A DNA stretch of 64,000 bases from Blastocatellia bacterium (lineage in GTDB: Bacteria; Acidobacteriota; Blastocatellia; UBA7656), in the NCBI GenBank assembly GCA_036003885.1, contig DASYSA010000010.1, positions 2,045-66,044 on the forward strand. The letters run 5' to 3'. A model generated the notes under the pieces. That model saw nothing but the letters and a program-made list of their open reading frames with translations. It had not been told where the DNA came from and did not search any database. The translations under genes and the position numbers were made by a program. Of this stretch, positions 1 to 64,000 are shown piece after piece (positions within the stretch are counted from its first letter, which is position 1; each line of letters opens with the position of its first letter).

Positions 1-338
1 TCCGGCCCGACGTCACAACGATATGCGTCGGCCAGTGCGCGTCGATGGGTGCGTTGCTCCTTGCGGCCGGTTCAGCAGGTAAACGACTCGCCCTGCCCAA
101 CGCCCGCATTCTGATCCATCAGCCGTCCATAGGCGGCATCTCGGGACAGGCAACAGATATTAGAATCCACGCTGAAGAGATAATGCGTATGCGCCAGCTT
201 ACGAGCCAGATCCTGGCCAAACATAGCGGACAGGATATGGAAGTAATCGAACGCGACGTCGAACGAGACAGAATAATGAGCGCGTATCAGGCAAAGGAAT
301 ACGGCCTGATCGATCAGGTCATTTCTCACCGAGAGTGA
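1..338 (+). CDS. clpP: ATP-dependent Clp protease proteolytic subunit ClpP, C-terminal part (5' end outside window)
   Basis: ORF 45..338 translation matches the ClpP C-terminus ([10 protein letters not shown]...[11 protein letters not shown]). The reading frame is open to the window start, and clpX lies directly downstream. Confidence 0.85.
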
Positions 339-476
339 CGGTAAAGGAAACGATGAACGATGGGCGCTGAATGATAAATCGGGGATTGCGAGGTTCCGCG
401 TTTGTCATTCATCCTTCATCGCTCCGAAGTGCCTCCAACGCGAAAGCGCTAGAACCTTAGGAAGATCGGAGACCGG

Positions 477-1709
477 ATGAGAAGAGGCGATGACACCTTA
501 CGCTGCTCGTTTTGCGGCAAATCGCAGAATGAGGTCAAAAAGCTGATTGCCGGCCCAACCGTCTACATCTGCAACGAGTGCATAGATATTTGCAATGAGA
601 TCATCACCGATGATCAACAGCAAGAGACCGCCTCGCGTCGTCCGCCCTTGCCCAAGCCGATCGAGATAAAAGAATTTCTCGATGACTACGTGATAGGCCA
701 GGACGAAACCAAGAAGAAACTAGCTGTTGCCGTCTACCAGCACTACAAACGCGTCGACATGCTCAAGCGGCGCACTTCAGACATAGAGATCCAGAAGTCG
801 AACATATTGCTCATAGGGCCAACCGGAACCGGCAAGACGCTGCTTGCACAAACGCTGGCCAGAATGCTCAACGTGCCGTTCACAATCGTCGATGCCACTA
901 CGTTGACCGAAGCCGGTTACGTTGGAGAGGACGTTGAAAACATCATCCTGAAATTGTTGCAGGCCGCAAATGGGGACATCGAACGCGCGCAGACAGGCAT
1001 AATCTACATAGATGAGATAGACAAGATTTGCCGCAAAGATGAAAACCCATCCATCACGCGAGACGTCTCCGGCGAGGGTGTGCAGCAGGCATTGCTAAAG
1101 ATATTGGAGGGTACAATCGCCAATGTGCCGCCTCAGGGCGGGCGCAAGCATCCCCATCAGGAGTTCTTTCCGGTCGACACGACGAACATTCTCTTCATTT
1201 GTGGCGGCGCCTTCGTGGGCCTGGAGAAGGTCATCGAAAAGCGGATCGGCAAGAAGGCACTGGGTTTCAACGCCAACGTAAAGAGCGCGCGCAAGCAGAG
1301 GTTGAGCGAGACACTCTGTCAGGTCGAGCCGGAGGACATGATCAAGTTCGGCCTGATACCGGAGTTTGTCGGGCGGCTGCCTGTGTGCGGCACTCTCCAC
1401 GAACTGGACGAAGCGGCAATGGTCGAGATCCTGACCGAGCCGAAGAATGCGCTGGTCAAACAGTATCAGAAGCTCTTCGAATACGAAGGCGTCAAGCTGC
1501 GATTCCTCGACGATGCCCTCGTGGCCGTCGCTCGCATGGCTTGTGAACGCAAGGTTGGGGCTCGCGGCCTTAGAATGATTCTCGAGGAGCTCATGCTCGA
1601 TGTGATGTACATGCTGCCTTCCCACAAGAAGGTCAAAGAGTTCGTTGTGACGCGGGAAATGGTCGAAAGCCGCCGCGCGACCTTCCCGGTCCTGGAGAAA
1701 GCGGGATGA
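477..1709 (+). CDS. clpX: ATP-dependent Clp protease ATP-binding subunit ClpX
   Basis: N-terminal C4 zinc finger (CSFCGK...CNEC), Walker A GPTGTGKT and a 410-aa length. It follows clpP in the classic order. Confidence 0.95.
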
Positions 1710-1776
1710 GACGGCCTGGCATGCGGCTTGGGCTCCAAATGCAGGAGCGTCCGATGGGGGATCCTAGAAATTAATC

Positions 1777-4209
1777 ATGAATGAATTCAGCGACAGCACA
1801 CCCAGCGACGTGGTGAGATGCCCCATGGTACCCATCCGGGATGTGGTCGTCTTCCCGTACACGATAGTTGCATTTGTGATCGGACGGCCGGCGAGCGTCC
1901 GCGCGCTCGAGGCCGCGCTTCGAGGCGACAAGACAATATTTCTCGCGACTCAGCACGACGCGACGATCGACGAACCCATTGTCGAACAGGTCTACTCAGT
2001 CGGCACGATCGCGAGGATAACTCACAATCTGCGGCTGCCGGATGGAAACATAAAGGTAATGGTCGAGGGTATCGAACGTGCACGCTCGGTCAGGGTCGAG
2101 GATACGGGCGATTACTGGCTTGCGACCTTGAGGAAGACCGCTCTTGCAGTGGAGCCGCGTTCGCGGCTGAACGCCCTTATCGGGCGCATTGGCTCCCTGG
2201 TCGATCAGTACGTGCGCCAGTCAACGGAGCTTGCGAACCCCGAGACCCTCACAACCGCCTTGAGGAATGATGACCCGGCGAGGTTGTGCGACACGATCGC
2301 TTCGAACCTGAAGATCTCGGTCGAGGACAAGCAGGGATTGCTGGAGATCTTCCCGGTCCAGGACCGGCTGGTGAGGCTGATTGAGGTTCTCGAAGTCGAG
2401 CTCGAGAAGATTCAAGTCGACCGCGCGATCCACGGACGAGTCAAGCGGCAGATGGAGCGCGCCCAGAAAGAGTACTACCTCAACGAGAAGATCAAAGCCA
2501 TTCACAAGGAACTGGGACGCAAGGACGAGAAGGCTGAGCTGGAAGAACTAAAGCAGAAGATCGAAGCCGCTGGAATGTCCAAGGACGCCTACGAAAAGGC
2601 TCTGGCCGAGCTTCGCAGACTCGAGCAGATGCCACCTATGTCGGCTGAAAGCACAGTGTCTCGCAATTATCTGGACTGGCTGCTGGCGGTGCCATGGAAG
2701 GACAAGACTGAAGAGGTTCGGGACATCAAGGCGGCACAGGAAGTCCTGGACGCTGATCACTACGGATTGGAAAAGGTGAAGGAACGCATTCTCGAGTACC
2801 TGGCGGTGCGTCAGCTCGTCGAACGCCCGCGCGGCTCAATTCTCTGCTTCGTCGGACCTCCGGGCGTTGGCAAGACCAGCCTGGGAAGGTCGATCGCCAA
2901 AGCGACGGGTCGAAAATTCGTGCGCCTCTCTCTGGGTGGCGTGCGCGATGAAGCTGAGATCCGGGGCCATCGGCGCACCTACATCGGGGCGCTACCCGGT
3001 CAGATTATTCAGATGATGAAGAAGGCCGCGACGGTCAATCCACTCATCATGCTCGATGAGGTCGACAAACTCGGGATGGACTTCCGAGGGGATCCCTCCG
3101 CCGCATTGCTCGAAGTGCTCGACCCTGAGCAGAACTTCGCGTTCCACGATCATTACCTGGACGTCGAATATGACCTGTCGAATGTCATGTTCATCGCGAC
3201 GGCAAATGTGCTTCACACGATCCCGGCGGCGCTGCAGGACAGGCTCGAGATCATCCGGCTGGCAGGCTACACCGAGCACGAGAAGATCCAGATTGCCAAG
3301 CGCCATCTGCTACCCAAGCAACTCGAAAGCAACGGCCTGAAGGAAGAGCACGTCAACTTCTCCGAAGATGGACTGTACACGATCACCCAGTTCTACACGC
3401 GCGAGGCGGGTGTGAGAAATCTTGAACGCGAGATTGCATCAGTCCTTCGCAAACTCGCGCGCCGGATGCTGACGGGGGAAACACCGGCAGAGAACCAGGA
3501 AAACGTCACCGGCGATCTTGTTAAGGAGTTGCTTGGACCCACGCGTTTCCGCCCGCACGCTCTTGAGGAGCAAAGTGAAATCGGGCTTGCAACAGGCCTG
3601 GCCTGGACCGAAGTTGGCGGCGAAGTATTACACATCGAAGCCTCGCTGATGAGCGGGCGCGGCAACATAACGCTTACGGGCAAGCTGGGCGAGGTCATGC
3701 AGGAGTCGGCGAGAGCGGCACTCTCTTGCGTGAGAGCCAGAGCCAAGCTGCTCGACATCACTCCGGATTTCTATAAAAAGTATGATCTGCATCTGCATGT
3801 ACCCGAGGGCGCGATTCCCAAGGACGGCCCTTCGGCTGGGATCGCGATTGCGACGGCGATCGTATCGGTTCTGACTCAGATTCCGGTTCGTCGCGATGTT
3901 GCAATGACGGGCGAGATCACGCTTCGAGGAAGAGTGCTGCCGATCGGTGGAGTGAAAGAGAAGTTACTTGCCGCCCACCGGGCAGGCATAACCACGGTGG
4001 TGTTGCCGAAGGAGAATGCAAAGGACCTGGTCGAGCTTCCGGTCGAGGTGAGGGAAGCGCTGACGATCCATACCATTGAGAGTGTGGATGAGCTGTGGAG
4101 GATTGCGCTGGAACGGCCCATAACCAGAGAGGTCCCCACGCCGGAGGTTCCCATTTGGGGACAGCAGCCGCCAGTTGACGCTCCGACTTCCAATCAGACC
4201 ATTGAATAA
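1777..4209 (+). CDS. lon: Lon protease (ATP-dependent protease La)
   Basis: 810 aa with a Lon N-domain, AAA+ Walker [10 protein letters not shown] and the catalytic Ser region PKDGPSAG. It completes the clpP-clpX-lon order. Confidence 0.95.
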
Positions 4210-4224
4210 CGGTGACAGTGATGC

Positions 4225-4899
4225 GTGTTGCGCCGGTCACGGGTCACCCATCACGCATCGCTGATGAGAATCAAGAGCGCCACGTTTGTTAAAAGCGCCA
4301 CTGCTCTCGAGCATTATCCGCGCGACGGCCGGGCGGAAATAGCTTTCCTTGGTCGTTCCAACGTCGGCAAGTCAAGCTTGATAAATAGCCTGTTGGGTGT
4401 GCGAGGATTGGCACGCACCAGCAACACGCCGGGACGCACTCAGCTTATCAACTTCTTCCTGATAAATGATGCGTTTCGCTTTGTGGACCTCCCGGGCTAT
4501 GGTTATGCGCGGGTACCGATTGCCGTGAAAGACCAGTGGGGGCCGATGATCGAGAAGTATCTTGCGATCCGACCCAATCTTGTGCTATCAGTAGTCATCA
4601 CTGATTCGAGGCGTGAGCCCACCGAGTTAGACCAGCTGATGACAGGGTGGTTGAAATCCAGGGGAAGGCCATTCATCATCGTTGCAACCAAGGCCGACAA
4701 GCTCAGCAGCAATAAGCTGAGGGAGAATCTCAGGCACGCGTCAGAGGTGTTCGGTAAGAGCGATCTCATCCCATATTCAGCGGTCACGCGAAGTGGGGCG
4801 GACCGCATCTGGAAACGGATCACCGGGCGGATCGCGGATTACGGATCGCAGATTGCCGATCATGGATTGATAGACAGTTTAGATACTCTCCACTCCTAG
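4225..4899 (+). CDS. engB: ribosome-biogenesis GTPase EngB/YihA
   Basis: G1 motif GRSNVGKSSLIN, DLPGYG and TKADK motifs. The true start may be an internal Met near 4264. Confidence 0.8.
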   Translation: MLRRSRVTHHASLMRIKSATFVKSATALEHYPRDGRAEIAFLGRSNVGKSSLINSLLGVRGLARTSNTPGRTQLINFFLINDAFRFVDLPGYGYARVPIAVKDQWGPMIEKYLAIRPNLVLSVVITDSRREPTELDQLMTGWLKSRGRPFIIVATKADKLSSNKLRENLRHASEVFGKSDLIPYSAVTRSGADRIWKRITGRIADYGSQIADHGLIDSLDTLHS

Positions 4900-4907
4900 C
4901 AGGGTGC

Positions 4908-4937
4908 TGAAGAGGGGAACCCTGTCACGAAGGCACA
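4908..4937 (+). terminator. weak stem-loop after engB
   Basis: CAGGGT...ACCCTG inverted repeat just after the engB stop. There is no clear U-tract. Confidence 0.25.
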
Positions 4938-5156
4938 GAGTGACACAATCAACAACGACAAGGAGCCAGTCCAGGTGCGGTCTTCGCATCGCCGTATTTC
5001 TTTGCGGCCCGGAAACAGACTTTTTTTCAGCCGCCCGCTAGATCAAGCCCGAGATCCAGGAGATTCGCAAATGTGCGATCACTACGCGAATCCTTCAGAC
5101 AATTCCGCGCCGCGAGGCATACACGCGGCACTAAAATGTGAGGAAAACAGAATAAC

Positions 5157-6431
5157 ATGGCAGAAGAAGTAAATGAGTTGATGGACATTGGCGAACTCAA
5201 AGATATGTCCATCTCAAAGCTCACCCATATAGCAAAGGAGCTGGACATCCCGGGCGCCACCGGGATGCGCAAACAGGAGCTGATCTTCAAGATCCTCCAG
5301 GCTCAGACCGAAAAGAGCGGCCTGATATTCTCCGAGGGCGTGCTTGAGACGCTGCCCGACGGATTTGGCTTCCTGCGCGCCCCCGACTACAACTACCTGC
5401 CCGGACCCGACGATATATACGTCAGCCCCTCGCAGATTCGAAAATTCGACCTGCGCACCGGCGACACTATCTCCGGCCAGATCCGGCCTCCCAAGGAAGG
5501 TGAGCGCTACTTTGCGTTGATCAAAGTCGAGGCGATCAACTTCGAGCCGCCAGAGCTGGCAAGAGATCGGGTCTTCTTCGATAATCTCACCCCGCTCTAT
5601 CCCGAGGAGAAACTGCGCCTGGAGACCGATCAGGAGAACCTCGCCGCTCGCGTGCTGGATCTCATGACCCCGATTGGAAAAGGCCAGCGGGCCCTCATCG
5701 TCGCTCCACCTCGAACCGGAAAGACGATGCTCCTCCAGAACATCGCCAACTCGGTCACCCGGAATCATCCGGAGGTCACCCTGATAGTTCTGCTGATCGA
5801 TGAACGGCCCGAGGAAGTCACCGACATGCAGCGCTCTGTTCACGGCGAAGTCATAAGCTCGACCTTCGACGAGCCCCCGACCCGCCACGTCCAGGTCGCG
5901 GACATGGTTATCGAGAAAGCGAAGCGGCTCGTGGAGTACAAACGGGACGTCGTAATCCTGCTCGATTCCATCACCAGACTCGCGCGGGCGCACAACTCGG
6001 TCGTCCCCCCCTCGGGCAAGATCCTGTCCGGCGGCATCGACTCGAATGCGTTGCAGAAGCCGAAGCGATTCTTCGGCTCAGCCAGAAACATTGAGGAGGG
6101 TGGCTCGCTCACGATAATCGCTACTGCTTTGATAGACACGGGATCCAGAATGGACGACGTGATCTTCGAAGAGTTCAAGGGCACCGGCAACCTCGAGATC
6201 AATCTGGATCGAAAGCTCACCGAGAAGCGTATCTTCCCTTCGATCGACATCAACAAGTCCGGTACTCGCAAGGAAGAGTTGCTGCTGGCGCCGCCCGACT
6301 TCAACCGCATCATTGTACTGCGCAGGGTGCTATCGCAGCTTTCACCCACTGAGGCTATGGAGCTCCTGCTCGATAAGCTGAGCAAGACGAAAGCCAACTC
6401 GGACTTCCTGGATTCGATGCAGTCTCAGTAG
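5157..6431 (+). CDS. rho: transcription termination factor Rho
   Basis: 424 aa with an N-terminal RNA-binding domain and RecA-type ATPase motifs ([11 protein letters not shown]). A roughly 250-nt leader precedes it, as is typical for rho. Confidence 0.95.
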
Positions 6432-6454
6432 TTTCGCATTCACACAAAACCCGA

Positions 6455-6490
6455 TCGGCGCCGCCTTCAGTCACTAAGGCGGCGCGCCGT
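6455..6490 (+). terminator. GC-rich stem-loop downstream of rho
   Basis: CGGCGCCGCCTT-cagtcact-AAGGCGGCGCGCCG perfect inverted repeat about 25 nt after the rho stop. There is no U-tract, so it may be Rho-dependent or a stabilising hairpin. Confidence 0.4.
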
Positions 6491-6600
6491 TGAAAGTCCC
6501 GGTTGAGATGCGCCTGTCGTTAACAGCCGCATCTCACGAGGCGCCGCAACCTGCGCGGTCTGCACAGATGCGTAGTTGATAATCCCAAGGAGAGCCTGTC

Positions 6601-8730
6601 ATGACTTCCTTCAGGGCCATTGCTCTGGCCGCAGGCATTGCGCTGGTCACTGCCGGCTCCACCGGGGCGCAGAGATCATTCAAGTATCCGGAGTCTAAAA
6701 GGATGGATCAGGTTGATGACTACCACGGCACCAAAGTAGCCGACCCGTATCGCTGGCTCGAGGATGCGGACTCTGAAGAAACCAGAGCCTGGGTGGCAGC
6801 ACAGAACAAACTGACCCACAGCTATCTCGATGAAATACCGGCAAGGGCCCAGATCAAGGAACGCTTAACCAAACTGTGGAATTTTGAGAGGTTCAGCGCA
6901 CCCTTTAAAGAGGGCGACCGCTACTTCTATTCCAAGAACGATGGTCTGCAAAACCAGAGCGTCATCTATACGACCACATCCCTGGACTCACGCGCCGAAG
7001 TGCTAATAGACCCGAACAACCTCTCAAGCGACGGCACGGTTGCGCTCACGGGCCTGGAGATCAGCCGCGACGGCAAACTGATGGCGTATGGACTCTCCAC
7101 CTCCGGGTCTGACTGGCAGGAGTGGAGGGTGCGCGACGTCGAGACCAGAAAAGACCTTCCCGACCTGGTAAAATGGGTGAAGTTCTCCAGTGCATCGTGG
7201 ACACCTGACGGCAAGGGGTTTTTCTATAGCCGCTATGATGAGCCCAACGAAAAGACCAAGATGGCCGCCGCGAACTATTTTCAGAAACTCTACTTTCATC
7301 GCGTCGGCACGCTTCAGTCCGAAGACCTCCTGGTCTATGAACGGCCCGATCAAAAAGAGTGGGGATTCGGCGGCACTGTCACCGAAGACGGCCGCTACCT
7401 GATCATCAGCGTATGGAAAGGGACCGATCGCAAGAACCGGATCTACTATAAAGACCTTCAAGCCAGGGACGCCAGGGTAGTCACGCTGCTCGATGAGTTC
7501 GATGCATACTACGGCTTCGTTGGCAACGACGGACCACTCTTTTGGTTTCAGTCCGACTTCAATGCTCCTCGGGGAAGACTCGTCGCTATCGACACAACAA
7601 AGCCCGAGCGGAAAAACTGGAGGGAACTGGTCCCTCAAACCGCCGACACTCTCGACAGCGTCACTGTAGTGCACGATAGGTTTATCGCTTCCTACTTGAA
7701 AGATGCTCGCACCCAGGTCAAGGTGTTCAAACTCGACGGGACGTTCGTGCGAGAAGTTGACCTGCCCGGTATCGGAACCGCGCGAGGATTTGGGGGGAAG
7801 CGCAAAGACAGAGAGACGTTTTATGCCTTCACTGGATTCACTACCCCGACCACCATCTATCGTTATGACGTCGCAACCGGCAAGAGCACGATCTTTCGGC
7901 GCCCGAAAGTCGATTTCAATCCCGGCGACTACGAGACGAAACAGGTCTTCTATGAAAGCAAGGACGGCACGCGGGTACCGATGTTCATTGTTCACAAGAA
8001 AGGCTTGATCCTGAACGGCGCCAATCCGACCTACCTCTATGGTTACGGCGGCTTCAACATTCCGACCGTTCCGGCGTTCTCGGTCAGTAATCTTGTGTGG
8101 ATGGAGATGGGGGGCGTCTACGCTTCCGCCAATCTTCGTGGCGGAGGCGAATACGGCGAAGATTGGCACCAGGCGGGCACAAAACTGCAAAAGCAGAATG
8201 TGTTCGACGACTTCATCGCAGCGGCTGAGTGGCTGATCGCGAACAAGTACACATCGACGCCAAAGCTCGCAATCGGCGGCGCAAGCAATGGCGGCCTCCT
8301 CGTAGGAGCCGCCCTCACTCAACGTCCTGACCTGTTCGGAGCGGCCCTGCCCGCGGTGGGCGTCATGGACATGCTTCGCTTTCAGAAGTTCACAATCGGT
8401 TGGGCGTGGGTCTCCGACTACGGGTCCTCAGATAACCAGGAAGAGTTCAAGGCGCTGTACGCCTATTCTCCGCTGCACAATATCAAACCGGGGACCAGGT
8501 ATCCGCCGACAATGGTGACAACAGCCGACCATGATGACCGGGTCGTACCCGGCCACAGCTTTAAGTTCGCCGCGGCTTTGCAGGCCTCGCAGGGAGCGCC
8601 GGCTCCAGTCTTGATTCGCATCGAGACCAAGGCGGGGCATGGCGCGGGCAAACCTACCTCGAAAGTGATTGAAGAGATCGCGGACTGTTGGGGCTTCCTT
8701 GTAAGGGTGCTGGGAATGAACCCAGCGTAG
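6601..8730 (+). CDS. prolyl oligopeptidase (S9A family) with N-terminal signal peptide
   Basis: 709 aa with a beta-propeller N-terminal region and a C-terminal alpha/beta hydrolase carrying GGSNGG around the catalytic Ser and a downstream HGAG. A signal-peptide-like N-terminus is present. Confidence 0.9.
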   Translation: MTSFRAIALAAGIALVTAGSTGAQRSFKYPESKRMDQVDDYHGTKVADPYRWLEDADSEETRAWVAAQNKLTHSYLDEIPARAQIKERLTKLWNFERFSAPFKEGDRYFYSKNDGLQNQSVIYTTTSLDSRAEVLIDPNNLSSDGTVALTGLEISRDGKLMAYGLSTSGSDWQEWRVRDVETRKDLPDLVKWVKFSSASWTPDGKGFFYSRYDEPNEKTKMAAANYFQKLYFHRVGTLQSEDLLVYERPDQKEWGFGGTVTEDGRYLIISVWKGTDRKNRIYYKDLQARDARVVTLLDEFDAYYGFVGNDGPLFWFQSDFNAPRGRLVAIDTTKPERKNWRELVPQTADTLDSVTVVHDRFIASYLKDARTQVKVFKLDGTFVREVDLPGIGTARGFGGKRKDRETFYAFTGFTTPTTIYRYDVATGKSTIFRRPKVDFNPGDYETKQVFYESKDGTRVPMFIVHKKGLILNGANPTYLYGYGGFNIPTVPAFSVSNLVWMEMGGVYASANLRGGGEYGEDWHQAGTKLQKQNVFDDFIAAAEWLIANKYTSTPKLAIGGASNGGLLVGAALTQRPDLFGAALPAVGVMDMLRFQKFTIGWAWVSDYGSSDNQEEFKALYAYSPLHNIKPGTRYPPTMVTTADHDDRVVPGHSFKFAAALQASQGAPAPVLIRIETKAGHGAGKPTSKVIEEIADCWGFLVRVLGMNPA

Positions 8731-8739
8731 CCTGGGGTC

Positions 8740-8768
8740 AGGCCCTCGATTCTGCGATTTGAGGGCGA
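8740..8768. terminator. hairpin between convergent genes (prolyl oligopeptidase / STAND regulator)
   Basis: GCCCTC...GAGGGC inverted repeat lying in the 120-nt gap between two convergent CDSs. Confidence 0.3.
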
Positions 8769-8853
8769 CGAAGACTACTGGCTATGGGACAAACCAGGCC
8801 CCTGCAAGGACTCTTGATTCGTCTAAGACCTTGCTCTCGGACACTACCCGGGC

Positions 8854-11637
8854 TTACGTCCGGCGTTCCTGCATCCCCGGCTCCTTCCCGAGGACAAGCG
8901 GTTCGACTCCAAGCCCAACACCCGCGCCGAAGAGCAGTCCCTCGATCGCGCCGCAGATTATTTGCGTCGTCTTGCCGAAATGCACTTCGCCGAAGAAGGG
9001 AGCAAGCGGGTCAAGCCTGATCTGCGAATCGGCAAACGAACGAGCCACAATCTCGAGACTGCCGCTGAAGAGGTTTCCCCCAATCACCGTCAACGCAATG
9101 CCGGCAAACATCGCGCCCAGGCTCGCAGCAAGCACCTTCTGCCAGGGTCGCGCGTCCGCAACCAGCCGTCCAATTGCGACCGCGCCCAGCGGAACGCCCG
9201 CTCCCAGCAGGGCCCCTTCAAGCGACCCCGCAATTCCGTCAGGGTTCTGTCCGAACACGGCCCTCAGTATGTCGATGCCCAACAGCTTGAACGCTCCTCC
9301 AACCGCAGCTCCTCCGGCAGCCCCTCCGACCACCGACCACCATCGACTATGACGATAGGCTATGTGTGACGCTACGACCATTCCGAAGCTCACGCCAAAC
9401 GCGCCAATCGTTCCGATGAGGGTTCCGAGGCTGACCAATACGAAAATCAGTTTTCCAGCTTCGAGCGCTGTCGCCTTCTGAGCCCACGCCAACACGGCTC
9501 CGAGCAGCAACCCGCCCGCAACTCCCGAGACGGCCCCTCCGAGCACGCCTCCGGTCCCCTGACGCAAGATCTCAGGCCAGCCTCGTCGTAGCCTCACCCA
9601 CATCAGCCCGAGCACTACGAGGCCTGCTGTGGGAATCGAGAGTCGATTGAGCCTCAGCAGCTGCTTGTCATAGTCGCGTATGATCGCGAGGCTCACCGCG
9701 CGGCGAATCAGTCCCGGTCTTTCGATGCCCTCACCCTCGGACAGAACAGCCTCTGCTGCCTCCTGGAACCAGACGGCAAGAGCGATGCTCGCGGCCTTCC
9801 TCACACCCAAGTCAGAATCCCACAGAGCAAGCCGCCTCAGTATCGTATTAGCCTGATCGGTTCGCAGCGACTGAGATGCCTCGACCGCACTCAGCCTGAC
9901 ATCGCAATCATCATGACGAGAAGCTTCGGCAATGATGGCGATTGCGCTCGGAGCTCGGTGGACGAGCCAGTCGGGCAGCGGTCGCCCTCGACTCAACCCG
10001 CTTGTGGCCAACAGGTCTGCTTCTTCGCCTGTAAGACCCAGTTCTTCGCCAAACGGCAGCAGAACATCGAGCGCATCGGCGTCGATCACCAGGTTATGCG
10101 CCCGGTAGTTCTCCATCGCGCGCTCGATGACTCCTCGAGCCTGCTTCAACGCGCGCTCTTCATCGGTCAACCATCGAGACACCTCGGGAGTCAGGAAGTC
10201 GTGAGCCAGCTCAAGCCAGGTCTCGCCGTCTTCCCGGCTGCGGCGAACCACCCGCGCCGCTACCAATTCTTCGATCAGTCTATTCGCATAGTCCGTGCCT
10301 TGCGACGTGCGCTGTCCCAGTCGCGCCGCAAGCTCCGATGAGCGCAGAACCAGCCTACGGCCGTCAATCGAGATCAACGCCGTGAGAATTGCCTTGGCAA
10401 CGCGAAGCTCCGGGGCGTCGAATCGGTTCAATACTCGTTCGAGGTAGCCGGCCAGTATCTGGGAGGCGGTGCCCAGATGCTCGTACGCCGCGGTTGTGAG
10501 CCGGCCATCCGGATCTCGCGAGTCGTAAAGGCTGTCGCAAACGATCTGCAACTGGGGTGGTTCGATACTGCCCTTATCGCTCAAATCATCAAGCAAACGC
10601 TGGACGAGCTCCGGTTCGTACCGGCACCCCACCGCGTTGGCCGGCCCGGTGATCGCAAGCGCCGCCTGCTCCCGGCTCAGCCGAGTAAGGCGATATTCGT
10701 GATGAAAGATCTCGCTGACGGCGGTCTTGAAGCGGCTCATCTCCGCGAGGTAGTCTTCGCGCAAAGCGAAGACCAATCGCAGGTTCAGGTCTTCGCCGAC
10801 GGCGAGGCGGGCAATCGAGTCGATGAACTGCTGCTGACTCTCTTCACCCAGCAGTGAGAAGAATTCCTCGAACTGATCGAAAAAGAAGATGACGAAGCGT
10901 CTCGGTGAAGAGCCGGCTGCAGATGCGATCAAATCGGCGATCGGCATCGCCGCTTCAAGCCCAACTCCTTCGTTCGTTTCGACGAGGGCACTCATCATTT
11001 GATGAAGCGGATCGCTGAAGCTTCGGATCGCGAAGACCAGATGCCCGTCGGCTTTCAGGCGCGGCATGAGCCCGGCTCGCAGAATCGAGCTCTTCCCGAC
11101 GCCCGACCTGCCATGAAGGATAAATGAACGGTGAGCCAGAATTTGCGAGCATATCGCTTCGACTTCCGCTTCGCGGCCGAAGAACAACTTCGCATCCTGC
11201 TCGGTGTAGTAATCGAGAAACTTATAGGGTCGGGGGGTGGTCGCCGGCTGGACGAATTCGGGCGCGGCCACGGCGCTTTGTCCCGGCGCCTCGACCGCGT
11301 TTCCAATGAAGACATATCCGTGTTTGGGAACGGTCTTGATGTAGCGCGGGTTGGATGCATCGTCGCCAAGCTGGCGGCGAATGTCCTTGATGCACTGGGT
11401 CAGCGCTGCATCGGTGACGAACACGCCATCCCATATCTCTTCGAAGATGTGCTGCTTTTCGACAAGTTCGCCTCCCCGGCTGACAAGCATCAGCAGCACG
11501 TCAAAGTACTTTGAACTGAGCGGAACAGGTTTTCCTTCCCTCCAGAGTTGCCTGTTCCTCGCGTCCAGGTGGAAGCCGTCGAACCGATAACCCGCCACCG
11601 CGCTAATGACCTGGGTCATACCGCTTGATTTTCTCAC
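8854..11637 (-). CDS. membrane-anchored signal-transduction NTPase: OmpR/CadC-type winged-helix DNA-binding domain + P-loop STAND/AAA NTPase + HEAT repeats + C-terminal glycine-zipper multi-pass TM domain
   Basis: The N-terminus (high-coordinate end) shows the trans_reg_C pattern (YRFDGFHLD...LSSKYFDVLLMLVSRGGELVEKQHIFEEIWDG...IKTVPKHGYVF). Walker A GRSGVGKSS follows, then a Walker-B-like FVIFFFDQFEE. A HEAT-like segment comes next (DCDVRLSAVEAS...DSDLGVRKAASIALA). The last ~250 aa hold at least four hydrophobic Gly-rich helices (GGxxGGxxxG). The likely start is Met 7 of the ORF (MTQVIS). Confidence 0.8.
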   Translation of the reverse strand: MRKSSGMTQVISAVAGYRFDGFHLDARNRQLWREGKPVPLSSKYFDVLLMLVSRGGELVEKQHIFEEIWDGVFVTDAALTQCIKDIRRQLGDDASNPRYIKTVPKHGYVFIGNAVEAPGQSAVAAPEFVQPATTPRPYKFLDYYTEQDAKLFFGREAEVEAICSQILAHRSFILHGRSGVGKSSILRAGLMPRLKADGHLVFAIRSFSDPLHQMMSALVETNEGVGLEAAMPIADLIASAAGSSPRRFVIFFFDQFEEFFSLLGEESQQQFIDSIARLAVGEDLNLRLVFALREDYLAEMSRFKTAVSEIFHHEYRLTRLSREQAALAITGPANAVGCRYEPELVQRLLDDLSDKGSIEPPQLQIVCDSLYDSRDPDGRLTTAAYEHLGTASQILAGYLERVLNRFDAPELRVAKAILTALISIDGRRLVLRSSELAARLGQRTSQGTDYANRLIEELVAARVVRRSREDGETWLELAHDFLTPEVSRWLTDEERALKQARGVIERAMENYRAHNLVIDADALDVLLPFGEELGLTGEEADLLATSGLSRGRPLPDWLVHRAPSAIAIIAEASRHDDCDVRLSAVEASQSLRTDQANTILRRLALWDSDLGVRKAASIALAVWFQEAAEAVLSEGEGIERPGLIRRAVSLAIIRDYDKQLLRLNRLSIPTAGLVVLGLMWVRLRRGWPEILRQGTGGVLGGAVSGVAGGLLLGAVLAWAQKATALEAGKLIFVLVSLGTLIGTIGAFGVSFGMVVASHIAYRHSRWWSVVGGAAGGAAVGGAFKLLGIDILRAVFGQNPDGIAGSLEGALLGAGVPLGAVAIGRLVADARPWQKVLAASLGAMFAGIALTVIGGNLFSGSLEIVARSFADSQIRLDPLAPFFGEVHFGKTTQIICGAIEGLLFGAGVGLGVEPLVLGKEPGMQERRT

Positions 11638-11762
11638 AACTTCCTCACAACGCGCTCATTTTTCTCGGAGCGCTTCAGAGTAGAGTTCGCTTAGAGATGG
11701 CTGGGACAGTCCTGGTTGCCGGGAAAAGCGGCCAGGTCAGTCGAATCATAAGGGAGCAAAGC

Positions 11763-12254
11763 ATGATTAAAACCCTCTTCGCCCTGGAAGGGATAGGCCA
11801 GGCGCTAAAAATCGAGCACGGCGTCATACATATGGAGACCGCCGAGTGTTTGCAGTTCATCGATATCACGGACCGCATTGTTGAACTGGTGGAAGACTGC
11901 GGAATTCAGAACGGCATCGTGAACGTTCAGACCAGACACACCACTACCGCTATCATGGTCAACGAGAACGAACCGTTGCTTCTGGAAGACATGAAGCGGA
12001 CTCTGGACCGGCTGGCTCCAAGGGAGATCGAGTACGGACATAACGATTTCAGCATCCGGACCGCCAACATGCAGGCCGATGAGACGAAGAACGGCCATTC
12101 CCACTGCAAGGCTCTGTTTTTGCGCACGTCGGAGACGTTAAACCTCACCGGTGGCGTAGTCCAACTCGGAAGATGGCAGCGAGTCTTCCTGATCGAGCTC
12201 GATGGAGCAAGGAGTCGAAGTGTGTCTGTAACGGTGATGGGAAACCAGACGTAA
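11763..12254 (+). CDS. YjbQ/UPF0047 family protein (secondary thiamin-phosphate synthase-like)
   Basis: Conserved YjbQ blocks HTTAIMVNENEP, GHSHCKALFLRTS and GRWQRVFLIELDG. I chose the start at internal Met 47 of ORF 11625..12254, because the upstream part would overlap the divergent regulator gene. Confidence 0.75.
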   Translation: MIKTLFALEGIGQALKIEHGVIHMETAECLQFIDITDRIVELVEDCGIQNGIVNVQTRHTTTAIMVNENEPLLLEDMKRTLDRLAPREIEYGHNDFSIRTANMQADETKNGHSHCKALFLRTSETLNLTGGVVQLGRWQRVFLIELDGARSRSVSVTVMGNQT

Positions 12255-12417
12255 TCTCACAGTTTTCTCACACAGCCCTCATTTTTCTTGCCCCCTATCG
12301 GTCTATTGTTAGCATTCAGCCGGACAGGTAAAGCTTCCTGATGCGACCGAAGACGATTGCGACTCAAGGATCGGCCCCCTCGAAATCAGATGTTGGCGCA
12401 GAGAGAGTGTCTGAAAG

Positions 12418-13974
12418 ATGAATGACCGTACGAAGCTTGGACTCGGGATACTGGCCGTAGCAGCAATCATGGGGATGCTGGGCGACGCGCTCCTGCGGGA
12501 GACACCCTGTGGTCTCAATGTGCTGGTTTGGATCGTGGTAATGGTCGGAGCGGTCAGCACTCTGTCTCGTTTCGTGGGCAGGGATCTCCCTGGGCGCAGC
12601 CTGTGGCTCGCGCTTGCCCTGATAGGGCTCGCGGCGCTGTTCGCCTGGCGCGACTCGCCAACGCTGAAGGTGCTGGATGGAGTTGGGCTGGCCGGCGCCC
12701 TATCGGTGGCCGCATTTCGCGCCAAATCGGGACGGCTATTGCTGGCGGGGATTACCGAGTATGCGGAGGGTCTCTTCATAGCGGTCAGCAATGCCGTGTT
12801 TGGCCCTTTCATTTTGTTGCTCGAGGACATCAAGTGGCGAGAGATTCCCGGCCGGAGCCGGCCACGCCATTTTGCCGCGGCCGGACGCGGCTTGCTGATT
12901 GCTGTTCCGCTGCTGGCCGTTTTCGGCGGCCTGTTCATGGCCGCGGATGCCGCGTTCCAGAATATCATTCAGAACGTATTCGACTTCAACCTCGAGAGAC
13001 TCGTCGTCCATGGGTTCGTGGCGACGACCTGTGCCTGGAGCGCTGGTGGCTCTCTGCGAGCAGTATTTCTGCAGACAGGCCAGACGCTCGCCGCCCACAC
13101 ACAACCGGCAGCGCGCGCCGGCACCGTCGTTTTGCCGAAGGAGCAAAAGGCCCAGTCACTCTCGCTGGGAATCGTCGAAGTAGGCCTGGCGCTGGGTTTG
13201 CTAGACCTGCTCTTCTTCTGCTTCGTCGTGGTCCAGTTCCGATATTTTTTCGGCGGCGCGTCGACAGTCGAGGCGACGACCGGATTGACCTATGCCGAGT
13301 ATGCGCGGCGCGGCTTCTTTGAGCTGGTGACGGTGGCTCTCCTCGTGCTTCCTCTGCTCCTGATGGCGCACTGGCTCTTGCGAAAAGCGAACCTTACGCA
13401 CGAGCGTATTTTCAGAGTCCTCGCCGGCACGCAGATCGTCCTGTTGTTCGTTATTATGCTCTCGGCCCTTCAGCGGATGCGGCTCTATCAAGGCGAGTAC
13501 GGGCTGACCGAACTGCGCTTGTACACAACGGCCTTCATGGCCTGGCTGGCAATTGTCTTCGTCTGGTTCGCGGCAACTGTGCTGCGCGGGAAACGAGAGC
13601 GCTTTGCTTTTGGCGCTCTGGTCGCCGGGGCGGTGCTGATTGGAGCCCTCCACCTGGTGAACCCGGATGCGCTGATCGTGAGAACAAATGCTGAGCGGGC
13701 GAAAAGCGGCCGGGGATTCGACTCGCGGTACGCAACTTCGCTGAGCGCGGATGCCGTGCCTGCGCTTGTATCAGCGCTTCCGGCGCTCAGCACACAGGAG
13801 CGCAGCGCGGTCGCTTCTCGATTGCTCACTCGATGGACACCCCTCGAACACGAAGACTGGCGTTCGGCAAGCTGGTCGCGCCGGGAAGCGTGGCGGGCGA
13901 TCCAGGAGAACGGTTCCAGGTTATGGAGCACTGCCGTCTGGCAGGGAGACGAACGCCCGGATAATTCGCGGTAA
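12418..13974 (+). CDS. polytopic membrane protein (DUF4153/DUF4173-like)
   Basis: 518 aa with many hydrophobic helices throughout and no enzymatic motif I recognise. The opposite-strand ORF 12309..12968 is a high-GC artefact. Confidence 0.55.
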   Translation: MNDRTKLGLGILAVAAIMGMLGDALLRETPCGLNVLVWIVVMVGAVSTLSRFVGRDLPGRSLWLALALIGLAALFAWRDSPTLKVLDGVGLAGALSVAAFRAKSGRLLLAGITEYAEGLFIAVSNAVFGPFILLLEDIKWREIPGRSRPRHFAAAGRGLLIAVPLLAVFGGLFMAADAAFQNIIQNVFDFNLERLVVHGFVATTCAWSAGGSLRAVFLQTGQTLAAHTQPAARAGTVVLPKEQKAQSLSLGIVEVGLALGLLDLLFFCFVVVQFRYFFGGASTVEATTGLTYAEYARRGFFELVTVALLVLPLLLMAHWLLRKANLTHERIFRVLAGTQIVLLFVIMLSALQRMRLYQGEYGLTELRLYTTAFMAWLAIVFVWFAATVLRGKRERFAFGALVAGAVLIGALHLVNPDALIVRTNAERAKSGRGFDSRYATSLSADAVPALVSALPALSTQERSAVASRLLTRWTPLEHEDWRSASWSRREAWRAIQENGSRLWSTAVWQGDERPDNSR

Positions 13975-13992
13975 TCTCAAAAGGTAATTGGA

Positions 13993-14529
13993 ATGAACAA
14001 ACCCATGAAATCACTGACGATTGCAATAATGATCGGCTGCGGATTGCTCTTCGGTCTGCTGGCGACGCTGGCGGCTCTCAATCGCCACGATCAGGTCGCC
14101 GGCTTCAATCAGGAGATTCAGTACGACGACTTCGCCTTCTCAGTCCAGGGAGTGCGGACGACTCGCACCCTCGGGGACTCTACCGCTCAAGGCGTTTACT
14201 ACGTTGTGACCCTCAAGGTTGCCAATCACGCCAAACGAGTAGACTACGAGTTCAAATCCGACAGCCCGGTGCTTGTCGCGAGAGACGGCAAACAGTATCG
14301 CGTCTCGTTCGAGGCGCAGGGATCTCTCGACGCTGCGAGCGGGGCCGGCGATCGTTGCGTTAGGCCAATTCCGCCCGGATCCTCGTGCACCAGAGAGGTC
14401 GTATTCGATGTCGCCCCCGACGTCGCCGATCCTCGGCTGCGAGTATCAACCGGCGGTCTGGCAGGCGACATTCTGGACACCATCTTCTATGGGAAGAAGG
14501 TGATCAAGCTCGATCCGCAGGAAGGGTGA
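13993..14529 (+). CDS. DUF4352-like secreted/lipoprotein, 18 nt downstream of the membrane protein
   Basis: Signal or anchor helix (LTIAIMIGCGLLFGLLATLAAL) followed by a beta-rich domain. It is probably co-transcribed with 12418..13974. Confidence 0.5.
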   Translation: MNKPMKSLTIAIMIGCGLLFGLLATLAALNRHDQVAGFNQEIQYDDFAFSVQGVRTTRTLGDSTAQGVYYVVTLKVANHAKRVDYEFKSDSPVLVARDGKQYRVSFEAQGSLDAASGAGDRCVRPIPPGSSCTREVVFDVAPDVADPRLRVSTGGLAGDILDTIFYGKKVIKLDPQEG

Positions 14530-14530
14530 G

Positions 14531-14646
14531 GAAATGCGAAATTCGAAATGCGAAATTCGAATTGCGAATTTCGAATTTCTCGGTTTTCGAACGCGGGATC
14601 TGAAACCCAACAAATTCGCAATTCGAAATTCGCAATTCGAAATTCC
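14531..14646. repeat. heptamer-array hairpin element, GAAATKC family
   Basis: The left arm is about 7 tandem GAAATGC/GAAATTC/GAATTGC heptamers. The right arm holds the reverse-complement heptamers (AATTCGC/AATTCGA) across a ~30-nt spacer. It fills the gap between the DUF4352 gene and uppS. Confidence 0.7.
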
Positions 14647-14660
14647 CAGGAGGTTTTATT

Positions 14661-15437
14661 TTGCAACGTCGCGATGTTCTAACAAGTGAAGAGTATCTGC
14701 TAAGGCAGATAGACCCGGCGGTCCTTCCGGCCCACGTAGCGATCATAATGGATGGCAATGGACGTTGGGCTCGGAAGCGCAATCTGCATCGCGTCGCCGG
14801 CCATCGCGCCGGGGCAGATGCGGTGCGCAGAGCCGTCGAGACGGCTGCGCGATTGGATATTGGCTATCTCACGCTGTTTGCCTTCTCGACCGAAAACTGG
14901 AAACGCCCCCGCCTCGAGGTCGACGCACTCATGAGACTCTTGAAGGAGTTCATCAGGAAGGAACTCGCCAGCCTGCAAAAGAACAACATCCGCTTTCAGA
15001 TGATCGGGTGCAGAGAGGGATTGGAGCGCTCGGTCCTCGAAGAGGTTCGAAAAGGCGAACAGGAGACGTCAGGAAACACCGGCCTGGTCTTGAGCATCGC
15101 CCTCAACTACGGCGGCCGCGCGGAGATTGCCGAAGCGTGCCGGCAGCTTGCCCGGGAAGCGGCGGCGGGCCGCCTGGATCCCGCTATGATCGACGACGAA
15201 TTGATCGCCAGACATCTCTCTACTCAAGCGATGCCTGACCCCGATCTTCTGATTCGCACGAGCGGTGAGATGCGGGTCAGCAATTTTCTGATCTGGCAGA
15301 TCGCTTATGCGGAAATTCACGTAACTCAGACTCTCTGGCCGGACTTCGCCGAGAGAGATTTCCTGGCGGCGCTGATCGATTATCAGACGCGCGACCGGCG
15401 TTACGGCGGGGTCAAAAATGAAGCAGAAGTTCTTTGA
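14661..15437 (+). CDS. uppS: undecaprenyl-diphosphate synthase (isoprenyl transferase)
   Basis: HVAIIMDGNGRWA motif, FAFSTENWKRP and a typical cis-prenyltransferase length. Confidence 0.9.
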   Translation: MQRRDVLTSEEYLLRQIDPAVLPAHVAIIMDGNGRWARKRNLHRVAGHRAGADAVRRAVETAARLDIGYLTLFAFSTENWKRPRLEVDALMRLLKEFIRKELASLQKNNIRFQMIGCREGLERSVLEEVRKGEQETSGNTGLVLSIALNYGGRAEIAEACRQLAREAAAGRLDPAMIDDELIARHLSTQAMPDPDLLIRTSGEMRVSNFLIWQIAYAEIHVTQTLWPDFAERDFLAALIDYQTRDRRYGGVKNEAEVL

Positions 15438-16050
15438 TTGAGGTCACGTGAATGTCCGGGTGCTCGTCGTGAAGGTTCTTGCTGCTCGGGAAGGCACTGG
15501 GCACCGCGACGGTGAGTACCTCGGCGTTCTTGCCCATTCGGATATCTTCAGGAGCATCTCCTACGTAGGAGCAGAATTGCTTCCCTGCTCCAAGTAAGGC
15601 CATCGCCTTCTCGAGGCCCTCCGGATGAGGCTTCTTGTGTTGGATGTCCTCATTGCAAACCACAACACCAAAGATCGACGACAGATCCGACTCACCGATC
15701 TCTCGCATTACCCGAGACCGGCTTCCGCTGCTCACCACTCCGAAGCTATAGCCCTTGCGATGGAGCGAGACCAGGGTCTCATGGGCATCTGCCACGAGTT
15801 CGGCAGGGTCTTCGCCATAGTGTTGTATCCACAAATCGTCAGCTTGTGGCCAGCGCTCTGCCGGGAGGTTCAACGCTTCGTACATCAAGTAGGCGTTGGG
15901 CGTATAGAGAGCGTCGTAGGCCTCTCGGGTAAGCGCGATTCCCAGGTCACGCAAGCTCTTCTCAAATGCGATAAAGCTTCGATGCGAAGAGTCAGCAAGC
16001 GTTCCATCCCAATCGAACAGGAGGGTAGTAATTGGCCCGCGCTCGATCAT
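15412..16050 (-). CDS. HAD-superfamily hydrolase (phosphoglycolate phosphatase-like, subfamily IA)
   Basis: Motif I LLFDWDGTLADS and a C-terminal GDxxxD-type motif (VGDAPEDI). Its 3' end overlaps the uppS 3' end. Confidence 0.8.
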   Translation of the reverse strand: MIERGPITTLLFDWDGTLADSSHRSFIAFEKSLRDLGIALTREAYDALYTPNAYLMYEALNLPAERWPQADDLWIQHYGEDPAELVADAHETLVSLHRKGYSFGVVSSGSRSRVMREIGESDLSSIFGVVVCNEDIQHKKPHPEGLEKAMALLGAGKQFCSYVGDAPEDIRMGKNAEVLTVAVPSAFPSSKNLHDEHPDIHVTSIKELLLHF

Positions 16051-16103
16051 ATAAGTGTCCCGTTCCGCCTGGTGAAGTTACCGTAAGCGGTATCCGCCGT
16101 CAA

Positions 16104-16204
16104 AGGATTTTGGATTTTAGATTTTGGATTTTGGATTGCGGATTCCGCCATCCACAGTGCGCAATAATCCAAAATCCAAAATCCAAAATCTAAAATCCAA
16201 AATT
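16104..16204. repeat. heptamer-array hairpin element, GGATTTT family
   Basis: The left arm is (GGATTTT)x5. The right arm is (AAAATCC)x5 across a ~25-nt loop. It lies in the divergent promoter region between the HAD hydrolase and glgA. Confidence 0.75.
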
Positions 16205-16250
16205 GCTTTTCTTGACAACCCCTTGGACCCTCGCCTAGTATTTTGATTTC

Positions 16251-17735
16251 GTGGCTAGACAAGATTCAGGACAGTGGGAGACCCGATTGAACATACTCCT
16301 CGCCGCCTCTGAAATCGTCCCGTACGCAAAGACCGGTGGACTCGCTGACGTGGCGGGGGCGCTGCCTAAAGCCCTTGCCCGGCTCGGACACAAGGTCCGA
16401 GTCGTGGTCCCACGATACAATCTCGACAAGATTGAGAATAGCGGCAGACGCCTCGAAGGCGAACTGGCTGTGCCATTTAACTTCGGCATCCGCCCTACAG
16501 CCGTCTACGTCGATGACTCGAACCCTGTTCCGGTCTACTTCATCGACGCTCCTGAATACTTCTCGCGCGGCAACCTCTACGGTGAACCCGACGACACGGA
16601 GCGGTTCGCCTTTTTCAGCCGCGCGATCCTGGAACTGGCAAAGGCGCTCGGCGAACCGTTCGACATCATCCATCTCAACGATTGGATGACCGGCCTGACG
16701 CCCGCATACCTGAAGACTGTCTACTCGGGTGACAGATTTTTCGCTAACACCAGGACGCTTTTCACAATACATAACTTAGCCTTCAAAGGCGCGTTCGGAT
16801 CTCAGCTCCTGCCAAAGTTCGGCCTGCCCGATTGGATCAACACGACCGAGGGCGGCATCGAATTCTACGGCGCCTGCAGCTCGCTGAAGGCCGGGCTGGT
16901 CTTCTCAGACGCGATCTCGACCGTCAGTCCGAAGTACAGCCGGGAGATACAGACGCCGGAGTTTGGTGAGGGATTCGACGGCCTCCTTCGCGCCCGTCGC
17001 GCAGATCTGTTCGGGATACTGAACGGCGTCGACTACGAAGAATGGAACCCTGAAACCGATCCTTATATAGCGGCCCGCTTCTCGCCGAACAACCTGACTG
17101 GAAAGGAGGCGTGCAAGCTGGACCTCCTTCGCGCTTTCAATCTTCCGGAACACCTGGGACTGCCGCTCATCAGTTGTATTTCAAGATTGTCTGATCAGAA
17201 GGGCTTCGACTTGATACTTGAGATAGCCCGGCCGATGCTCGAACGAGGCGTTGCGTTTGTGCTGCTCGGCTCAGGCGCGGAGTTCTACGAACGAGCTTTT
17301 CAGGAGCTTCACCAGTTGGCGCCATTTCAGGTGGGAGTCTATTTGGGCTTCTCTAACGAATTGGCGCACAAGATCGAAGCTGGATCAGATATGTTCTTAA
17401 TGCCGTCTCGGTTCGAGCCCTGCGGATTGAACCAGATGTACTCGCTCAAGTACGGCACGGTCCCTATCGTACGCGGCGTCGGCGGACTCGACGACACGAT
17501 AGAGAACTTCGATCGGGCAACGCGGAGCGGCAACGGATTCAAGTTTTACGAATACGACCCGGCGCGCCTTCTCGAGAAGGTGTACGAGTCACTGCTGATC
17601 TATGCAGACCAGGATATCTGGCGCGCTCTGATGGTAAATGGAATGCGAGCCGATCATTCCTGGGACGCGTCGGCGCGCGAGTACGTCGAGTTGTATGAAA
17701 AGCTGGCGCGTCGCGGGGCGGCGGCCACGGTTTAA
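16251..17735 (+). CDS. glgA: glycogen synthase (ADP-glucose type)
   Basis: N-terminal signature EIVPYAKTGGLADVAGALPKAL, a GT5 / GT-B fold and 494 aa. Confidence 0.9.
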   Translation: MARQDSGQWETRLNILLAASEIVPYAKTGGLADVAGALPKALARLGHKVRVVVPRYNLDKIENSGRRLEGELAVPFNFGIRPTAVYVDDSNPVPVYFIDAPEYFSRGNLYGEPDDTERFAFFSRAILELAKALGEPFDIIHLNDWMTGLTPAYLKTVYSGDRFFANTRTLFTIHNLAFKGAFGSQLLPKFGLPDWINTTEGGIEFYGACSSLKAGLVFSDAISTVSPKYSREIQTPEFGEGFDGLLRARRADLFGILNGVDYEEWNPETDPYIAARFSPNNLTGKEACKLDLLRAFNLPEHLGLPLISCISRLSDQKGFDLILEIARPMLERGVAFVLLGSGAEFYERAFQELHQLAPFQVGVYLGFSNELAHKIEAGSDMFLMPSRFEPCGLNQMYSLKYGTVPIVRGVGGLDDTIENFDRATRSGNGFKFYEYDPARLLEKVYESLLIYADQDIWRALMVNGMRADHSWDASAREYVELYEKLARRGAAATV

Positions 17736-17796
17736 TAACGACTGAGCGAGTGAGGGTAGTGGCCTTCATTGCCGGCGCTAAATCTCTCTGGAGGTA

Positions 17797-18141
17797 GTGA
17801 TGAGCGAATATGTTACTGAAGTGACGGATGACAACTTCGAGCAGGAGGTGATCCAGTCCAAGGTGCCTGTGCTCGTGGACTTCTGGGCCGTGTGGTGCCA
17901 GCCCTGCAAAATGCTCGCGCCAACCGTCGAGGCGGTCGCTCAGAGATATGAAGGCAAGGCCAAGGTGGTCAAACTGGACGTGGACAGCAACAATCAGACC
18001 GGGCAGCGCTACGGCATAAAGGGTATCCCCACCCTTATACTCTTCAATGCCGGAAGCGAGGCCGACCGCGTAGTCGGCACAACCTCTAAGGAGAACATCT
18101 CCAGAATGATCGACCGAGCGCTCGGAGTCGAAGTAGTTTAA
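17797..18141 (+). CDS. trxA: thioredoxin (atypical CQPC active site)
   Basis: 114 aa with a thioredoxin fold. The active site reads WCQPCK where WCGPCK is usual. Confidence 0.85.
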   Translation: MMSEYVTEVTDDNFEQEVIQSKVPVLVDFWAVWCQPCKMLAPTVEAVAQRYEGKAKVVKLDVDSNNQTGQRYGIKGIPTLILFNAGSEADRVVGTTSKENISRMIDRALGVEVV

Positions 18142-18174
18142 CTCCGGGATCGCGTTTCTGCACATTGCAGCTTG

Positions 18175-18220
18175 CAGGCGCACACATTGCCATCGAAAGT
18201 GTGCGCCTGTACGTCTGTTT
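18175..18220 (+). terminator. intrinsic-type terminator after trxA
   Basis: CAGGCGCACAC-(13 nt)-GTGTGCGCCTG perfect 11-bp stem followed by a T-rich stretch (tacgtctgtttg). Confidence 0.5.
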
Positions 18221-18303
18221 GAAAGAAATAACCGGGTTTCACAGCTTGGGGTCCGATTGAAGGCGATCGGGAGATCCTCCGCTTGCTGGTGTCCGGTTCC
18301 TGA

Positions 18304-19611
<1,308 letters not shown>

Positions 19612-19697
19612 GAAGGCCTCCGAGGTCACGACCTGCGCAATGAGGGTGGGGAACAGCGATTGAGCCCCTCCTGTATTAGGCCTCGGCCAATCACACA

Positions 19698-21152
19698 TCA
19701 GTTGCCCCCCACATACAGGGAATAAGCCATCTTCGCCATCGTCCAGAGCCTGCCCCACTCGAAACGCCCCGTCTTCGCATCCCGCATCGACTGAACCACC
19801 ATCTTTCGCAAGTTCGCCGACTGACGCTTGAACAGGAATTCCTTTACGTAGGGGCGTGCGACATCGAAGAAGTTGAACTCCGGATTCATTTGAATGCTGA
19901 CACCTTCCAACGTCATCAACGCGCGAATCAAGTAGGTGAATCGAGCCGGCGTCGTGACCGGATGCTGATACATCACCGGCGCCAGATCGTAGGTCAGATC
20001 TTTGAACCTCACCTCGCCGATCTTCAGGTTAAGCTTGCGCGCGAACACATCGCTGACAATCGTGCGCACGGCCATGACATCCGCTTCCGGCGCCAGAAAG
20101 CCGAGACCTATCAGGTCGTCCACTATCGCGCTCACATCGCGGTTGTAGAGGTGAAAGAAGGCGTCGATTATTTGCCGCTGAAACTCGTCCGATATTCGGC
20201 CCATCATTCCGAAGTCGAAGACCGCCAGCCTGCCATCCGCCATCACCAACAGGTTGCCCGGATGCGGGTCCGCGTGAAACAGACCGTCCTCCAGAAGCTG
20301 CTTGAAGTAGGCACGGTAGATCAATTCGTTGATCAGCTGCGGGTTGTGGCCCGCGGCACGCAATGCGGTAAGGTCGGTAACTTTTATGCCCGATATGAAC
20401 TCGAGGACGAGGACTCGAGTAGTGGAGAATTCATGGAATATTCTGGGCACGTGTATGCCGGCCCATCCTTTGAAGTTGTGCCGGAACTCGTCCGCGCTTG
20501 CCGCCTCGCGCTTGTAATCCATCTCCTCGTGAACGACCCGATCGAACTCATTAATGGCGCCGAGCCAGTCGGTTCCGGGAAAAAACTTGGGGTGGCGGCT
20601 CATGAAGCGGCCCAACCACCGCAACAGCTCGAGGTCGAATGCTATTGCCTCTTCAAGCGCGGGTCGCTGCACTTTGACTGCGACATCTTCACCAGTGATC
20701 AGAGTTGCGCGGTAGACCTGACCCAGGCTCGCGGATGCGACCGGATCATCGCTGATACTGGAGAAGACCTCCGCGACAGGTCGCCCGAGTTCGGACTCGA
20801 TCACTCGCATCGCCCGCTTGTTTGGGAACGGTGGAACCGAGTCCTGGAGCAGGCTCAACTCATCGACGTATTCGATGGGCAACAGATCGGCACGAGTTGC
20901 GAGCATCTGGCCGCTCTTGATGAAGGTGGGCCCAAGCGCAATCAAACGTTCACGCAGGCGGCGGGCCTGCTTTCTTAGCATAAACTCCCGTTTTTCGGAC
21001 CTTCCGCCCAACCATCCGCGCGAATCGAGCACCACATAGACGGCGAACCAAAAGACAGTCCATAGGACTCGAATGCGTCGCGCGAACCTGAATCGACCCT
21101 GATTACTTGCCATCACTAGGATTCTAATCTGCGCGAGGCCCGCTTCCAACAA
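19698..21152 (-). CDS. ubiB: ABC1/UbiB-family atypical protein kinase
   Basis: ABC1 kinase motifs including LGQVYRA-type lysine region context and the catalytic HADPHPGNL. An N-terminal TM helix is present. The likely start is the internal MASNQGR (about 21119). Confidence 0.8.
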   Translation of the reverse strand: MLEAGLAQIRILVMASNQGRFRFARRIRVLWTVFWFAVYVVLDSRGWLGGRSEKREFMLRKQARRLRERLIALGPTFIKSGQMLATRADLLPIEYVDELSLLQDSVPPFPNKRAMRVIESELGRPVAEVFSSISDDPVASASLGQVYRATLITGEDVAVKVQRPALEEAIAFDLELLRWLGRFMSRHPKFFPGTDWLGAINEFDRVVHEEMDYKREAASADEFRHNFKGWAGIHVPRIFHEFSTTRVLVLEFISGIKVTDLTALRAAGHNPQLINELIYRAYFKQLLEDGLFHADPHPGNLLVMADGRLAVFDFGMMGRISDEFQRQIIDAFFHLYNRDVSAIVDDLIGLGFLAPEADVMAVRTIVSDVFARKLNLKIGEVRFKDLTYDLAPVMYQHPVTTPARFTYLIRALMTLEGVSIQMNPEFNFFDVARPYVKEFLFKRQSANLRKMVVQSMRDAKTGRFEWGRLWTMAKMAYSLYVGGN

Positions 21153-21169
21153 TTAATCTCTAGAGAGGT

Positions 21170-21255
21170 CTAGGATTTAGGATTTAGGATCTAGCGCCGT
21201 TTAAGGTCCTCCAGGCAAATCCTAGATCCTAAATCCTGGATCCTAGATCCTATCC
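21170..21255. repeat. heptamer-array hairpin element, AGGATYT family
   Basis: The left arm is AGGATTT AGGATTT AGGATCT. The right arm is AAATCCT AGATCCT AAATCCT GGATCCT AGATCCT. It lies in the divergent region between ubiB and rpoD. Confidence 0.75.
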
Positions 21256-21322
21256 TGTATAAGCAAAACAGTGAAGTTGTTTTAGTTTTATTAATTTTTC
21301 TACTGTTCACCGCCCAAGTACA

Positions 21323-22894
21323 ATGGGGACGGTCGAATTGGGAATCAATCGAATGAAGCCCCGCAAAGATTCCCGAAGGAGTTGCACCATGGTTAACGAG
21401 ATAGAGAATGAACTCGAAGACTACGTCGAAGAAAAGGACGACGAGTCATTGGATGCCTCCGATTCGGAAAACGAAGAGACTGAGGAAGCTGATAAGACTG
21501 ATCTGCTCAAACTCTACCTCCGCGAGGCCGGCCGCGCGCCCATGCTGGATGCCAAGGGCGAGGCGGCAGCAGCCAGACGAATCGAACTCGCCCGCCAACG
21601 TCTGATGAAGCGGCTCTCGCGCTCTCCCCTTGTCGCCGAATATTGTCTGTACCTGCAGGAGGCGTTTAACTTGGGCGACGAGCGAGCCGCTGACATAATT
21701 GAGACGGTGCAGCCCAACGACCAATCCCAGCAGGCAAGGTCCCCGGCAGATCTCATACACTCCGCTCTCGCACACGTCGCGGCATCATACGAGAAACTGA
21801 GCTTGATCGGCTTAGACTCGGCTCCCCTGTTGAGCACGGGCAAGCGATCGCGCGTGACCGCGGCCGGCCGATTTCGGGCAAGGCTTCTCATTCTGCTCTC
21901 CCGGTCGATTAGAGCAATGACCTTCACGCCCGCCATCGAGCGCCGATTGACCAGGCTGATAGAGGAGGCCGGCCGAATTGCTAAGGGGTGCGAAAGGCGA
22001 GCCGGGAGTCGCCCGAATCAAACTCCGATCTCCGCTCTCCTTTGGAGCGCTAATGATCGAGTCCAAATCGAAGGACTCGTATCGAAATTACTGGCGGAAG
22101 GCACAACGTCCGCAGATGAGATTGTTAGAATGTCCAGACAGGTCGCCGCTGCAGCCCTGGCGCTCAGCGCGGCCAAGCAAAACATGACCGAGTCCAATCT
22201 GAGACTCGTGATCTCGGTCGCGCGAAGCTACACGCGGCGAGGTCTGCCGTTTCTGGATTTGATTCAAGAGGGCAACGTCGGGCTGATGAGAGCCGTAGAG
22301 AAGTTCGACTGGAGGAGGGGCTTCCGCTTCTCGACCTATGCTATGTGGTGGATAAGGCAGTCAATGGCGCGCGCTCTCGACACTCAAAGCCGCATCGTCA
22401 GGCTGCCGGCTTCCGAACTGACCCTGATCAACAAAGTGGGGCGGGCGGCCCGGTCAATCGGCGGGGAGACGTATGAGCATGTTTCCAACGAAGAGATAGC
22501 CGAGCGGCTGGATGTGAATCCGGAGCGGGTGAGCGAGGCGGTCGGGTTTTCTCAGCACATCATCACTCTCGACATCGCGGCAAACGACAACGGCGAAACG
22601 GCGGTCACCTTCATCGACGATGGAGACTATGCCAACCCGTTTGTGGCAGCTCTGGATCGATCACGACGTGATGCGATCCAAAGAGCACTCGCCCAACTGA
22701 CTCCGCGAGAAGCCAAGATATTGAGGATGCATTATGGACTGGAGGGCGGCATCGAGCCGCACACCCTTGAAGAGATCGGACAAGATCTCTCAGTCACTCG
22801 TGAACGTGTTCGGCAGATCGAGGCGGGAGCACTTGCCAAGCTTCGAGAGCTGGCGGTCGGACAAACGCTTAGAGAGTTCCTCACAGTCGCGTGA
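21323..22894 (+). CDS. rpoD: RNA polymerase primary sigma factor (sigma-70/RpoD)
   Basis: Acidic N-terminal region, region 1.2 ([15 protein letters not shown]), region 2 ([38 protein letters not shown]), and regions 3 and 4.2. The start is probably MVNEIEN near 21389. Confidence 0.9.
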
Positions 22895-22915
22895 GTCAGA
22901 CCTCTGACCTCTGGA

Positions 22916-23305
22916 CTACGATTCCAGCACTACCTGCGCCATTGCAAGGTCCCGTGAATGCGTTAATGAGATGTGGACCTTCCGGGCACCCAGTCGGTTA
23001 AAATACTCCAGCGCGCGTCCGCTGAGCTTGATCGACGGTGCCCCCTTTTCGTCTCGAAAAATTTCAACATCCCGCCACGCAATGCCATTTGACCAGCCAG
23101 TTCCGAGCGCTTTCATCATCGCTTCCTTCGCCGCGAATCGCGCGGCATAGCTGGCAAACTTCGAGCCTCGCGACTCACAATAAGCTATCTCCGCGGCGGT
23201 GAAAACCCGATCGCGAAATCTGCTGCCCCGACGCGCGAACACCCCTTCTATCCTCGCGATATCCACTATGTCGATCCCTGTGGCTACGATCATCGCCTCT
23301 ACCAA
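22916..23305 (-). CDS. acpS: holo-[acyl-carrier-protein] synthase
   Basis: MIVATGIDIVDIARIE N-terminus and about 125 aa of 4'-phosphopantetheinyl transferase. Confidence 0.85.
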   Translation of the reverse strand: MVEAMIVATGIDIVDIARIEGVFARRGSRFRDRVFTAAEIAYCESRGSKFASYAARFAAKEAMMKALGTGWSNGIAWRDVEIFRDEKGAPSIKLSGRALEYFNRLGARKVHISLTHSRDLAMAQVVLES

Positions 23306-23355
23306 CCAATCTCCGACCAGTCCTCATGCCATTCACGATTGTGGGCGGCAATGCT

Positions 23356-24324
23356 TCAAACCTCCAGTTCCACCAGATCGTTCGCGATCGTCGTTTCTCT
23401 GAAGGTGACGGCCGCCTCTTCAAGCAGGGGCGTGACATCCGCGTACCGCGTACTGAAGTGGGTGAGAAGCAGTCGACGCGCGCCTGACTCGGCGGCTACT
23501 CGTGCAGCTTGAGCCGCGGTCGAGTGGCCGAACTCGCGAGCCTCCGCACTAAGATCCTCAGTGTAAGTCGCCTCGTGGATCAGCAAATCAGCGTCGCGCG
23601 CAAGCTCGATCGCTGCCGCGCAGGGGCGCGTATCAGTGCAGTAAGCGATCACTTTTCCGGGCCTCGCGGGGCCGAGAACATCTGACGAATGTGCAACGCT
23701 GCCATCGGGGAGTTCAACGTCGTTGCCTGACTGTAGAAGTCCGAACATCGGACCCTCCGGCACACCCAGAGCTCGAGCGCGTTCCAGGTCGAACCTTCCA
23801 GGCCGAGGCCGCTCCTCAACTCGGTAGCCCAATGCAAAGATGCGATGATCTATGGGCCGCGCATAGACTACGTACTCAGGAGCTTCGTGTACAACGCCGA
23901 GACCGCTTTCCCGCGCCCTGGGGTCTGCAGGTTCTCGCCCCACTTCCTCAGAAGTGCCGCGCGACCGGCCGCCGAGCTCTCGAACTTCGAGCGGATAGTT
24001 TACAAACAGGATCTTCAATCTAGCGAGTGTGTCGAGGTACTCGCGCATGCCGGGAGGGCCGATCAATGTCAGGCCCCGCTCGCGTCGATCGAGCGCCATG
24101 GTAGAGAGCAGGCCGGCCAGCCCGTTAAAATGGTCGCCATGGAGATGGGTTATGAAGATGGCCGCCAGCCTGTTGGGGCTCAGACCCGCACGTTGAATCT
24201 GCGTCTGGGTTCCTTCACCGCAATCGAAGAGCAGCCATTCCCCCTCGCGGACGACCGCAGTAGCGCTCACGTTGCGCTTGAGAGTCGGTTTACCCGAACT
24301 GGTTCCAAGCGGGATCACCTTCAT
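23356..24324 (-). CDS. rnz: ribonuclease Z (MBL-fold, tRNA 3'-processing)
   Basis: MBL HxHxDH motif (ITHLHGDH), a short-form RNase Z length (322 aa) and a C-terminal HFS..Y motif. Confidence 0.75.
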   Translation of the reverse strand: MKVIPLGTSSGKPTLKRNVSATAVVREGEWLLFDCGEGTQTQIQRAGLSPNRLAAIFITHLHGDHFNGLAGLLSTMALDRRERGLTLIGPPGMREYLDTLARLKILFVNYPLEVRELGGRSRGTSEEVGREPADPRARESGLGVVHEAPEYVVYARPIDHRIFALGYRVEERPRPGRFDLERARALGVPEGPMFGLLQSGNDVELPDGSVAHSSDVLGPARPGKVIAYCTDTRPCAAAIELARDADLLIHEATYTEDLSAEAREFGHSTAAQAARVAAESGARRLLLTHFSTRYADVTPLLEEAAVTFRETTIANDLVELEV

Positions 24325-24591
24325 TATTCTCTAACAATAGCACAGCAGCGACGGGCAGCGATCGCAGCCGGCGCGTTTCAGGTAGTCTCCTGCCAGTGGT
24401 GATCTGTAATGGAGCGCGTCAATGGAGCGCGTCAAATTTCGCTAGACCCGCGATCGTCGAGGAACCCTTTTCGCGCGCACCGTCCGCTGCTTCTCCCCCA
24501 CTTTACGCGCATCGGTGTTACAGGGGCGTCTTGGCGGTTTGTTTGTATTGCTGGTAGACTCTTCGAGAATCTTTACCTCTCGGAGGAGTTT

Positions 24592-25668
24592 ATGAAGTTC
24601 AGAAATCTCGTCGCGGCGCTCGCTCTTGGACTGATGATGTGTGCCGCTGCGGTAGCTCAGGAAAAGTCGCCAAAGGGCCCGCCCAAGCTGGTAATCGAAT
24701 CGTTCACCCACGACTTCGGTGAGGTAAAGCCCGGGACTGCGCTCAAGTACTCGTTCACCTTCAAAAATCAAGGCAAGAGCGACCTCTTGATTCAAGGCGT
24801 CACCCCTGGCTGAGGCTGCACCGCGAGCGACTTTGACAAAGTCGTGCCTCCTGGTAAGGAGGGAAAGATAACGCTGCAGGTCGAACATACGGATGGCTAC
24901 ACCGGCGAGGTCGCAAAATCCGCGCAGGTCGTGACGAACGATCCCACGAATCAGAGCTTCAACCTGTTGCTTCGGGCTTACTTCAAAGGTGAGCAGCCTG
25001 CTACGGCAGGCTCGGTCGTTGCATTGGCGGGTGCGGGAAGGCTGGCCGGCCCCTTCACCATCAGCCCGAGCGATCGATGGGTTACAAGTGTTCTCTCTGG
25101 CAGCAGCAGCGCAGGCACACTCACTCTTTACAACGGTAGTGGGACTCCTGTTCACGTCAAACAGCTGCAACCGGGAGGAACCGACTTCACGGCCAGTTTT
25201 CAGACCATCGAAGATGGCAAGCGCTACCAACTGACTGTTGGCACCAACCCGGCGCTCAAGCCAGGCCAGTACCACCAAACGCTTAAGATACTGACCGACA
25301 GCAAGCAAGCACCCGAGCTGGAAATCGATCTGGCTGTAACTGTCTTCCCAAAGGTTTTCGCCACGCCCAACATGCTGACTATTCCACAGATGTCTTCTTC
25401 GCAGGATATGTCAGTGGCCAACCTTCCGCTGATCTATGTGCGCAAGCTTCGCGGGGGAGGGCTGAAGATTAACAGCGTAAGCTCGACGCTTCCATTCCTC
25501 ACGCTGACGCTGTCCACCGCCACGGATGGGCAAATTTATACACTGAAGGTGACCCTGGACCGCTCGAAGATCACCACGCCGGGAGAGTTCAAAGGTAAGA
25601 TTCTTATCGAGACCAACGACCCGGATACTCCGGTGCTCGAAGTTCCAGTTCAGGGATCTTTCACCTGA
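24592..25668 (+). CDS. secreted DUF1573-family protein with in-frame TGA at 24811..24813 (candidate selenocysteine; alternatively disrupted)
   Basis: ORFs 24409..24813 and 24844..25668 share one frame and are separated only by a single TGA. The combined translation makes one continuous DUF1573 domain (HDFGEVKPG...FKNQGKSDLLIQGVTPG-[TGA]-GCTASDFDKVVPPGKEGKITLQV...VVTNDP). The TGA sits where the first Cys of the family's conserved S-C-G-C-T motif is expected. A signal peptide (MKFRNLVAALALGLMMCAAAVAQ) is present. Confidence 0.55.
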
Positions 25669-25767
25669 CCGAGGGGCGTCGAGTCGCTTCATTGGCTGTC
25701 AAGATTCAACGTTCACCGTTGTCGTTCATCCTTCGTCTTAGCCTTGAGTGGGCCAGGGCTCCAGGCC

Positions 25768-25803
25768 AAACGAGAAACGACAACGTTAAACGCGAAACGA
25801 AGT
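25768..25803. repeat. single-arm heptamer array, AACGNGA family
   Basis: AACGAGA AACGACA ACGTTA AACGCGA AACGAAG direct heptamers upstream of the HU gene. It is the same unit family as the elements at 36310 and 63001. Confidence 0.5.
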
Positions 25804-25852
25804 TTTGTCCTTCTTGACACCCTTTTGAGCGCGCCCCTATAATGACACCCCT

Positions 25853-26155
25853 TTGCGGTTGATTATAGATTCAGCTAGAACGGAGGCTAACGTGATCAAG
25901 CTTGATATCGTCAACGAAGTGGCCGACAAGACCGGCGTTCCAAAGATCAAAGCCGAGGTCGCAGTTGAGGCGCTGTTCGAGGCGATGAAATCGGCTTTGC
26001 AGCGAGGCGAGCGGATCGAACTTCGCGGTTTCGGCGTGTTTGTGGTGAAGCCGCGCAAGCGCGGCGTGGGTCGCAATCCCCGCACGGGTGAAGTCACCGA
26101 CATTCCACCCGGGAAGACCATTCGGTTCAAGCCAGGCAAGGAGCTTCAATCCTGA
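25853..26155 (+). CDS. HU/IHF-family DNA-binding protein
   Basis: About 95 aa with the HU fold signature (RGFGVFVVKPRKRGVGRNPRTGEVTDIPPGKTIRFKPGKEL). The start may be the GTG at VIKLD. Confidence 0.85.
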   Translation: MRLIIDSARTEANVIKLDIVNEVADKTGVPKIKAEVAVEALFEAMKSALQRGERIELRGFGVFVVKPRKRGVGRNPRTGEVTDIPPGKTIRFKPGKELQS

Positions 26156-26336
26156 CATTGGCTCCTCACGGGAGCTCCAGTCACTCAATCGAAGTGCATC
26201 TTACCTTACCAGACTTCGCGCGGCTTTCGGCGGCGCGTGACTCTGCCAAAGATATTACACGCGGCCGAGCAGCAGCCGAACTCAGGGATCAAGCAGCGTA
26301 TCACTGACCTTCGGACAAACGCGCGCGGAGCGCTGG

Positions 26337-27395
26337 TTGCCCATAGACGTTTGGCAGTTGTATTCTAAACTTGTGGAAAGTACCGAAAGATATCCCCTCC
26401 CTGAAGTTCAACCCTCGATACCTGAAGTCCAGATGGAGCACGTTCCATCGCCAACGCGAGACCGTGACTTGTCCATGCCTCGGGTACGATTTCATCTATT
26501 GCTGTTTGGCATCACTTGTCTGACCACCACTATCACCGGTATGGCGTGGTGGGCGAGTGAGCAAATGGCGAAACAGCAAATAGAGACCGCTTCCTTCTTT
26601 GAACCGATAACCTGGGCAATGACGGAGACCGCAAACGGCCACCTTCTGGCTCTTGGCAACGGTCTGCTATTCACGATCACTTTACTGGGGATCCTGGGCG
26701 CACACGAGTTCGGTCATTATTTCGCGTGCCGATACTACGGTGTTCGCGCAACCTTGCCGTTCTTTCTTCCGGCCCCTCCGATGATAACGTTCTTAGGCAC
26801 GTTTGGCGCTGTGATAAAGATCAAGTCACCGATCACGACGCGCCGGGCCTTGTTCGACATAGGAATCGCGGGCCCGCTCGCGGGTTTCGCGCTTGCCCTG
26901 CCCGCTTCGGTCATCGGTCTGTGGGTAGCCCAGGAAGCGAACCCGCCACAGGCGGGGTCAACGATATTCTTTGACCCGCCGCTTTTCCGCTTACTTAGCC
27001 CGCTGCTCCACGCTCCGTCAGTGACCATGTGGAATCCGATGTGGTGGGCGGCCTGGGGCGCGCTGCTGATCACCGCGCTAAACCTCTTTCCGGTCGGCCA
27101 GCTCGACGGAGGCCACGTCTTATATGCGATTACCGGCCGACGAGTACACAAATGGGTATCTGCCGGGACATCGCTGGCCGTTGCGTGTCTGGCGATTATC
27201 GCGTTCGTGTGGTACGGGTCGCCGATCTGGTTTTTGTGGACGGTGGTCCTGGTGTTCATGACGAAGGTGGGGCACCCTCCGGTAATCGACGAGGAACCGC
27301 TAGGCCCGACGAGACTGGTCCTGGCTTTCCTGGCGGTGATTGTCTTCCTCCTTTGCTTCATGTGGCTCCCAATTGGTACCTATAAACCCATCTAG
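26337..27395 (+). CDS. site-2 protease family (M50) intramembrane metalloprotease
   Basis: HEFGHY (HExxH) inside a TM helix, a downstream NLFPVGQLDGGH (LDG motif) and multiple TM helices. The real start is probably an internal Met. Confidence 0.8.
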   Translation: MPIDVWQLYSKLVESTERYPLPEVQPSIPEVQMEHVPSPTRDRDLSMPRVRFHLLLFGITCLTTTITGMAWWASEQMAKQQIETASFFEPITWAMTETANGHLLALGNGLLFTITLLGILGAHEFGHYFACRYYGVRATLPFFLPAPPMITFLGTFGAVIKIKSPITTRRALFDIGIAGPLAGFALALPASVIGLWVAQEANPPQAGSTIFFDPPLFRLLSPLLHAPSVTMWNPMWWAAWGALLITALNLFPVGQLDGGHVLYAITGRRVHKWVSAGTSLAVACLAIIAFVWYGSPIWFLWTVVLVFMTKVGHPPVIDEEPLGPTRLVLAFLAVIVFLLCFMWLPIGTYKPI

Positions 27396-27440
27396 GCGAG
27401 GCTGTTGGGATTGATGAACTGCGTGATATGATGCGGATCT

Positions 27441-28157
27441 ATGGATGCCAGCACTATTGCAGTACTCAGTCTCGGATTCGTGTACGGCTTGCGGCATGCG
27501 CTGGACCCCGATCACATGGTCGCCGTATCGACCATAGTGAGCGAGCATAAGAGCATCGCCCGCTCATCCCTGATCGGCACCTTCTGGGGGCTCGGCCACA
27601 CCGCGTCTCTTCTGGCGGTTGGCATCGCCGTTCTGCTGCTCAAGATATCGATACCTAAGCAGGTCGGACTTTGGCTGGAGATGGCGGTTGCTGCAATGCT
27701 CGTCGTTCTTGGGCTCAACGTCCTGCTCGGGCTGGCTCGCAAGCAAGGACTGCAGTTGCACACGCACTCGCATACCCACGACGGCGAGCTGCCCCACAGT
27801 CACCTTCACGTTCATCGAGAGGAAGATCACGAGCATCGACACCGCCTGTTCCGCTTAGGCCGTAAGCCCTTCGTTGTCGGAATGGTACATGGCATGGCCG
27901 GAAGCGCCGCGGTCACTCTGGCGACTCTTACTACAATACCATCCGTCGTGTTAGGTGTGGTCTATATCGGGTTGTTCGGGTTGGGATCGGTCGGCGGAAT
28001 GCTGTTGATGAGCGCTTTGATCGGCCTTCCGTTCGCGATCACCGCTCGCCGCTTCTCAAAAATCAACACCCGCGTACGCCTGGCGGCCGGACTACTGAGC
28101 TTGATCTTCGGCTTAATGCTGGCGTGGAATCTGATACACGAGATTCGACAGGGATAG
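27441..28157 (+). CDS. metal (Ni/Co-type) transporter-like membrane protein with His-rich loop
   Basis: Six predicted TM helices, an HX4DH-like motif in TM1 (RHALDPDH) and a central His-rich loop (HTHSHTHDGELPHSHLHVHREEDHEHRH). The exact family is uncertain (NiCoT/HupE-UreJ/NicO-like). Confidence 0.5.
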   Translation: MDASTIAVLSLGFVYGLRHALDPDHMVAVSTIVSEHKSIARSSLIGTFWGLGHTASLLAVGIAVLLLKISIPKQVGLWLEMAVAAMLVVLGLNVLLGLARKQGLQLHTHSHTHDGELPHSHLHVHREEDHEHRHRLFRLGRKPFVVGMVHGMAGSAAVTLATLTTIPSVVLGVVYIGLFGLGSVGGMLLMSALIGLPFAITARRFSKINTRVRLAAGLLSLIFGLMLAWNLIHEIRQG

Positions 28158-28263
28158 CTAAGCGGATCGATCTTTAGTGCCGCCACCAACGATCCCTTGG
28201 GCGCCAGTCTTTGTAGACCTCTCTCATTTTGCATTCCTTCGCCGTTGAAGCTTCGTCTGGCGG

Positions 28264-29166
28264 TTGCTGACTGCTATCATTCTGCGATTGCGAGGAGAAC
28301 AGATGTCGGAACCCGATCAATCCCACACGCCGCCGCTTGCATATCTAAATCCCGAGTTTCTCGCCACTCAGGAAGCCAGAATAATTCGAATACTCTCGGA
28401 GTACATAGAGCCTGCGGCGCGGCTTCGGCGCTTTCGAGTCCGGGACACAATAGTCTTCTTCGGCTCTGCGCGTTCGGTCTCGCCGGAGGTTGCGGGCCGA
28501 AACCTGGAAGCGGTCAGGGCGGAACTGGTGAAGGCCGGCACACCCACCCCCGAGCTTCAGGAGGCGGAGGTTCGCGCAATGCAAGCTGTCAGGCTGTCGC
28601 GCTACTACGACGACGCGATGGAGCTCGCCCGCCGGATGACAGAATGGTCCAAGGCTTTGACCGGCGACCGCCACTTCATCATATGCTCAGGCGGCTCGGG
28701 CGGAATGATGGAGGCGGCAAATCGCGGAGCTTCGGCAGCCCGAGGCAAGACCATCGGTCTCAACATCGAGTTGCCGTTCGAGCAAGAGATAAACCCATAT
28801 GTCTCGCGCGAACTGGTGTTCAACTTTCACTACTTCTTCATGAGGAAATTCTGGTTCGTCTATCCCGCAAAGGCGCTGGTTGTCTTTCCGGGCGGCTTCG
28901 GAACCATGGATGAACTGTTTGAAGTATTGACGCTGATACAGACGAAAATGCCGCGCAAGGCAATGCCGGTGGTCCTTTTCGGCAGGGAGTTCTGGGACGA
29001 GATCCTGAACTTCGACGCGCTGGTCAAGTGGGGAGTCGTTGGCCCATCGGATCTCAAGATCTTTCATAAGACAGATTCTGTTGACGATGCGTATCAGTAC
29101 TTGAGCAGCAAGCTTGAAGAACTCTATCTGAGTCCGAAAGGACTGGAGAAGGTGAAGCTGACCTGA
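28264..29166 (+). CDS. LOG-family protein (TIGR00730 Rossmann-fold nucleotide-binding)
   Basis: GGSGGMMEAANRGA and PGGFGTMDELFE motifs. Confidence 0.85.
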   Translation: MLTAIILRLRGEQMSEPDQSHTPPLAYLNPEFLATQEARIIRILSEYIEPAARLRRFRVRDTIVFFGSARSVSPEVAGRNLEAVRAELVKAGTPTPELQEAEVRAMQAVRLSRYYDDAMELARRMTEWSKALTGDRHFIICSGGSGGMMEAANRGASAARGKTIGLNIELPFEQEINPYVSRELVFNFHYFFMRKFWFVYPAKALVVFPGGFGTMDELFEVLTLIQTKMPRKAMPVVLFGREFWDEILNFDALVKWGVVGPSDLKIFHKTDSVDDAYQYLSSKLEELYLSPKGLEKVKLT

Positions 29167-29236
29167 GCGGCGAGAATCGACGGCGTCAGTGTGAGACTTT
29201 CAGTGCGATCGTTTCAACGGTGATCCTCGCTGACCC

Positions 29237-30010
29237 TCAATGAATCATGGAGTGGAGCATCGCCTCAGTTAAATACATGAGCGCGACTCCTGCAAAGACC
29301 ATCAGTGAGATCTTGATCCCGCCTTCACGCCTGTTGACTTCCGGTATCAGATCAGAGGCTGCCACGTAGAGTGTCACACCGGCGGAGAGCGGCAGGACAT
29401 AGAATGAAAGCGGGTGCGAGTATACCGCGAAATCCTTAAAGAACAGCACCAGGGCCACTCCGGCGAGAGTGGCAACTCCTATGAGAAGGGCTGACAGACT
29501 GGCGCTGCGCCGGTTTCGCCCGGCCGCGAGCATCATCGACGCAACAGTGAAGCCTTCTGGTACCTTGTGCAGTAGTATCGCTATGAAGACAAGCACGCCG
29601 AGTTCGCGGCTGACGAGGGAAGCGACCGCAATTGAGACGCCGTCGAAGAAGGCGTGCACCGTGAGCGCACCGACTCCAGCTAGGGCCGCGTGCTGAGCAA
29701 GCATCGCCTCTTCGTGAGTCTCTTCGCCGAAGTGAAAGTGAGGAGCCAGGGTATGTTCAGCCAGCTGGATCAGTAGATAGCCGGCCAGGAGCCACATCAT
29801 CGGCTCAGTCGCCTGGCCCGACCATTGTTGTACGCTCTCAGGAATGATCTTCAGGAAGACCGCCGCCAACATGAAGCCGGCTCCAAGGGCGATCAGATAT
29901 CTCAGAGTGGCCTGGCCAAGGCGCCGGGAAGATACGAGAAGACCTCCAAGGAAATTCGCAAGCGCGGCTGCGAGCCCGTAGCCAATTATTAATGAGGTGC
30001 CCTTTCCCAT
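29237..30010 (-). CDS. zupT: ZIP-family divalent metal transporter (ZupT-like)
   Basis: HKVPEGFTVA signature, His-rich central region and 8 TM helices. Confidence 0.85.
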   Translation of the reverse strand: MGKGTSLIIGYGLAAALANFLGGLLVSSRRLGQATLRYLIALGAGFMLAAVFLKIIPESVQQWSGQATEPMMWLLAGYLLIQLAEHTLAPHFHFGEETHEEAMLAQHAALAGVGALTVHAFFDGVSIAVASLVSRELGVLVFIAILLHKVPEGFTVASMMLAAGRNRRSASLSALLIGVATLAGVALVLFFKDFAVYSHPLSFYVLPLSAGVTLYVAASDLIPEVNRREGGIKISLMVFAGVALMYLTEAMLHSMIH

Positions 30011-30379
30011 TCAACGCTCCGCTTCGACCAAAGGCTCGCAATATAGCATACCTGCTCACTCCGCCGGAGCTTTAGCAACCTGTCTCCGCGTCCCGGCTCA
30101 GGCATCGCCATGCGGAGCGGCGGAATTCTATGGGGCCTCGGCCGGATATGCAAGATATATGCTGGGGTAAGAGAAGATACGCAGCGCCGTAGTCACAAGC
30201 GCGAAGTCAGCTTGCCCTGACGATGCAATCCGGGAACAATGTCAACGGGTCGCCCAGGTCGCAGAACCTGCACCTGCCTGCGCCTGATTGTAGGCCCTCT
30301 TCCCTCTCACTCAGATACGCAGAGCGCTACTTGACAAGATGCCAAGAGCACCAATGTTCAGGTTTAAATAAGGAGGCAT

Positions 30380-30952
30380 ATGAAAACATCAGTGATGGGT
30401 CCCGCCCTGTGCCTGGCTGCGCTCGTCCTTCTGACGCCCCATCGGGCATTTTGCCAATCGAGCGATAAGCCTGCCCCGACCTCTTCCGTTTCAGAGAAGG
30501 TACTGCGGGACATCTTCAACGAAGTGCACCTCCTCCGGGTCGAGATGCTCCGCACTAGCGTCAATAACTATCGATCGCAGATCCTGCTCAACCGTATCAA
30601 GGTTGAGCAAGACCAGGTGGCCCGACTCACGCGCGAGATGAACGACATTCAAGACAAGGTTGTCGCGATAAGGGGACAACAGACAAAAGGGAAAGGCGGC
30701 CTCGAGGAGCTGGTAAAAAAGAAAGACGCAGGGATCGTGGCGCCCGAATTCGTGAATGCGCTGACACTCGAGCTGGAGGAATTAGGGCAGCGCGAGGAAG
30801 CCCTCTTGAACATGGAGTCCCGGGTCGCCGCGGAGCTTGATTCGGCAAGAGCCAAACTGGCAGAACTCGATACTCGTTTGAATGAAATAGAGCGAGAGAT
30901 GGTCGCGCCGGGAGCGGGTGCCGATGAGAAGCCGCCTAAAAGGCGGCGATAA
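30380..30952 (+). CDS. secreted coiled-coil protein, hypothetical
   Basis: Signal peptide (MKTSVMGPALCLAALVLLTPHRAFC) followed by heptad-rich helical sequence. It has no enzymatic motifs. Confidence 0.5.
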   Translation: MKTSVMGPALCLAALVLLTPHRAFCQSSDKPAPTSSVSEKVLRDIFNEVHLLRVEMLRTSVNNYRSQILLNRIKVEQDQVARLTREMNDIQDKVVAIRGQQTKGKGGLEELVKKKDAGIVAPEFVNALTLELEELGQREEALLNMESRVAAELDSARAKLAELDTRLNEIEREMVAPGAGADEKPPKRRR

Positions 30953-31661
30953 GCAACGCAGAAGATCGGGAAAGAGGGGTCGTCAGATGCTGCTCGACGA
31001 GCCCCAGAGCACCCTATTGTGCACAACGAGAAAGTTGTGTTCTAAGACCTCCTTCATTCGAGTCAGGAAAACGTCCAACTGTCAAAATCGCATCCAACCC
31101 TCTTCTCGATCGGCAGAGTTGAGGACTGCTCGATACTCGCTGCGTTACGTGCGGATGGGGCAGGGCATCACCTTGATGGGGGAGAATCACTTTACGTATG
31201 CAAATAATTCACTGCGCGTACAGCCTCGCACCCAAATTTACCTAGTTGCGTTGACGGCGCAACCAGTCGACCGGACGCTAAGTCTCTTGCAAACAGGCAG
31301 TTTAGGCTCAAAAGTTGGGCCTTCTGCTGCTCACAATCAGCTTAAATCTCTGAAACGTATGTGTTTACACCGAATCCGGAAGTTTTCAAAACTGTTGCAC
31401 GGCGATTGCGAAGCAAGTGGCGGACGGAGTTGGTTCCGGATCGGACAATGCTATTTGAATGTGATTTTTGACCGCGAGACCGGTGATGAGGCATCTGATG
31501 CTTCGCCGGCCTCAGCTGTTTGAACTTGCAGTGGTCGGGACCTTATCCCGAATTCTGCCAGAGCCGGGTGTTTTCCATTAACCAGGGGGAAATGGATCTC
31601 TCCGGCCTTCAATCCACATGAAGCAATTTTCAGCCTGCTCCCTTAGGCTGTAGGAGGACAT

Positions 31662-32678
31662 ATGAAAAGACTTTCGAGCTTGAAGGCCGTCGTGGTATTG
31701 CTGAGCCTGACGTTAAGCGGTGCGGTGATGGCCCAACAGTCCGGACCGAATACTTCGCACAAGACCCAGGTCAACGCGGGCACAAAGATGAAGGTCAAGG
31801 GCGTCATCATCAAGCGCGATGACAGCAGCTTCTTCTTGCGTGACCAGACGGGATCCGAGTTGACGGTGCGTTTGGCGGCAAACACCAAATTGGAAGAGAA
31901 AAAGGGCAATCCATTCCGGGGCGGCAAGAAGTATACGATGGCTCAGGTGACCCGAGGTCTGACTGTCGAAGTAGAGGGACGGGGTGATGCTTCGGGAGAT
32001 CTTGTTGCCGATAAGATCAAGTTCTCGGATGACGATTTGAAAGTCGCCGTCAGTATCGACTCTCAAGTTGTGCCTCTTGAGAATAGATTTGTCACCGCAG
32101 AGAATCGGATGACGCGAACCGAGCAAAATGCAGAGCGACTGTCGGGTCAGTTAGAGGAGCTGGGTCAGGTTGCCAACCTCGCAAAAGGAGGGGCTGCGGC
32201 AGCTCAGGATACCGCCGATGCCGCAGTTGAAGGCGTCAACAAGACCAACGATCGCATCTCATCGCTCGACGACTATGAAGTGAAGAAGAGCAGTACGATC
32301 AACTTCAAAGTTGCCAGCGCGGTATTGAGTCCGGAAGCCAAGACGATGCTCGACGATCTCGCTACGCAGGCCAAGAACGAGCGCGGATTCGTTATCGAAG
32401 TCCGAGGGTTTGCCTCAGCCGATGGTTCCGAGAATCGGAATCGACAGTTGAGCCAGCGCAGGTCAGACGCCATCGTTCGCTATCTCGCCGAGACCCACGA
32501 CATACCGCTGCGTAGGATTATTTTGCCGTACGGCTACGGCGAGGCAATGCCGATTGCCGATAATGCCACGCGTGAGGGACGTATGGAGAATCGGCGCGCC
32601 GAGGTGAAAATTCTGGTGAGCCGCGGTATCGGGTCGTCAGTCAATGTGAACCGCCCGGTCAGTTCCACTCGTGAATAA
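31662..32678 (+). CDS. OmpA-family (OmpA/MotB C-terminal domain) protein with signal peptide
   Basis: C-terminal OmpA-like peptidoglycan-binding motifs (NRQLSQRRSDAIVRYL, NRRAEV) and an N-terminal signal peptide. Confidence 0.8.
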   Translation: MKRLSSLKAVVVLLSLTLSGAVMAQQSGPNTSHKTQVNAGTKMKVKGVIIKRDDSSFFLRDQTGSELTVRLAANTKLEEKKGNPFRGGKKYTMAQVTRGLTVEVEGRGDASGDLVADKIKFSDDDLKVAVSIDSQVVPLENRFVTAENRMTRTEQNAERLSGQLEELGQVANLAKGGAAAAQDTADAAVEGVNKTNDRISSLDDYEVKKSSTINFKVASAVLSPEAKTMLDDLATQAKNERGFVIEVRGFASADGSENRNRQLSQRRSDAIVRYLAETHDIPLRRIILPYGYGEAMPIADNATREGRMENRRAEVKILVSRGIGSSVNVNRPVSSTRE

Positions 32679-32820
32679 GTAGCCACGAGAAGCGGCTCGA
32701 CGATGGGGCGTGATCGTGAATCCCGAGGTCAGCACGGGCCATCCGGCGCAGTGGATCGGATAGTCAGGCTTTCTGCGGATTTCATGATCACGCCTCAACT
32801 GTCATTATGGACTCGTCATT

Positions 32821-33882
32821 ATGGAGGGAGGACGCGTGAACTTGCGACTGCAATCGCTGATCATACTTCTAATCTTAGTGTCGGGTCTGATCTCCCTCAC
32901 TGTGGGAATTGCACCTCCACCCGCCGTCTGCGAGGCAGCGACCCAGGCCCAATCCGCACCTCAGACTGGATCCCAACAGAAACCAACGCAGGATCAGAAA
33001 CCAACGCAGGATCAAAAACCAACGCAGGATCAAGATGAAGTATTGCGACTCAGTTCACGGCTGGTGATGGTACCGGTATCGGCGTCCGACGCCGCCGGGC
33101 GACCGGTCCGAGATCTCAGCCCAGGGGATTTCGTGATTGAGGAGGAAGGCCGGCCCCAGCGGATCGTTGCTCTGGGAGAGCCCGGTAAGGCTCCCATTGA
33201 TATCGCCCTTTTGTTCGATATTTCGGGAAGCATTCACGGACAGTTCCGCTTCGAACAGGAGGCGGCTGTGCGCTTTATCAACGAAGTGCTGAAACCCCGA
33301 GACGCAGTATCCATCTTTTCGATAGGAGTTACTCCCAGACTTGTTACGGCACGCACCACGAGCGCTGAAGAGGCTGTCGCGGGTTTGACTTCCATCGGCG
33401 CGGCGAAGGAACCAACCGCCTTCTTCGATTCGCTTGTCGAGGCAGCGGTCTATCTCGGGAAAAACGCGGATGGTGGAAGCCGGCGGGTGCTGGTGGTGAT
33501 CTCCGACGGTGAAGAGAACCACAGCAAGCGGAATAGTCTGAGCGAGGCACTCCGAGAGTTGCAGAAGAACGACTGTCTCTTCTATTCAATCAATCCGAGC
33601 GGTTCGGCTATCGCCCTGAATACAATAAGCATGAAAGGACAGAGCTTTATGGAATCGATGTCGTCGCAGACCGGCGGCAAGGCTTTCGTTCCCGAAAAGC
33701 TCGAAGATCTGCACGCTGTGTTCCGCCAGATAGCGGACGAACTTCAAGCGCAGTATCTGTTCGGATACTATTCTACGGATGAACGGGCCGATGGTGGATT
33801 CAGGAAAATCACGGTTCGGGCCCCCACAAGGTCTGACCTGCGGGTCCGGGCACGGCAGGGCTACTATGCCCCGAAGGCCTAA
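32821..33882 (+). CDS. von Willebrand factor A domain protein with N-terminal TM helix and PTQDQK repeats
   Basis: VWA MIDAS-like DISGS motif, an N-terminal hydrophobic anchor and a tandem QKPTQD x3 stretch. Confidence 0.75.
   Translation: MEGGRVNLRLQSLIILLILVSGLISLTVGIAPPPAVCEAATQAQSAPQTGSQQKPTQDQKPTQDQKPTQDQDEVLRLSSRLVMVPVSASDAAGRPVRDLSPGDFVIEEEGRPQRIVALGEPGKAPIDIALLFDISGSIHGQFRFEQEAAVRFINEVLKPRDAVSIFSIGVTPRLVTARTTSAEEAVAGLTSIGAAKEPTAFFDSLVEAAVYLGKNADGGSRRVLVVISDGEENHSKRNSLSEALRELQKNDCLFYSINPSGSAIALNTISMKGQSFMESMSSQTGGKAFVPEKLEDLHAVFRQIADELQAQYLFGYYSTDERADGGFRKITVRAPTRSDLRVRARQGYYAPKA
32977..33030 (+). repeat. 18-bp perfect tandem repeat x3 (cagaaaccaacgcaggat) encoding QKPTQD
   Basis: Three identical 18-nt units seen directly in the VWA gene. 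Confidence 0.7.
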
Positions 33883-34128
33883 TCCTCTGACCTCAGAGGA
33901 GTACCGCCAGCCTGGAGAATTCCAAATTACTCTGCTCGAAAGCGGACCATTGCGGACGCTTCTCCCCGCGCTTGGGTTGAGTCTGCGATTCGATTGTCGT
34001 CCCATCCCCTTTCGCCTCTCTCAAGACGCTCGGTGCGCGACTCTTCCCTCCTCTCGGAATCGCACTCGATCCCCGGTTGAGACACCCCTCAAATCCTTGG
34101 AACTTATTCCCCCTACAGAATTTCCCTC

Positions 34129-34157
34129 TTGACACTGCCCCCTATCTGACGTACGAT
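34129..34157 (+). promoter_or_regulatory. sigma-70-like promoter upstream of mraZ (TTGACA-17-TACGAT)
   Basis: TTGACA, a 17-nt spacer and TACGAT about 90 nt upstream of the mraZ start. This is the canonical place for the Pmra promoter. Confidence 0.45.
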
Positions 34158-34164
34158 ACGCGGG

Positions 34165-34191
34165 CAGTGGACCAAAGTGGAACGAAGTGGG
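34165..34191 (+). promoter_or_regulatory. putative MraZ operator: three AGTGG direct repeats with 5-nt spacers
   Basis: aGTGGaccaaaGTGGaacgaaGTGGg. The repeats fall every 10 bp just downstream of the promoter. This matches the known MraZ binding-site architecture (GTGGG repeats with 5-nt spacers). Confidence 0.5.
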
Positions 34192-34246
34192 ATAGCCCGA
34201 AAGAGCCCTGGAATCTGAGACACAAAACGGGGGCTCGAGGCTGGCG

Positions 34247-34687
34247 ATGCTTAGAGGCAGCTACACGGTAAAGATGGACGAGAAGGGGCGCATAAAGTTG
34301 CCCGCTGCCTACCGTCGCTATGTCGAAGAGCATTACGGGTCTGAGTTCTACGTTACCAGTCTGACCGGCGAATATGCTCGCCTGTATCCTATGCCCGAAT
34401 GGCTCAACATTGAAGAGAAGCTCCAGTCGAGGGGCACTATGGACTCAGCAGTGAGGAAGTTCCTGGATCGTACGAACTACTATGGTCAGTTGGCCGAGAT
34501 GGACACGCAGGGCCGGCTTCTGGTTCATCCGCTGCTTCGCTCTAACGCTGAGCTGCTCGGCGACGTCACCGTTCTCGGCTATCTGCAATACCTCGAAGTA
34601 TGGGAACTCGATCGCTTTAGAGCTCGGATGGATGCTGACCCCTACACTGCGGAGGATGCGGCCAGCCTGGCTCTGCTAGGCATTTAG
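34247..34687 (+). CDS. mraZ: division/cell-wall cluster transcriptional regulator MraZ
   Basis: MLRGSYTVKMDEKGRIKLPAAYR N-terminus, duplicated SpoVT/AbrB-like domains and 146 aa. Confidence 0.9.
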   Translation: MLRGSYTVKMDEKGRIKLPAAYRRYVEEHYGSEFYVTSLTGEYARLYPMPEWLNIEEKLQSRGTMDSAVRKFLDRTNYYGQLAEMDTQGRLLVHPLLRSNAELLGDVTVLGYLQYLEVWELDRFRARMDADPYTAEDAASLALLGI

Positions 34688-34733
34688 TGCACAACTGCCC
34701 CTTTGGCGCGAAGCGCACCCTGATGGGAATGGG

Positions 34734-35750
34734 ATGGCTCGAGATATCCACGGCGAAGGTCAGGCTCACGAGCCTGTACTTCTCGACGAGGTCATTCATT
34801 GGCTTCGACCAGAAACCGGGGGGACGTTCGTTGACTGCACGGTAGGGCTGGGCGGCCACGCGGAGGCCTTGCTGGCTGCTTCAGCGGCGACCCGCGTCAT
34901 TGGCATCGATCGCGACCCCGAAGCTCTGGCGCTTGCCAAACAGAGGCTGGCCATGTTCGAGCCGAGGTTTCGAGCTGCTAACGCCAACTTCAGCGACGTC
35001 GGTACGGTGCTCGCAGAGATGGGTGAGCGCGATGTCAGTGGGATGCTGGCGGACCTCGGCGTGTCTTCACTACAGTTTGACAAGGCTGAGAGAGGTTTCA
35101 GTTTCGCCGCCGATGCGCCGCTCGATATGCGAATGAATCAGAGCGAAGGGCAGACCGCAGCCGATCTGATAAATCGCCTGCCTGAAGCAGAGCTGGCCGA
35201 TTTGATCTTTGAGTATGGCGAAGAGCGGGGCGCTCGCAGGATTGCGCGGGCCATCGTGAAAGCGCGACAGAAGCAGACGGTAACGACTACGGGAGAACTT
35301 GCAACTCTGGTGATTCGCGCGCTCAACGTTCCGGGCCGATGGCGGATACATCCGGCGACTCGCACATTCCAGGCCTTGCGCATCGCGGTGAACAGGGAGT
35401 TGCAGGCACTCCAGAGCTTCATCCCGGCGGCGCTGTCCGTGCTTGGACCGAAAGGGAGACTGGCCATTATTTCGTTTCATTCGCTGGAAGACAGAATCGT
35501 GAAGCGAAGTCTTCAGCTCGAATCCGGCCGTTGCCTCTGTCACGTTCGAGCTCAAGGCACTGGAGTCATCCGGGCAGCTGACCTCCCTGAACCAGAACGT
35601 TCGAACGACGGCGACCTGATCTGCTCTCGCTGTGGAGCGCGCAGACGGGTCGAGGTGCTAACCCGCAAACCGGTCCGCGCAAGCCGCGAAGAGATCGCGC
35701 GCAACCCGCGTTCGCGGAGCGCACTTCTCCGAGTATGCGAAAGATTGTAG
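34734..35750 (+). CDS. rsmH: 16S rRNA (cytosine1402-N4)-methyltransferase RsmH with C-terminal Cys-containing extension
   Basis: The SAM-binding region is DCTVGLGGHAEAL. A roughly 30-aa C-terminal tail carries CxxC-like cysteines (CLCH...CSRCG). Confidence 0.9.
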   Translation: MARDIHGEGQAHEPVLLDEVIHWLRPETGGTFVDCTVGLGGHAEALLAASAATRVIGIDRDPEALALAKQRLAMFEPRFRAANANFSDVGTVLAEMGERDVSGMLADLGVSSLQFDKAERGFSFAADAPLDMRMNQSEGQTAADLINRLPEAELADLIFEYGEERGARRIARAIVKARQKQTVTTTGELATLVIRALNVPGRWRIHPATRTFQALRIAVNRELQALQSFIPAALSVLGPKGRLAIISFHSLEDRIVKRSLQLESGRCLCHVRAQGTGVIRAADLPEPERSNDGDLICSRCGARRRVEVLTRKPVRASREEIARNPRSRSALLRVCERL

Positions 35751-35915
35751 CAGGATTTTTGAAGACCCGACTGTAAGCCCCAGGGTCAAACAGGGCAGCA
35801 GGCAGTTTCGATGGAAGGCCGAGAAACTCCGGGGTGAGCCGTTTTCATCTGGCTCACTCGGCTCATCTTTTCATCATAAGCGCAACGCCCCGATTACACC
35901 GTTGAGGCAAGCTTT

Positions 35916-36275
35916 ATGACTGATCGTTTTTTCCCACACAAACCGATCCAGAACTCTCGCGTAGCGCGTCCCATTAGCGCTCACATTTTCGTTTGGCTCG
36001 CCATAATCGCAGTGGCCGGAGCGCTGATCTCGTGCGGATTCATCATCAGCGCGGGCCAGCACTTCGATGCGGTTAAGATCGGCTATGAGAACGAGGATCT
36101 TAGACGACAGACCGCAGAACTGGAAGAGCGGAAACGGCAACTCGAGACCGAGCGGGCTCGTGAATCGTCTCCTATTGAAATCGAGCGTCGCGCGAAACGA
36201 CTCGGGCTGCAGCGGCCGGGTTCGGGAAGAAAAGAGATTCGCCGCCCGGCCCAGGTTGCCGGGGACAAGAAGTAG
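35916..36275 (+). CDS. ftsL: cell division protein FtsL-like (small bitopic coiled-coil protein)
   Basis: Single TM helix followed by a coiled coil (QTAELEERKRQLETERA). Its position between rsmH and ftsI supports the call. Confidence 0.65.
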   Translation: MTDRFFPHKPIQNSRVARPISAHIFVWLAIIAVAGALISCGFIISAGQHFDAVKIGYENEDLRRQTAELEERKRQLETERARESSPIEIERRAKRLGLQRPGSGRKEIRRPAQVAGDKK

Positions 36276-36302
36276 CCTTAAACCGCGACGAGGACCATAA
36301 GA

Positions 36303-38447
36303 GTGACCAGAACGCAAAACGAGAAACGCGAAACGCGAAACGATAAACGAGACATGCCAAGAGCTGGCAAGCCCTCGAACAAGCGAATACGCATAATACA
36401 GTTACTTATTATTGGCTGGGTCATAATCATCTGCTTCCGGCTCGTCAGCCTTCAGGTCACCCAACACGAAAACCTGCGTGCACGGGCCGAACGACAACAG
36501 CAGGCATCCATTGACCTCACTCCAAAGCGTGGAGTCATCTACGATCGCAACGGTAATGAACTCGCGCGCTCAGCGCAGGTAAAGTCGCTCTATGCGTCTC
36601 CGGCTGAGATAACCGACCCGGAAGCCTGCGCGGAGAAACTCGCGAAGATCCTCGACATGGATTCCGACCTCATCTACAAACGGCTGACGACTGAGAACTA
36701 CGCAGCGGTCGCCATAAAGCGCAAGCTGACAGACGGCGAAGCCGCAAAGGTCGAAGCGCTGGGCCTGCGGGGGTTGCGATTCCTGCCCGAGATGAAACGC
36801 TTCTACGTGACCGGCGCAACCGCTGCTCATGTGTTGGGCTTCGTCGATTTCGAGGAACGCGGCAAGAGCGGCGTCGAGCAAGTCTACGACCAGGTCATCT
36901 GCGGAACCGGCGGACGGCTGGTGCTTGACATCGATGCGCTCAAGAAATCCTACGATCATCAGATGGAAGAATCGGTGCCCGGCGCCAGCGTCACTCTCAC
37001 CATCGACACCGTTATCCAGCACTACGTTGAAAAGGCGCTGGCATCGGCTGTGCGTGTCACGGGATCGCGAGGCGGAACCATAGTAGTGATGCGGCCTGCC
37101 ACAGGGGAAATCCTGGCACTGGCGAACTCGCCTACTTTCAATCCAAACAAGGTCTCAGAATCCAGCGATACTTCGAGGCGCAATCGGGCCGTCGAGATCT
37201 CATTCGAACCAGGCTCGATCTTCAAAGTAGTTGCCTACTCGGCCGCGCTCGAAGAAGGACTGATTCGCCCGAACACGCCGATCGATTGCGGCGACGGAGA
37301 GATACGGCTGCCCGGACGCACAATTCGCGACGGACATCGAGGCGTGCTCACGGCCTCCCAGGCGCTGGCAAAGTCGTCGAATGTGGCAGCCATCAAGATC
37401 GGTCAGCGCCTCGGAAACGACCGGCTCGCCGGCTATATCGAAGCATTCGGTTTCGGCCGCCGCACCGGTATCGAGCTGCCAGGCGAGTCCCGCGGCCTCC
37501 TCCGCCCTGTCAGTGAATGGACCCAGGCGTCGATTGGCTCAATCCCGATGGGCCACGAAATAGGCGTGACTGCAGTCCAGGCCGTCGCCGCATTCTCCTG
37601 CATAGCCAACGGCGGCGAATGGGTAAAGCCCTATCTGGTCAAACGGGTGAGTTCTTCCTCGGGCAATACACTGGAAGAGCCGATGGGCGAGAGCCACCGG
37701 GTCATAAGTGAAGCCACTGCAGCCACTCTGACCGCTATGCTCGAAGGAGTCGTCATCCGGGGCACCGGAAAACAGGCGGCTGTCGCCGGCTACCGCGCAG
37801 CCGGCAAAACCGGCACTGCTCAGAAAGTAGAGGAGGGTACAGGTCGCTATTCGAAGATGCGTTATGTCTCCTCATTTGCAGGATTCGCGCCTGTACATAA
37901 TCCTGAAATCGCGTGCATCGTTTCGCTTGACGAACCTCGTGGCGTGCATCTCGGCGGAGAAACCGCAGCCCCGGTCTTCGCGCGCGTGGTCGCAGACATA
38001 CTTCACGTCCTTGGCGTACCCCCTGAAGATCAACCTCAAGAGCATCTGGTGGCCGCCGACTTCCGGATATACGATGTGCCGATGTCGGTGTTCCAAAGCA
38101 GACCGGGGATCGCGGGCGAAACGACAGTCGATCAAAGTTCGACTGAAGCGATCGAACCGGAAGTCGCATCTAAGGCGGCGGGAAGCGTGGCGGTCCCCAA
38201 CCTGGCCGGACGAGGGATTCGAGAAGCCGCCGCTCTGTGCAGGCGGGCGGGACTGAAGCTCAAAGTGACCGGCGACGGCGTCGTTGCGAGTCAAACCCCG
38301 GGGCCAGGCCGCTTTGTGGCCCAAAACAGCATCTGCAGCGTGAGGCTGTCAAAGCAGCTTCACGGAAAGGACAAGTCCATTTCGCCGGCCTACCGGTCGA
38401 AGGCCGCAGTCGCGAATGGACAGCGCAACAGGCTTGAAACTCGCTGA
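36303..38447 (+). CDS. ftsI: peptidoglycan D,D-transpeptidase FtsI (class B PBP) with C-terminal PASTA domain
   Basis: TM anchor, PBP dimerisation domain, a transpeptidase SxxK region, KTGT and a C-terminal PASTA-like segment (VPNLAGRGIREAAALCRRAGLKLKVTGDGVV). The likely true start is near 36354. Confidence 0.85.
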   Translation: MTRTQNEKRETRNDKRDMPRAGKPSNKRIRIIQLLIIGWVIIICFRLVSLQVTQHENLRARAERQQQASIDLTPKRGVIYDRNGNELARSAQVKSLYASPAEITDPEACAEKLAKILDMDSDLIYKRLTTENYAAVAIKRKLTDGEAAKVEALGLRGLRFLPEMKRFYVTGATAAHVLGFVDFEERGKSGVEQVYDQVICGTGGRLVLDIDALKKSYDHQMEESVPGASVTLTIDTVIQHYVEKALASAVRVTGSRGGTIVVMRPATGEILALANSPTFNPNKVSESSDTSRRNRAVEISFEPGSIFKVVAYSAALEEGLIRPNTPIDCGDGEIRLPGRTIRDGHRGVLTASQALAKSSNVAAIKIGQRLGNDRLAGYIEAFGFGRRTGIELPGESRGLLRPVSEWTQASIGSIPMGHEIGVTAVQAVAAFSCIANGGEWVKPYLVKRVSSSSGNTLEEPMGESHRVISEATAATLTAMLEGVVIRGTGKQAAVAGYRAAGKTGTAQKVEEGTGRYSKMRYVSSFAGFAPVHNPEIACIVSLDEPRGVHLGGETAAPVFARVVADILHVLGVPPEDQPQEHLVAADFRIYDVPMSVFQSRPGIAGETTVDQSSTEAIEPEVASKAAGSVAVPNLAGRGIREAAALCRRAGLKLKVTGDGVVASQTPGPGRFVAQNSICSVRLSKQLHGKDKSISPAYRSKAAVANGQRNRLETR
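36310..36352. repeat. single-arm heptamer array, AACGNGA family (ftsL-ftsI junction)
   Basis: AACGCAA AACGAGA AACGCGA AACGCGA AACGATA AACGAGA direct heptamers. The track extends the ftsI ORF back over them (MTRTQNEKRETRNDKRD...), but the real start is probably MPRAGKP. Confidence 0.55.
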
Positions 38448-39951
38448 GTTAATAGTGGAGATCGACGCCATTCAGGCACGAGGCAATCTCGACGCAGACG
38501 CGCTCGACGTAACCCATGACTCACGTCAGTGCGGGCCGGGCAGCGTTTTTGCGGCAATTCTCGGAGAGAAGGTCGATGCGTACCGCTTTATCCCCAATGC
38601 GTTGGACCTCGGGGCGGTGGCGGTGATCTCAGAACAGAGCTTCGAGAGCGTGAATGATGAGATCGCGGCGCGAGCGCCAGCCTGGTTCCAGGTGGCGAAT
38701 GCTCGCGCGGCCCTCGCTCGGGCCGGGGCGCTCGTGCATGGACACCCATCACGGCACTTGAAGCTTGTAGGCGTTACGGGAACGAATGGAAAGACGACGA
38801 CGGCTCACTTGATCGATTCGATCATCCGCACTGTGGAAGGCGTCTCGACGATGTTCGGGACCATCAACTATCGCATCGGAAATGAGTCTTCGCTGGCGCA
38901 CCACACGACGCCGGAAGCAGCGGACATTCAGAGGATGCTCGCTCGAGCGCTTGAGGCCGGCTGCCGTTCAGCGGTCCTGGAGGTGTCATCGCACGCTATA
39001 GAACTGCACCGCGCCGACGCGCTGAAATTTGCGGTGGTCGTCTTCACCAACCTGACCCGGGACCACCTCGATTATCACGAGACTATGGAGAGCTACTTCG
39101 CGGCGAAAGAGAAGCTGTTTACGGGCGCCCTCGGCTCTGAGCCTGGCATCTCGGTCGTCAACATAGACGATGAGTACGGCCGAAGGCTATTGAACTCGGC
39201 GCACAGCAACCTGATTGCCTATGGCCTGAATCCGAAAGCGGACGTCTTCACCACGGACTTCAAGCTCGATGCCTCTGGGTTGACGTTCGACGCCGTCACT
39301 CCCGCGGGTCGCGTCGGGATTTCTTCAAGGTTCGTCGGCCGTCCGCACGTCTACAATATACTGGCCGCTATCGCCTCAGGATTGGCTCTGGGATTCGACG
39401 CTGACGACATAGCACAAGGCATCAACGATTGCCCGACTGTCGCTGGACGCTTTGAACAGGTAACGGCAGCCGAAACCCTGCGGCCGGCTTTTACGGTGAT
39501 AGTCGACTATGCCCATACGGATGACGCGCTCAAGAACGTCCTGCAGACAGCGCGCGAGGTTGCCGGAGAAGGAGGACGGGTGGTCACTGTCTTCGGCTGC
39601 GGCGGCGACCGGGACCGCACGAAGCGAGCGCCGATGGGCGAGATAGCGGCCAGCCTCAGCGACGTCACGATTGTCACCTCCGATAATCCGCGCAGCGAGG
39701 ACCCGGAGGCCATCATTTCCGAGATCGAGGTCGGCTTGAAACGCGCGGGGCGCCCATACAGGAAGCTGGTAGATCGGCGCGAGGCGATCTATCAGGCAGT
39801 CAACGAGGCGGGCGAGGGCGACGTGGTCCTGATAGCGGGAAAGGGACACGAGACGTATCAAATCATCGGCGCTCGCACCATTCACTTCGACGACCGCGAA
39901 GTTGCGCGCGAAGCATTGCAGAATAGAGAAGCCGGTATGAACGGATTATGA
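38416..39951 (+). CDS. murE: UDP-N-acetylmuramoyl-L-alanyl-D-glutamate--2,6-diaminopimelate ligase
   Basis: GVTGTNGKTTT P-loop, Mur ligase domains and a C-terminal DNPR motif. Confidence 0.9.
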   Translation: MDSATGLKLAELIVEIDAIQARGNLDADALDVTHDSRQCGPGSVFAAILGEKVDAYRFIPNALDLGAVAVISEQSFESVNDEIAARAPAWFQVANARAALARAGALVHGHPSRHLKLVGVTGTNGKTTTAHLIDSIIRTVEGVSTMFGTINYRIGNESSLAHHTTPEAADIQRMLARALEAGCRSAVLEVSSHAIELHRADALKFAVVVFTNLTRDHLDYHETMESYFAAKEKLFTGALGSEPGISVVNIDDEYGRRLLNSAHSNLIAYGLNPKADVFTTDFKLDASGLTFDAVTPAGRVGISSRFVGRPHVYNILAAIASGLALGFDADDIAQGINDCPTVAGRFEQVTAAETLRPAFTVIVDYAHTDDALKNVLQTAREVAGEGGRVVTVFGCGGDRDRTKRAPMGEIAASLSDVTIVTSDNPRSEDPEAIISEIEVGLKRAGRPYRKLVDRREAIYQAVNEAGEGDVVLIAGKGHETYQIIGARTIHFDDREVAREALQNREAGMNGL

Positions 39952-41390
39952 CGTTGGGTGAGATCGTAAGAATACTCGGGTCAGGCGAAGAGGATACGGA
40001 GACCGAACTGAACACCGTGGAGCCCATTGGCTATTCGATTGACTCGCGTCGCATTCGCCGAGGCGAGCTGTTCTTTGCTATTCGAGGCGAGAATCATGAT
40101 GGGCATCAGTTCGTTGGCGACGCACTCGCCGGAGGCGCGCTCGCCGCTGTCGTGTCGCGCGAGTGGAATGCCGTTGCCGCGCTGGCTGAAAGGAAGCTGA
40201 TTCGAGTGGGCGACACGCTTTCGGCGCTGCAGTTACTCGCAGCTTCCGTGGTGAAGAGCTGGAGAGGCAGGCTGATCGCCATAACCGGAAGCATGGGCAA
40301 GACGACTACGAAAGATCTGACCGCGGCACTTCTCGCTCCCGGCGGCAGAGTGATAAAGACAGTCGGCAATCTCAACAATGCTTACGGATTGCCACTTTCG
40401 ATCCTGAAGATGGAGTCCGGCGGTTCTCGCGCATCAGAGGTTGAGTTCGGGGTCTTCGAGATGGGTATGAATCACAGAGGTGAGCTCGCCGCACTGGCAA
40501 GCATCGCTCCGCCGGACCTGGCGGTGGTGACAAACGTCGCGCCTGTTCATCTCGAGTACTTCTCGTCGGTCGATGAAATCGCGGCGGCCAAGTCTGAACT
40601 GGTCCGCGGTGTCAAACCCGGCGGCGCCGCCGTGTTGAATGTGGATGATGAGCGGGTTGCCCGTATGAAAGGCCTTCGGAATGACCTGGAGGTTCGGACC
40701 TTCGGCATCGAGCGCAATGCGGACGTAATGGCGCTCGCACTCAAGGCAGAAGGCGTCGCTGTAACGCGGTTTCAACTGGTGACTCCGCGAGGCAGCGTCG
40801 ACGCGAAACTGCAGCTTGGCGGCCGGCACAACGTCTACAACGCTCTGGCTTCCGCAGCCGTTGCCGACCTCTGTGACATTCCGCTGGATCAGATCGCTGA
40901 TGCGTTGGCCTCTTTCTCGGTCCCGAAGATGCGAGGCGAGGTGCACGAATTCAAAGAAGGCTTTACGGTGATTGACGACTCATACAACTCGAACCCGCAA
41001 GCGCTGGTGGAGATGATAGCCCATATCTCCGGAGCGACAGGTTACCAGCGAAAAATCGTTGTAGCAGGCGAGATGCTCGAGCTGGGTGCGGCCGGCCCCA
41101 GGCTTCACCGCGAAGCCGGCCGCAGCGTCGCGAGCCAGGGAGTCGATCTGCTGATCGGTGTGCGCGGACTGGCACGGGAGCTGGTAGAGAGCGCTAGACA
41201 GAGCGGCTTGACCGCGGAATGCGCGCTCTATTGCGAAACGCCCGAGGAAGCCGCCGAGGTCTTGAAACGAGAAGCTCGGCCGGGTGATCTCATCCTGGTC
41301 AAAGGATCGCGAGGGGTTAAGACCGACATCGTGGTCGAGAGAATGAAGCAGTGGAGCGAGAGCAAAGGAAAAGAAAGGGAGAGAGAGTGA
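39948..41390 (+). CDS. murF: UDP-N-acetylmuramoyl-tripeptide--D-alanyl-D-alanine ligase
   Basis: [13 protein letters not shown]-loop. It overlaps the murE stop (ATGA). Confidence 0.9.
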
Positions 41391-41457
41391 ACGGAAGGGC
41401 GGGTCTACTGCTCTCCCGTTCTTCCGATCTTCCGGTCTTCGACCTCGGGGGCATTGG

Positions 41458-42564
41458 GTGTTCTATTATTTGAATTTATTCAAAGACGTCCATAGCAGCC
41501 TGTCTTTTCTGAGGGTGTTCGAGTACGTGACGTTTAGGACGGCATTTGCGGCAATAACGGCGTTGACCATCAGCCTCCTGTTCGGCCGCCGAATGATCAA
41601 TTTGTTGAAAGACTTTCAGATCCACCAGCAGATCCGCGAAGAAGGACCGCGCTCGCACGAATCGAAGCGAGGCACGCCGACCATGGGCGGCGTGCTTATC
41701 ATTCTCTCGGTAGTCATCTCGACTCTGCTCTGGTCACACCTCTCGGTGGTCTACGTGTGGATCGCGGTGGGCGCCACGCTCGCATTTGGAGGCATAGGGT
41801 TTGCGGATGACTTCTTGAAGATCAAGCGGCGCCACAACCTGGGCTTGACTGGAAAACAGAAGCTCTTCTTTCAGTTCGCTGCAGCAATAGGCGTAGGACT
41901 TGCGCTTCGATACTTCACAGGATACGACACGACCTTGAGTCTCCCGTTCTTCAAGACCCTGACTCCTATTATCTGGTGGCCGGTCTACCTGGTGGCGTTC
42001 GCACCTATAGTGATCGTGGGGTTTTCAAATGCGGTGAACCTGACGGATGGACTGGATGGCCTCGCGATATCGGTGACAATGGTGGTCGCTGCCGCGCTAA
42101 CCGGATTTACTTATATAACAGGCCACAAGCAGTTCGCGGAGTACCTGGGACTGGAATTCAACAACCAGGTCCACGAGTTGACGATCTTCTGCGCTGCGTT
42201 GACCGGCGCGAGCCTGGGCTTTCTATGGTTCAACGCGCCGCCGGCCGAAGTCTTCATGGGCGACGTAGGAGCGCTGGCGATCGGCGGGGCGATAGGGGTT
42301 GTGGGGGTGATGATCAAACAGGAGTTCCTGCTGGTAATCATTGGCGGCGTATTTGTGGTTGAAGCGCTTTCGGTGATCTTTCAGGTAGCCTCGTTCAAAC
42401 TGTTTCGCAGGCGCATATTCAAGATGACTCCAATTCACCACCACTTCGAGTTGATGTATCCGCCAGAAGTGTCGCGGCGCATGGAGCCCAAGATCGTCTT
42501 CAGGTTCTTGATCATCGCGATCCTGTTCGCGCTGCTTAGCCTGGCGACTTTGAAGTTGAGATAG
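41458..42564 (+). CDS. mraY: phospho-N-acetylmuramoyl-pentapeptide transferase
   Basis: MraY motifs ([19 protein letters not shown]) and 10 TM helices. Confidence 0.95.
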
Positions 42565-42660
42565 GAGATAGGAGATAGGATCTAGGATTTAGGATCTAGA
42601 TTCCGGAGTTAGGGAGTGAGGAAGCTAGGAACTAAATCCTAGATCCTAGATCCTGATTCC
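42558..42660. repeat. heptamer-array hairpin element, AGGATYT/GAGATAG family (mraY-ftsW junction)
   Basis: The left arm is GAGATAG GAGATAG GAGATAG GATCTAG GATTTAG GATCTAG. The right arm is CTAGGAA CTAAATC CTAGATC CTAGATC CTGATTC. It starts at the mraY stop codon. Confidence 0.75.
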
Positions 42661-42682
42661 CGGGTCCTTAGAAAGTGACTAG

Positions 42683-43861
42683 ATGGCAACCGGCTACAGG
42701 ATAGCTACACCGCGTTGGAAGCGCGACGCCGAAAACGGCACCGGCAGGGAGGCCGGCGTGGGTTCAGGGATGCGGCGCGAGCTTCCGGTCGATACGGTTC
42801 TGCTTGCCGTCGTGCTGGGACTCACGCTGTTTGGAGTCGTTATGGTCTACAGCGCATCGGCCGTACTCGCTGAGAAGAATTTTGGGAGCCAGTTTTACTT
42901 CCTCATTCGTCAGGGGGTATGGGCCGCTTTGGGCCTGATTGGGATGGCCGTGGCTATGTTCATAGACTACCGGCACTACAAGAGGCCGGTCGTAGTGATG
43001 GGGCTTCTGTCGGTTGCGCTGACGCTCCTGATCGCAGTCTTCCTCTTCCCGGCCAAGAACAAGACGCACAGATGGATCACCGTCAGCTTCCTGTCGCTAC
43101 AACCTTCGGAGATCTCCAAACTGGCTCTGGTAGCCTTTTTGGGCTACTTTCTACAGAATAGAGCTGGCGCTCTGCACAAGTTCAAACTGACCTTCGTGCC
43201 CGCCGCCGTGGTAAGCGGAGTCCTGATCATACTGGTCGCGCTGGAGCCTGATCTCGGGACGGCGCTTGCTCTTGTTGCGGTATCCGGGTTGATGATGTAT
43301 CAGGGCGGCGTGCCGGTTCGGTACCTCGCATCGCTCGGCGTGGTTGCGCTTCCAGCTCTGGTCTACATGCTGATGGTGCCATTTCGCCGGCAGCGCATAC
43401 TGGACTTTATTAACCCCTGGGAGAACCAGACCGGCTCGAGTTTCCAGATCGTGCAATCACTTATTGCGGTGGGCAGCGGCGGTTCGGGCGGATTGGGCTT
43501 CGCGCAAGGGAAACAGAAGCTCTTCTATCTGCCGGCGCCCCATACCGACTTCATATTCGCCGTGATAGCCGAGGAGCTGGGACTCATCGGGGCCGCCACT
43601 GTGGTGTTGTTGTTCGGGTTGCTGGCATGGCGCGGCTTAAGGGCCGCAAAGTTCGCACCCGATACGTTCGGCCAGCTGTTGGCGGTCGGACTCACGGCGA
43701 TGATCGCGGTCCAGGCGTTGTTCAATGTGAGCGTCACGTTGTCGCTGGTGCCGACCAAGGGGATCCCGCTGCCTTTCATCAGCAGCGGAGGCACGTCGTT
43801 GGCTATTAGCCTGTTTGCAGCGGGCGTTCTGTTGAACGTGTCGAAGCATGGAAAGACCTGA
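42683..43861 (+). CDS. ftsW: peptidoglycan glycosyltransferase / lipid II flippase FtsW (SEDS family)
   Basis: SEDS-family membrane protein (about 10 TM helices) lying between mraY and murG. Confidence 0.85.
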   Translation: MATGYRIATPRWKRDAENGTGREAGVGSGMRRELPVDTVLLAVVLGLTLFGVVMVYSASAVLAEKNFGSQFYFLIRQGVWAALGLIGMAVAMFIDYRHYKRPVVVMGLLSVALTLLIAVFLFPAKNKTHRWITVSFLSLQPSEISKLALVAFLGYFLQNRAGALHKFKLTFVPAAVVSGVLIILVALEPDLGTALALVAVSGLMMYQGGVPVRYLASLGVVALPALVYMLMVPFRRQRILDFINPWENQTGSSFQIVQSLIAVGSGGSGGLGFAQGKQKLFYLPAPHTDFIFAVIAEELGLIGAATVVLLFGLLAWRGLRAAKFAPDTFGQLLAVGLTAMIAVQALFNVSVTLSLVPTKGIPLPFISSGGTSLAISLFAAGVLLNVSKHGKT

Positions 43862-43863
43862 CG

Positions 43864-43952
43864 ATTGCGGATTGCGGAGTGCGGAATGCGGATTTTGATG
43901 TCATACGGCGAAGCGGTAAATCCGCAATCCGAATTCCGAATTCCGCAATCGG
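43864..43952. repeat. heptamer-array hairpin element, GATTGCG family (ftsW-murG junction)
   Basis: The left arm is GATTGCG GATTGCG GAGTGCG GAATGCG GATTTTG. The right arm is AAATCCG CAATCCG AATTCCG AATTCCG CAATCGG. Confidence 0.7.
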
Positions 43953-43961
43953 CAAGTTGAT

Positions 43962-45038
43962 ATGAGAATCGTAATCGCGGCTGGCGGAACGGGAGGGCAC
44001 ATCTTTCCAGGTGTTGCAATCGCGTGCGAGATCAAGCGCCGCGATGCAACGACAGAAATTCTGTTCGTTGGCACGGCACGAGGGCTTGAATCGAAGATCG
44101 TTCCACGCGAGGGCTTTAAGTTGGAACTTATCAAAGTTAGCGCGCTGAAGGGCGTATCGATGTTGCAACGCGCGAGGTCGCTCCTTGAACTGCCGTCGAG
44201 CTTCGCGGCTGCGCGCAGAATACTAAAGCGATTCCAGCCGGATGTAGTGATCGGCGTTGGGGGCTATTCGTCGGGGCCGACGCTGCTGATGGCCGCTCTG
44301 ATGCGGATGCCAACGATGGTCGTCGAGCCAAACGCGATGCCGGGTTTCACGAATCGCGTGCTCGCTCGCTTCGTCGACGCCGCGGCGGTGACGTTCCAGG
44401 AGTCGCTTAGGTACTTTCGCGGACGGGGCCGCATCACGGGGAATCCGGTGCGCGGTGATTTCGGGCAATTGAGCAGAAAGGAACGGTCAGAGAAGTTGCA
44501 CATTCTGATATTCGGCGGCAGCCAGGGCGCGCGCGCCATCAACAACGCTATGGTCGGCGCGTTGCCGATTCTCGCAGGCGACAAGGATCGGCTGAGCATC
44601 ACGCACCAAACGGGTGAGAGTGACTTTGACAAGATCCAACGAGGTTACATTGACGCGGGGTTCGACACGACCGACGTGAGGGCCTTCATTCACGATATGG
44701 CGGTTCAGTTCCAGCAAGCCGACGTGCTCATTTGCAGATCGGGCGCAACGACGGTCGCAGAAGTTGCGGCGGCCGGGAAGGCAGCGATATTCGTTCCCTT
44801 CCCTTTCGCAACCGACGACCATCAACGCAAAAATGCGGAGGCGTTCGCGAATGGCGGCGCCGGGCGAATGATTCTCCAGAGAGACCTGAATCCTGAGCGG
44901 CTTGCCCAGGAGCTTGGTTGGTTCATCGAACATCCGGCTGAGATCGCGCGAATGGAAGAAGCGAGCCGCAAACTCGGACGGCCCGACGCCGCCGAGCGCT
45001 GTGTCGAACTGGCGATGTCATTGATAGGGCGTCCGTAG
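43962..45038 (+). CDS. murG: UDP-GlcNAc:lipid I N-acetylglucosaminyltransferase
   Basis: N-terminus MRIVIAAGGTGGHIFPGVAIA, a GT28 fold and 358 aa. Confidence 0.9.
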   Translation: MRIVIAAGGTGGHIFPGVAIACEIKRRDATTEILFVGTARGLESKIVPREGFKLELIKVSALKGVSMLQRARSLLELPSSFAAARRILKRFQPDVVIGVGGYSSGPTLLMAALMRMPTMVVEPNAMPGFTNRVLARFVDAAAVTFQESLRYFRGRGRITGNPVRGDFGQLSRKERSEKLHILIFGGSQGARAINNAMVGALPILAGDKDRLSITHQTGESDFDKIQRGYIDAGFDTTDVRAFIHDMAVQFQQADVLICRSGATTVAEVAAAGKAAIFVPFPFATDDHQRKNAEAFANGGAGRMILQRDLNPERLAQELGWFIEHPAEIARMEEASRKLGRPDAAERCVELAMSLIGRP

Positions 45039-45109
45039 TCCGTTGTCAGTGGTCCGTTGAAACGACCGACCACTGACGCCGGACAACGGGCAACGGACAA
45101 CGGACAAAG
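45030..45109. repeat. heptamer-array hairpin element, GTCCGTT family (murG-murC junction)
   Basis: The left arm is GTCCGTA GTCCGTT GTCAGTG GTCCGTT. The right arm is GGACAAC GGGCAAC GGACAAC GGACAAA, with a central CAGTGGTC/GACCACTG pair. Confidence 0.7.
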
Positions 45110-45111
45110 AG

Positions 45112-46494
45112 ATGCTTTTTCGAGGAGTCAGACACATTCACTTCGTCGGGATTGGCGGCATCGGAATGAGCGGAATAGCCGAGGTCTTGCTGTCGCTCGG
45201 GGAGAACTTCCTCGTGACCGGAAGCGACCTGAAGCGCTCCTCCATCACCGATAGACTGCAGTCGATGGGGGGGACCATCTTCGAAGGCCATAGCGCCCAC
45301 AACGTGGCGGGCGCTAATGTCGTCGTCTGCTCTTCCGCCGTCCGCCCCGACAATCCCGAAGTTGTCGAAGCTCGAGCCCGCCAGATCCCCGTCATCCCGC
45401 GCGCCGAGATGCTGGCTGAGCTCATGCGGCTCTATCGGCATGGCATCGCCGTCGCGGGCACTCACGGAAAGACCACCACTACGTCGATGCTGGCACACTT
45501 AATGACATTTGCCGGTTTTGATCCGGCAGTTGTGGTCGGAGGGCGCGTCGCTTCGCTGGGAGGGAATGCTCGAGTGGGAGGCGGAGAATACATAGTGGTC
45601 GAGGCGGATGAGTCGGACGGGTCGCTTTTGCAGTTGACTCCGACGATCGCGGTTCTCACGAACATCGACTCGGACCATCTGGACTTCTTCTCGGGAGGAA
45701 TCGAACAGATCAAACAGTGCTTCACGACCTTTGTGAATCGCGTGCCGTTCTACGGAACAATCGTATTGTGTCTGGACGATCAGAACGTGCAGGCAATCAT
45801 TCCTGACGTCGCCCGTCGAACGGTCAGTTACGGGCTGGCGGCGCAGGCCGACGTTTCGGCCTGGCAGATTCAAGCCGACTCGAACTTTGAGACTGAGTTC
45901 AGCGTCCGGGCCTTCGGCCATGAGATGGGACAGATGAAGTTGGCGGTGCCCGGCCTTCACAACGTTTACAACGCGCTGGCCACAATCGCCGTAGGGCTCG
46001 ATCTGAACATCAAGTTCGAGGAGATCGCCGGAGCGCTCCGCGAGTTTCGAGGCGCCGAGCGCCGCTTCCAGATAAAGGGGGAGAAGGGCGGCGTACTGGT
46101 GGTTGACGACTACGGCCATCACCCGACCGAGATCAAGACGACCCTGGACGCGGCGCGCACCTCGGGACGCCGAGTGGTGACCCTGTTTCAGCCTCACCGC
46201 TACACGCGCACCCGAGATCTATTGGACGACTTCGCCAGGTCGTTCTATGGCGCCGATGTCCTGCTTGTGAGCGATATCTACGCAGCCAGCGAGGACCCGA
46301 TTGAGGGGATTAACAGCCGGGTTCTGGTCGATGCGATGAAGCGCTTCGGCCACAGGGACGTCGAGTATGTGGGTGGACTGGCGAACGCGCCGGCGAGAAT
46401 CAAGGAAGTTGTTGAGGTGGGCGATCTGGTCCTCACGCTTGGGGCGGGTAACGTCTGGCAGGCTGGAGAGGAATTTCTGAAGATGCTGGAATAG
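45112..46494 (+). CDS. murC: UDP-N-acetylmuramate--L-alanine ligase
   Basis: [18 protein letters not shown]-terminal Rossmann region, a [11 protein letters not shown]-loop and 460 aa. Confidence 0.9.
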
Positions 46495-46496
46495 TC

Positions 46497-46594
46497 ATTT
46501 GTCAGTGGTCCTTTGTCCGTGGTCCGTTGTCAGTTGTCGAGACTGCGATGATTACAGGCGACGGGCAACTGACAACGGACCACGAACAAATGAC
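46497..46594. repeat. heptamer-array hairpin element, GTCCGTT family (murC-ftsQ junction)
   Basis: catttgtcagtggtcctttgtccgtggtccgttgtcagttgtcg pairs with cgacgggcaactgacaacggaccacgaacaaatgacg. It has the same unit family as the murG-murC element. The track's ftsQ ORF begins inside it. Confidence 0.7.
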
Positions 46595-47662
46595 GAAGTG
46601 GGAGGTGAAGCTTTGGGGGTATCAAAGAGAACTGAGCCGAGGAAGAGAGTTCAGGTCGTGACGCCGCGCAGACGGGTCGTCAAGTCTCGATCTCGCAAAA
46701 CAAGCTCGATAAACGTAGCCGAGCTTCTCAGGTCCGCGACCTCTCTTGCCAAACCGGCCGCGGCTCTGTTGGCTCTGATCCTTCTAATCGTGGGCTACAA
46801 CGCGATGGCTGACTCCAGCCTGTTTGACCTGCGTCGCGTTGATGTGAGCGGGGTGAGCTCCGATCTTCAGCCGGCAGTAAGACAGGTAGTTCTCAGCACC
46901 GTGAACCAGTCTCGGCTTCTGAGCATCAATCTCGCAACGATCAAGAGAAGGATAGAGGATCTCCCCCGTGTCCGAGAGGCGAGTGTCGCACGGCTGCTGC
47001 CTGACGGACTCTACATTCACACGGTGGAGCGTGAGCCGGCCGTACTCGTACGTCGACAGTCCCAATCAATGGTCTGGCTCGACCAGGATGCTGTCGAGGT
47101 GGGCGAGTTAGACGTGAAACACGAGTCTGATGTTCCGCCGATACTGAAGGGTTTTGCTGAGGGCAACCGATCGCCCGCTGCAGTCAGCGAGGATAAGGAA
47201 CGTATTGACCTTTTCAAAAAGATCGAGCGCGAGTTCAAGCAATCAGACAAACTGTGGGACCTGATCGACGAAATTGATCTATCGCTTCCGAGAAGGGTGT
47301 CCATACGTCTGAAGAGTCTACTCGTAAACATCGTCGTAGGAGGCGAGGACTTTCGAAACCGCTTCGAAAGGGCCCTCAAGATACTGGGGGCGGCAAAGCA
47401 GGGCGATTCGGGATCGCTCGGCCGTTTCGGCGTGCAGGATCCGGAGCAGATGATTCAGAATCGAGATCGAATAACCTTCATGGACACTTCGCGGCCCGAC
47501 CGCATCGTGTATAGCTTCTCCAGCACCAGCAAGGAGAAGACCCAGGAAGCGCCTATGCGGCGGCAGGAGGATTCGGCTGCCAGCAGGAAGCCAACGCGGG
47601 CGCCCTCGCGCCCCAGCGCCACCGAAACAGAACAAAGCAGGCCCCGGAGAATAAAGAATTAG
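46499..47662 (+). CDS. ftsQ: cell division protein FtsQ/DivIB (POTRA domain)
   Basis: TM helix (ALLALILLIVGY) followed by POTRA-like DLRRVDVSGVS and a beta domain. The N-terminal ~35 codons of the track ORF lie inside the repeat element, so the true start is probably around 46606 (GTG or TTG). Confidence 0.7.
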   Translation: MSVVLCPWSVVSCRDCDDYRRRATDNGPRTNDEVGGEALGVSKRTEPRKRVQVVTPRRRVVKSRSRKTSSINVAELLRSATSLAKPAAALLALILLIVGYNAMADSSLFDLRRVDVSGVSSDLQPAVRQVVLSTVNQSRLLSINLATIKRRIEDLPRVREASVARLLPDGLYIHTVEREPAVLVRRQSQSMVWLDQDAVEVGELDVKHESDVPPILKGFAEGNRSPAAVSEDKERIDLFKKIEREFKQSDKLWDLIDEIDLSLPRRVSIRLKSLLVNIVVGGEDFRNRFERALKILGAAKQGDSGSLGRFGVQDPEQMIQNRDRITFMDTSRPDRIVYSFSSTSKEKTQEAPMRRQEDSAASRKPTRAPSRPSATETEQSRPRRIKN

Positions 47663-47677
47663 GCCGGAGGATTAGCA

Positions 47678-48913
47678 ATGCCAAAGGGAAATAGACATAT
47701 CGCTGCCCTGGACATCGGAACCACTGAAGTGCGGGCGGTAGTCGGAGAGATCACAGAAGCCGACCAGCTCGAAATAATCGGCATCGGCCGGGCTCCCTCG
47801 CGTGGAGTGCGCAAGGGGGTCGTGGTGAACATCGAGGCCACAGTCGAAGCAACAAAACACGCGGTCGAGGAGGCCGAGATGATGTCCGGCCTTCCCATTG
47901 ACTCAGCCTATGTCAGTTTGTGCGGCGCTCAAGTGCGGGGAATCAACTCCCGTGGGGTCATCGCAATCAGCCGCCGCAATCGCGACATCACCGAAGAGGA
48001 TGTCTATCGGGTCATTGAACAGGCCCGCGCCATCAGCGTGCCGACCGATCGCGAGATCATCGACGTGCTGCCCCAGGAGTTTACTGTCGATGGGCAGGAC
48101 GGCATCGGCAATCCCATAGGATTTCTTGGCATGCGCCTCGAAGCGGCGGTCCACGTGGTGACCTCGCCGATTACCGCTCGCCAGAACGTAATCACCTCAG
48201 TCAACAGGGCCGGCATGGAAGTAACTGATACGGTCGTGAGCCACGTCGCCGGGGCCGAGGCCACATTAACGCAAGATGAGAAGGAGTACGGAGCAGCAGT
48301 CATAGATATTGGCGCGGACATCACCAACCTGACGATCATCTATCGCGATGCGATTCGCCACACGGCGGTTTTTCCGATGGGGGGAAATCACTTCACGAAC
48401 GACATTGCGGTCGGTCTGAGGACGCCGGTGCCTGAAGCCGAGCGCATTAAGCGAAGTGAGGGCTGCGCGCTTGCCGCGCTTTTGCCCGACAACGAACGCG
48501 TGCAAGTGGTTGAGGTGCCCTCGGTTGGAGGCCGTCAGCCACGGATGTTGAGCCGGCAGATACTGTGCGAGATTCTTCAACCGAGAGCCGAGGAGATCTT
48601 CAGCCACGCGGCAGAGGAGGTTCAGCGGGCCGGCTTCGAGCGGCAAATTCTGTCGAGCGTGGTGCTGACCGGCGGGGGTTCATTGATGGATGGAGTTGTT
48701 GAAATAGCCGAGCAGATTCTGGATCTCCCGGCTAGGCATGGACTGCCCGACTTCGTCGGGGGGCTTACAGGCGAGATCGACAGCCCGGCATACGCAACGG
48801 TGGTGGGAACTTTGCTTTATGGATTTCACAAACAGATGAATCAGAAGAGAATTCACTCGCTAAAAGATGGCGCGCCCAAGGCGGCCGGGTTCTTTCGAAG
48901 ACTGTTCGGTTAA
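47678..48913 (+). CDS. ftsA: cell division protein FtsA
   Basis: Actin-like ATPase motifs (ALDIGTTEVRAVVGE, GGGS) and 411 aa. Confidence 0.9.
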   Translation: MPKGNRHIAALDIGTTEVRAVVGEITEADQLEIIGIGRAPSRGVRKGVVVNIEATVEATKHAVEEAEMMSGLPIDSAYVSLCGAQVRGINSRGVIAISRRNRDITEEDVYRVIEQARAISVPTDREIIDVLPQEFTVDGQDGIGNPIGFLGMRLEAAVHVVTSPITARQNVITSVNRAGMEVTDTVVSHVAGAEATLTQDEKEYGAAVIDIGADITNLTIIYRDAIRHTAVFPMGGNHFTNDIAVGLRTPVPEAERIKRSEGCALAALLPDNERVQVVEVPSVGGRQPRMLSRQILCEILQPRAEEIFSHAAEEVQRAGFERQILSSVVLTGGGSLMDGVVEIAEQILDLPARHGLPDFVGGLTGEIDSPAYATVVGTLLYGFHKQMNQKRIHSLKDGAPKAAGFFRRLFG

Positions 48914-49200
48914 GAAAGTTTGAAAAAAATGTCTGTTCAGTGGGAGAAAGTTGTTGTGAGGCCAAGTCGACTGTGCTACTATGCGGTGTGTTTTCCGGAG
49001 CTAGGTGTACCACATATAGTAGCAACCGGCTGCCAGCCTCGTAGGCACTGTTGGAGAACCCCTTAATGTGAGCGGACGCTTAGTCAAGTGGCCGAAGGGG
49101 GATTCTATTGCGTGCTCGCACGATAACCCCAGCGGTGTTCGAAAGCTTTGAAGTTCAACAGAGATCGTTCTAGCGTGAGCTGCTGCCTCTCCCCTGGAGG

Positions 49201-50385
49201 GTGCGGCTCACCCGGTTGCTAACCCTTTGCAAGCAGGAGGCACCTATAATGGCAGCGGATGTGCATAAAGAGACTCGTCCGGGAGTAATAACTTTCGACG
49301 ACCCGGATCACTTTTCAAACGGCGCAAGAATCAAAGTAGTAGGGGTTGGCGGCGGAGGCGGCAATGCAGTCAACCAGATGATTGAAATGGGCATCGAGGG
49401 AGTACAGTTCCTCGTAGCCAACACCGACCTTCAATCGCTCAAGAACTCCAGGGCGTCTGTAAAGATTCAGATCGGCGAAAAGCTCACTCGCGGTCTCGGT
49501 GTGGGAGGCGATCCTGAGAAGGGTCGACAATCTGCGCTCGAAGACACCGAGAAGATAATCGAAGCGCTCGAGGGCGCCGACATGGTCTTTATCACCGCGG
49601 GTCTGGGCGGCGGCACCGGAACCGGCGCGGCTCCCATCATCGCGAGCCTTGCCACGGAACTTGGCGCCCTTACTGTCGCAGTTGTAACCAAGCCATTCCG
49701 ATTCGAAGGTCGCCGCCGCCAGCGGCAGGGAGAACAGGGCCTCGGCGAACTGCGCGAGTGTGTCGACACCGTCATAACAATTCCGAATGAGCGGCTTCTG
49801 AATGCAATATCGCGCGCAACGCCGATCCTCGAGTCCTTCAAATTCGCCGACGACGTCCTGCGCCAGGCGGTCCAGGGGATATCGGACATCATAACCGTAC
49901 CCGGCCTTATCAATGTCGACTTCGCCGACGTGAAGACGATAATGGAAGGGATGGGAATGGCCCTGATGGGAACGGGGTCGGCAACCGGGGAAAACCGCGC
50001 CATAGAGGCAACCCAACGTGCTATATCGAGCCCCCTTCTCGAGGAGGCCTCGATCGAGGGCGCCAAGGGGTTGCTGGTCAACGTGACCGGGGGGACCGAC
50101 CTGACTCTGTTCGAGGTCAACGAAGCGATGTCCATCATTCATGACGCTGCGGACCCGGATGCAAACATTATCTTCGGCGCCGTACTGGATGAACGGCTGG
50201 CAGACGAAATGAGGATCACGGTTATTGCTACCGGGTTCGACAAGGCGGCGGCGACAACGGAAACGGCCAGGCCATTCCCAGGCCCGCCGACCGCTCCAGA
50301 GCAGCAGCGAAGCACAGCGGCTGGTGAGGGTCTCCGCCGCGACGATCTAAATGTCCCCGCCTTCATTCGCAAGAAGGCGGACTAG
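49201..50385 (+). CDS. ftsZ: cell division protein FtsZ
   Basis: Tubulin signature GGGTGTG and the N-terminal [15 protein letters not shown]. The probable start is MAADVHKE at about 49249. The roughly 290-nt untranslated ftsA-ftsZ spacer is typical of ftsZ promoter regions. Confidence 0.95.
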
Positions 50386-50406
50386 GATTCTTCGCGATAT
50401 CCTCCA

Positions 50407-50447
50407 ATGGGCCGCAGCTACTCCGGCAGCGGCCCATTTCTTTCTCT
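50407..50447 (+). terminator. intrinsic terminator after ftsZ
   Basis: ATGGGCCGC-(13 nt)-GCGGCCCAT perfect 9-bp stem immediately followed by TTTCTTTCTCT. Confidence 0.7.
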
Positions 50448-50593
50448 GAACCGAGGTGAGACAGGGTCAACTCCCATTCCGGTCTGATTCGGTTGAGTTT
50501 TTATATCCGCATCACTAAGATTCTTAATGTTTCATCGGAGACATATGCTGTTCCTGCAGCCCAATCTGCGAGACCGGCCTGTAAGGACGTGAG

Positions 50594-52414
50594 TTGGCCC
50601 GAGTCCCACTGTGCCCACTTTTTTCGTACCAGGGTGCTGGGGCGGCTCCATTGCCAGCCTGGAGAGACAGAATGCAAGCAGTCGAGGTAAGCTACACCGA
50701 ATTCCAGACTACGGACCTAGAGCCGCGCCTTGGACTAATCGACAGACTCGAACGAAAGAAGACGCTGCTCATCTTCATTACCGTGGTTTTGGCATTCAGC
50801 GTCCGCGTCTACAGGCTGGACTCGGCAAGCCTGTCGGAAGACGAAACCAATAAGGTTTTTGCAGTCCGGGCTTATGAGCAGGGGGACTTCACCGTCAATG
50901 CCGAACACCCGATGATGATGAAGATGCTTTGCTACTGCTCCGTGAAGGTGTGTCAGCTCTTCAACCAGGGATTGGGAGAGAGGCTCGGCCTGGCTATCCC
51001 GGAAGAGACAGCGTTGCGTTTGCCTAACGCGACGTTCGGGGCGATCACCGTCGTTCCGCTCTTCCTCTTCGTCGCTTCCCTGTTTGGATTTCGAGTTGGC
51101 CTCGTCACGGCGTTGTTGTGGGCGTCGGGCCTCAACGCGGTATGGATCAACCGGGTAGTCAAGGAAGACACGCTGCTGGTCTTCTTCATGTTCACTGGGT
51201 TCTATCTGTACAACTGCGCCAAGCAACGTCCAGCCTCGGACGTCTCCGGCCAGGAGCGACTATACGCGCTTGCGGGCGCTGCCTTTGGAATGATGATGGC
51301 TTCGAAGTACTTTCCGCACTACTTCGGACTGGGAGTTCTGTTTTATCACCTGGCTGGCTACGACAGCCGCGACAACCGGGGGCGAACCCCACGAATGACA
51401 GCCAGTCTCTTCGGCTCGATGCTTCTTGCAGCTGTGATCTTCAATCCGGCGCTCTTCTCGCCCGCGACATGGCGATATCTGTTGCTCTACCTGGGCGAAG
51501 ACCTTCAGACTCATCACGGCTACCTGATCATGCAGACGCTTCACGATAACGACCTCCTGTCGATGCCGCACGGGAGCCCCTGGTATTTCTACTTCTTGTT
51601 TCTCGCCGTCAAGTTGCCGCTGCCGGTGCTGATAGCCTTTCTCATCGGGCTCGTCGAGGTCTTTCGCCATCGCGGGCCGGCAGACAAAATACGAGGCTAT
51701 CTCTTTCTCAGGGTAATGCTCGTCTTCTGGCTGGTTCCGATGTCCATAGCGGGGTCGAAGTTCCTGCGTTATACGCTGTCGCTTATGCCGTTGGTCTACA
51801 TCACGGCAGCGATTGCGATAGTTCAAATGTGGCGGGTTTTGTCATCCGCACTTGGGAAGTTGTCGCTGCGAGCGGGGCCGGCCGGACTTGCGGCGGCAGC
51901 CGGCGTCGCAGTTGTGTTCCTGGTCTCGCCGGCGGTGTCGATGATCCGGAGCCTTCCCTACCCGAGCCTCTATGTAAACGCGCTGGGGGGCAATCGTGTC
52001 GGGTACTACTTTCCGCATGACGAGTTCTACGATCTCGGAGCGCGGGAGAGCATCGAGTATCTGGCCCAGTCCGCTCCTCGAGGAGCAACTATCGCCAGCG
52101 ACATCCCTGGAGTTGTTGAGTACTATCTCGAGCGGTACAATCGACCCGACATTCGCTCTGAGATACTGTCGCATCCGGACTTCAGTCTCGCCAGGAGCCA
52201 GCCCGACTATGTGATCCTGCAACGCGGCCGGGTCTACTTTGAGAATCAACAGACTTTCAAGCTGGTCGAAAACACCTATCCCATCGTGCAGGCCAGTACC
52301 TACGCCGGAACCGATGCTGTTCGGGTGTATATGCTGGGCGACGAGGCAGCCACCCGCCATCAATGGGCCGAACCGAACGATCGTCCGCTGCTGTACCGAA
52401 GAAGTAGTGAGTAA
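50594..52414 (+). CDS. GT-C fold glycosyltransferase, family 39/83 (ArnT/PMT-like, polyprenyl-phosphate-sugar dependent)
   Basis: About 12 TM helices, a first periplasmic-loop acidic motif (LSEDETNKVFAVRAY) and a large C-terminal soluble domain. The start may be MQAVEV near 50672. Confidence 0.75.
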   Translation: MARVPLCPLFSYQGAGAAPLPAWRDRMQAVEVSYTEFQTTDLEPRLGLIDRLERKKTLLIFITVVLAFSVRVYRLDSASLSEDETNKVFAVRAYEQGDFTVNAEHPMMMKMLCYCSVKVCQLFNQGLGERLGLAIPEETALRLPNATFGAITVVPLFLFVASLFGFRVGLVTALLWASGLNAVWINRVVKEDTLLVFFMFTGFYLYNCAKQRPASDVSGQERLYALAGAAFGMMMASKYFPHYFGLGVLFYHLAGYDSRDNRGRTPRMTASLFGSMLLAAVIFNPALFSPATWRYLLLYLGEDLQTHHGYLIMQTLHDNDLLSMPHGSPWYFYFLFLAVKLPLPVLIAFLIGLVEVFRHRGPADKIRGYLFLRVMLVFWLVPMSIAGSKFLRYTLSLMPLVYITAAIAIVQMWRVLSSALGKLSLRAGPAGLAAAAGVAVVFLVSPAVSMIRSLPYPSLYVNALGGNRVGYYFPHDEFYDLGARESIEYLAQSAPRGATIASDIPGVVEYYLERYNRPDIRSEILSHPDFSLARSQPDYVILQRGRVYFENQQTFKLVENTYPIVQASTYAGTDAVRVYMLGDEAATRHQWAEPNDRPLLYRRSSE

Positions 52415-52424
52415 TTCTGAAGCA

Positions 52425-53297
52425 ATGCGACAACTGATCGTTAACGCCGACGACTTTGGATTCACGCGTGGAGTCAACGCTGGAATACTACGAGCATTCT
52501 CCGAGGGGATTCTGACCAGTACGACGATAATGGCAACCGGCCCCGCTTTTGAAGATGCGGTCGAACTCGCACTGACGAACCCTTCGTTGCCTGTTGGCTG
52601 CCACCTCGCCCTGGTTGGAGGAAGGCCCAGTGCGCCACCTCAGACTGTGGCCTCCCTGATTGACGCCGCGGGAAACATGCCGGCTACACTTACCCAATTG
52701 GCGGTCAGATTGGTTGCCGGAAGGGTGCGTATTGCAGACATCGAGCACGAATTCCGTTCTCAAATCGAGCGCGTCCTGGTCGCGGGAATCAAGCCCAGCC
52801 ATCTTGATACCCACAAGCACACACATATCTATCCGCCGGTCATGAGGGCGTTGGCTCGAATCGCCCGCGAGTTCGGCATCAAATGCGTGCGCAATCCGTT
52901 TGAAGGCATTCGTAATGCCCGCACGGGACAGCTCGCCCGCGGCAGGCGGATGGTCTATCTGAAACAGCGGGTGACTTCGATGGCGATTCTTCCCGGCATC
53001 CCTCAGTTTCGCAGCATAGTCGACAAACACGGATTGCGAACACCGGATCACTTCCGCGGGGTGAGTCTTACCGGTATCCTCGAAGGCCCGGCAATTCAAG
53101 ATGTGATGAGGTCGCTGCCGGAGGGCACTACCGAGTTGATGTGCCATCCGGGCTTCTACGACGCGGATCTCGATCGCGCACACACTCGGCTCAAGCGGGA
53201 ACGCCAGCGCGAACTCGACGCGCTCACGGACCCGCAGATCCGAAACTTCTCATTAAGCCAGGGGATCAATCTTGTGAGCTACGCCGAGCTCAGTTGA
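52425..53297 (+). CDS. YdjC/ChbG-family carbohydrate deacetylase
   Basis: MRQLIVNADDFGFTRGVNAGI N-terminus (the metal-binding DD..G motif of YdjC). I chose the start at internal Met 63 of ORF 52239..53297 to avoid overlap with the upstream gene. Confidence 0.8.
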   Translation: MRQLIVNADDFGFTRGVNAGILRAFSEGILTSTTIMATGPAFEDAVELALTNPSLPVGCHLALVGGRPSAPPQTVASLIDAAGNMPATLTQLAVRLVAGRVRIADIEHEFRSQIERVLVAGIKPSHLDTHKHTHIYPPVMRALARIAREFGIKCVRNPFEGIRNARTGQLARGRRMVYLKQRVTSMAILPGIPQFRSIVDKHGLRTPDHFRGVSLTGILEGPAIQDVMRSLPEGTTELMCHPGFYDADLDRAHTRLKRERQRELDALTDPQIRNFSLSQGINLVSYAELS

Positions 53298-53311
53298 ATT
53301 CAGGTGAACTT

Positions 53312-54331
53312 ATGTTTCAGAAAGAGGCTCCAAAGTACAGTATTGTTGTTCCATTTCACAACGAGCAGGAGAGCGTCGGGGAACTGTATGGCAAGCTCTC
53401 GGACGTGATGCCCGGCCCCGGCGAGCAGGTCGAGTTCGTCTTCGTCGACGACCATAGCACTGACGGGACACTTCCCATCCTGGAGCATCTCGCGGAGAAC
53501 GACCCGCGCATCGTTGTGATTCATCTGAAGCGTAACTATGGGCAGACCGCAGCGCTGGCGGCTGGTTTCGACATGGCCGAGGGCGCGATCATCATTGCGA
53601 TGGATGGCGACTTGCAGCACGATCCAGCCGACATCCCGGCAATGCTCCGCGCCTTTGAAGACACCGGCTGCGACATTGTAAGCGGCTGGCGCAACCACCG
53701 TGCCGACAATCTCCTGCTGAGAAGGCTCCCATCGCGAACCGCCAATTGGTTGATGTCCAGGCTTTCGGGCGTAGACATTCATGACTTCGGCACAACCTTC
53801 AAGGTCTATCGCCGCGAAACGATCAAGCAGATACGGCTCTACGGAGAGATGCACCGCTTCATTCCTGCGCTCGCGTCATGGAACGGAGCTACCGTGGTAG
53901 AGATACCGATCCACAACATCGAACGGCCCGGCGGCAGATCTCACTACGGCATCTCCCGCACCCTGCGAGTTTTGCTCGATCTGCTGACCATCCGCTTTCT
54001 GTTGAAGTACGTCACCCGTCCGTTACACTTCCTGGGGCCTCCGGGCCTTCTGGGCATGCTCCTTGGAATGGCGATTTTTGGCTGGCTTATAATCGAAAAG
54101 CTGATCTATGGAACCGATTTGTTCGATTCTCACGGTCCGCTGATGCTTATGGGAGCCGTGCTCTTCCTGGCGGGCGTGCAGTTGATCTCATCCGGCATTC
54201 TCGCCGAGTTGTCCAGCAGGACATACTTTGAGTCGCAGGGAAAACCGATCTACTCGATCGAACGCATAATAAACGGCAAACTGAATGCCTCCGCGGAAAA
54301 GACTGCTGTGGGGAGCGGCCGAGTCGAATAG
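53312..54331 (+). CDS. GT2 polyprenyl-phosphate glycosyltransferase (ArnC/GtrB/DPM1-like) with C-terminal TM helices
   Basis: YSIVVPFHNEQESV, VDDHSTDGT and a DGDLQHDP (DxD) motif, then two C-terminal TM helices. This is the typical Und-P-sugar synthase architecture. The start was chosen at MFQKEAP. Confidence 0.85.
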   Translation: MFQKEAPKYSIVVPFHNEQESVGELYGKLSDVMPGPGEQVEFVFVDDHSTDGTLPILEHLAENDPRIVVIHLKRNYGQTAALAAGFDMAEGAIIIAMDGDLQHDPADIPAMLRAFEDTGCDIVSGWRNHRADNLLLRRLPSRTANWLMSRLSGVDIHDFGTTFKVYRRETIKQIRLYGEMHRFIPALASWNGATVVEIPIHNIERPGGRSHYGISRTLRVLLDLLTIRFLLKYVTRPLHFLGPPGLLGMLLGMAIFGWLIIEKLIYGTDLFDSHGPLMLMGAVLFLAGVQLISSGILAELSSRTYFESQGKPIYSIERIINGKLNASAEKTAVGSGRVE

Positions 54332-54335
54332 GGTT

Positions 54336-55196
54336 TCAGTCCTCGACGATGAAGTAATCCGCTTCGCGAGGCTCGGTATCCGCTCGCTCGACACGAGGGA
54401 GCCGGATCTCGTCGCGAAGAATCAAGTCCGACACTACGACACGATTGCTGTCGCCGAAATCGAGCAAGGCGTGAAATGGTTTCCTATCGAATCGTTCTGG
54501 CTCACCGGTATACTTGAGGACATCCGCCCCCATCGCGTCCGTTGCCCTTTCGAACATCTCAACTCCGCGAAGGCTACCCGACCTATCCACAACGATGACA
54601 GGCACCAGAGCCGCTCGCTCGGATCCGGATTCCGGGTGAGTGACCGCCTCCCTGCGACTCACCTCAAGCTCTTCCCTTCTTTGAACCAGCAACTGCGTGA
54701 GCTTCGCGATCATCTCCTGGCTGACCGCGTACGTAGCTGTCTTTTGTTGGGCGAAACTGCTCTCCTCCCAATCACGGATCAGTTCCCATGCCGCAGCCGG
54801 AACCTCGGCCGCCAGGCTGTGTGAAGGGCTGTATTCGGCAGCACTACGTTCAGCGCTTGCATACTCAGCCAATTCCTGGGCACAGCTTCGGCACGAAGCG
54901 ACATGTGCGGCCGTCGCTGCCCCCCTGGGCCTGGCCGACTTGCCATAAAAGAACGAAGCGATCTCGCTTACATCGGGATGCGTCCGGGCAGGCTCAAGAC
55001 TGAAACCTGACCGCTCCGGACCGTGCTTGAGCGCGCGTGTCAACGCGACAATTGCCCGGCAATCATCGCAGGTCGACAGATGCTCATCAATCACCTGGCT
55101 CGATGGCCCGTCTGATTCGCCCCTCAAATACTCGAACAACTTCTCTGGATGTGCGGACTTCCTTGCCACTAGATCACCAACTTCCATGCCACTCAT
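54336..55196 (-). CDS. anti-sigma factor with N-terminal zf-HC2 zinc-finger
   Basis: N-terminal HLSTCDDCRAIV (HxxxCxxC) and a position immediately downstream of an ECF sigma gene. A probable TM and periplasmic domain follow. Confidence 0.6.
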   Translation of the reverse strand: MSGMEVGDLVARKSAHPEKLFEYLRGESDGPSSQVIDEHLSTCDDCRAIVALTRALKHGPERSGFSLEPARTHPDVSEIASFFYGKSARPRGAATAAHVASCRSCAQELAEYASAERSAAEYSPSHSLAAEVPAAAWELIRDWEESSFAQQKTATYAVSQEMIAKLTQLLVQRREELEVSRREAVTHPESGSERAALVPVIVVDRSGSLRGVEMFERATDAMGADVLKYTGEPERFDRKPFHALLDFGDSNRVVVSDLILRDEIRLPRVERADTEPREADYFIVED

Positions 55197-55259
55197 TCAA
55201 ATCTGCGACTGACCCGGAACGGCCGCCGGGGAGTTCGCTAACAAAACTCATCTGCACTA

Positions 55260-55991
55260 TCAGCTGCGCATTGATCCTGGCCGGCTTGAGAGTAACGCCT
55301 GCGCCGACGTTATGCCGCGTTCGGCCAGCCACTTCAGCAACCTGACCCGGAGTCGCCTCGCGCGCTGGTAAACGAGGTCTTCGGACATATCATACTTCTC
55401 AGAGATCTCCTTTGCGCCGCGCTCGCCTACAATGTACTCGTTGACGATGACGCTGTCTTTCCAGTCGCGGCAAACATCGGTCAGCAGTTGATCGATGATC
55501 TCGCGCTGCTGGGTGCTGACGGCCCGCGCTTCAGGGGACGCCTCCCGGGAGGGCGCCCTGTCCACGGCGGTAGGCTCGTCTGAATCGGGATCGCTGACCG
55601 GCCGCGGGTCCCACGATTTGTCCCTGCCAACGCGTCGAATCGTATCGATCATCTCGCTGGTGGTTATTCGAGCAATGAAGCTGGAGAGCTTCCCCTCCTT
55701 GCGCCACTGCGCCAGCCCACGATAGACCTTGAAGATCGCTCTCGAGATCACATCGTCGGCCGAATCCCACGCCGGAAAGCGGAAACGGGAGTTACGCACA
55801 ATGTGGTTGATTAACCACTGGTAGCGGCCAATGATCCTCTCAAAACACAGGTGCGCGGCCTGACGATCATTCTTTGAAGAGGCGAGGAACGTGTCGACCA
55901 GCTCCTCGTCGCTTGATTCATCGAGCCAACGCTCATCAATCTCGGCTCCCGCACCTGACTCATTGGGCATGTGCTCACTCATCTGTGCCAA
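55260..55991 (-). CDS. ECF-type RNA polymerase sigma factor
   Basis: Sigma-70 region 2 and region 4 like blocks, and about 240 aa with an acidic N-terminal extension. It forms a sigma/anti-sigma pair with 54336..55196. Confidence 0.75.
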   Translation of the reverse strand: MAQMSEHMPNESGAGAEIDERWLDESSDEELVDTFLASSKNDRQAAHLCFERIIGRYQWLINHIVRNSRFRFPAWDSADDVISRAIFKVYRGLAQWRKEGKLSSFIARITTSEMIDTIRRVGRDKSWDPRPVSDPDSDEPTAVDRAPSREASPEARAVSTQQREIIDQLLTDVCRDWKDSVIVNEYIVGERGAKEISEKYDMSEDLVYQRARRLRVRLLKWLAERGITSAQALLSSRPGSMRS

Positions 55992-56099
55992 TTCTGGCTA
56001 TAGCCGGCGAGCGCATTTTACCATCGAGCCTGACCGGCCCGAAAGCCTGGTTGCTAGACGGGGGTGGGGTGGTTTGCCTGACAAGTCAGAGATCACCCA

Positions 56100-57044
56100 T
56101 CACTTCTTGTGCGTCATACCCCTGTAGACTTCACGCGAGATCTCCTTGATCAGCGTCTGAGCCTTGTTCTCATCCGCGAGTCCGCGCGTCAGTATGACCA
56201 GCACATAAGGCTTCCGGCCGGGTGGGTAGACGATCGCGGCGTCGTGATTGATCCCCGTGATCGACCCTGTCTTGTGGGCGACTCGCACATCCTTAGGCAA
56301 TCCTGCGGGAATGCCTTCGTTGAACTTCTGACCGAGCATCACTTCAATCATCTCATCTGAGTCTCTGGTCGACACGGCATGGCGCTCAGCTATTTTCCGG
56401 AGAATAACCATTAGATCACGTGCAGTGGTCGTGTTGTTCAAGCCCTTCTGGAACGCTTTGCTGTCCTCTACGCCGCGGAGCACCCGGATGTTTCGCGCCC
56501 CAATCTCTCGCATCGTCTCCATCACCCGCTCAGGCGTTACCCGCTCAATCAACAGGTTCGTTGCGAGATTACTGCTTACGTCGATCATCAAGCGCAGGAG
56601 TTCGCGGACGGTTTCGGCCTGACCAATCCTCCTATAGAGCGTCCCTTCGGAGTCGCTATCAGGTGAAAGCGCGTAGCGGCTCCCGTCAACGATGCTGAGG
56701 AACTCATTCTTGAGCGGGATGCGATCGTCGAGAGACAACATGCCGGCGCGTGCCTGCCTGAAGACTTCTACCATAACCGGCACCTTCATGGTGCTGGCGG
56801 CATGAAAGTTCTCGTCCGGTTTGATCAGGAACTGTTCCCCAGTCGTCAGATCGCAAAACGCCACTGCAACGGTCTCGGCCCCGCTCTCCGCGATCAGCCG
56901 CTCGATCCTCTTCTGTTCGATCTGGTGGACGGAACCGCGGGCGCCCAGGCGGCCTCGAGCTTGCGCTTGACCGATTGTAGTCAAATGCACGAGTAACACG
57001 AGCACTACTAGTGACGTTTTTGGCGCCGCTCGATCAGTTCGCAT
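56100..57044 (-). CDS. class A beta-lactamase-like serine hydrolase (secreted)
   Basis: Signal peptide, a STMK active-site motif (HAASTMKVPV) and a downstream KTGS motif (VAHKTGSITG). Confidence 0.8.
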   Translation of the reverse strand: MRTDRAAPKTSLVVLVLLVHLTTIGQAQARGRLGARGSVHQIEQKRIERLIAESGAETVAVAFCDLTTGEQFLIKPDENFHAASTMKVPVMVEVFRQARAGMLSLDDRIPLKNEFLSIVDGSRYALSPDSDSEGTLYRRIGQAETVRELLRLMIDVSSNLATNLLIERVTPERVMETMREIGARNIRVLRGVEDSKAFQKGLNNTTTARDLMVILRKIAERHAVSTRDSDEMIEVMLGQKFNEGIPAGLPKDVRVAHKTGSITGINHDAAIVYPPGRKPYVLVILTRGLADENKAQTLIKEISREVYRGMTHKK

Positions 57045-57048
57045 GCTG

Positions 57049-57486
57049 TCAGTATCGCCTGAAGGCCCGGGCCATCAATCCGAGGCCTCCAGTGAACAGA
57101 GTGAGCATCAGAATGACGTTGAAGAGGCTGGTCTGGCGAAAGTAGATTACGAGATTTGACAATATGCCCGCAAAGATTATCAGAATGCTCGCACCTGCAA
57201 CAATCCACCCCGCGATAGATTTGACATTGAAAAAGAGGAGTCCGATTCCGACTGCCAGAGGGATCAGTGTCAGCCCAAAGGTGTTTGTTCCCCACCATTG
57301 CCAGTACCCGCTGGTGACCTGAACCTGGTTCATTATCAGGTATCCACCCATAATTGAGCAGGCGAGACCCACCAGAAACGTGCCCACACCACCAGGTGTA
57401 CCTCCTGGTCCTTCGAACCGCCGGACCTTGGAGGCGGCTTCGTCGTCGCGCGCTGGGCCGGATTCCATAGGGCCGAAGCCTATCAC
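57049..57486 (-). CDS. small integral membrane protein, hypothetical
   Basis: Four hydrophobic helices in 145 aa. It is preferred over the overlapping alternative-frame ORF 57008..57505. Confidence 0.4.
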   Translation of the reverse strand: MIGFGPMESGPARDDEAASKVRRFEGPGGTPGGVGTFLVGLACSIMGGYLIMNQVQVTSGYWQWWGTNTFGLTLIPLAVGIGLLFFNVKSIAGWIVAGASILIIFAGILSNLVIYFRQTSLFNVILMLTLFTGGLGLMARAFRRY

Positions 57487-57610
57487 CGCGCGACTTCACC
57501 GTCAACGATCTCAGTAGGTTGCCGGGGCCAGAAAATGGAACTACGCTGTCTGTGATGGCTTTGAGTTAGTATCACTACTGGTATTCTCGGCGAACGGAGC
57601 AAAACGAACT

Positions 57611-58258
57611 ATGACACTCCATTGTTTTACATCAGCACTTGCAGTCACGATCATCGTCTCACTCGCTGGCATCGCGGCCGGCCAGGAGCCGACGAAACAA
57701 GAAGGGGGTGCAAAACCCCGTTCCGTCCGCCCCTCTCAGAAGCCTTCCATTGAACCACCGCAAACACCTGCGCCGGACCGGGCAGAGGTGCCGCCGCCCG
57801 AACAGATTCTGGCCCTGAAAATGAACGAACTTGGCCTCCAGATAGAGAAACTCACCACGGAACTTCGGAGGCTGCGAAAGGAGACCGAGCACAATGGCAC
57901 GTCAATGGAGCTGATGCTCTACGAAGAGCGACTATCCAAGGTTGAATCGAAGCTGGATGATCTTACTGCATACAAGAGTCAGCTCGAAGCTCGGGAGCAG
58001 GACGTGCAGCGCCGCACACGCAACATCCAACAGGAGATGATCCTGCGAGCGGGTAATATTCTCCGGCGCGACGAAGCGGAAGCTGCGATTCGAGCCGAGC
58101 TGCAGAGGTCGCTCGACGACACTCGAATGCAGAAGGAGACAAATCAGCAGCGCATCAACGATCTGCAAAGCCAGGCTGAATACCTACGCAAGCGTATTGA
58201 GATTCTGCGCAAGAAGCTCGAGCAGCTGGAGACAAGGAGTGAAAGCCCGAATCAGTGA
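57611..58258 (+). CDS. secreted coiled-coil protein, hypothetical
   Basis: Signal peptide followed by Q/E/R/L-rich heptads. It has a similar build to the 30380..30952 product. Confidence 0.5.
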   Translation: MTLHCFTSALAVTIIVSLAGIAAGQEPTKQEGGAKPRSVRPSQKPSIEPPQTPAPDRAEVPPPEQILALKMNELGLQIEKLTTELRRLRKETEHNGTSMELMLYEERLSKVESKLDDLTAYKSQLEAREQDVQRRTRNIQQEMILRAGNILRRDEAEAAIRAELQRSLDDTRMQKETNQQRINDLQSQAEYLRKRIEILRKKLEQLETRSESPNQ

Positions 58259-58282
58259 TCGTCGCAGGGAGGTCCGCGCCTG

Positions 58283-59515
58283 TCAGCGATCGACCACGAT
58301 CAGACTGATCGGCACTTCTATGCGCGGCTTTTGGCTGTTGTCGGTCTCTATTCGCAGGAGGCCCTTGTAGGATCCTGGCTTCGGCACAAGGTTCGGATCA
58401 GACGTGAGCCTGATCAGGTAGTTGCTTCCTTCCACGATGGTTTGTTGCTCCAGCTTGATGAACTGGAGGCTTGATGAAATCGCGGTAATGCGAAATGTAC
58501 CCGCCAGCTTTCTGACGCCCACCCTGCCGATACTCCTCGACTGCGCTCGAAGGCTCGACACCAGGAGTTCTCCGATTTCCAGTGAAGTCGGCGTTGCGAT
58601 GAGGTTCTCAGCCAGAACATTCAGCGTCAGTTGAACCTTCACAGCAGGCGATGCGTCACCGCCGGCTCGTAACTCGATCGTCGCTGAATGCGGTCCCGGT
58701 TCATTGAATGGCCCGGCTCCGATGTCCAACCAGTATCCGCTCCCCTTCGTTTCCCGCTTAAGCTTATAGTCGATCGGCTCGGTCGGCTTCGTTAGTAACT
58801 GCAGCTCCGAAGTGCCCGCTGCCGCGGGTCGAATTCGGAGCGCGAACGTAAAGCGTTCACCTCGATCAGCGTTGATTGTCGGACGAGCAGTTGGCCACAG
58901 CTTGAACGCACCGACGGTCTCGCCACGCTGCAAGTCGGTGTTGCCGATACGTTTTACAAACTCGGGTGGCGGCTGCACGTCTCCAGCAAGAGTCAGCGTT
59001 ATGGACGGCTGTCGCGGGTCGTTCGAGTAGACCAGATAATTCTCGTCGAACGACCCTATCGGCTCCGCTATGTGAAGAGTGATTCGAATGATGCCGGCCT
59101 GACCAGGCTGGATGACTTTCTCCAGGAAGAAGTCTTTGGGAGGACATCAAGACGGCGCCGCACTACCCATCTTCGCGGACGGCCTGGTCTTCATCTCGAA
59201 AGGAGGCTGGCGAAAGGAGACCTTCGAGGGACGCGTGCCAAGCTGAGGCATCTCCGATAACTCCAGCGGGGCACTACCGACGTTGCGCACCCAGAAGACG
59301 TGCGACAGGTCCTCACCGGCAAACACCTCCCCGAAGTCGTGGCGGGGGTTGTCGAGCACCAATTGCGGAGCGCCCGGAGAGCGCTGTGACGCCTGACCCA
59401 TCGAGGGCGCCAGGGTCAACGCAAGGGCAAGCACCGTAGTCCCAGCCAGGAAGCCGCGCGCTATCCCAATCAACCCTTCCGTGGAGAAGCCTGAATCGTT
59501 GCTGGCTTTGTTCAT
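58283..59515 (-). CDS. secreted DUF1573-family protein with in-frame TGA at 59147..59149 (candidate selenocysteine; paralog of 24592..25668)
   Basis: Minus-strand ORFs 59147..59557 and 58283..58978 share one frame (579 nt apart). My translation of the 168 nt between them is stop-free: [TGA]-CPPKDFFLEKVIQPGQAGIIRITLHIAEPIGSFDENYLVYSNDPRQPSITLTLAGD. That stretch aligns with the post-TGA sequence of the other DUF1573 gene. The N-terminal half has HDFGEVFAGEDLSHVFWVRNVGSAPLEL and a signal peptide. Start taken at MNKASND. Confidence 0.5.
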
Positions 59516-60035
59516 TTCGTGAGCAAGAATAGTAGTGGCTAGCCAGGGAGCCTGCAAGACGCGGAGGATCTCACGGCTATCGAACGCCTCAAACGCTCTT
59601 TTTTGCCGATCCGGAACTCTTTTGGGTTTGCCGCCAGGGAATACACCTTAGCCTGGAGATCCTGTCTACCGGGGAGGCGGGCTAGACACGGATCGGAGAC
59701 CGTAGTGGAATCAGACAGCGGTGTCCAGAGCCAGGTAGTAATTACCCGGTGCCTGGTCATCAAACAGATCGCCCGAGCCCCATGCTCAATATTCGAACGG
59801 CGACGGTCATTCGTGTCGAAGAGTCAAAACTACGAAAGCACCGCGCCAACGTCGTTGATTCTTTCGACTTCCGAGAACCGAAGTGGCGATGATCCCAGTG
59901 ACAGCGATGGCTTGGCACAGAACTTGACTAACATAGATGAGCGGATGCCGTCTTGAGCCCTGTCCCAAGACACGGCCCGCCCATATAAACGTTGGAAATG
60001 ACCAACTAATGTGAAGCTATGTCCCTGACAGCGGA

Positions 60036-60539
60036 TTGGCGCCAAATATGAGCAGCAAAGCGGAACCAAGAAGAGGAAAAGACCCTGACAGCCGGAATAA
60101 AGAAGATACAGCTAGCGCTAGACCTGGCAGGGCGTCGCAAGGCGTCAAAGGAGTCCGGTCCCAGGTAACGAGACCGAAGGTACTCATCGCGGATGATAGC
60201 AAGGACATACGGGAGTATCTTTCCAAGTTGCTGGAGAAACAGTTTTCTGTTACCACAGCAGCGGACGGACGAGCCTGCCTCAACAAAGCCAGTGTCGAGC
60301 CTCCCAACTGTATCGTCACTGATGTCAATATGCCGCACCTCAATGGCATTGATACGATTAAGATCTTGCGAAGGGATCCGCGGCTCGGGCAGATCCCTAT
60401 CATCGCAATAAGTGCCTATGGTAATTGGGCGGTCGCCAAAGCGCTTGAGGCTGGCGCGACGATGGTGATGCTTAAACCGCTCGAGCCGGATGACTTCATC
60501 GAGAACATCAGGACGTTGACAGGGGCTACTGTTACATAG
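60036..60539 (+). CDS. single-domain response regulator (CheY-like receiver)
   Basis: KVLIADDSKDIRE, the phospho-acceptor TDVNMPHLNG and a downstream receiver-domain lysine (MLKP). An unusual 40-aa basic N-terminal extension precedes the receiver. Confidence 0.75.
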   Translation: MAPNMSSKAEPRRGKDPDSRNKEDTASARPGRASQGVKGVRSQVTRPKVLIADDSKDIREYLSKLLEKQFSVTTAADGRACLNKASVEPPNCIVTDVNMPHLNGIDTIKILRRDPRLGQIPIIAISAYGNWAVAKALEAGATMVMLKPLEPDDFIENIRTLTGATVT

Positions 60540-60626
60540 GAAGACCCCTATTTCGTATTTCAGTATGCCCGCACTCGGATGCCGCTGCAAAGACGGCAAT
60601 CCCGCCCGATCTGGGTAGTAGTCCGG

Positions 60627-62099
60627 TCAATCCGCGACGGTAGTTACGGTCTCCGGCGAACGCGCTCGCCGCCTCCCTGCGCCAAGAGTGTAGAACACAT
60701 ATCCGATTATGTTGGCCCCTATGATAACCCAGACGATCTTGGCGGCGAACGCTATCCAACTCTCCACTTTAATGATTGGAAAGATCGATAATCCAACATA
60801 GAGCAGAGTCATCGCGAGGCCTGAGCCCGCGGCCACGCGCAGCCAAACGGGGGGACCCGGTTTTACGCCCCTCAATCCGAACAGCGGAATCGCAAACATG
60901 ACCAGATAAGTCAGAGCATAGAATATTCCGCTCGCGTTCCACAGTAGTTGAAAAGCTTCCTGCTCTCCGACGCCTATCAAACCGACCAGGCCTATGCCAA
61001 GCGTCATCGCTCCCACAAACATGATCGAGTTGACCGGCGTCTTGAACCTGGAGTGGAGACGGGTGAACCATTCGGGCAGCAGCCGGTCCCATCCGGCAAC
61101 CATCGGCAGTCGCGTGTTTCCCGTGAACATTACACTCGATTGCGCAATGCGAATCCAAAGGAACCCTAGAATAGCAATGGGCACTATACGTGCCGCGAAC
61201 CCGAGCGGCCGAAAGCCGACGCTCAGGACTTGTGGGATGGGACCTATCAAATCGATGTCGTCAGGAGGTATCAACGCCAGCACCGAGCTGGTACCGAGGA
61301 TGAACATCAATCCGATTACGGGAGCAGCAACCGCGACCGAACGCCCGATGATCCGTACCGGATCGCGGCACTCGCCCGCATGAATCGCGACGTACTCGAA
61401 GCCTCCCAGCGCGCCGAATCCGAGCTTGCCGAGTATGTTGAGGCTGAACAGCGACACCGCGGGCATCGTGGTCGTGAGCGGGTGATATTCAGTGATGGCG
61501 CCCTCGGCCAAATTCAAAACAGGGAGTACAACCAATGCTGCGAAGATCAGCAGCATGATTACGGCGCCGGCTTTGTGAATCCATTTGCCTAAGCCGAGAC
61601 CAACCGTTGATACGACTACAAGCGCGCCGATGATAACCACGCTGACGACCATAATGAACCGCTTGCTTCCCGCCATCCAGTGGGCGCTCGGTCCCAGAGC
61701 GTAGGAGAGACTGGTCGAGACCTGGAGTCCGATCTCAGAGGTGTTCAGGATGACAAAGAGCCAGAGGTTCCATGCCACCATAAACCCAATCAGTTCATTG
61801 AACCCGAGTTTCGCCCATTGATATAAGCCGCCCTCCAGCGGCATCAGCCTGTTGAGATAGATCACCACCAGGGCGGATGGAATGTAGAACAGAAGAATCG
61901 CGAGCAACCAAAATACGATATGGGAGGGTCCGAGCTTTCCGGCGGTACCGACCCACGGAAGCCCGACTATGAAAAGGATCTGAGTCAGGACCAGGTCGGA
62001 GAGGCCAAGCTCTTTCTTGAATACAGCGCTGCGCTTCTCGACGCGCTCCTCGGCATCTCTGAGTTCGACAGCTGCGCTGGTCTCTTCTGGTTCGTTCAT
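60627..62099 (-). CDS. APC-superfamily amino acid/polyamine permease
   Basis: 490 aa, 12 TM helices and the typical APC N-terminal pattern. Confidence 0.85.
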   Translation of the reverse strand: MNEPEETSAAVELRDAEERVEKRSAVFKKELGLSDLVLTQILFIVGLPWVGTAGKLGPSHIVFWLLAILLFYIPSALVVIYLNRLMPLEGGLYQWAKLGFNELIGFMVAWNLWLFVILNTSEIGLQVSTSLSYALGPSAHWMAGSKRFIMVVSVVIIGALVVVSTVGLGLGKWIHKAGAVIMLLIFAALVVLPVLNLAEGAITEYHPLTTTMPAVSLFSLNILGKLGFGALGGFEYVAIHAGECRDPVRIIGRSVAVAAPVIGLMFILGTSSVLALIPPDDIDLIGPIPQVLSVGFRPLGFAARIVPIAILGFLWIRIAQSSVMFTGNTRLPMVAGWDRLLPEWFTRLHSRFKTPVNSIMFVGAMTLGIGLVGLIGVGEQEAFQLLWNASGIFYALTYLVMFAIPLFGLRGVKPGPPVWLRVAAGSGLAMTLLYVGLSIFPIIKVESWIAFAAKIVWVIIGANIIGYVFYTLGAGRRRARSPETVTTVAD

Positions 62100-63001
62100 C
62101 TGTTGGCTGTGCTGCGGACGGTTGGTTTCTCCGTAGTCTTGAGCTTGTCCGCGCTGATACCCGATTGGCGCCTTACGAAATAATCGAAGAGCCGCTCGGG
62201 CAGCCAGCGCTTGAGCGCGAGGAACACTCGAGCGTGACGGGGCGCGGCGTATCGAGCCCGAGGATTGTCTGCAGTCAGCGCTTTGAGAACAAGTTCGCCT
62301 ATGTCTTCGGGTCTCCCGGCGATGCGACGCAGTCGTTCATACCCGGCGCCGAAGTCTTCAAAGAACGGAGTGTACGGAGTCTCCTGCTCGACCACAGGCC
62401 GCGAGCGTTCATTGGCCACGCCTAGAAACTCGGTCAGGATAAATCCGGGCTCGATAGCGACGACTTTGATCCCGAATGGGGCCATTTCGCCGCGCATGCC
62501 ATCCGAAATGGCTTCCAGAGCGTGTTTGGTGGCGTCGTACACAGACGACAGCGGCCGGGCGATCTTTCCCGCTACCGAGCTGATGTTGACGATGCGGCCG
62601 CTCCCCTGCTCGCGCATAATCGGCATAACGAGTTGGGTCAACGCGATCAGCGAGAAGAGATTGGTCTCGAAGTTCTGACGAATCGCTTCGATCGGAACGA
62701 TCTCGATGGGTCCTCGCTGTCCGTAACCCGCGTTGTTGACCAACCCATCGATCCGGCCGGTAACGCCTAAGCTCTCTCGCACCAGGCGCTCGCGGTCCTC
62801 AGCCGAGGTGATGTCTCCGGCGACGGCGAGCGCTCGTCCGCCGGCCGCTTCAATCTCTTGCTTGAGCGCATCGAGCCTGTCACGCCGCCGCGCAGTGATA
62901 ATGACGTGGGCGCCTTCGCGAGCCAGCATTCGCGCGGTCGCTTCTCCGATCCCCGCGGAAGCCCCAGTCACTATGACAACCTGATCGTGCAGTCGTGCCA
63001 T
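62096..63001 (-). CDS. short-chain dehydrogenase/reductase (SDR) family oxidoreductase
   Basis: TGASAGIGEA Rossmann motif, NNAG and a YxxxK catalytic region. Confidence 0.85.
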   Translation of the reverse strand: MARLHDQVVIVTGASAGIGEATARMLAREGAHVIITARRRDRLDALKQEIEAAGGRALAVAGDITSAEDRERLVRESLGVTGRIDGLVNNAGYGQRGPIEIVPIEAIRQNFETNLFSLIALTQLVMPIMREQGSGRIVNISSVAGKIARPLSSVYDATKHALEAISDGMRGEMAPFGIKVVAIEPGFILTEFLGVANERSRPVVEQETPYTPFFEDFGAGYERLRRIAGRPEDIGELVLKALTADNPRARYAAPRHARVFLALKRWLPERLFDYFVRRQSGISADKLKTTEKPTVRSTANR

Positions 63002-63110
63002 TCGTTTTACGTTTTGCGTTTTAGGTTTTGCGTTTTATGTTCTGCGTCTCTCGATAGGACCAACGACGTCACGGGAAAACGCGAAACGACAAACGCGGAA
63101 CGCGGAACGT
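63001..63110. repeat. heptamer-array hairpin element, CGTTTTG/CAAAACG family
   Basis: The left arm is CGTTTTA CGTTTTG CGTTTTA GGTTTTG CGTTTTA TGTTCTG. The right arm is GGAAAAC GCGAAAC GACAAAC GCGGAAC GCGGAAC. It fills the SDR-esterase gap. Confidence 0.75.
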
Positions 63111-63112
63111 CC

Positions 63113-63937
63113 TTACAGGTATTCGCCAATCATCTTCCGCCATGACGGCCAATCGTGGACGGTGTGCCCGCCCCAGTCGTCCAGCCTGTGATCGATTCCT
63201 CGCTGGGACAAGACGTGCGACATGTCGAAAGTGCGTTCGCGGCAGATCCCAATGTCCCAGTCACTGGTCGCCAGAGATATCTCCATGCGTCGCATCAGAC
63301 CGAGTAGTCGCTCGTCACTAATGTTAGCCATGTATGAGACCGGGCAATTGAAGTAGCAGTCGTCGTCGTAGTAACCATCCAGCAGACGTTTAATCGAATA
63401 CGAGCCGCTCAAACCCACCGTCTTTGTGACGATCTCCGGGTGCTTGAATGCGAAGTTCACCGCGAGGTAAGCGCCGAAGCTCACGCCCGCTGTAATGAGG
63501 TGGGGCGTCGAGTTTCGAGAGCGCACGAACGGGATGACCTCCTCCCGGACATAGGACTCCCAGGCGTTGTGGCGACGGACGCGCTCGGCCGGATGAATGT
63601 TGTTGTTGTACCAGGACTCCGAACAGAAACTGTCCACTCCGTAGAGCTGGATATGGCCGGCGTCGATCTTGCCGGCAAGCGCATCGATCATCAAGAAGTC
63701 TTTCCACTCATAGAATCGACCCCACGAACTGGGAAACACAAGAACCGGCGTGCCGGCGTCGCCCCAGGCGAGGATCTCCATTTCGCGCCCCATCCGAGGG
63801 CTGAACCAACCCGCGTAGGTCTCACTTGGCATGGCGTGTAAGCTAACGGCATCGGCCGGGAATTTCAAGGTGGAGGGAAAAGGAAATGCGAAATTCGAAA
63901 TGCGAAATGCGAAATTCTCATTTTTCGCATTCCGCAT
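63113..63937 (-). CDS. esterase-family (PF00756-like) alpha/beta hydrolase
   Basis: GVSFGAY (GxSxG) nucleophile elbow and about 270 aa. Confidence 0.7.
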   Translation of the reverse strand: MRNAKNENFAFRISNFAFPFPSTLKFPADAVSLHAMPSETYAGWFSPRMGREMEILAWGDAGTPVLVFPSSWGRFYEWKDFLMIDALAGKIDAGHIQLYGVDSFCSESWYNNNIHPAERVRRHNAWESYVREEVIPFVRSRNSTPHLITAGVSFGAYLAVNFAFKHPEIVTKTVGLSGSYSIKRLLDGYYDDDCYFNCPVSYMANISDERLLGLMRRMEISLATSDWDIGICRERTFDMSHVLSQRGIDHRLDDWGGHTVHDWPSWRKMIGEYL

Positions 63938-63948
63938 TTCGCATTTCC
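63882..63948. repeat. heptamer-array hairpin element, GAAATGC family
   Basis: The left arm is GGAAATGC GAAATTC GAAATGC GAAATGC GAAATTC. The right arm is CGCATTC CGCATTT CGCATTT CC. It has the same unit as the 14531 element and overlaps the 5' end of the esterase gene. Confidence 0.7.
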
Positions 63949-64000
63949 TTACTGCTTGGTCACACGGTTGAAGTGGATCAGCGACAGCGAGGGTTTGGAA

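Follow-up and report, generated by a model that had tools for sequence, protein, structure and literature searches.

A predicted membrane-integrated STAND-type transcription regulator family encoded near uppS or hpnCDE genes

The regulator locus

The window analysed here is a 64,000 nt stretch of genomic DNA from a Blastocatellia bacterium, and the features discussed below are collected in Table 1. On its reverse strand the window carries a long gene for a putative regulator. Pfam matches bear out the neighbours originally proposed for it, namely a divergent YjbQ/UPF0047 gene and a convergent gene for a prolyl oligopeptidase with a signal-peptide-like N-terminus. Beyond the YjbQ gene lies a group of three genes that ends with uppS. 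The GTG that opens the listed reading frame of the regulator, at position 11637, falls within a DNA repeat motif upstream of the gene. The likely true start, judged from conservation in homologs, is the ATG at position 11619. Similarly, the listed YjbQ frame starts at 11625, and an ATG at 11763 or 11835 is the likelier start.

Table 1. Features of the regulator locus (positions refer to the window; aa, residues of the regulator)
Feature	Position	Strand	Basis or remark
Regulator ORF as listed	8854..11637	-	927 codons from GTG, uninterrupted
Regulator, probable coding sequence	8854..11619	-	ATG is residue 7; M7 nearly invariant in 52 homologs
Gly-rich six-helix membrane module, aa 696-916	8890..9552	-	Hydrophobicity, topology, AlphaFold2, homology
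Short 14-aa hydrophobic helix, long form only, aa 668-681	9595..9636	-	19-mer sum 5.7 kcal/mol
HEAT-like alpha-solenoid, aa 515-660	9658..10095	-	AlphaFold2 hairpin repeats
nSTAND1 STAND NTPase (P-loop core, helical arm, winged-helix domain), aa 137-514	10096..11229	-	PF20703
Walker A GRSGVGKSS, aa 176-184	11086..11112	-	Includes K182
OmpR/CadC/ToxR-type winged helix-turn-helix DNA-binding domain, aa 17-112	11302..11589	-	Trans_reg_C
Repeat site 1, TGAGcgcgttGTGAGgaagttGTGAG	11633..11658	-	11-bp period; ends 13 nt before the ATG at 11619
YjbQ/UPF0047 gene, divergent neighbour	11763..12254	+	Pfam UPF0047
Repeat site 2, TGAGggctgtGTGAGaaaactGTGAG	12256..12281	-	137 bp upstream of the DUF4153-DUF4352-uppS unit
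Inferred target unit DUF4153-DUF4352-uppS	12418..15437	+	Pfam, synteny, repeat site upstream
DUF4153 membrane protein	12418..13974	+	Pfam
DUF4352 protein	13993..14529	+	Pfam
UppS, undecaprenyl-diphosphate synthase	14661..15437	+	Pfam

A winged helix, a STAND NTPase and a helical arm

The original prediction described the protein as a winged helix-turn-helix domain followed by a STAND NTPase, HEAT repeats and a C-terminal glycine-rich membrane region, and this order of domains proved to be real by Pfam, AlphaFold2 and hydrophobicity analysis. The DNA-binding domain matches Trans_reg_C (PF00486) over residues 35-110 with 63.6 bits (Pfam cut-off 26.2). Its best sequence and profile matches in the PDB are CadC and ToxR, Foldseek aligns it with ToxR, RstA and CadC at TM-scores of 0.82-0.87, and its mean identity among 52 homologs is 80%. 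A variable linker modelled with low confidence (residues 113-136) runs directly into the NTPase.

The NTPase matches nSTAND1 (PF20703) with 210.4 bits (cut-off 27.1), an alignment that spans profile positions 1-374 of 379. The Walker A lysine K182 and the Walker B sequence FFFDQFEE (D254-E257) are invariant in 53 sequences, as is R293, a possible sensor-1 arginine, across homologs. In the winged-helix domain of the NTPase, H479 is invariant and D480 nearly so. With all of its nucleotide-binding motifs intact, the domain is predicted to bind and hydrolyse nucleotide. An AlphaFold2 model shows a beta-alpha core, then a helical domain and a beta-hairpin wing, and Foldseek matches it to EfAvs5, Orc1/Cdc6, Apaf-1 and NLRC4.

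For the following segment, AlphaFold2 predicts eight stacked helices arranged as helical hairpins (residues 520-656, pLDDT about 90). HEAT_2 (PF13646) matches residues 563-621 with 19.2 bits, below its Pfam cut-off of 27.7, and is recorded in about 25 of 120 listed homologs. We therefore call this arm HEAT-like; its identity across the 52 homologs is 58%.

A predicted six-helix membrane module at the C-terminus

The C-terminal region, from about residue 665 to residue 916, is 17% glycine and contains hydrophobic stretches with Kyte-Doolittle means of 1.5-2.2. The four or more glycine-rich helices first proposed here are retained as membrane helices, and their number is revised to six transmembrane (TM) spans plus one short helix of 14 residues. 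The latter, present only in proteins of this length, lies between Lys/Arg-rich stretches (mean K+R 5.4 before and 4.1 after) and is probably interfacial rather than a full membrane span.

The glycine-rich composition and the marginal hydrophobicity of TM3 and TM4 on a Hessa-type scale would also suit a soluble glycine-rich tail. However, four C-terminal 19-mers fall below 3 kcal/mol on that scale, at the level of membrane insertion, and none in the first 650 residues falls below 7.8. The positive-inside rule, applied to 58 family members, fits six spans with both termini in the cytoplasm, and it is obeyed in two independent protein architectures, the long form described here and a short form introduced below. 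The AlphaFold2 model is a confident, all-helical bundle (pLDDT 89.6, pTM 0.84). Nor does the frame appear to be an artefactual fusion of two genes, since hundreds of proteins share the architecture from end to end; in more than 120 clusters and 80 genomes the homologs align with 96-100% of the query. We find both a soluble tail and a fusion artefact scarcely credible.

Within the module, the hairpin TM3-4 resembles TM5-6 (HHalign probability 94%), indicating an internal duplication. D789, E807, E884 and E899 are conserved in long and short forms and are predicted to lie on the outer side of the membrane, as is D876, which aligns with D789 in the duplication. TM5 and TM6 are separated by a highly conserved segment of about 30 residues, for which an outward orientation is predicted; residues 857-888 form the longest predicted outward segment (32 residues), and the protein ends 11 residues past the last helix. 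Residues 660-927 match no Pfam or NCBIfam family at E<=1 (for NCBIfam, among the best 25 of 42 matches). The glycine-zipper domains PF13488, PF05433 and PF13441 have no match in the regulator and are not recorded in 240 listed homologs. Searches of the PDB with phmmer and profiles for solved relatives of the module matched the winged helix only.

Long and short forms of the family

Full-length homologs form more than 120 clusters at 62-93% identity and occupy 80 genomic loci, whose record titles indicate at least six phyla. Their hosts include Blastocatellia, KSB1, Calditrichota, Latescibacterota, Gemmatimonadota, Zixibacteria and the cultured Sulfidibacter.

The membrane module was found in 306 representative clusters. 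Surveyed alone, it emerged as dedicated to pairing with OmpR-type winged helices, in a family of short proteins that is larger than the long-form family. These proteins, of about 350-400 residues (typically about 360), join the winged helix directly to the module, lack the STAND-HEAT cassette and are annotated merely as 'winged helix-turn-helix domain-containing protein'. Trans_reg_C was present in 10 of 10 short proteins tested, and among at least 925 short-form clusters PF00486 is the sole Pfam domain in all 120 that were listed. Module and winged helix are homologous between the two forms, at 35-44% identity, and the long form looks like a member of the short family with an inserted STAND-HEAT cassette.

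All regulator domains are conserved at 58-80% identity, unlike the fast-evolving STAND proteins of conflict systems. This point bears on a reading of the protein as an NLR-like anti-phage or conflict system whose membrane module is a pore-forming effector. Glycine-zipper helices occur in some pore formers, and the closest solved fold to the NTPase found by Foldseek is that of an Avs protein. The family PF20703, to which the NTPase belongs, was moreover defined in predicted counter-invader systems, whose proteins carry TIR, caspase, trypsin or EAD/Death-like domains and hypervariable CLec/FGE sensors (PMC8195603, PMC10907252). In contrast, the regulator combines a DNA-binding domain and a conserved repeat site with a membrane module, is highly conserved (62-65% identity across lineages) and keeps a stable synteny beside housekeeping genes. 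It has no effector-associated domain and no island-like context, and a search of PADLOC-DB returned 0 families at E<=1. A role in conflict is thus very improbable.

Tandem repeats precede the regulator and its partner genes

In long-form and short-form loci alike, the regulator gene is closely preceded by a tandem array of three to five (T)GTGAG repeats, spaced with an 11-bp period. The motif occurs in 60 of 75 upstream regions, its distance from the start codon being fixed within each lineage, and an exact match occurs in 69 of 86 loci. Its position is the same in most related loci across phyla, and the spacers have diverged. Short-form loci carry an identical motif with identical spacing upstream of their own gene.

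The 64-kb window contains two exact matches where 0.01 is expected, and the second begins 2 nt past the YjbQ stop codon. Matches with one mismatch at 9571 and 56136 lie inside coding regions and are probably due to chance. In long-form loci the array also precedes the divergent uppS unit, or else occupies the intergenic region that separates the regulator from ribB-hpnC-hpnD-hpnE. Where a radical-SAM gene lies between regulator and uppS, a second site precedes the DUF4352/uppS unit in 13 of 13 loci. Across 1.16 Mb of related loci, nearly all motif matches are upstream of the regulator or of DUF4352/uppS. An unbiased motif scan of metagenomes returned 73 stretches, about 45 of which adjoin the regulator or DUF4352/uppS; another 16 adjoin genes for secreted PF00144 (beta-lactamase/PBP-like) hydrolases.

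This co-occurrence of motif and gene leads us to predict that the regulator binds DNA. Repeat site 1 is a predicted binding site, which would serve autoregulation, control of the divergent YjbQ gene, or both. Some of the repeat sites could instead be bound by a short-form paralogue encoded in the same genome. A scan of positions 11500-12500 found no promoter or terminator, and with no promoter-like sites found in the window's intergenic regions, occupancy of the sites may mean either activation or repression.

Synteny with uppS or squalene synthesis genes

The conserved genomic partner of the long form is uppS or hpnCDE. The gene uppS is upstream of and divergent from the regulator in about 46 of 80 loci (Blastocatellia, KSB1, Calditrichota and others) and directly adjacent to it in about 15. 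In Latescibacterota, Gemmatimonadota and Zixibacteria it is replaced by genes for RibB, HpnC, HpnD and HpnE (squalene synthesis), with HpnC at 336 bits and HpnE at 428 bits both exceeding the NCBIfam cut-offs. In Sulfidibacter, uppS is 3 kb off on the same strand as the regulator and is preceded, at 95-135 bp, by four repeats in the usual orientation. Some loci (L005, L019 and L059) have no uppS, hpn genes or motif within the locus DNA examined. YjbQ is linked to the regulator in few relatives only, and the linkage to the neighbouring peptidase that the original prediction had raised is kept only in the closest relative (L061). A short-form locus in Paucibacter also lies near an S9 peptidase, which we take to be coincidence.

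Two possible extensions of this synteny were rejected. The hpnCDE genes are not part of a full hopanoid cluster, the genes further upstream being unrelated (sugar-phosphate-epimerase-like and cysteine-desulfurase-like). Likewise, the radical-SAM/B12 gene between regulator and uppS resembles HpnJ/HpnR at scores far below the cut-offs and is not regarded as hopanoid-related.

Short-form genes lie beside genes for uncharacterised polytopic membrane proteins, one kind about 185 and the other about 400 residues long, rather than beside isoprenoid genes. These proteins have no Pfam match and no similarity to the DUF4153, DUF4352 or YjbQ proteins of the window. A common partner for short and long forms was rejected on these grounds, and the module is therefore not specific to uppS.

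What the membrane module may contribute

The combined evidence makes it reasonably probable that the regulator is a membrane-integrated, ATP-switched transcription factor for its own gene and for isoprenoid-lipid and cell-envelope genes. One alternative retains uppS/hpn transcription as the output and makes the module only an anchor or oligomerisation device, with the HEAT/STAND part reading a cytoplasmic signal such as a nucleotide, farnesyl diphosphate or a cell-wall precursor. Helix packing is a typical role of glycine-zipper helices, MalT- and AfsR-type STAND regulators sense through their helical-repeat arm, and the HEAT-like arm is conserved here. However, short forms that lack STAND and HEAT retain the module and the same repeat motif, so there the module itself must supply input or regulation. 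Furthermore, the most conserved part of the module is the non-membrane segment with conserved acidic residues on the predicted outer side, which a plain anchor would not need. We regard this alternative as doubtful, though worth keeping in mind.

A second alternative is regulated proteolysis, in which the protein would be inactive at the membrane and a released soluble wHTH-STAND fragment would be the active factor. The variable, poorly modelled linker could accommodate this, and cleavage-dependent activation is reported for membrane-bound CadC (PMC11484849). Against it, the regulator sequence indicates no cleavage site, no protease gene is consistently linked across loci, and ToxR-type membrane-bound factors are reported to bind DNA while anchored. 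Proteolytic release is accordingly improbable.

Relation to known regulators

The architecture falls outside both classes with which the original prediction had contrasted it. Like ToxR and CadC, its closest relatives in sequence for this domain, the regulator has an N-terminal cytoplasmic OmpR-type winged helix, is membrane-anchored and has direct repeats (here inferred sites) beside its putative target genes. Those proteins have one span and a periplasmic sensor domain, whereas the regulator has six predicted spans, no folded periplasmic domain and about 550 residues of STAND NTPase and HEAT-like repeats between the DNA-binding domain and the membrane.

The order of OmpR-type winged helix, STAND NTPase and helical-repeat arm is that of AfsR and the large SARPs of Streptomyces. 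The direct repeats recognised by SARP winged helices are spaced by 11 or 22 bp, and SARPs are ATP-activated (PMC10936776). The regulator differs in having an nSTAND1 rather than an NB-ARC/NOD domain, hence another STAND clade, and HEAT-like repeats, leading into the membrane module, rather than TPR, for which Pfam gave no match. No BTAD (PF03704) was found by Pfam at E<=1. It is also membrane-integrated rather than soluble, and it occurs in Acidobacteriota and FCB-group phyla instead of Actinomycetota.

MalT and the LAL activators are likewise transcription factors with a STAND NTPase as the switch; they sense through a helical-repeat arm, and effectors drive their oligomerisation on arrays of sites. 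MalT differs from the regulator in its STAND clade and in the LuxR-type HTH at its C-terminus, and it lacks both a winged helix and a membrane part. BcrR of Enterococcus faecalis is a membrane-bound bacitracin sensor and regulator that joins an N-terminal DNA-binding domain to a polytopic membrane sensor at the C-terminus, and its target genes belong to the undecaprenyl-phosphate cycle. Its HTH is of the XRE type, it has four TM helices, and it lacks an NTPase. Its likeness to the regulator is one of architecture by description; we claim no sequence relationship.

A proposed mechanism and its significance

We propose that winged helices of the regulator line up head to tail on the repeats, with one bound at each turn of the DNA helix. 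The STAND module would act as an ADP/ATP switch, and its oligomerisation would align several winged helices in register, leading to cooperative occupancy of the array. Occupancy probably represses the gene of the regulator itself, given that 13 nt separate the array from the start codon; it may also activate or repress the divergent genes. The membrane module, together with the HEAT arm, would provide the input. Judging from the identity of the neighbouring genes, the signal might be the polyprenyl/isoprenoid lipid pool or the state of the cell envelope. Sensing might take place on the side of the outer leaflet, which is predicted to hold the conserved acidic residues and the loop with the highest conservation. 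The output would be the amount of farnesyl diphosphate entering undecaprenyl phosphate or squalene.

A more specific and decidedly speculative version is a polyprenyl-lipid homeostat. Here the module would sense, within the bilayer, the pool of undecaprenyl-(pyro)phosphate or of squalene/hopanoids, or else a membrane property that this pool sets, and act through the NLR-like ATP switch and cooperative occupancy of the TGAG array on uppS or hpnCDE transcription.

Literature searches found no published description of the regulator and no dedicated regulator of uppS; the family is uncharacterised, as are the short forms. The undecaprenyl-phosphate pool is the shared, limiting carrier for synthesis of peptidoglycan, O-antigen, capsule and teichoic acid, and to our knowledge the way in which bacteria set its size is poorly understood. 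The analysis defines an unannotated membrane domain carried by more than 1,000 protein clusters. A STAND/NLR-type ATP switch within a polytopic membrane DNA-binding protein extends the classes of both transmembrane and STAND regulators. With a predicted site, predicted targets and a cultured host, Sulfidibacter corallicola M133, the family offers a testable candidate for a uppS regulator. If the homeostat version is true, the regulator would be the first membrane-integrated STAND transcription factor and the first transcriptional sensor dedicated to the lipid-carrier pool of the cell wall.

Domain architecture and conservation of the regulator

The regulator gene in the window is a single reading frame of 927 codons without interruption (see table). 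Pfam searches place a winged helix near the N terminus of its product, followed by an nSTAND1 NTPase domain that covers nearly the entire profile and by a sub-threshold HEAT match. The final 260 residues contain 17% glycine and a run of hydrophobic stretches. Four 19-mers in this C-terminal region score below 3 kcal/mol on a Hessa-type scale, and residues 1-650 contain none below 7.8 kcal/mol. These Pfam and hydrophobicity results bear out the architecture in the original prediction, namely a winged helix, a STAND NTPase, HEAT repeats and a Gly-rich membrane end. NCBIfam matches are confined to the winged helix (best match, CadC), and a PADLOC search with the regulator gave zero matches.

The reading frame first proposed is retained here with a different start. 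Because a Met at residue 7 is nearly invariant among homologs, the ATG at 11619 is the likely start codon. The GTG at 11637 on the minus strand, where a mechanical ORF listing starts the gene, belongs to the third GTGAG repeat of the site described below. Gene callers could be led to include the repeat site in the regulator gene.

Searched against 5.8 billion proteins, the regulator matched more than 120 clusters with identical Pfam content, which cover 96-100% of its length and are 61-93% identical to it, and a one-genome-per-species scan gave 99 loci, of which 80 were retained (38-66% full-length identity). These full-length homologs argue against the earlier caveat that the frame might be a fusion artefact of two genes. 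By record title, the long-form loci belong to Blastocatellia, KSB1 (Zhuqueibacter), Calditrichota, Latescibacterota, Gemmatimonadota, Zixibacteria and the cultured Sulfidibacter corallicola; these labels are titles of metagenome-assembled genomes (MAGs), some clearly automatic. Complete genomes with a long-form gene include CAWDRU010000002.1, OY843748.1 and, for Sulfidibacter corallicola M133, NZ_CP071793.1, where the homolog falls within positions 2287887-2306610. The nearest locus, from a Blastocatellia MAG (L061), is 95% identical, which places the window in that class. Identity to the window protein is 80% in the winged helix, 68% both in the NTPase and in the helical arm with its winged-helix domain, 58% in the HEAT-like region and 66% in the membrane module. 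Across 53 sequences the Walker A motif GRSGVGKSS (K182), the Walker B motif FFFDQFEE (D254/E257), R293 and H479 are invariant, and D480, which completes the His-Asp pair of the winged-helix domain, is nearly so. Given this invariance, the NTPase looks functional.

Predicted structure and membrane topology

An AlphaFold2 model based on 53 full-length sequences (mean pLDDT 79.8) begins with a winged helix; a P-loop core, its helical arm and a winged-helix domain with a beta-hairpin come next, and the model ends in a helical bundle. Before this bundle, residues 520-656 form eight stacked helices (pLDDT ~90), which fits a HEAT-like solenoid. In Foldseek comparisons, the NTPase matches EfAvs5, Orc1/Cdc6, Apaf-1 and NLRC4, and the winged helix matches ToxR, RstA and CadC (TM-score 0.82-0.87).

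Modelled alone from 58 diverse sequences, the C-terminal region reached a pLDDT of 89.6 and a pTM of 0.84. The four or more helices originally counted there become six long helices plus one short hydrophobic helix of 14 residues. Lys/Arg counts in the 58 sequences fit six spans with both termini cytoplasmic: means are 1.4-4.1 in the predicted inner loops and 0.1-0.9 in two of the three predicted outer segments, and the third outer segment (residues 857-888) is net acidic. The 14-residue helix (residues 668-681) occurs in the long form only, with a Lys/Arg-rich stretch on either side. We read it as interfacial, since a seventh span would invert the module relative to its orientation in the short forms. 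The TM3-4 and TM5-6 hairpins are an internal duplication (HHalign probability 94%), each with a conserved 'D-x(n)-FG...(T)G-x-x-EG' pattern that would place D789, E807, D876, E884 and E899 near the predicted outer face. Assignment of this region as a membrane module is well supported but not proven.

Distribution of the membrane module

An exhaustive HMMER search with residues 650-927, the survey of the Gly-zipper module alone that was proposed with the original prediction, yielded 306 representative clusters. A small number are long forms; the majority are proteins of ~340-450 residues in which the module begins near residue 125, and Trans_reg_C lies at the N terminus of all 10 of these shorter proteins that were scanned. 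A search seeded with one of these short forms returned at least 925 clusters. Among the 120 short-form clusters listed, PF00486 is the sole Pfam domain in every one, and names are no more specific than 'winged helix-turn-helix domain-containing protein' or 'transcriptional regulator'. Sources by name include Rubrivirga, Rubricoccaceae, Fodinibius, Gillisia, Methylomirabilota, Pseudomonadota and Paucibacter. In the simplest history, the long form would be a short form with a STAND-HEAT cassette inserted between its two halves. One protein of 487 residues (P0186) carries a winged helix, a ~120-residue helical insert and the membrane module without an NTPase, and may represent a step between short and long forms.

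Short-form regulators also have membrane-protein neighbors. A homologous polytopic protein of ~185 residues without a Pfam match is the divergent partner of several, and its fusion to the C terminus of a short-form regulator in P0218 (566 residues) argues for a functional link. Beside others, the first divergent gene encodes a second, uncharacterised polytopic family of ~370-440 residues.

Positions of the features discussed
Feature	Locus	Position	Strand	Remark
Regulator ORF	window	8854-11637	-	
Trans_reg_C	regulator	aa 35-110		63.6 bits
nSTAND1 (PF20703)	regulator	aa 137-514		210 bits
HEAT_2	regulator	aa 563-621		sub-threshold
Prolyl oligopeptidase (S9)	window	6601-8730	+	convergent to regulator; signal-peptide-like N terminus
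Repeat site 1	window	11633-11658	-	perfect copy; upstream of regulator start
Repeat site 2	window	12256-12281	-	perfect copy; 2 nt past YjbQ stop, 137 bp upstream of DUF4153-DUF4352-uppS
B12-binding radical-SAM gene	L013	6396-7874	-	
TGAG repeat motif	L095	5666-5693		
S9 peptidase gene	L081	2430-4604		1.4 kb from short-form gene
~185-aa membrane protein	L081	5300-5851	-	divergent to short form
~185-aa membrane protein	L084	5008-5598	-	divergent to short form
~185-aa membrane protein	L085	5357-5914	-	divergent to short form
~185-aa membrane protein	L088	1872-2453	-	paired with short form
~370-440-aa membrane family	L082	4527-5645	-	beside short form
~370-440-aa membrane family	L087	2561-3865	-	beside short form
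~370-440-aa membrane family	L088	2546-3865	-	185-aa protein comes next

Genomic association with isoprenoid lipid genes

In ~46 loci, among them loci of Blastocatellia, KSB1 and Calditrichota, the uppS gene, which encodes undecaprenyl-diphosphate synthase, is found upstream of the regulator and on the other strand. It is the immediate neighbor in ~15 of these, at a distance of 85-340 bp; in Blastocatellia, DUF4352, a B12/radical-SAM gene, YjbQ or DUF4153 sometimes intervene. In the Latescibacterota/Gemmatimonadota/Zixibacteria group, the divergent unit consists of ribB (or a dehydrogenase), hpnC, hpnD and hpnE, with HpnC and HpnE scoring above NCBIfam equivalog cut-offs. The hpnCDE genes encode a three-enzyme route from farnesyl diphosphate to squalene. 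Both contexts are alike in that farnesyl diphosphate is consumed to make membrane isoprenoid lipids. A few long-form loci carry no uppS, hpn genes or motif within the flanks examined.

Between the window and the KSB1-type loci (L008, L018, L030-L033), the regulators are 55-62% identical and the adjacent UppS proteins 40-45%; within Blastocatellia the values are ~64% and ~68%. One possible reading is horizontal transfer of the regulator between phyla, with the gene nevertheless ending up beside uppS.

The B12-binding radical-SAM gene separates the regulator from DUF4352-uppS in L013 and 15 other Blastocatellia loci, with a repeat site at either end of the gene. Among NCBIfam models, it is closest to radical-SAM enzymes of lipid metabolism, including HpnJ and HpnR of the hopanoid pathway, but these matches score far below the cut-offs.

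A link to the neighboring prolyl oligopeptidase, proposed initially, finds no support, as this gene is retained solely in L061. An S9 peptidase gene also occurs near the short-form gene of Paucibacter (L081), where an undecaprenyl-diphosphatase gene (BacA) lies ~5 kb downstream; such peptidase and BacA neighbors are probably coincidences.

A tandem repeat upstream of the regulator and uppS

The window sequence directly upstream of the regulator start codon is ATGAGcgcgttGTGAGgaagttGTGAGaaaatcaagcggtATG. The pattern TGAG-N7-TGA(G/T)-N7-TGAG, frequently extended by a fourth or fifth repeat, is present in 60 of 75 upstream regions, and 69 of 86 loci have an exact match. The motif keeps a fixed offset from the start codon: in most Blastocatellia this is 13 nt, and in the Latescibacterota group it is 53 nt. 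The TGAG cores are conserved and the spacers have diverged, the signature expected of a protein-binding site, here putative, with one repeat per helical turn. PhoB and ToxR have comparable sites. For the SARPs, direct repeats at one per helical turn are likewise described (PMC10936776).

Two perfect copies occur in the window, where 0.01 would be expected by chance. Across loci, the motif tracks uppS as well as the regulator. All 13 radical-SAM-separated loci with enough flank have one site beside the regulator and a second before DUF4352/uppS. In Sulfidibacter, uppS is 3 kb from the regulator on the same strand; four repeats in the usual orientation precede the uppS start by 95-135 bp, and no repeats lie beside the regulator. 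Short-form loci have the same repeats, at the same 9-11-11 spacing, upstream of the short-form gene. We assign the site to this type of winged helix mainly because long- and short-form loci have nothing in common besides the winged helix plus membrane module. Some sites may belong to paralogous short forms rather than to the long-form regulator.

When 241 million metagenome records were scanned without bias for the motif, in a form that specifies 21 bases, 73 stretches were found. The motif precedes DUF4352/uppS in ~32, the long-form regulator in 13, genes for secreted PF00144 (beta-lactamase/PBP-like) serine hydrolases in 16 and an S8 subtilase gene in four; seven are unrelated or unclassified. 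A five-repeat TGAG array lies ~105 bp upstream of the secreted PF00144 hydrolase gene (L095, L125, L122, L115 and 11 other metagenome loci; also L118 and L105), and the same array is found 26 nt upstream of the gene for a 355-residue protein without a Pfam match. The L105 locus has a gene resembling the L118 hydrolase gene after uppS in the same unit. Taken with the contexts of the 73 stretches, this gives the likely regulon a cell-envelope theme.

An AT-rich version of the motif, TTGAGAAATGATTGAGAAAGTTGTGAGAA, is located ~247 bp upstream of a PD-(D/E)XK nuclease gene in marine metagenome contigs (L109, L151, L154). It has no link there to the regulator or uppS and may be unrelated or phage-borne.

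Proposed mechanism and relation to known systems

The domain order, intact nucleotide motifs, hydrophobic six-helix module and positioned repeat arrays are features of the sequences themselves, from which we infer the following mechanism. Winged helices would occupy the repeats head to tail. The STAND module would alternate between a closed state with ADP and an oligomer with ATP, and the oligomer would align several winged helices in register on an array of three to five repeats. Occupancy of the array would probably repress the regulator's own gene, because the array lies so near the start codon, and would also control the divergent unit, either up or down. No promoter was recognised in the intergenic regions of the window. 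Our guess is that the input comes from the membrane module, since short forms have no other sensing part and since conservation within the module peaks in its predicted outward-facing acidic segment. This module may respond to the state of the polyprenyl/isoprenoid lipid pool or of the envelope.

The regulator resembles ToxR and CadC as a membrane-bound one-component regulator, but lacks their single span and periplasmic domain. It resembles AfsR and MalT as a STAND transcription regulator; in contrast to these, it has no BTAD or TPR, belongs to the nSTAND1 clade and is membrane-integrated. Its proposed function recalls BcrR, a membrane-bound regulator of undecaprenyl-phosphate-cycle genes, with no homology implied. 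Discussion of nSTAND1 domains has so far concerned conflict systems (PMC8195603, PMC10907252), the hallmarks of which are all absent from the regulator. No published account of the regulator or motif was found in the literature on nSTAND1, membrane-integrated one-component regulators, uppS regulators or membrane-anchored STAND proteins. We rate it as a novel architecture with a novel membrane domain and a concrete predicted regulon, rather than a categorically new system.

Follow-up and report, generated by a model that had tools for sequence, protein, structure and literature searches.

Intergenic hairpins built from heptanucleotide arrays in Blastocatellia, a counterpart of the cyanobacterial and Xanthomonas heptamer repeats

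REP and BIME elements of enterobacteria and pseudomonads can stabilise upstream mRNA; REP sequences come with a RAYT transposase and have a conserved consensus of 20-40 nt headed by GTAG/CGTC. Heterocystous cyanobacteria reportedly carry the STRR1-3 repeats, with the units CCCCAGT, TTGGTCA and CAACAGT. Cyanobacterial STRR sequences form 7-bp tandem-repeat hairpins between cistrons, e.g. hupS-hupL, and roles in transcript stability or translational coupling have been put forward for them (PMC2670836). In Xanthomonas, GGGAATC arrays form 70-75 convergent inverted pairs able to adopt stem-loops or cruciforms (Rehm et al. 2015, PMC4692102). These heptamers, 89-93% intergenic when taken with the GGGGAYT heptamers of Nostoc, lie near the 3' end of the preceding ORF with the G-rich strand on its coding strand, occur less often than expected between divergent genes, and differ in length and sequence at the same junction among close species; they are transcribed, and that study found no function or regulatory effect (PMC4692102). 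Lineages as distant as Beggiatoaceae, cyanobacteria and Bacteroidetes share TAACTGA direct repeats, which are intergenic and lie just upstream of start codons (PMC4679880). As far as the survey of Mrazek, Guo and Shah (2007) is recounted in PMC4679880, in most of the prokaryotic genomes examined no class of long simple sequence repeats is more abundant than that with heptanucleotide units, period 7 prevails among long repeats whose units measure 5-11 nt, and polymerase slippage with a 7-nt footprint was proposed.

In the present study, a 64-kb stretch of DNA from a soil acidobacterium of the Blastocatellia (Acidobacteriota), hereafter the window, was found to hold 12 elements: nine clear hairpins, one degenerate hairpin and two single arrays. 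They are given below, with a terminator outside the family for contrast. Arrays were delimited with Tandem Repeats Finder (TRF), together with direct reading of the sequence for E4 to E7, and the genes named beside E1, E2, E3 and E8 are Pfam assignments.

4827-4861, G-rich on the + strand: single degenerate array, GCGGATY x5 (TRF period 7, 5 copies, 71% matches), at the 3' end of ORF 4225-4899
14531-14645: hairpin E1, arms (GAAATKC)n at 14531-14579 and 14612-14645, between the stop of a DUF4352 gene (14529) and the start of uppS (14661)
16105-16203: hairpin E2, (GGATTTT)n at 16105-16144 and (AAAATCC)n at 16166-16203, flanked by a HAD hydrolase gene (-) and a glgA-like gene (+), which diverge
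21171-21252: hairpin E3, arms (TAGGATT)n and (AATCCTA)n, flanked by an ABC1 kinase gene (-) and a sigma-70 gene (+), which diverge
25705-25803: degenerate hairpin, 5' arm CGTTCAC/CGTTGTC at 25705-25733, 3' arm (AAACGMG)n at 25768-25803
36311-36352, C/A-rich type on the coding strand: single array, AAACGMG x5-6, in the ftsL-ftsI spacer
42558-42660, +: hairpin E4, mraY-ftsW, GATAGGA/GATCTAG units at 42558-42599 and CTAGATC units at 42626-42660
43863-43955, +: hairpin E5, ftsW-murG, (GATTGCG)n at 43863-43894 and (CGCAATC)n at 43919-43955
45031-45107, +: hairpin E6, murG-murC, GTCCGTA/GTCAGTG units and (CGGACAA)n
46494-46594, +: hairpin E7, murC-ftsQ, GTCAGTG/GTCCGTG units and their complement
50409-50445, +: canonical intrinsic terminator after ftsZ, outside the family, GGGCCGC...GCGGCCC then TTTCTTTCTCT
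63003-63110: hairpin E8, (CGTTTTR)n at 63003-63047 and (AAACGCG)n at 63076-63110, between the genes of a short-chain dehydrogenase and an esterase, both on the minus strand
63883-63947: hairpin E9, (GAAATGC)n and (GCATTTC)n with a 10-nt spacer, at the 5' end of a minus-strand esterase gene or upstream of it

First, the 7-nt periodicity of these arrays is strict and far exceeds chance. At period 7 our own scanner found 17 arrays in the window, against 0-1 at any of the other periods between 4 and 12, and in 100 shuffles that kept local composition the period-7 arrays averaged 0.13, with a maximum of 2. The heptad periodicity claimed in the original prediction therefore holds on exact re-reading, with TRF period-7 calls at every coordinate given there (starts at 14531, 16105, 21171, 25768, 36317, 42558, 43863, 45031, 46499, 63003 and 63883). 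That list was right as far as it went and missed only the array at 4827-4861, which has no inverted partner within 150 nt. Two of its elements had been called single-armed; a search for an inverted partner of the array at 36.3 kb found none, but the array at 25768 faces a degenerate partner at 25705-25733, in an inverted repeat of 24 nt that is 79% complementary.

Second, each of the nine two-arm elements folds into one long hairpin of -35 to -57 kcal/mol, with z-scores of -3.8 to -10.8 against dinucleotide shuffles (E1, -46.9 and -5.4; E2, -52.2 and -10.8; E3, -48.4 and -7.5; E4, -51.1 and -6.1; E5, -48.5 and -5.6; E6, -46.5 and -5.9; E7, -57.4 and -8.8; E8, -42.3 and -3.8; E9, -35.3 and -7.0). 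The elements measure 65-125 nt and their stems 24-44 bp, without a T-run; the spacers span about 10-39 nt rather than the 15-30 nt first reported. The unit varies between loci and the architecture stays constant, as had been noted, and the recurrence of two units was borne out: GAAATKC at 14.5 and 63.9 kb, and AAACGMG/CGTTTYG at 25.8, 36.3 and 63.0 kb. Beyond these unit families, the 12 elements of the window have no sequence in common. Rfam covariance models gave no match at gathering score across the whole window, and CRISPR was rejected, as in the original prediction, because the units are 7 nt long and contiguous, in contrast to repeats of 23-50 nt with unique spacers.

Third, the elements are dispersed and predominantly intergenic. 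In 455 kb of Blastocatellia DNA, 87% of it coding, 82 array clusters were found, nearly all outside genuine coding sequence; those scored as coding were mostly ORFs over-extended through arrays. An element occupies 19% of co-directional, 8% of convergent and 7% of divergent junctions. The claim that tandem and divergent genes alike are separated by such elements is upheld by E2 and E3, which lie in divergent gaps. Elements between divergent genes adjoin -35 boxes: TTGACA occurs at 16211, downstream of E2. A promoter-like TTGACA-N17-TATAAT site is also seen at 25813-25841, after the degenerate hairpin.

The densest series lies in the dcw operon, in which Pfam confirms mraZ, rsmH, ftsL, ftsI, murE, murF, mraY, ftsW, murG and murC; murD is absent between mraY and ftsW in this genome. 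As predicted, one hairpin sits in each of the junctions mraY-ftsW, ftsW-murG, murG-murC and murC-ftsQ, and a single array, ending 3 nt ahead of the ftsI ATG, occupies ftsL-ftsI. The mraY stop TAG (42562-42564) falls inside the first unit of E4. E5 runs from 1 nt past the ftsW stop to 6 nt short of the murG ATG, E6 includes the murG stop TAG (45036-45038) in its 5' arm and ends 4 nt short of the murC ATG, and E7 reaches from the final base of the murC stop to 5 nt short of GGGAGGTG, the Shine-Dalgarno site of ftsQ, whose start TTG is at 46613. The G-rich arm is the 5' arm in 108 of 115 hairpins (43/46, 31/33 and 34/36 in three sets), and where single arrays adjoin stops the coding strand is G-rich in 30 cases versus 10.

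Elements of this kind also occur beyond the window. Such hairpins are present at most of 25 related Blastocatellia dcw loci, and comparison of orthologous junctions, which the original prediction had proposed, revealed patchy presence, different units and variation in unit number between relatives. In these loci the dcw gaps measure 10-40 nt without arrays and 70-240 nt with them, and the units vary between genomes, yet both arms of one element always match. The ftsW-murG array is kept in 16 of the 25 genomes, whereas ftsA-ftsZ, the longest spacer, has no array in 20 genomes; placement is thus not random. Between the window and a relative with 91-97% protein identity, unit number and variants differ at all three shared junctions. 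Two changes were observed at strain level, each a single case in relatives rather than in the window. Among contigs with identical MurG, one (L035) has one 7-nt unit fewer in each arm of the murG-murC hairpin than three others (L034, L036 and L037), and in another identical-MurG set the central 67 nt of the ftsW-murG hairpin are exactly reverse-complemented in three of seven contigs. Outside the element these contigs differ by about 3 SNPs in 6 kb, and perfect inverted arms of 13 nt flank the flipped segment.

The elements are of a type of bacterial repeat known before from cyanobacteria and Xanthomonas. Their head-to-tail 7-nt units, dispersed intergenic positions and unit-sized length variation between close relatives are those of heptanucleotide long simple sequence repeats. 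Like STRR, they have 7-bp tandem units, several unit families per genome and hairpins between cistrons; unlike STRR, they have an acidobacterial host and other unit sequences, and most of the dcw-region arrays are paired into hairpins. They are not STRR in the strict cyanobacterial sense, as the organism belongs to the Blastocatellia and no window unit matches STRR1-3. The unit ATTGGTC/TGACCAA of one relative is a rotation or complement of the STRR unit TTGGTCA, and with an estimated 0.17 or so such matches by chance we judge this match to be at chance level. With the Xanthomonas heptamers they share the 7-nt unit, the convergent inverted pairs and the G-rich array just past the ORF on the coding strand, together with the intergenic setting, scarcity between divergent genes, and length and sequence that vary among close species; this published behaviour agrees with the microsatellite reading proposed below. 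The Xanthomonas and Nostoc units, however, have G-tracts and form G-quadruplexes, whereas GATTGCG, GGATTTT and GTCCGTA have none, and a search for four or more G3-4 tracts found at most GG in the window units. TAACTGA repeats are likewise intergenic heptamer arrays, but have a single unit and no hairpin architecture, with 169 direct sets versus one inverted (PMC4679880). The 2007 survey, as recounted, covered direct repeats only, unlike the inverted pairing, chirality and stop-to-start placement seen here. REP and BIME are also intergenic, often intercistronic palindromes co-transcribed with their neighbours; the present elements are longer (65-125 nt), consist of tandem heptads and lack a conserved palindromic consensus headed by GTAG or CGTC, and the earlier view that they are neither REP nor CRISPR was correct.

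Herein, we propose that the elements are self-complementary heptanucleotide microsatellites that DNA-level processes make and reshape and that are tolerated inside operons, and that they are neither mobile elements nor terminators; we give this reading a probability of about 0.7. The arrays would lengthen and shorten in 7-nt steps, presumably by replication slippage, as proposed for heptameric repeats generally, and the two inverted arrays of one element would interact through recombination or template switching. Such interaction could keep one unit type per element, change both arms together and allow the centre to flip. Inside operons, the elements would be co-transcribed and the RNA would fold into a long hairpin; with the insert looped out, the upstream stop at the 5' foot of the stem would adjoin the downstream start at the 3' foot, and this is probably why closely spaced junctions with translational coupling tolerate the elements. 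The 5'-G-rich chirality counts against a DNA-level reading, as simple slippage does not predict it; in the one mechanistic test of it, the G/T-rich arms self-fold as DNA better than their complements in 19 cases versus 11, which is not significant (p = 0.058).

The placement of the elements bears on a second reading, compatible with an origin at the DNA level, which we regard as possible but tentative: that they are selected RNA elements punctuating operon mRNAs, through protection from 3'-exonucleases (as for REP), RNase III sites and/or translational coupling. In the coupling version, the region before the start codon would be locked in the foot of the stem and opened only by a ribosome terminating at the stop on the opposite foot. 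Consistent with this reading, the hairpins span stop to start exactly, starting a median of 1 nt past the stop codon and ending a median of 4 nt ahead of the start codon that follows; in front of ftsQ and ftsA, which have a Shine-Dalgarno site, the array stops just ahead of that site. Neither murG nor murC has a Shine-Dalgarno site in genomes with the hairpins, whereas relatives that lack them have an SD-like GAGG before murG. The persistence of the ftsW-murG hairpin despite unit turnover, the excess at co-directional junctions, the other long palindromes that often occupy heptamer-free junctions and the same roles put forward for STRR hairpins (PMC2670836) also point this way. Pairing, however, carries no RNA strand signature and no sense-strand bias: 20 hairpins are more stable as the sense fold and 16 as the antisense fold (Wilcoxon p = 0.17), with 76 sense versus 73 antisense G-U pairs. 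Patchiness at a given junction among close relatives, positions between divergent genes upstream of promoters, and the lack of a regulatory effect in the Xanthomonas study (PMC4692102) argue further against selected RNA elements.

The unit sequences are not arbitrary, although they were correctly said to differ by locus: 46-51% lie within two changes of GATTGCG, versus 18-19% in composition-matched shuffles, a statistic inflated by counting orthologous arrays that are not independent. The GATTGCG unit occurs in contigs spanning 41-72% GC, and (GATTGCG)3 is 3-4 times commoner in viral contigs than composition-matched permutations (48 contigs versus 12 and 15). These results, and the strong chirality, would suit binding-site arrays for a protein that reads a 7-nt unit (about GAKTGCG; compare BIME with IHF and gyrase), or the products of a heptad-laying enzyme. 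We consider this unlikely, as many units are unrelated (e.g. GAAATGC, CGTTTTG and GTCAGAG, among about 65 unit classes), the control permutations form arrays too, and no candidate protein was identified. Under the microsatellite reading, the related units across loci and genomes, with the viral-contig excess, hint at a sequence preference or spread, an aspect that purely local origin leaves unexplained.

Insertion of miniature mobile elements (MITE or REP-like) into intergenic DNA would account for unit families recurring at distant loci and for the REP/MITE-like palindromes found at the same junctions in relatives, but it is very improbable: the flanks of all window elements, read by eye, have no common termini and no duplications, the sequence differs locus by locus, near-identical strains differ by internal, unit-sized changes, and proto-arrays of 2-3 units overlapping a stop codon look locally born. 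Equally hard to credit are factor-independent terminators or attenuators lacking U-tracts, despite the stable hairpins directly past stop codons, because four successive junctions inside an essential operon carry them, they also lie between divergent genes and are under-represented between convergent ones, their stems of 24-44 bp and spacers of 10-39 nt, with no T-runs, are unlike the short GC-rich stem, 3-8 nt loop and U-tract of an intrinsic terminator, and the lineage has a canonical terminator of different appearance after ftsZ, its stem conserved at the same position in relatives; in this the original prediction was right.

Thus, the original observation of intergenic hairpins that form a dispersed family and have heptanucleotide arrays as arms is confirmed, and its interpretation is partly supported; the lack of precedent that it implied is contradicted by the STRR hairpins (PMC2670836) and the Xanthomonas inverted pairs (PMC4692102). 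The elements are to Blastocatellia what STRR sequences are to cyanobacteria and the inverted heptamer arrays to Xanthomonas, and since their units have no G-tracts, the features common to them and the Xanthomonas arrays cannot depend on quadruplexes. New here are the 5'-G-rich chirality, the stop-to-start placement, the two strain-level changes and the lack of a sense-strand bias in pairing. Moreover, the elements may have a positive role, in the stability of transcript segments, RNase III processing or enforced translational coupling.

Tandem Repeats Finder called period-7 arrays at all eleven places for which tandem heptamers had been described from the sequence alone (hereafter the original prediction), and one more at 4827-4861. 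In the four dcw junctions examined by direct reading, runs of 7-nt units were followed by a short spacer and then by runs of the complementary units. A simple periodicity scanner found 17 arrays of period 7 in the window and none or one for each other period from 4 to 12; 100 shuffles keeping the local composition gave a mean of 0.13 arrays, with a maximum of 2. Each of the nine two-arm elements (E1 to E9) folds as a single long but imperfect hairpin, at -35 to -57 kcal/mol and with z-scores of -3.8 to -10.8 against dinucleotide shuffles. Two other places had been proposed as single arms, which holds for 36311-36352, a truly single array like that at 4827-4861, but not for 25768, which has a degenerate partner at 25705-25733. 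No match to Rfam at gathering thresholds was obtained in the whole window. In addition, an 18-nt tandem repeat at 32977-33032 (3.1 copies, 97% matches) lies inside the ORF 32821-33882 and is presumably a six-residue protein repeat.

The gene order mraZ-rsmH-ftsL-ftsI-murE-murF-mraY-ftsW-murG-murC was assigned with Pfam, homologues of ftsQ, ftsA and ftsZ lie downstream of murC, and, as had been predicted, one hairpin occupies each of the junctions mraY/ftsW, ftsW/murG, murG/murC and murC/ftsQ. Elsewhere, E1 is flanked by co-directional genes, E2 and E3 by divergent genes, and E8 by two minus-strand genes. The view that these hairpins are not simply terminators was borne out, as they differ from the canonical terminator that follows ftsZ:

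50409-50445: canonical intrinsic terminator after ftsZ, with a GC stem and a T-run; the stem is conserved in many relatives.

Ordinary terminators are thus used in this lineage, and the heptamer hairpins are something else. A promoter-like site was found upstream of mraZ, and TTGACA boxes lie 7-9 nt past the 3' end of E2 and of the element at 25.7 kb. The latter box belongs to a perfect TTGACA-N17-TATAAT promoter-like site at 25813-25841, 3' of the arm; the other, at 16211-16216, also follows a heptamer 3' arm, and both are found in a CTTGACA context after the A-rich arm. The gene murD is absent between mraY and ftsW (41458-43861) and from the whole window, in which a relative's MurD as query matched only the paralogues murE, murF and murC; most relatives carry a murD of 1.4-1.7 kb between mraY and ftsW, and murD is likewise missing from two relative loci (L015 and L033). 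Among the intergenic spacers of the operon, the only short array that is not heptameric is an 8-nt tandem repeat, TCTTCCGA, present in 3.6 copies at 41412-41440 in the murF/mraY spacer.

Among the 31 loci obtained in a MurG search using one genome per species, the closest is that of a Blastocatellia MAG (91% identity). A further 24 loci at 61-76% are mostly labelled Blastocatellia, with one labelled Acidobacteriota and two 'uncultured Clostridia', and all were counted as relatives from Blastocatellia. Five loci at a greater distance comprise four Acidobacteriia and one Clostridiales. Period-7 arrays predominate in most Blastocatellia loci, are present in one Acidobacteriia locus (L027) and are nearly absent in three Terracidiphilus loci. 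The arrays across Blastocatellia thus confirm the dispersed family of the original prediction, which extends beyond the window. Very large elements also occur, for example at 20122-20735 of L021 and 9199-9439 of L019 (the latter at -177 to -189 kcal/mol).

When orthologous junctions were compared, as the original prediction had suggested, presence was patchy among Blastocatellia sequences, with rapid turnover of the arrays. Arrays were observed at ftsW/murG in 16 of 25 sequences, at murG/murC in about a quarter, almost never at ftsI/murE, murE/murF and murF/mraY, and in none of 20 sequences at ftsA/ftsZ, the longest spacer (270-400 nt). Junction gaps measure 10-40 nt without arrays and 70-240 nt with them, and proto-arrays of two to three units overlap the stop codon in short junctions. 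The same junction carries different units in different genomes (GATTGCG, GATTTTG, AGTGCTG, GAAGATG, GAATGAT and ATTGCCG), and within one genome the units of the two arms are always complementary; the window and its closest relative have unit families in common at three junctions, with differences in unit number and variants. Some array-free junctions carry other long palindromes that recur across junctions and genomes and look REP/MITE-like. Two families of long, nearly perfect palindromes, with cores AGTGGCGCAGACTTTAGTCTG... and GTACGGGCGTCCCTCCGTGGGCGCCCC..., were seen at dcw junctions of the relatives, one group of sites being murE/murF of L010 and L025 and ftsW/murG of L014, and a second group murE/murF of L008 and L021 and murG/murC of L015 and L020.

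Regularities beyond those of the original prediction were seen in the orientation and placement of the arrays. The 5' arm contains more G than C in 43 of 46 paired hairpins (p = 5e-10), T exceeds A in it in 30 cases versus 11, and, because a hairpin reads alike on both strands, this chirality is independent of the strand. No comparable skew is seen in ordinary perfect hairpins of this DNA (20 versus 15). Among 80 independent contigs from metagenomes, retrieved with (GATTGCG)3, the 5' arm was G-rich in 31 of 33 paired and 34 of 36 weakly paired arrays, giving 108 to 7 when all sets were pooled. The equivalent rule on the coding strand is that a stop codon is followed by a G/T-rich array and a start codon is preceded by a C/A-rich array; stop-adjacent single arrays obey it in 30 cases versus 10. 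Arrays begin a median of 1 nt past the stop codon, which often lies inside the array, and end a median of 4 nt upstream of the next ATG; if the following gene is preceded by a Shine-Dalgarno site, as ftsQ and ftsA are, the array ends just upstream of that site. In this sample, which is centred on dcw operons, 19% of co-directional, 8% of convergent and 7% of divergent junctions carry arrays. The unit sequences fall into about 65 classes but are not arbitrary: 46-51% of them differ from GATTGCG by at most two changes, compared with 18-19% in composition-matched shuffles, although the former figure is inflated by the non-independence of orthologous arrays.

Over 120 metagenome contigs, with a GC content of 41 to 72%, contain exact (GATTGCG)3, and this spread among the 80 metagenome loci (L058-L137) suggests several lineages. 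Many of the matches are located where a contig ends, as though short-read assemblies broke at the arrays. Among viral contigs, (GATTGCG)3 occurs in 48 (IMG/VR, L178-L225; some with up to 7 copies), two of its permutations in 12 and 15, (GTCCGTA)3 in none, a 6-nt version in 21, partly giant-virus genomes, and an 8-nt version in none, a modest unit preference. Many MurG homologue entries are 365-406 aa long versus about 358 aa, and gene callers appear to push the MurG start codon upstream through stop-free heptamer arrays; the ORF calls of the present analysis were likewise over-extended through arrays.

Herein, we propose that the elements are palindromic microsatellites shaped at the level of DNA, a reading to which we assign a probability of roughly 0.7. 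Arrays would arise and be resized in 7-nt steps by slippage, while intramolecular template switching or recombination would create the inverted arm and keep it matched to the other. Because the MurG of the window has no exact-sequence record, strains were compared in close relatives. First, among four contigs with identical MurG, one lacks exactly one 7-nt unit from each arm of the murG/murC hairpin. Second, seven contigs from different samples (L038-L044) share another identical MurG and, outside the element, differ at about three SNPs in 6 kb; in three of them the centre of the ftsW/murG hairpin (67 nt, about 2430-2500), flanked by perfect inverted arms of 13 nt, is exactly reverse-complemented relative to the other four. 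This inversion, a single case, is considered real and not an assembly choice, since the arms are imperfectly complementary over the assembler k-mer length. No differences were seen in three further sets of strains. Both events, seen in relatives, point to changes in DNA.

Under the DNA-level reading, the elements would be co-transcribed and the RNA would fold, looping out the insert and keeping the stop and the next start adjacent at the foot of the stem, which would explain their persistence where junctions are tightly coupled. Any ribosome terminating there would need to open the stem foot, releasing the short stretch ahead of the next start, and the elements could thereby enforce coupling. 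The upstream gene might also bear a cost, since Liang, Rudd and Deutscher reportedly observed in 2015 that E. coli REP hairpins within about 15 nt of the stop lower upstream-gene expression. An additional, selected role of the hairpins in RNA would be compatible with the DNA-level reading, and we consider it somewhat unlikely. The 36 hairpins inside dcw operons, for which the sense strand is known, bear no mark of RNA as the selected object: the sense fold is stabler in 20 and the antisense fold in 16 (p = 0.17), with 76 versus 73 G-U pairs, and there is no evidence for RNA-level selection. The mirror order of variant units between arms, compared with shuffled order, reached p <= 0.05 in only 2 of 42 tests, so that unit-family matching is demonstrated and position-specific compensation is not.

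It is unlikely that the hairpins built of heptads in Blastocatellia, Xanthomonas and cyanobacteria are all made by one conserved directional process, perhaps sequence-preferring, and are used as operon punctuation. Such a process, which might rely on a dedicated protein or on a defined intermediate of replication or transcription instead of generic slippage, would explain why the G-rich arm is always 5' on either strand, which places arrays after stops and before starts; its sequence preference would fit the clustering of units around GAKTGCG, and the hairpins would set translational coupling or segmental mRNA decay. A snap-back origin of the chirality, in which G/T-rich arms self-fold as DNA, was weakly supported (19 versus 11, p = 0.058) and was rejected.

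Reports of heptameric repeats in bacteria go back to 1990. The implication that the elements lack precedent is not supported, as heptameric repeats and hairpins have been described in cyanobacteria and Xanthomonas. According to PMC4679880, which summarises Mrazek 2007, most of the prokaryotic genomes surveyed have heptanucleotide units as the commonest of their long simple repeats, and slippage in 7-nt steps is a published idea for heptameric repeats. The STRR of filamentous cyanobacteria are 'usually made up of 7 bp repeats' and form hairpins between hupS and hupL, for which transcript stability or translational coupling has been suggested (PMC2670836); the identity of one relative's unit with the STRR unit TTGGTCA was judged to be chance. 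The GGGAATC arrays of Xanthomonas (183-186, 89-93% intergenic) have a mean distance of 28 nt to the upstream ORF, form 70-75 convergent inverted pairs, are under-represented between divergent genes, vary between two closely related species in both length and sequence, and are transcribed, with no function found (PMC4692102). The Blastocatellia elements have the listed traits in common with these arrays except for the G-tracts of Xanthomonas, and therefore what these systems have in common cannot stem from quadruplexes, the explanation put forward for Xanthomonas. The elements thus belong to the heptameric-repeat (STRR-like) kind, with unusually clean placement and strong chirality, and the phylum is new for this kind; a literature search covering few subscription journals returned no description of such elements in Acidobacteria.

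Blastocatellia are abundant in soil and are represented by thousands of metagenome assemblies, which provide a rich natural experiment on heptameric repeats. The 7-nt period, inverted pairing, G-rich first arm and placement at stop codons are independent of G-quadruplexes, and in near-identical strains the elements change through paired unit loss and inversion of the centre. In practice, the arrays disturb short-read assembly and start-codon calling. Moreover, their exact stop-to-start position in an essential operon makes the ideas of translational coupling and transcript stabilisation directly testable.
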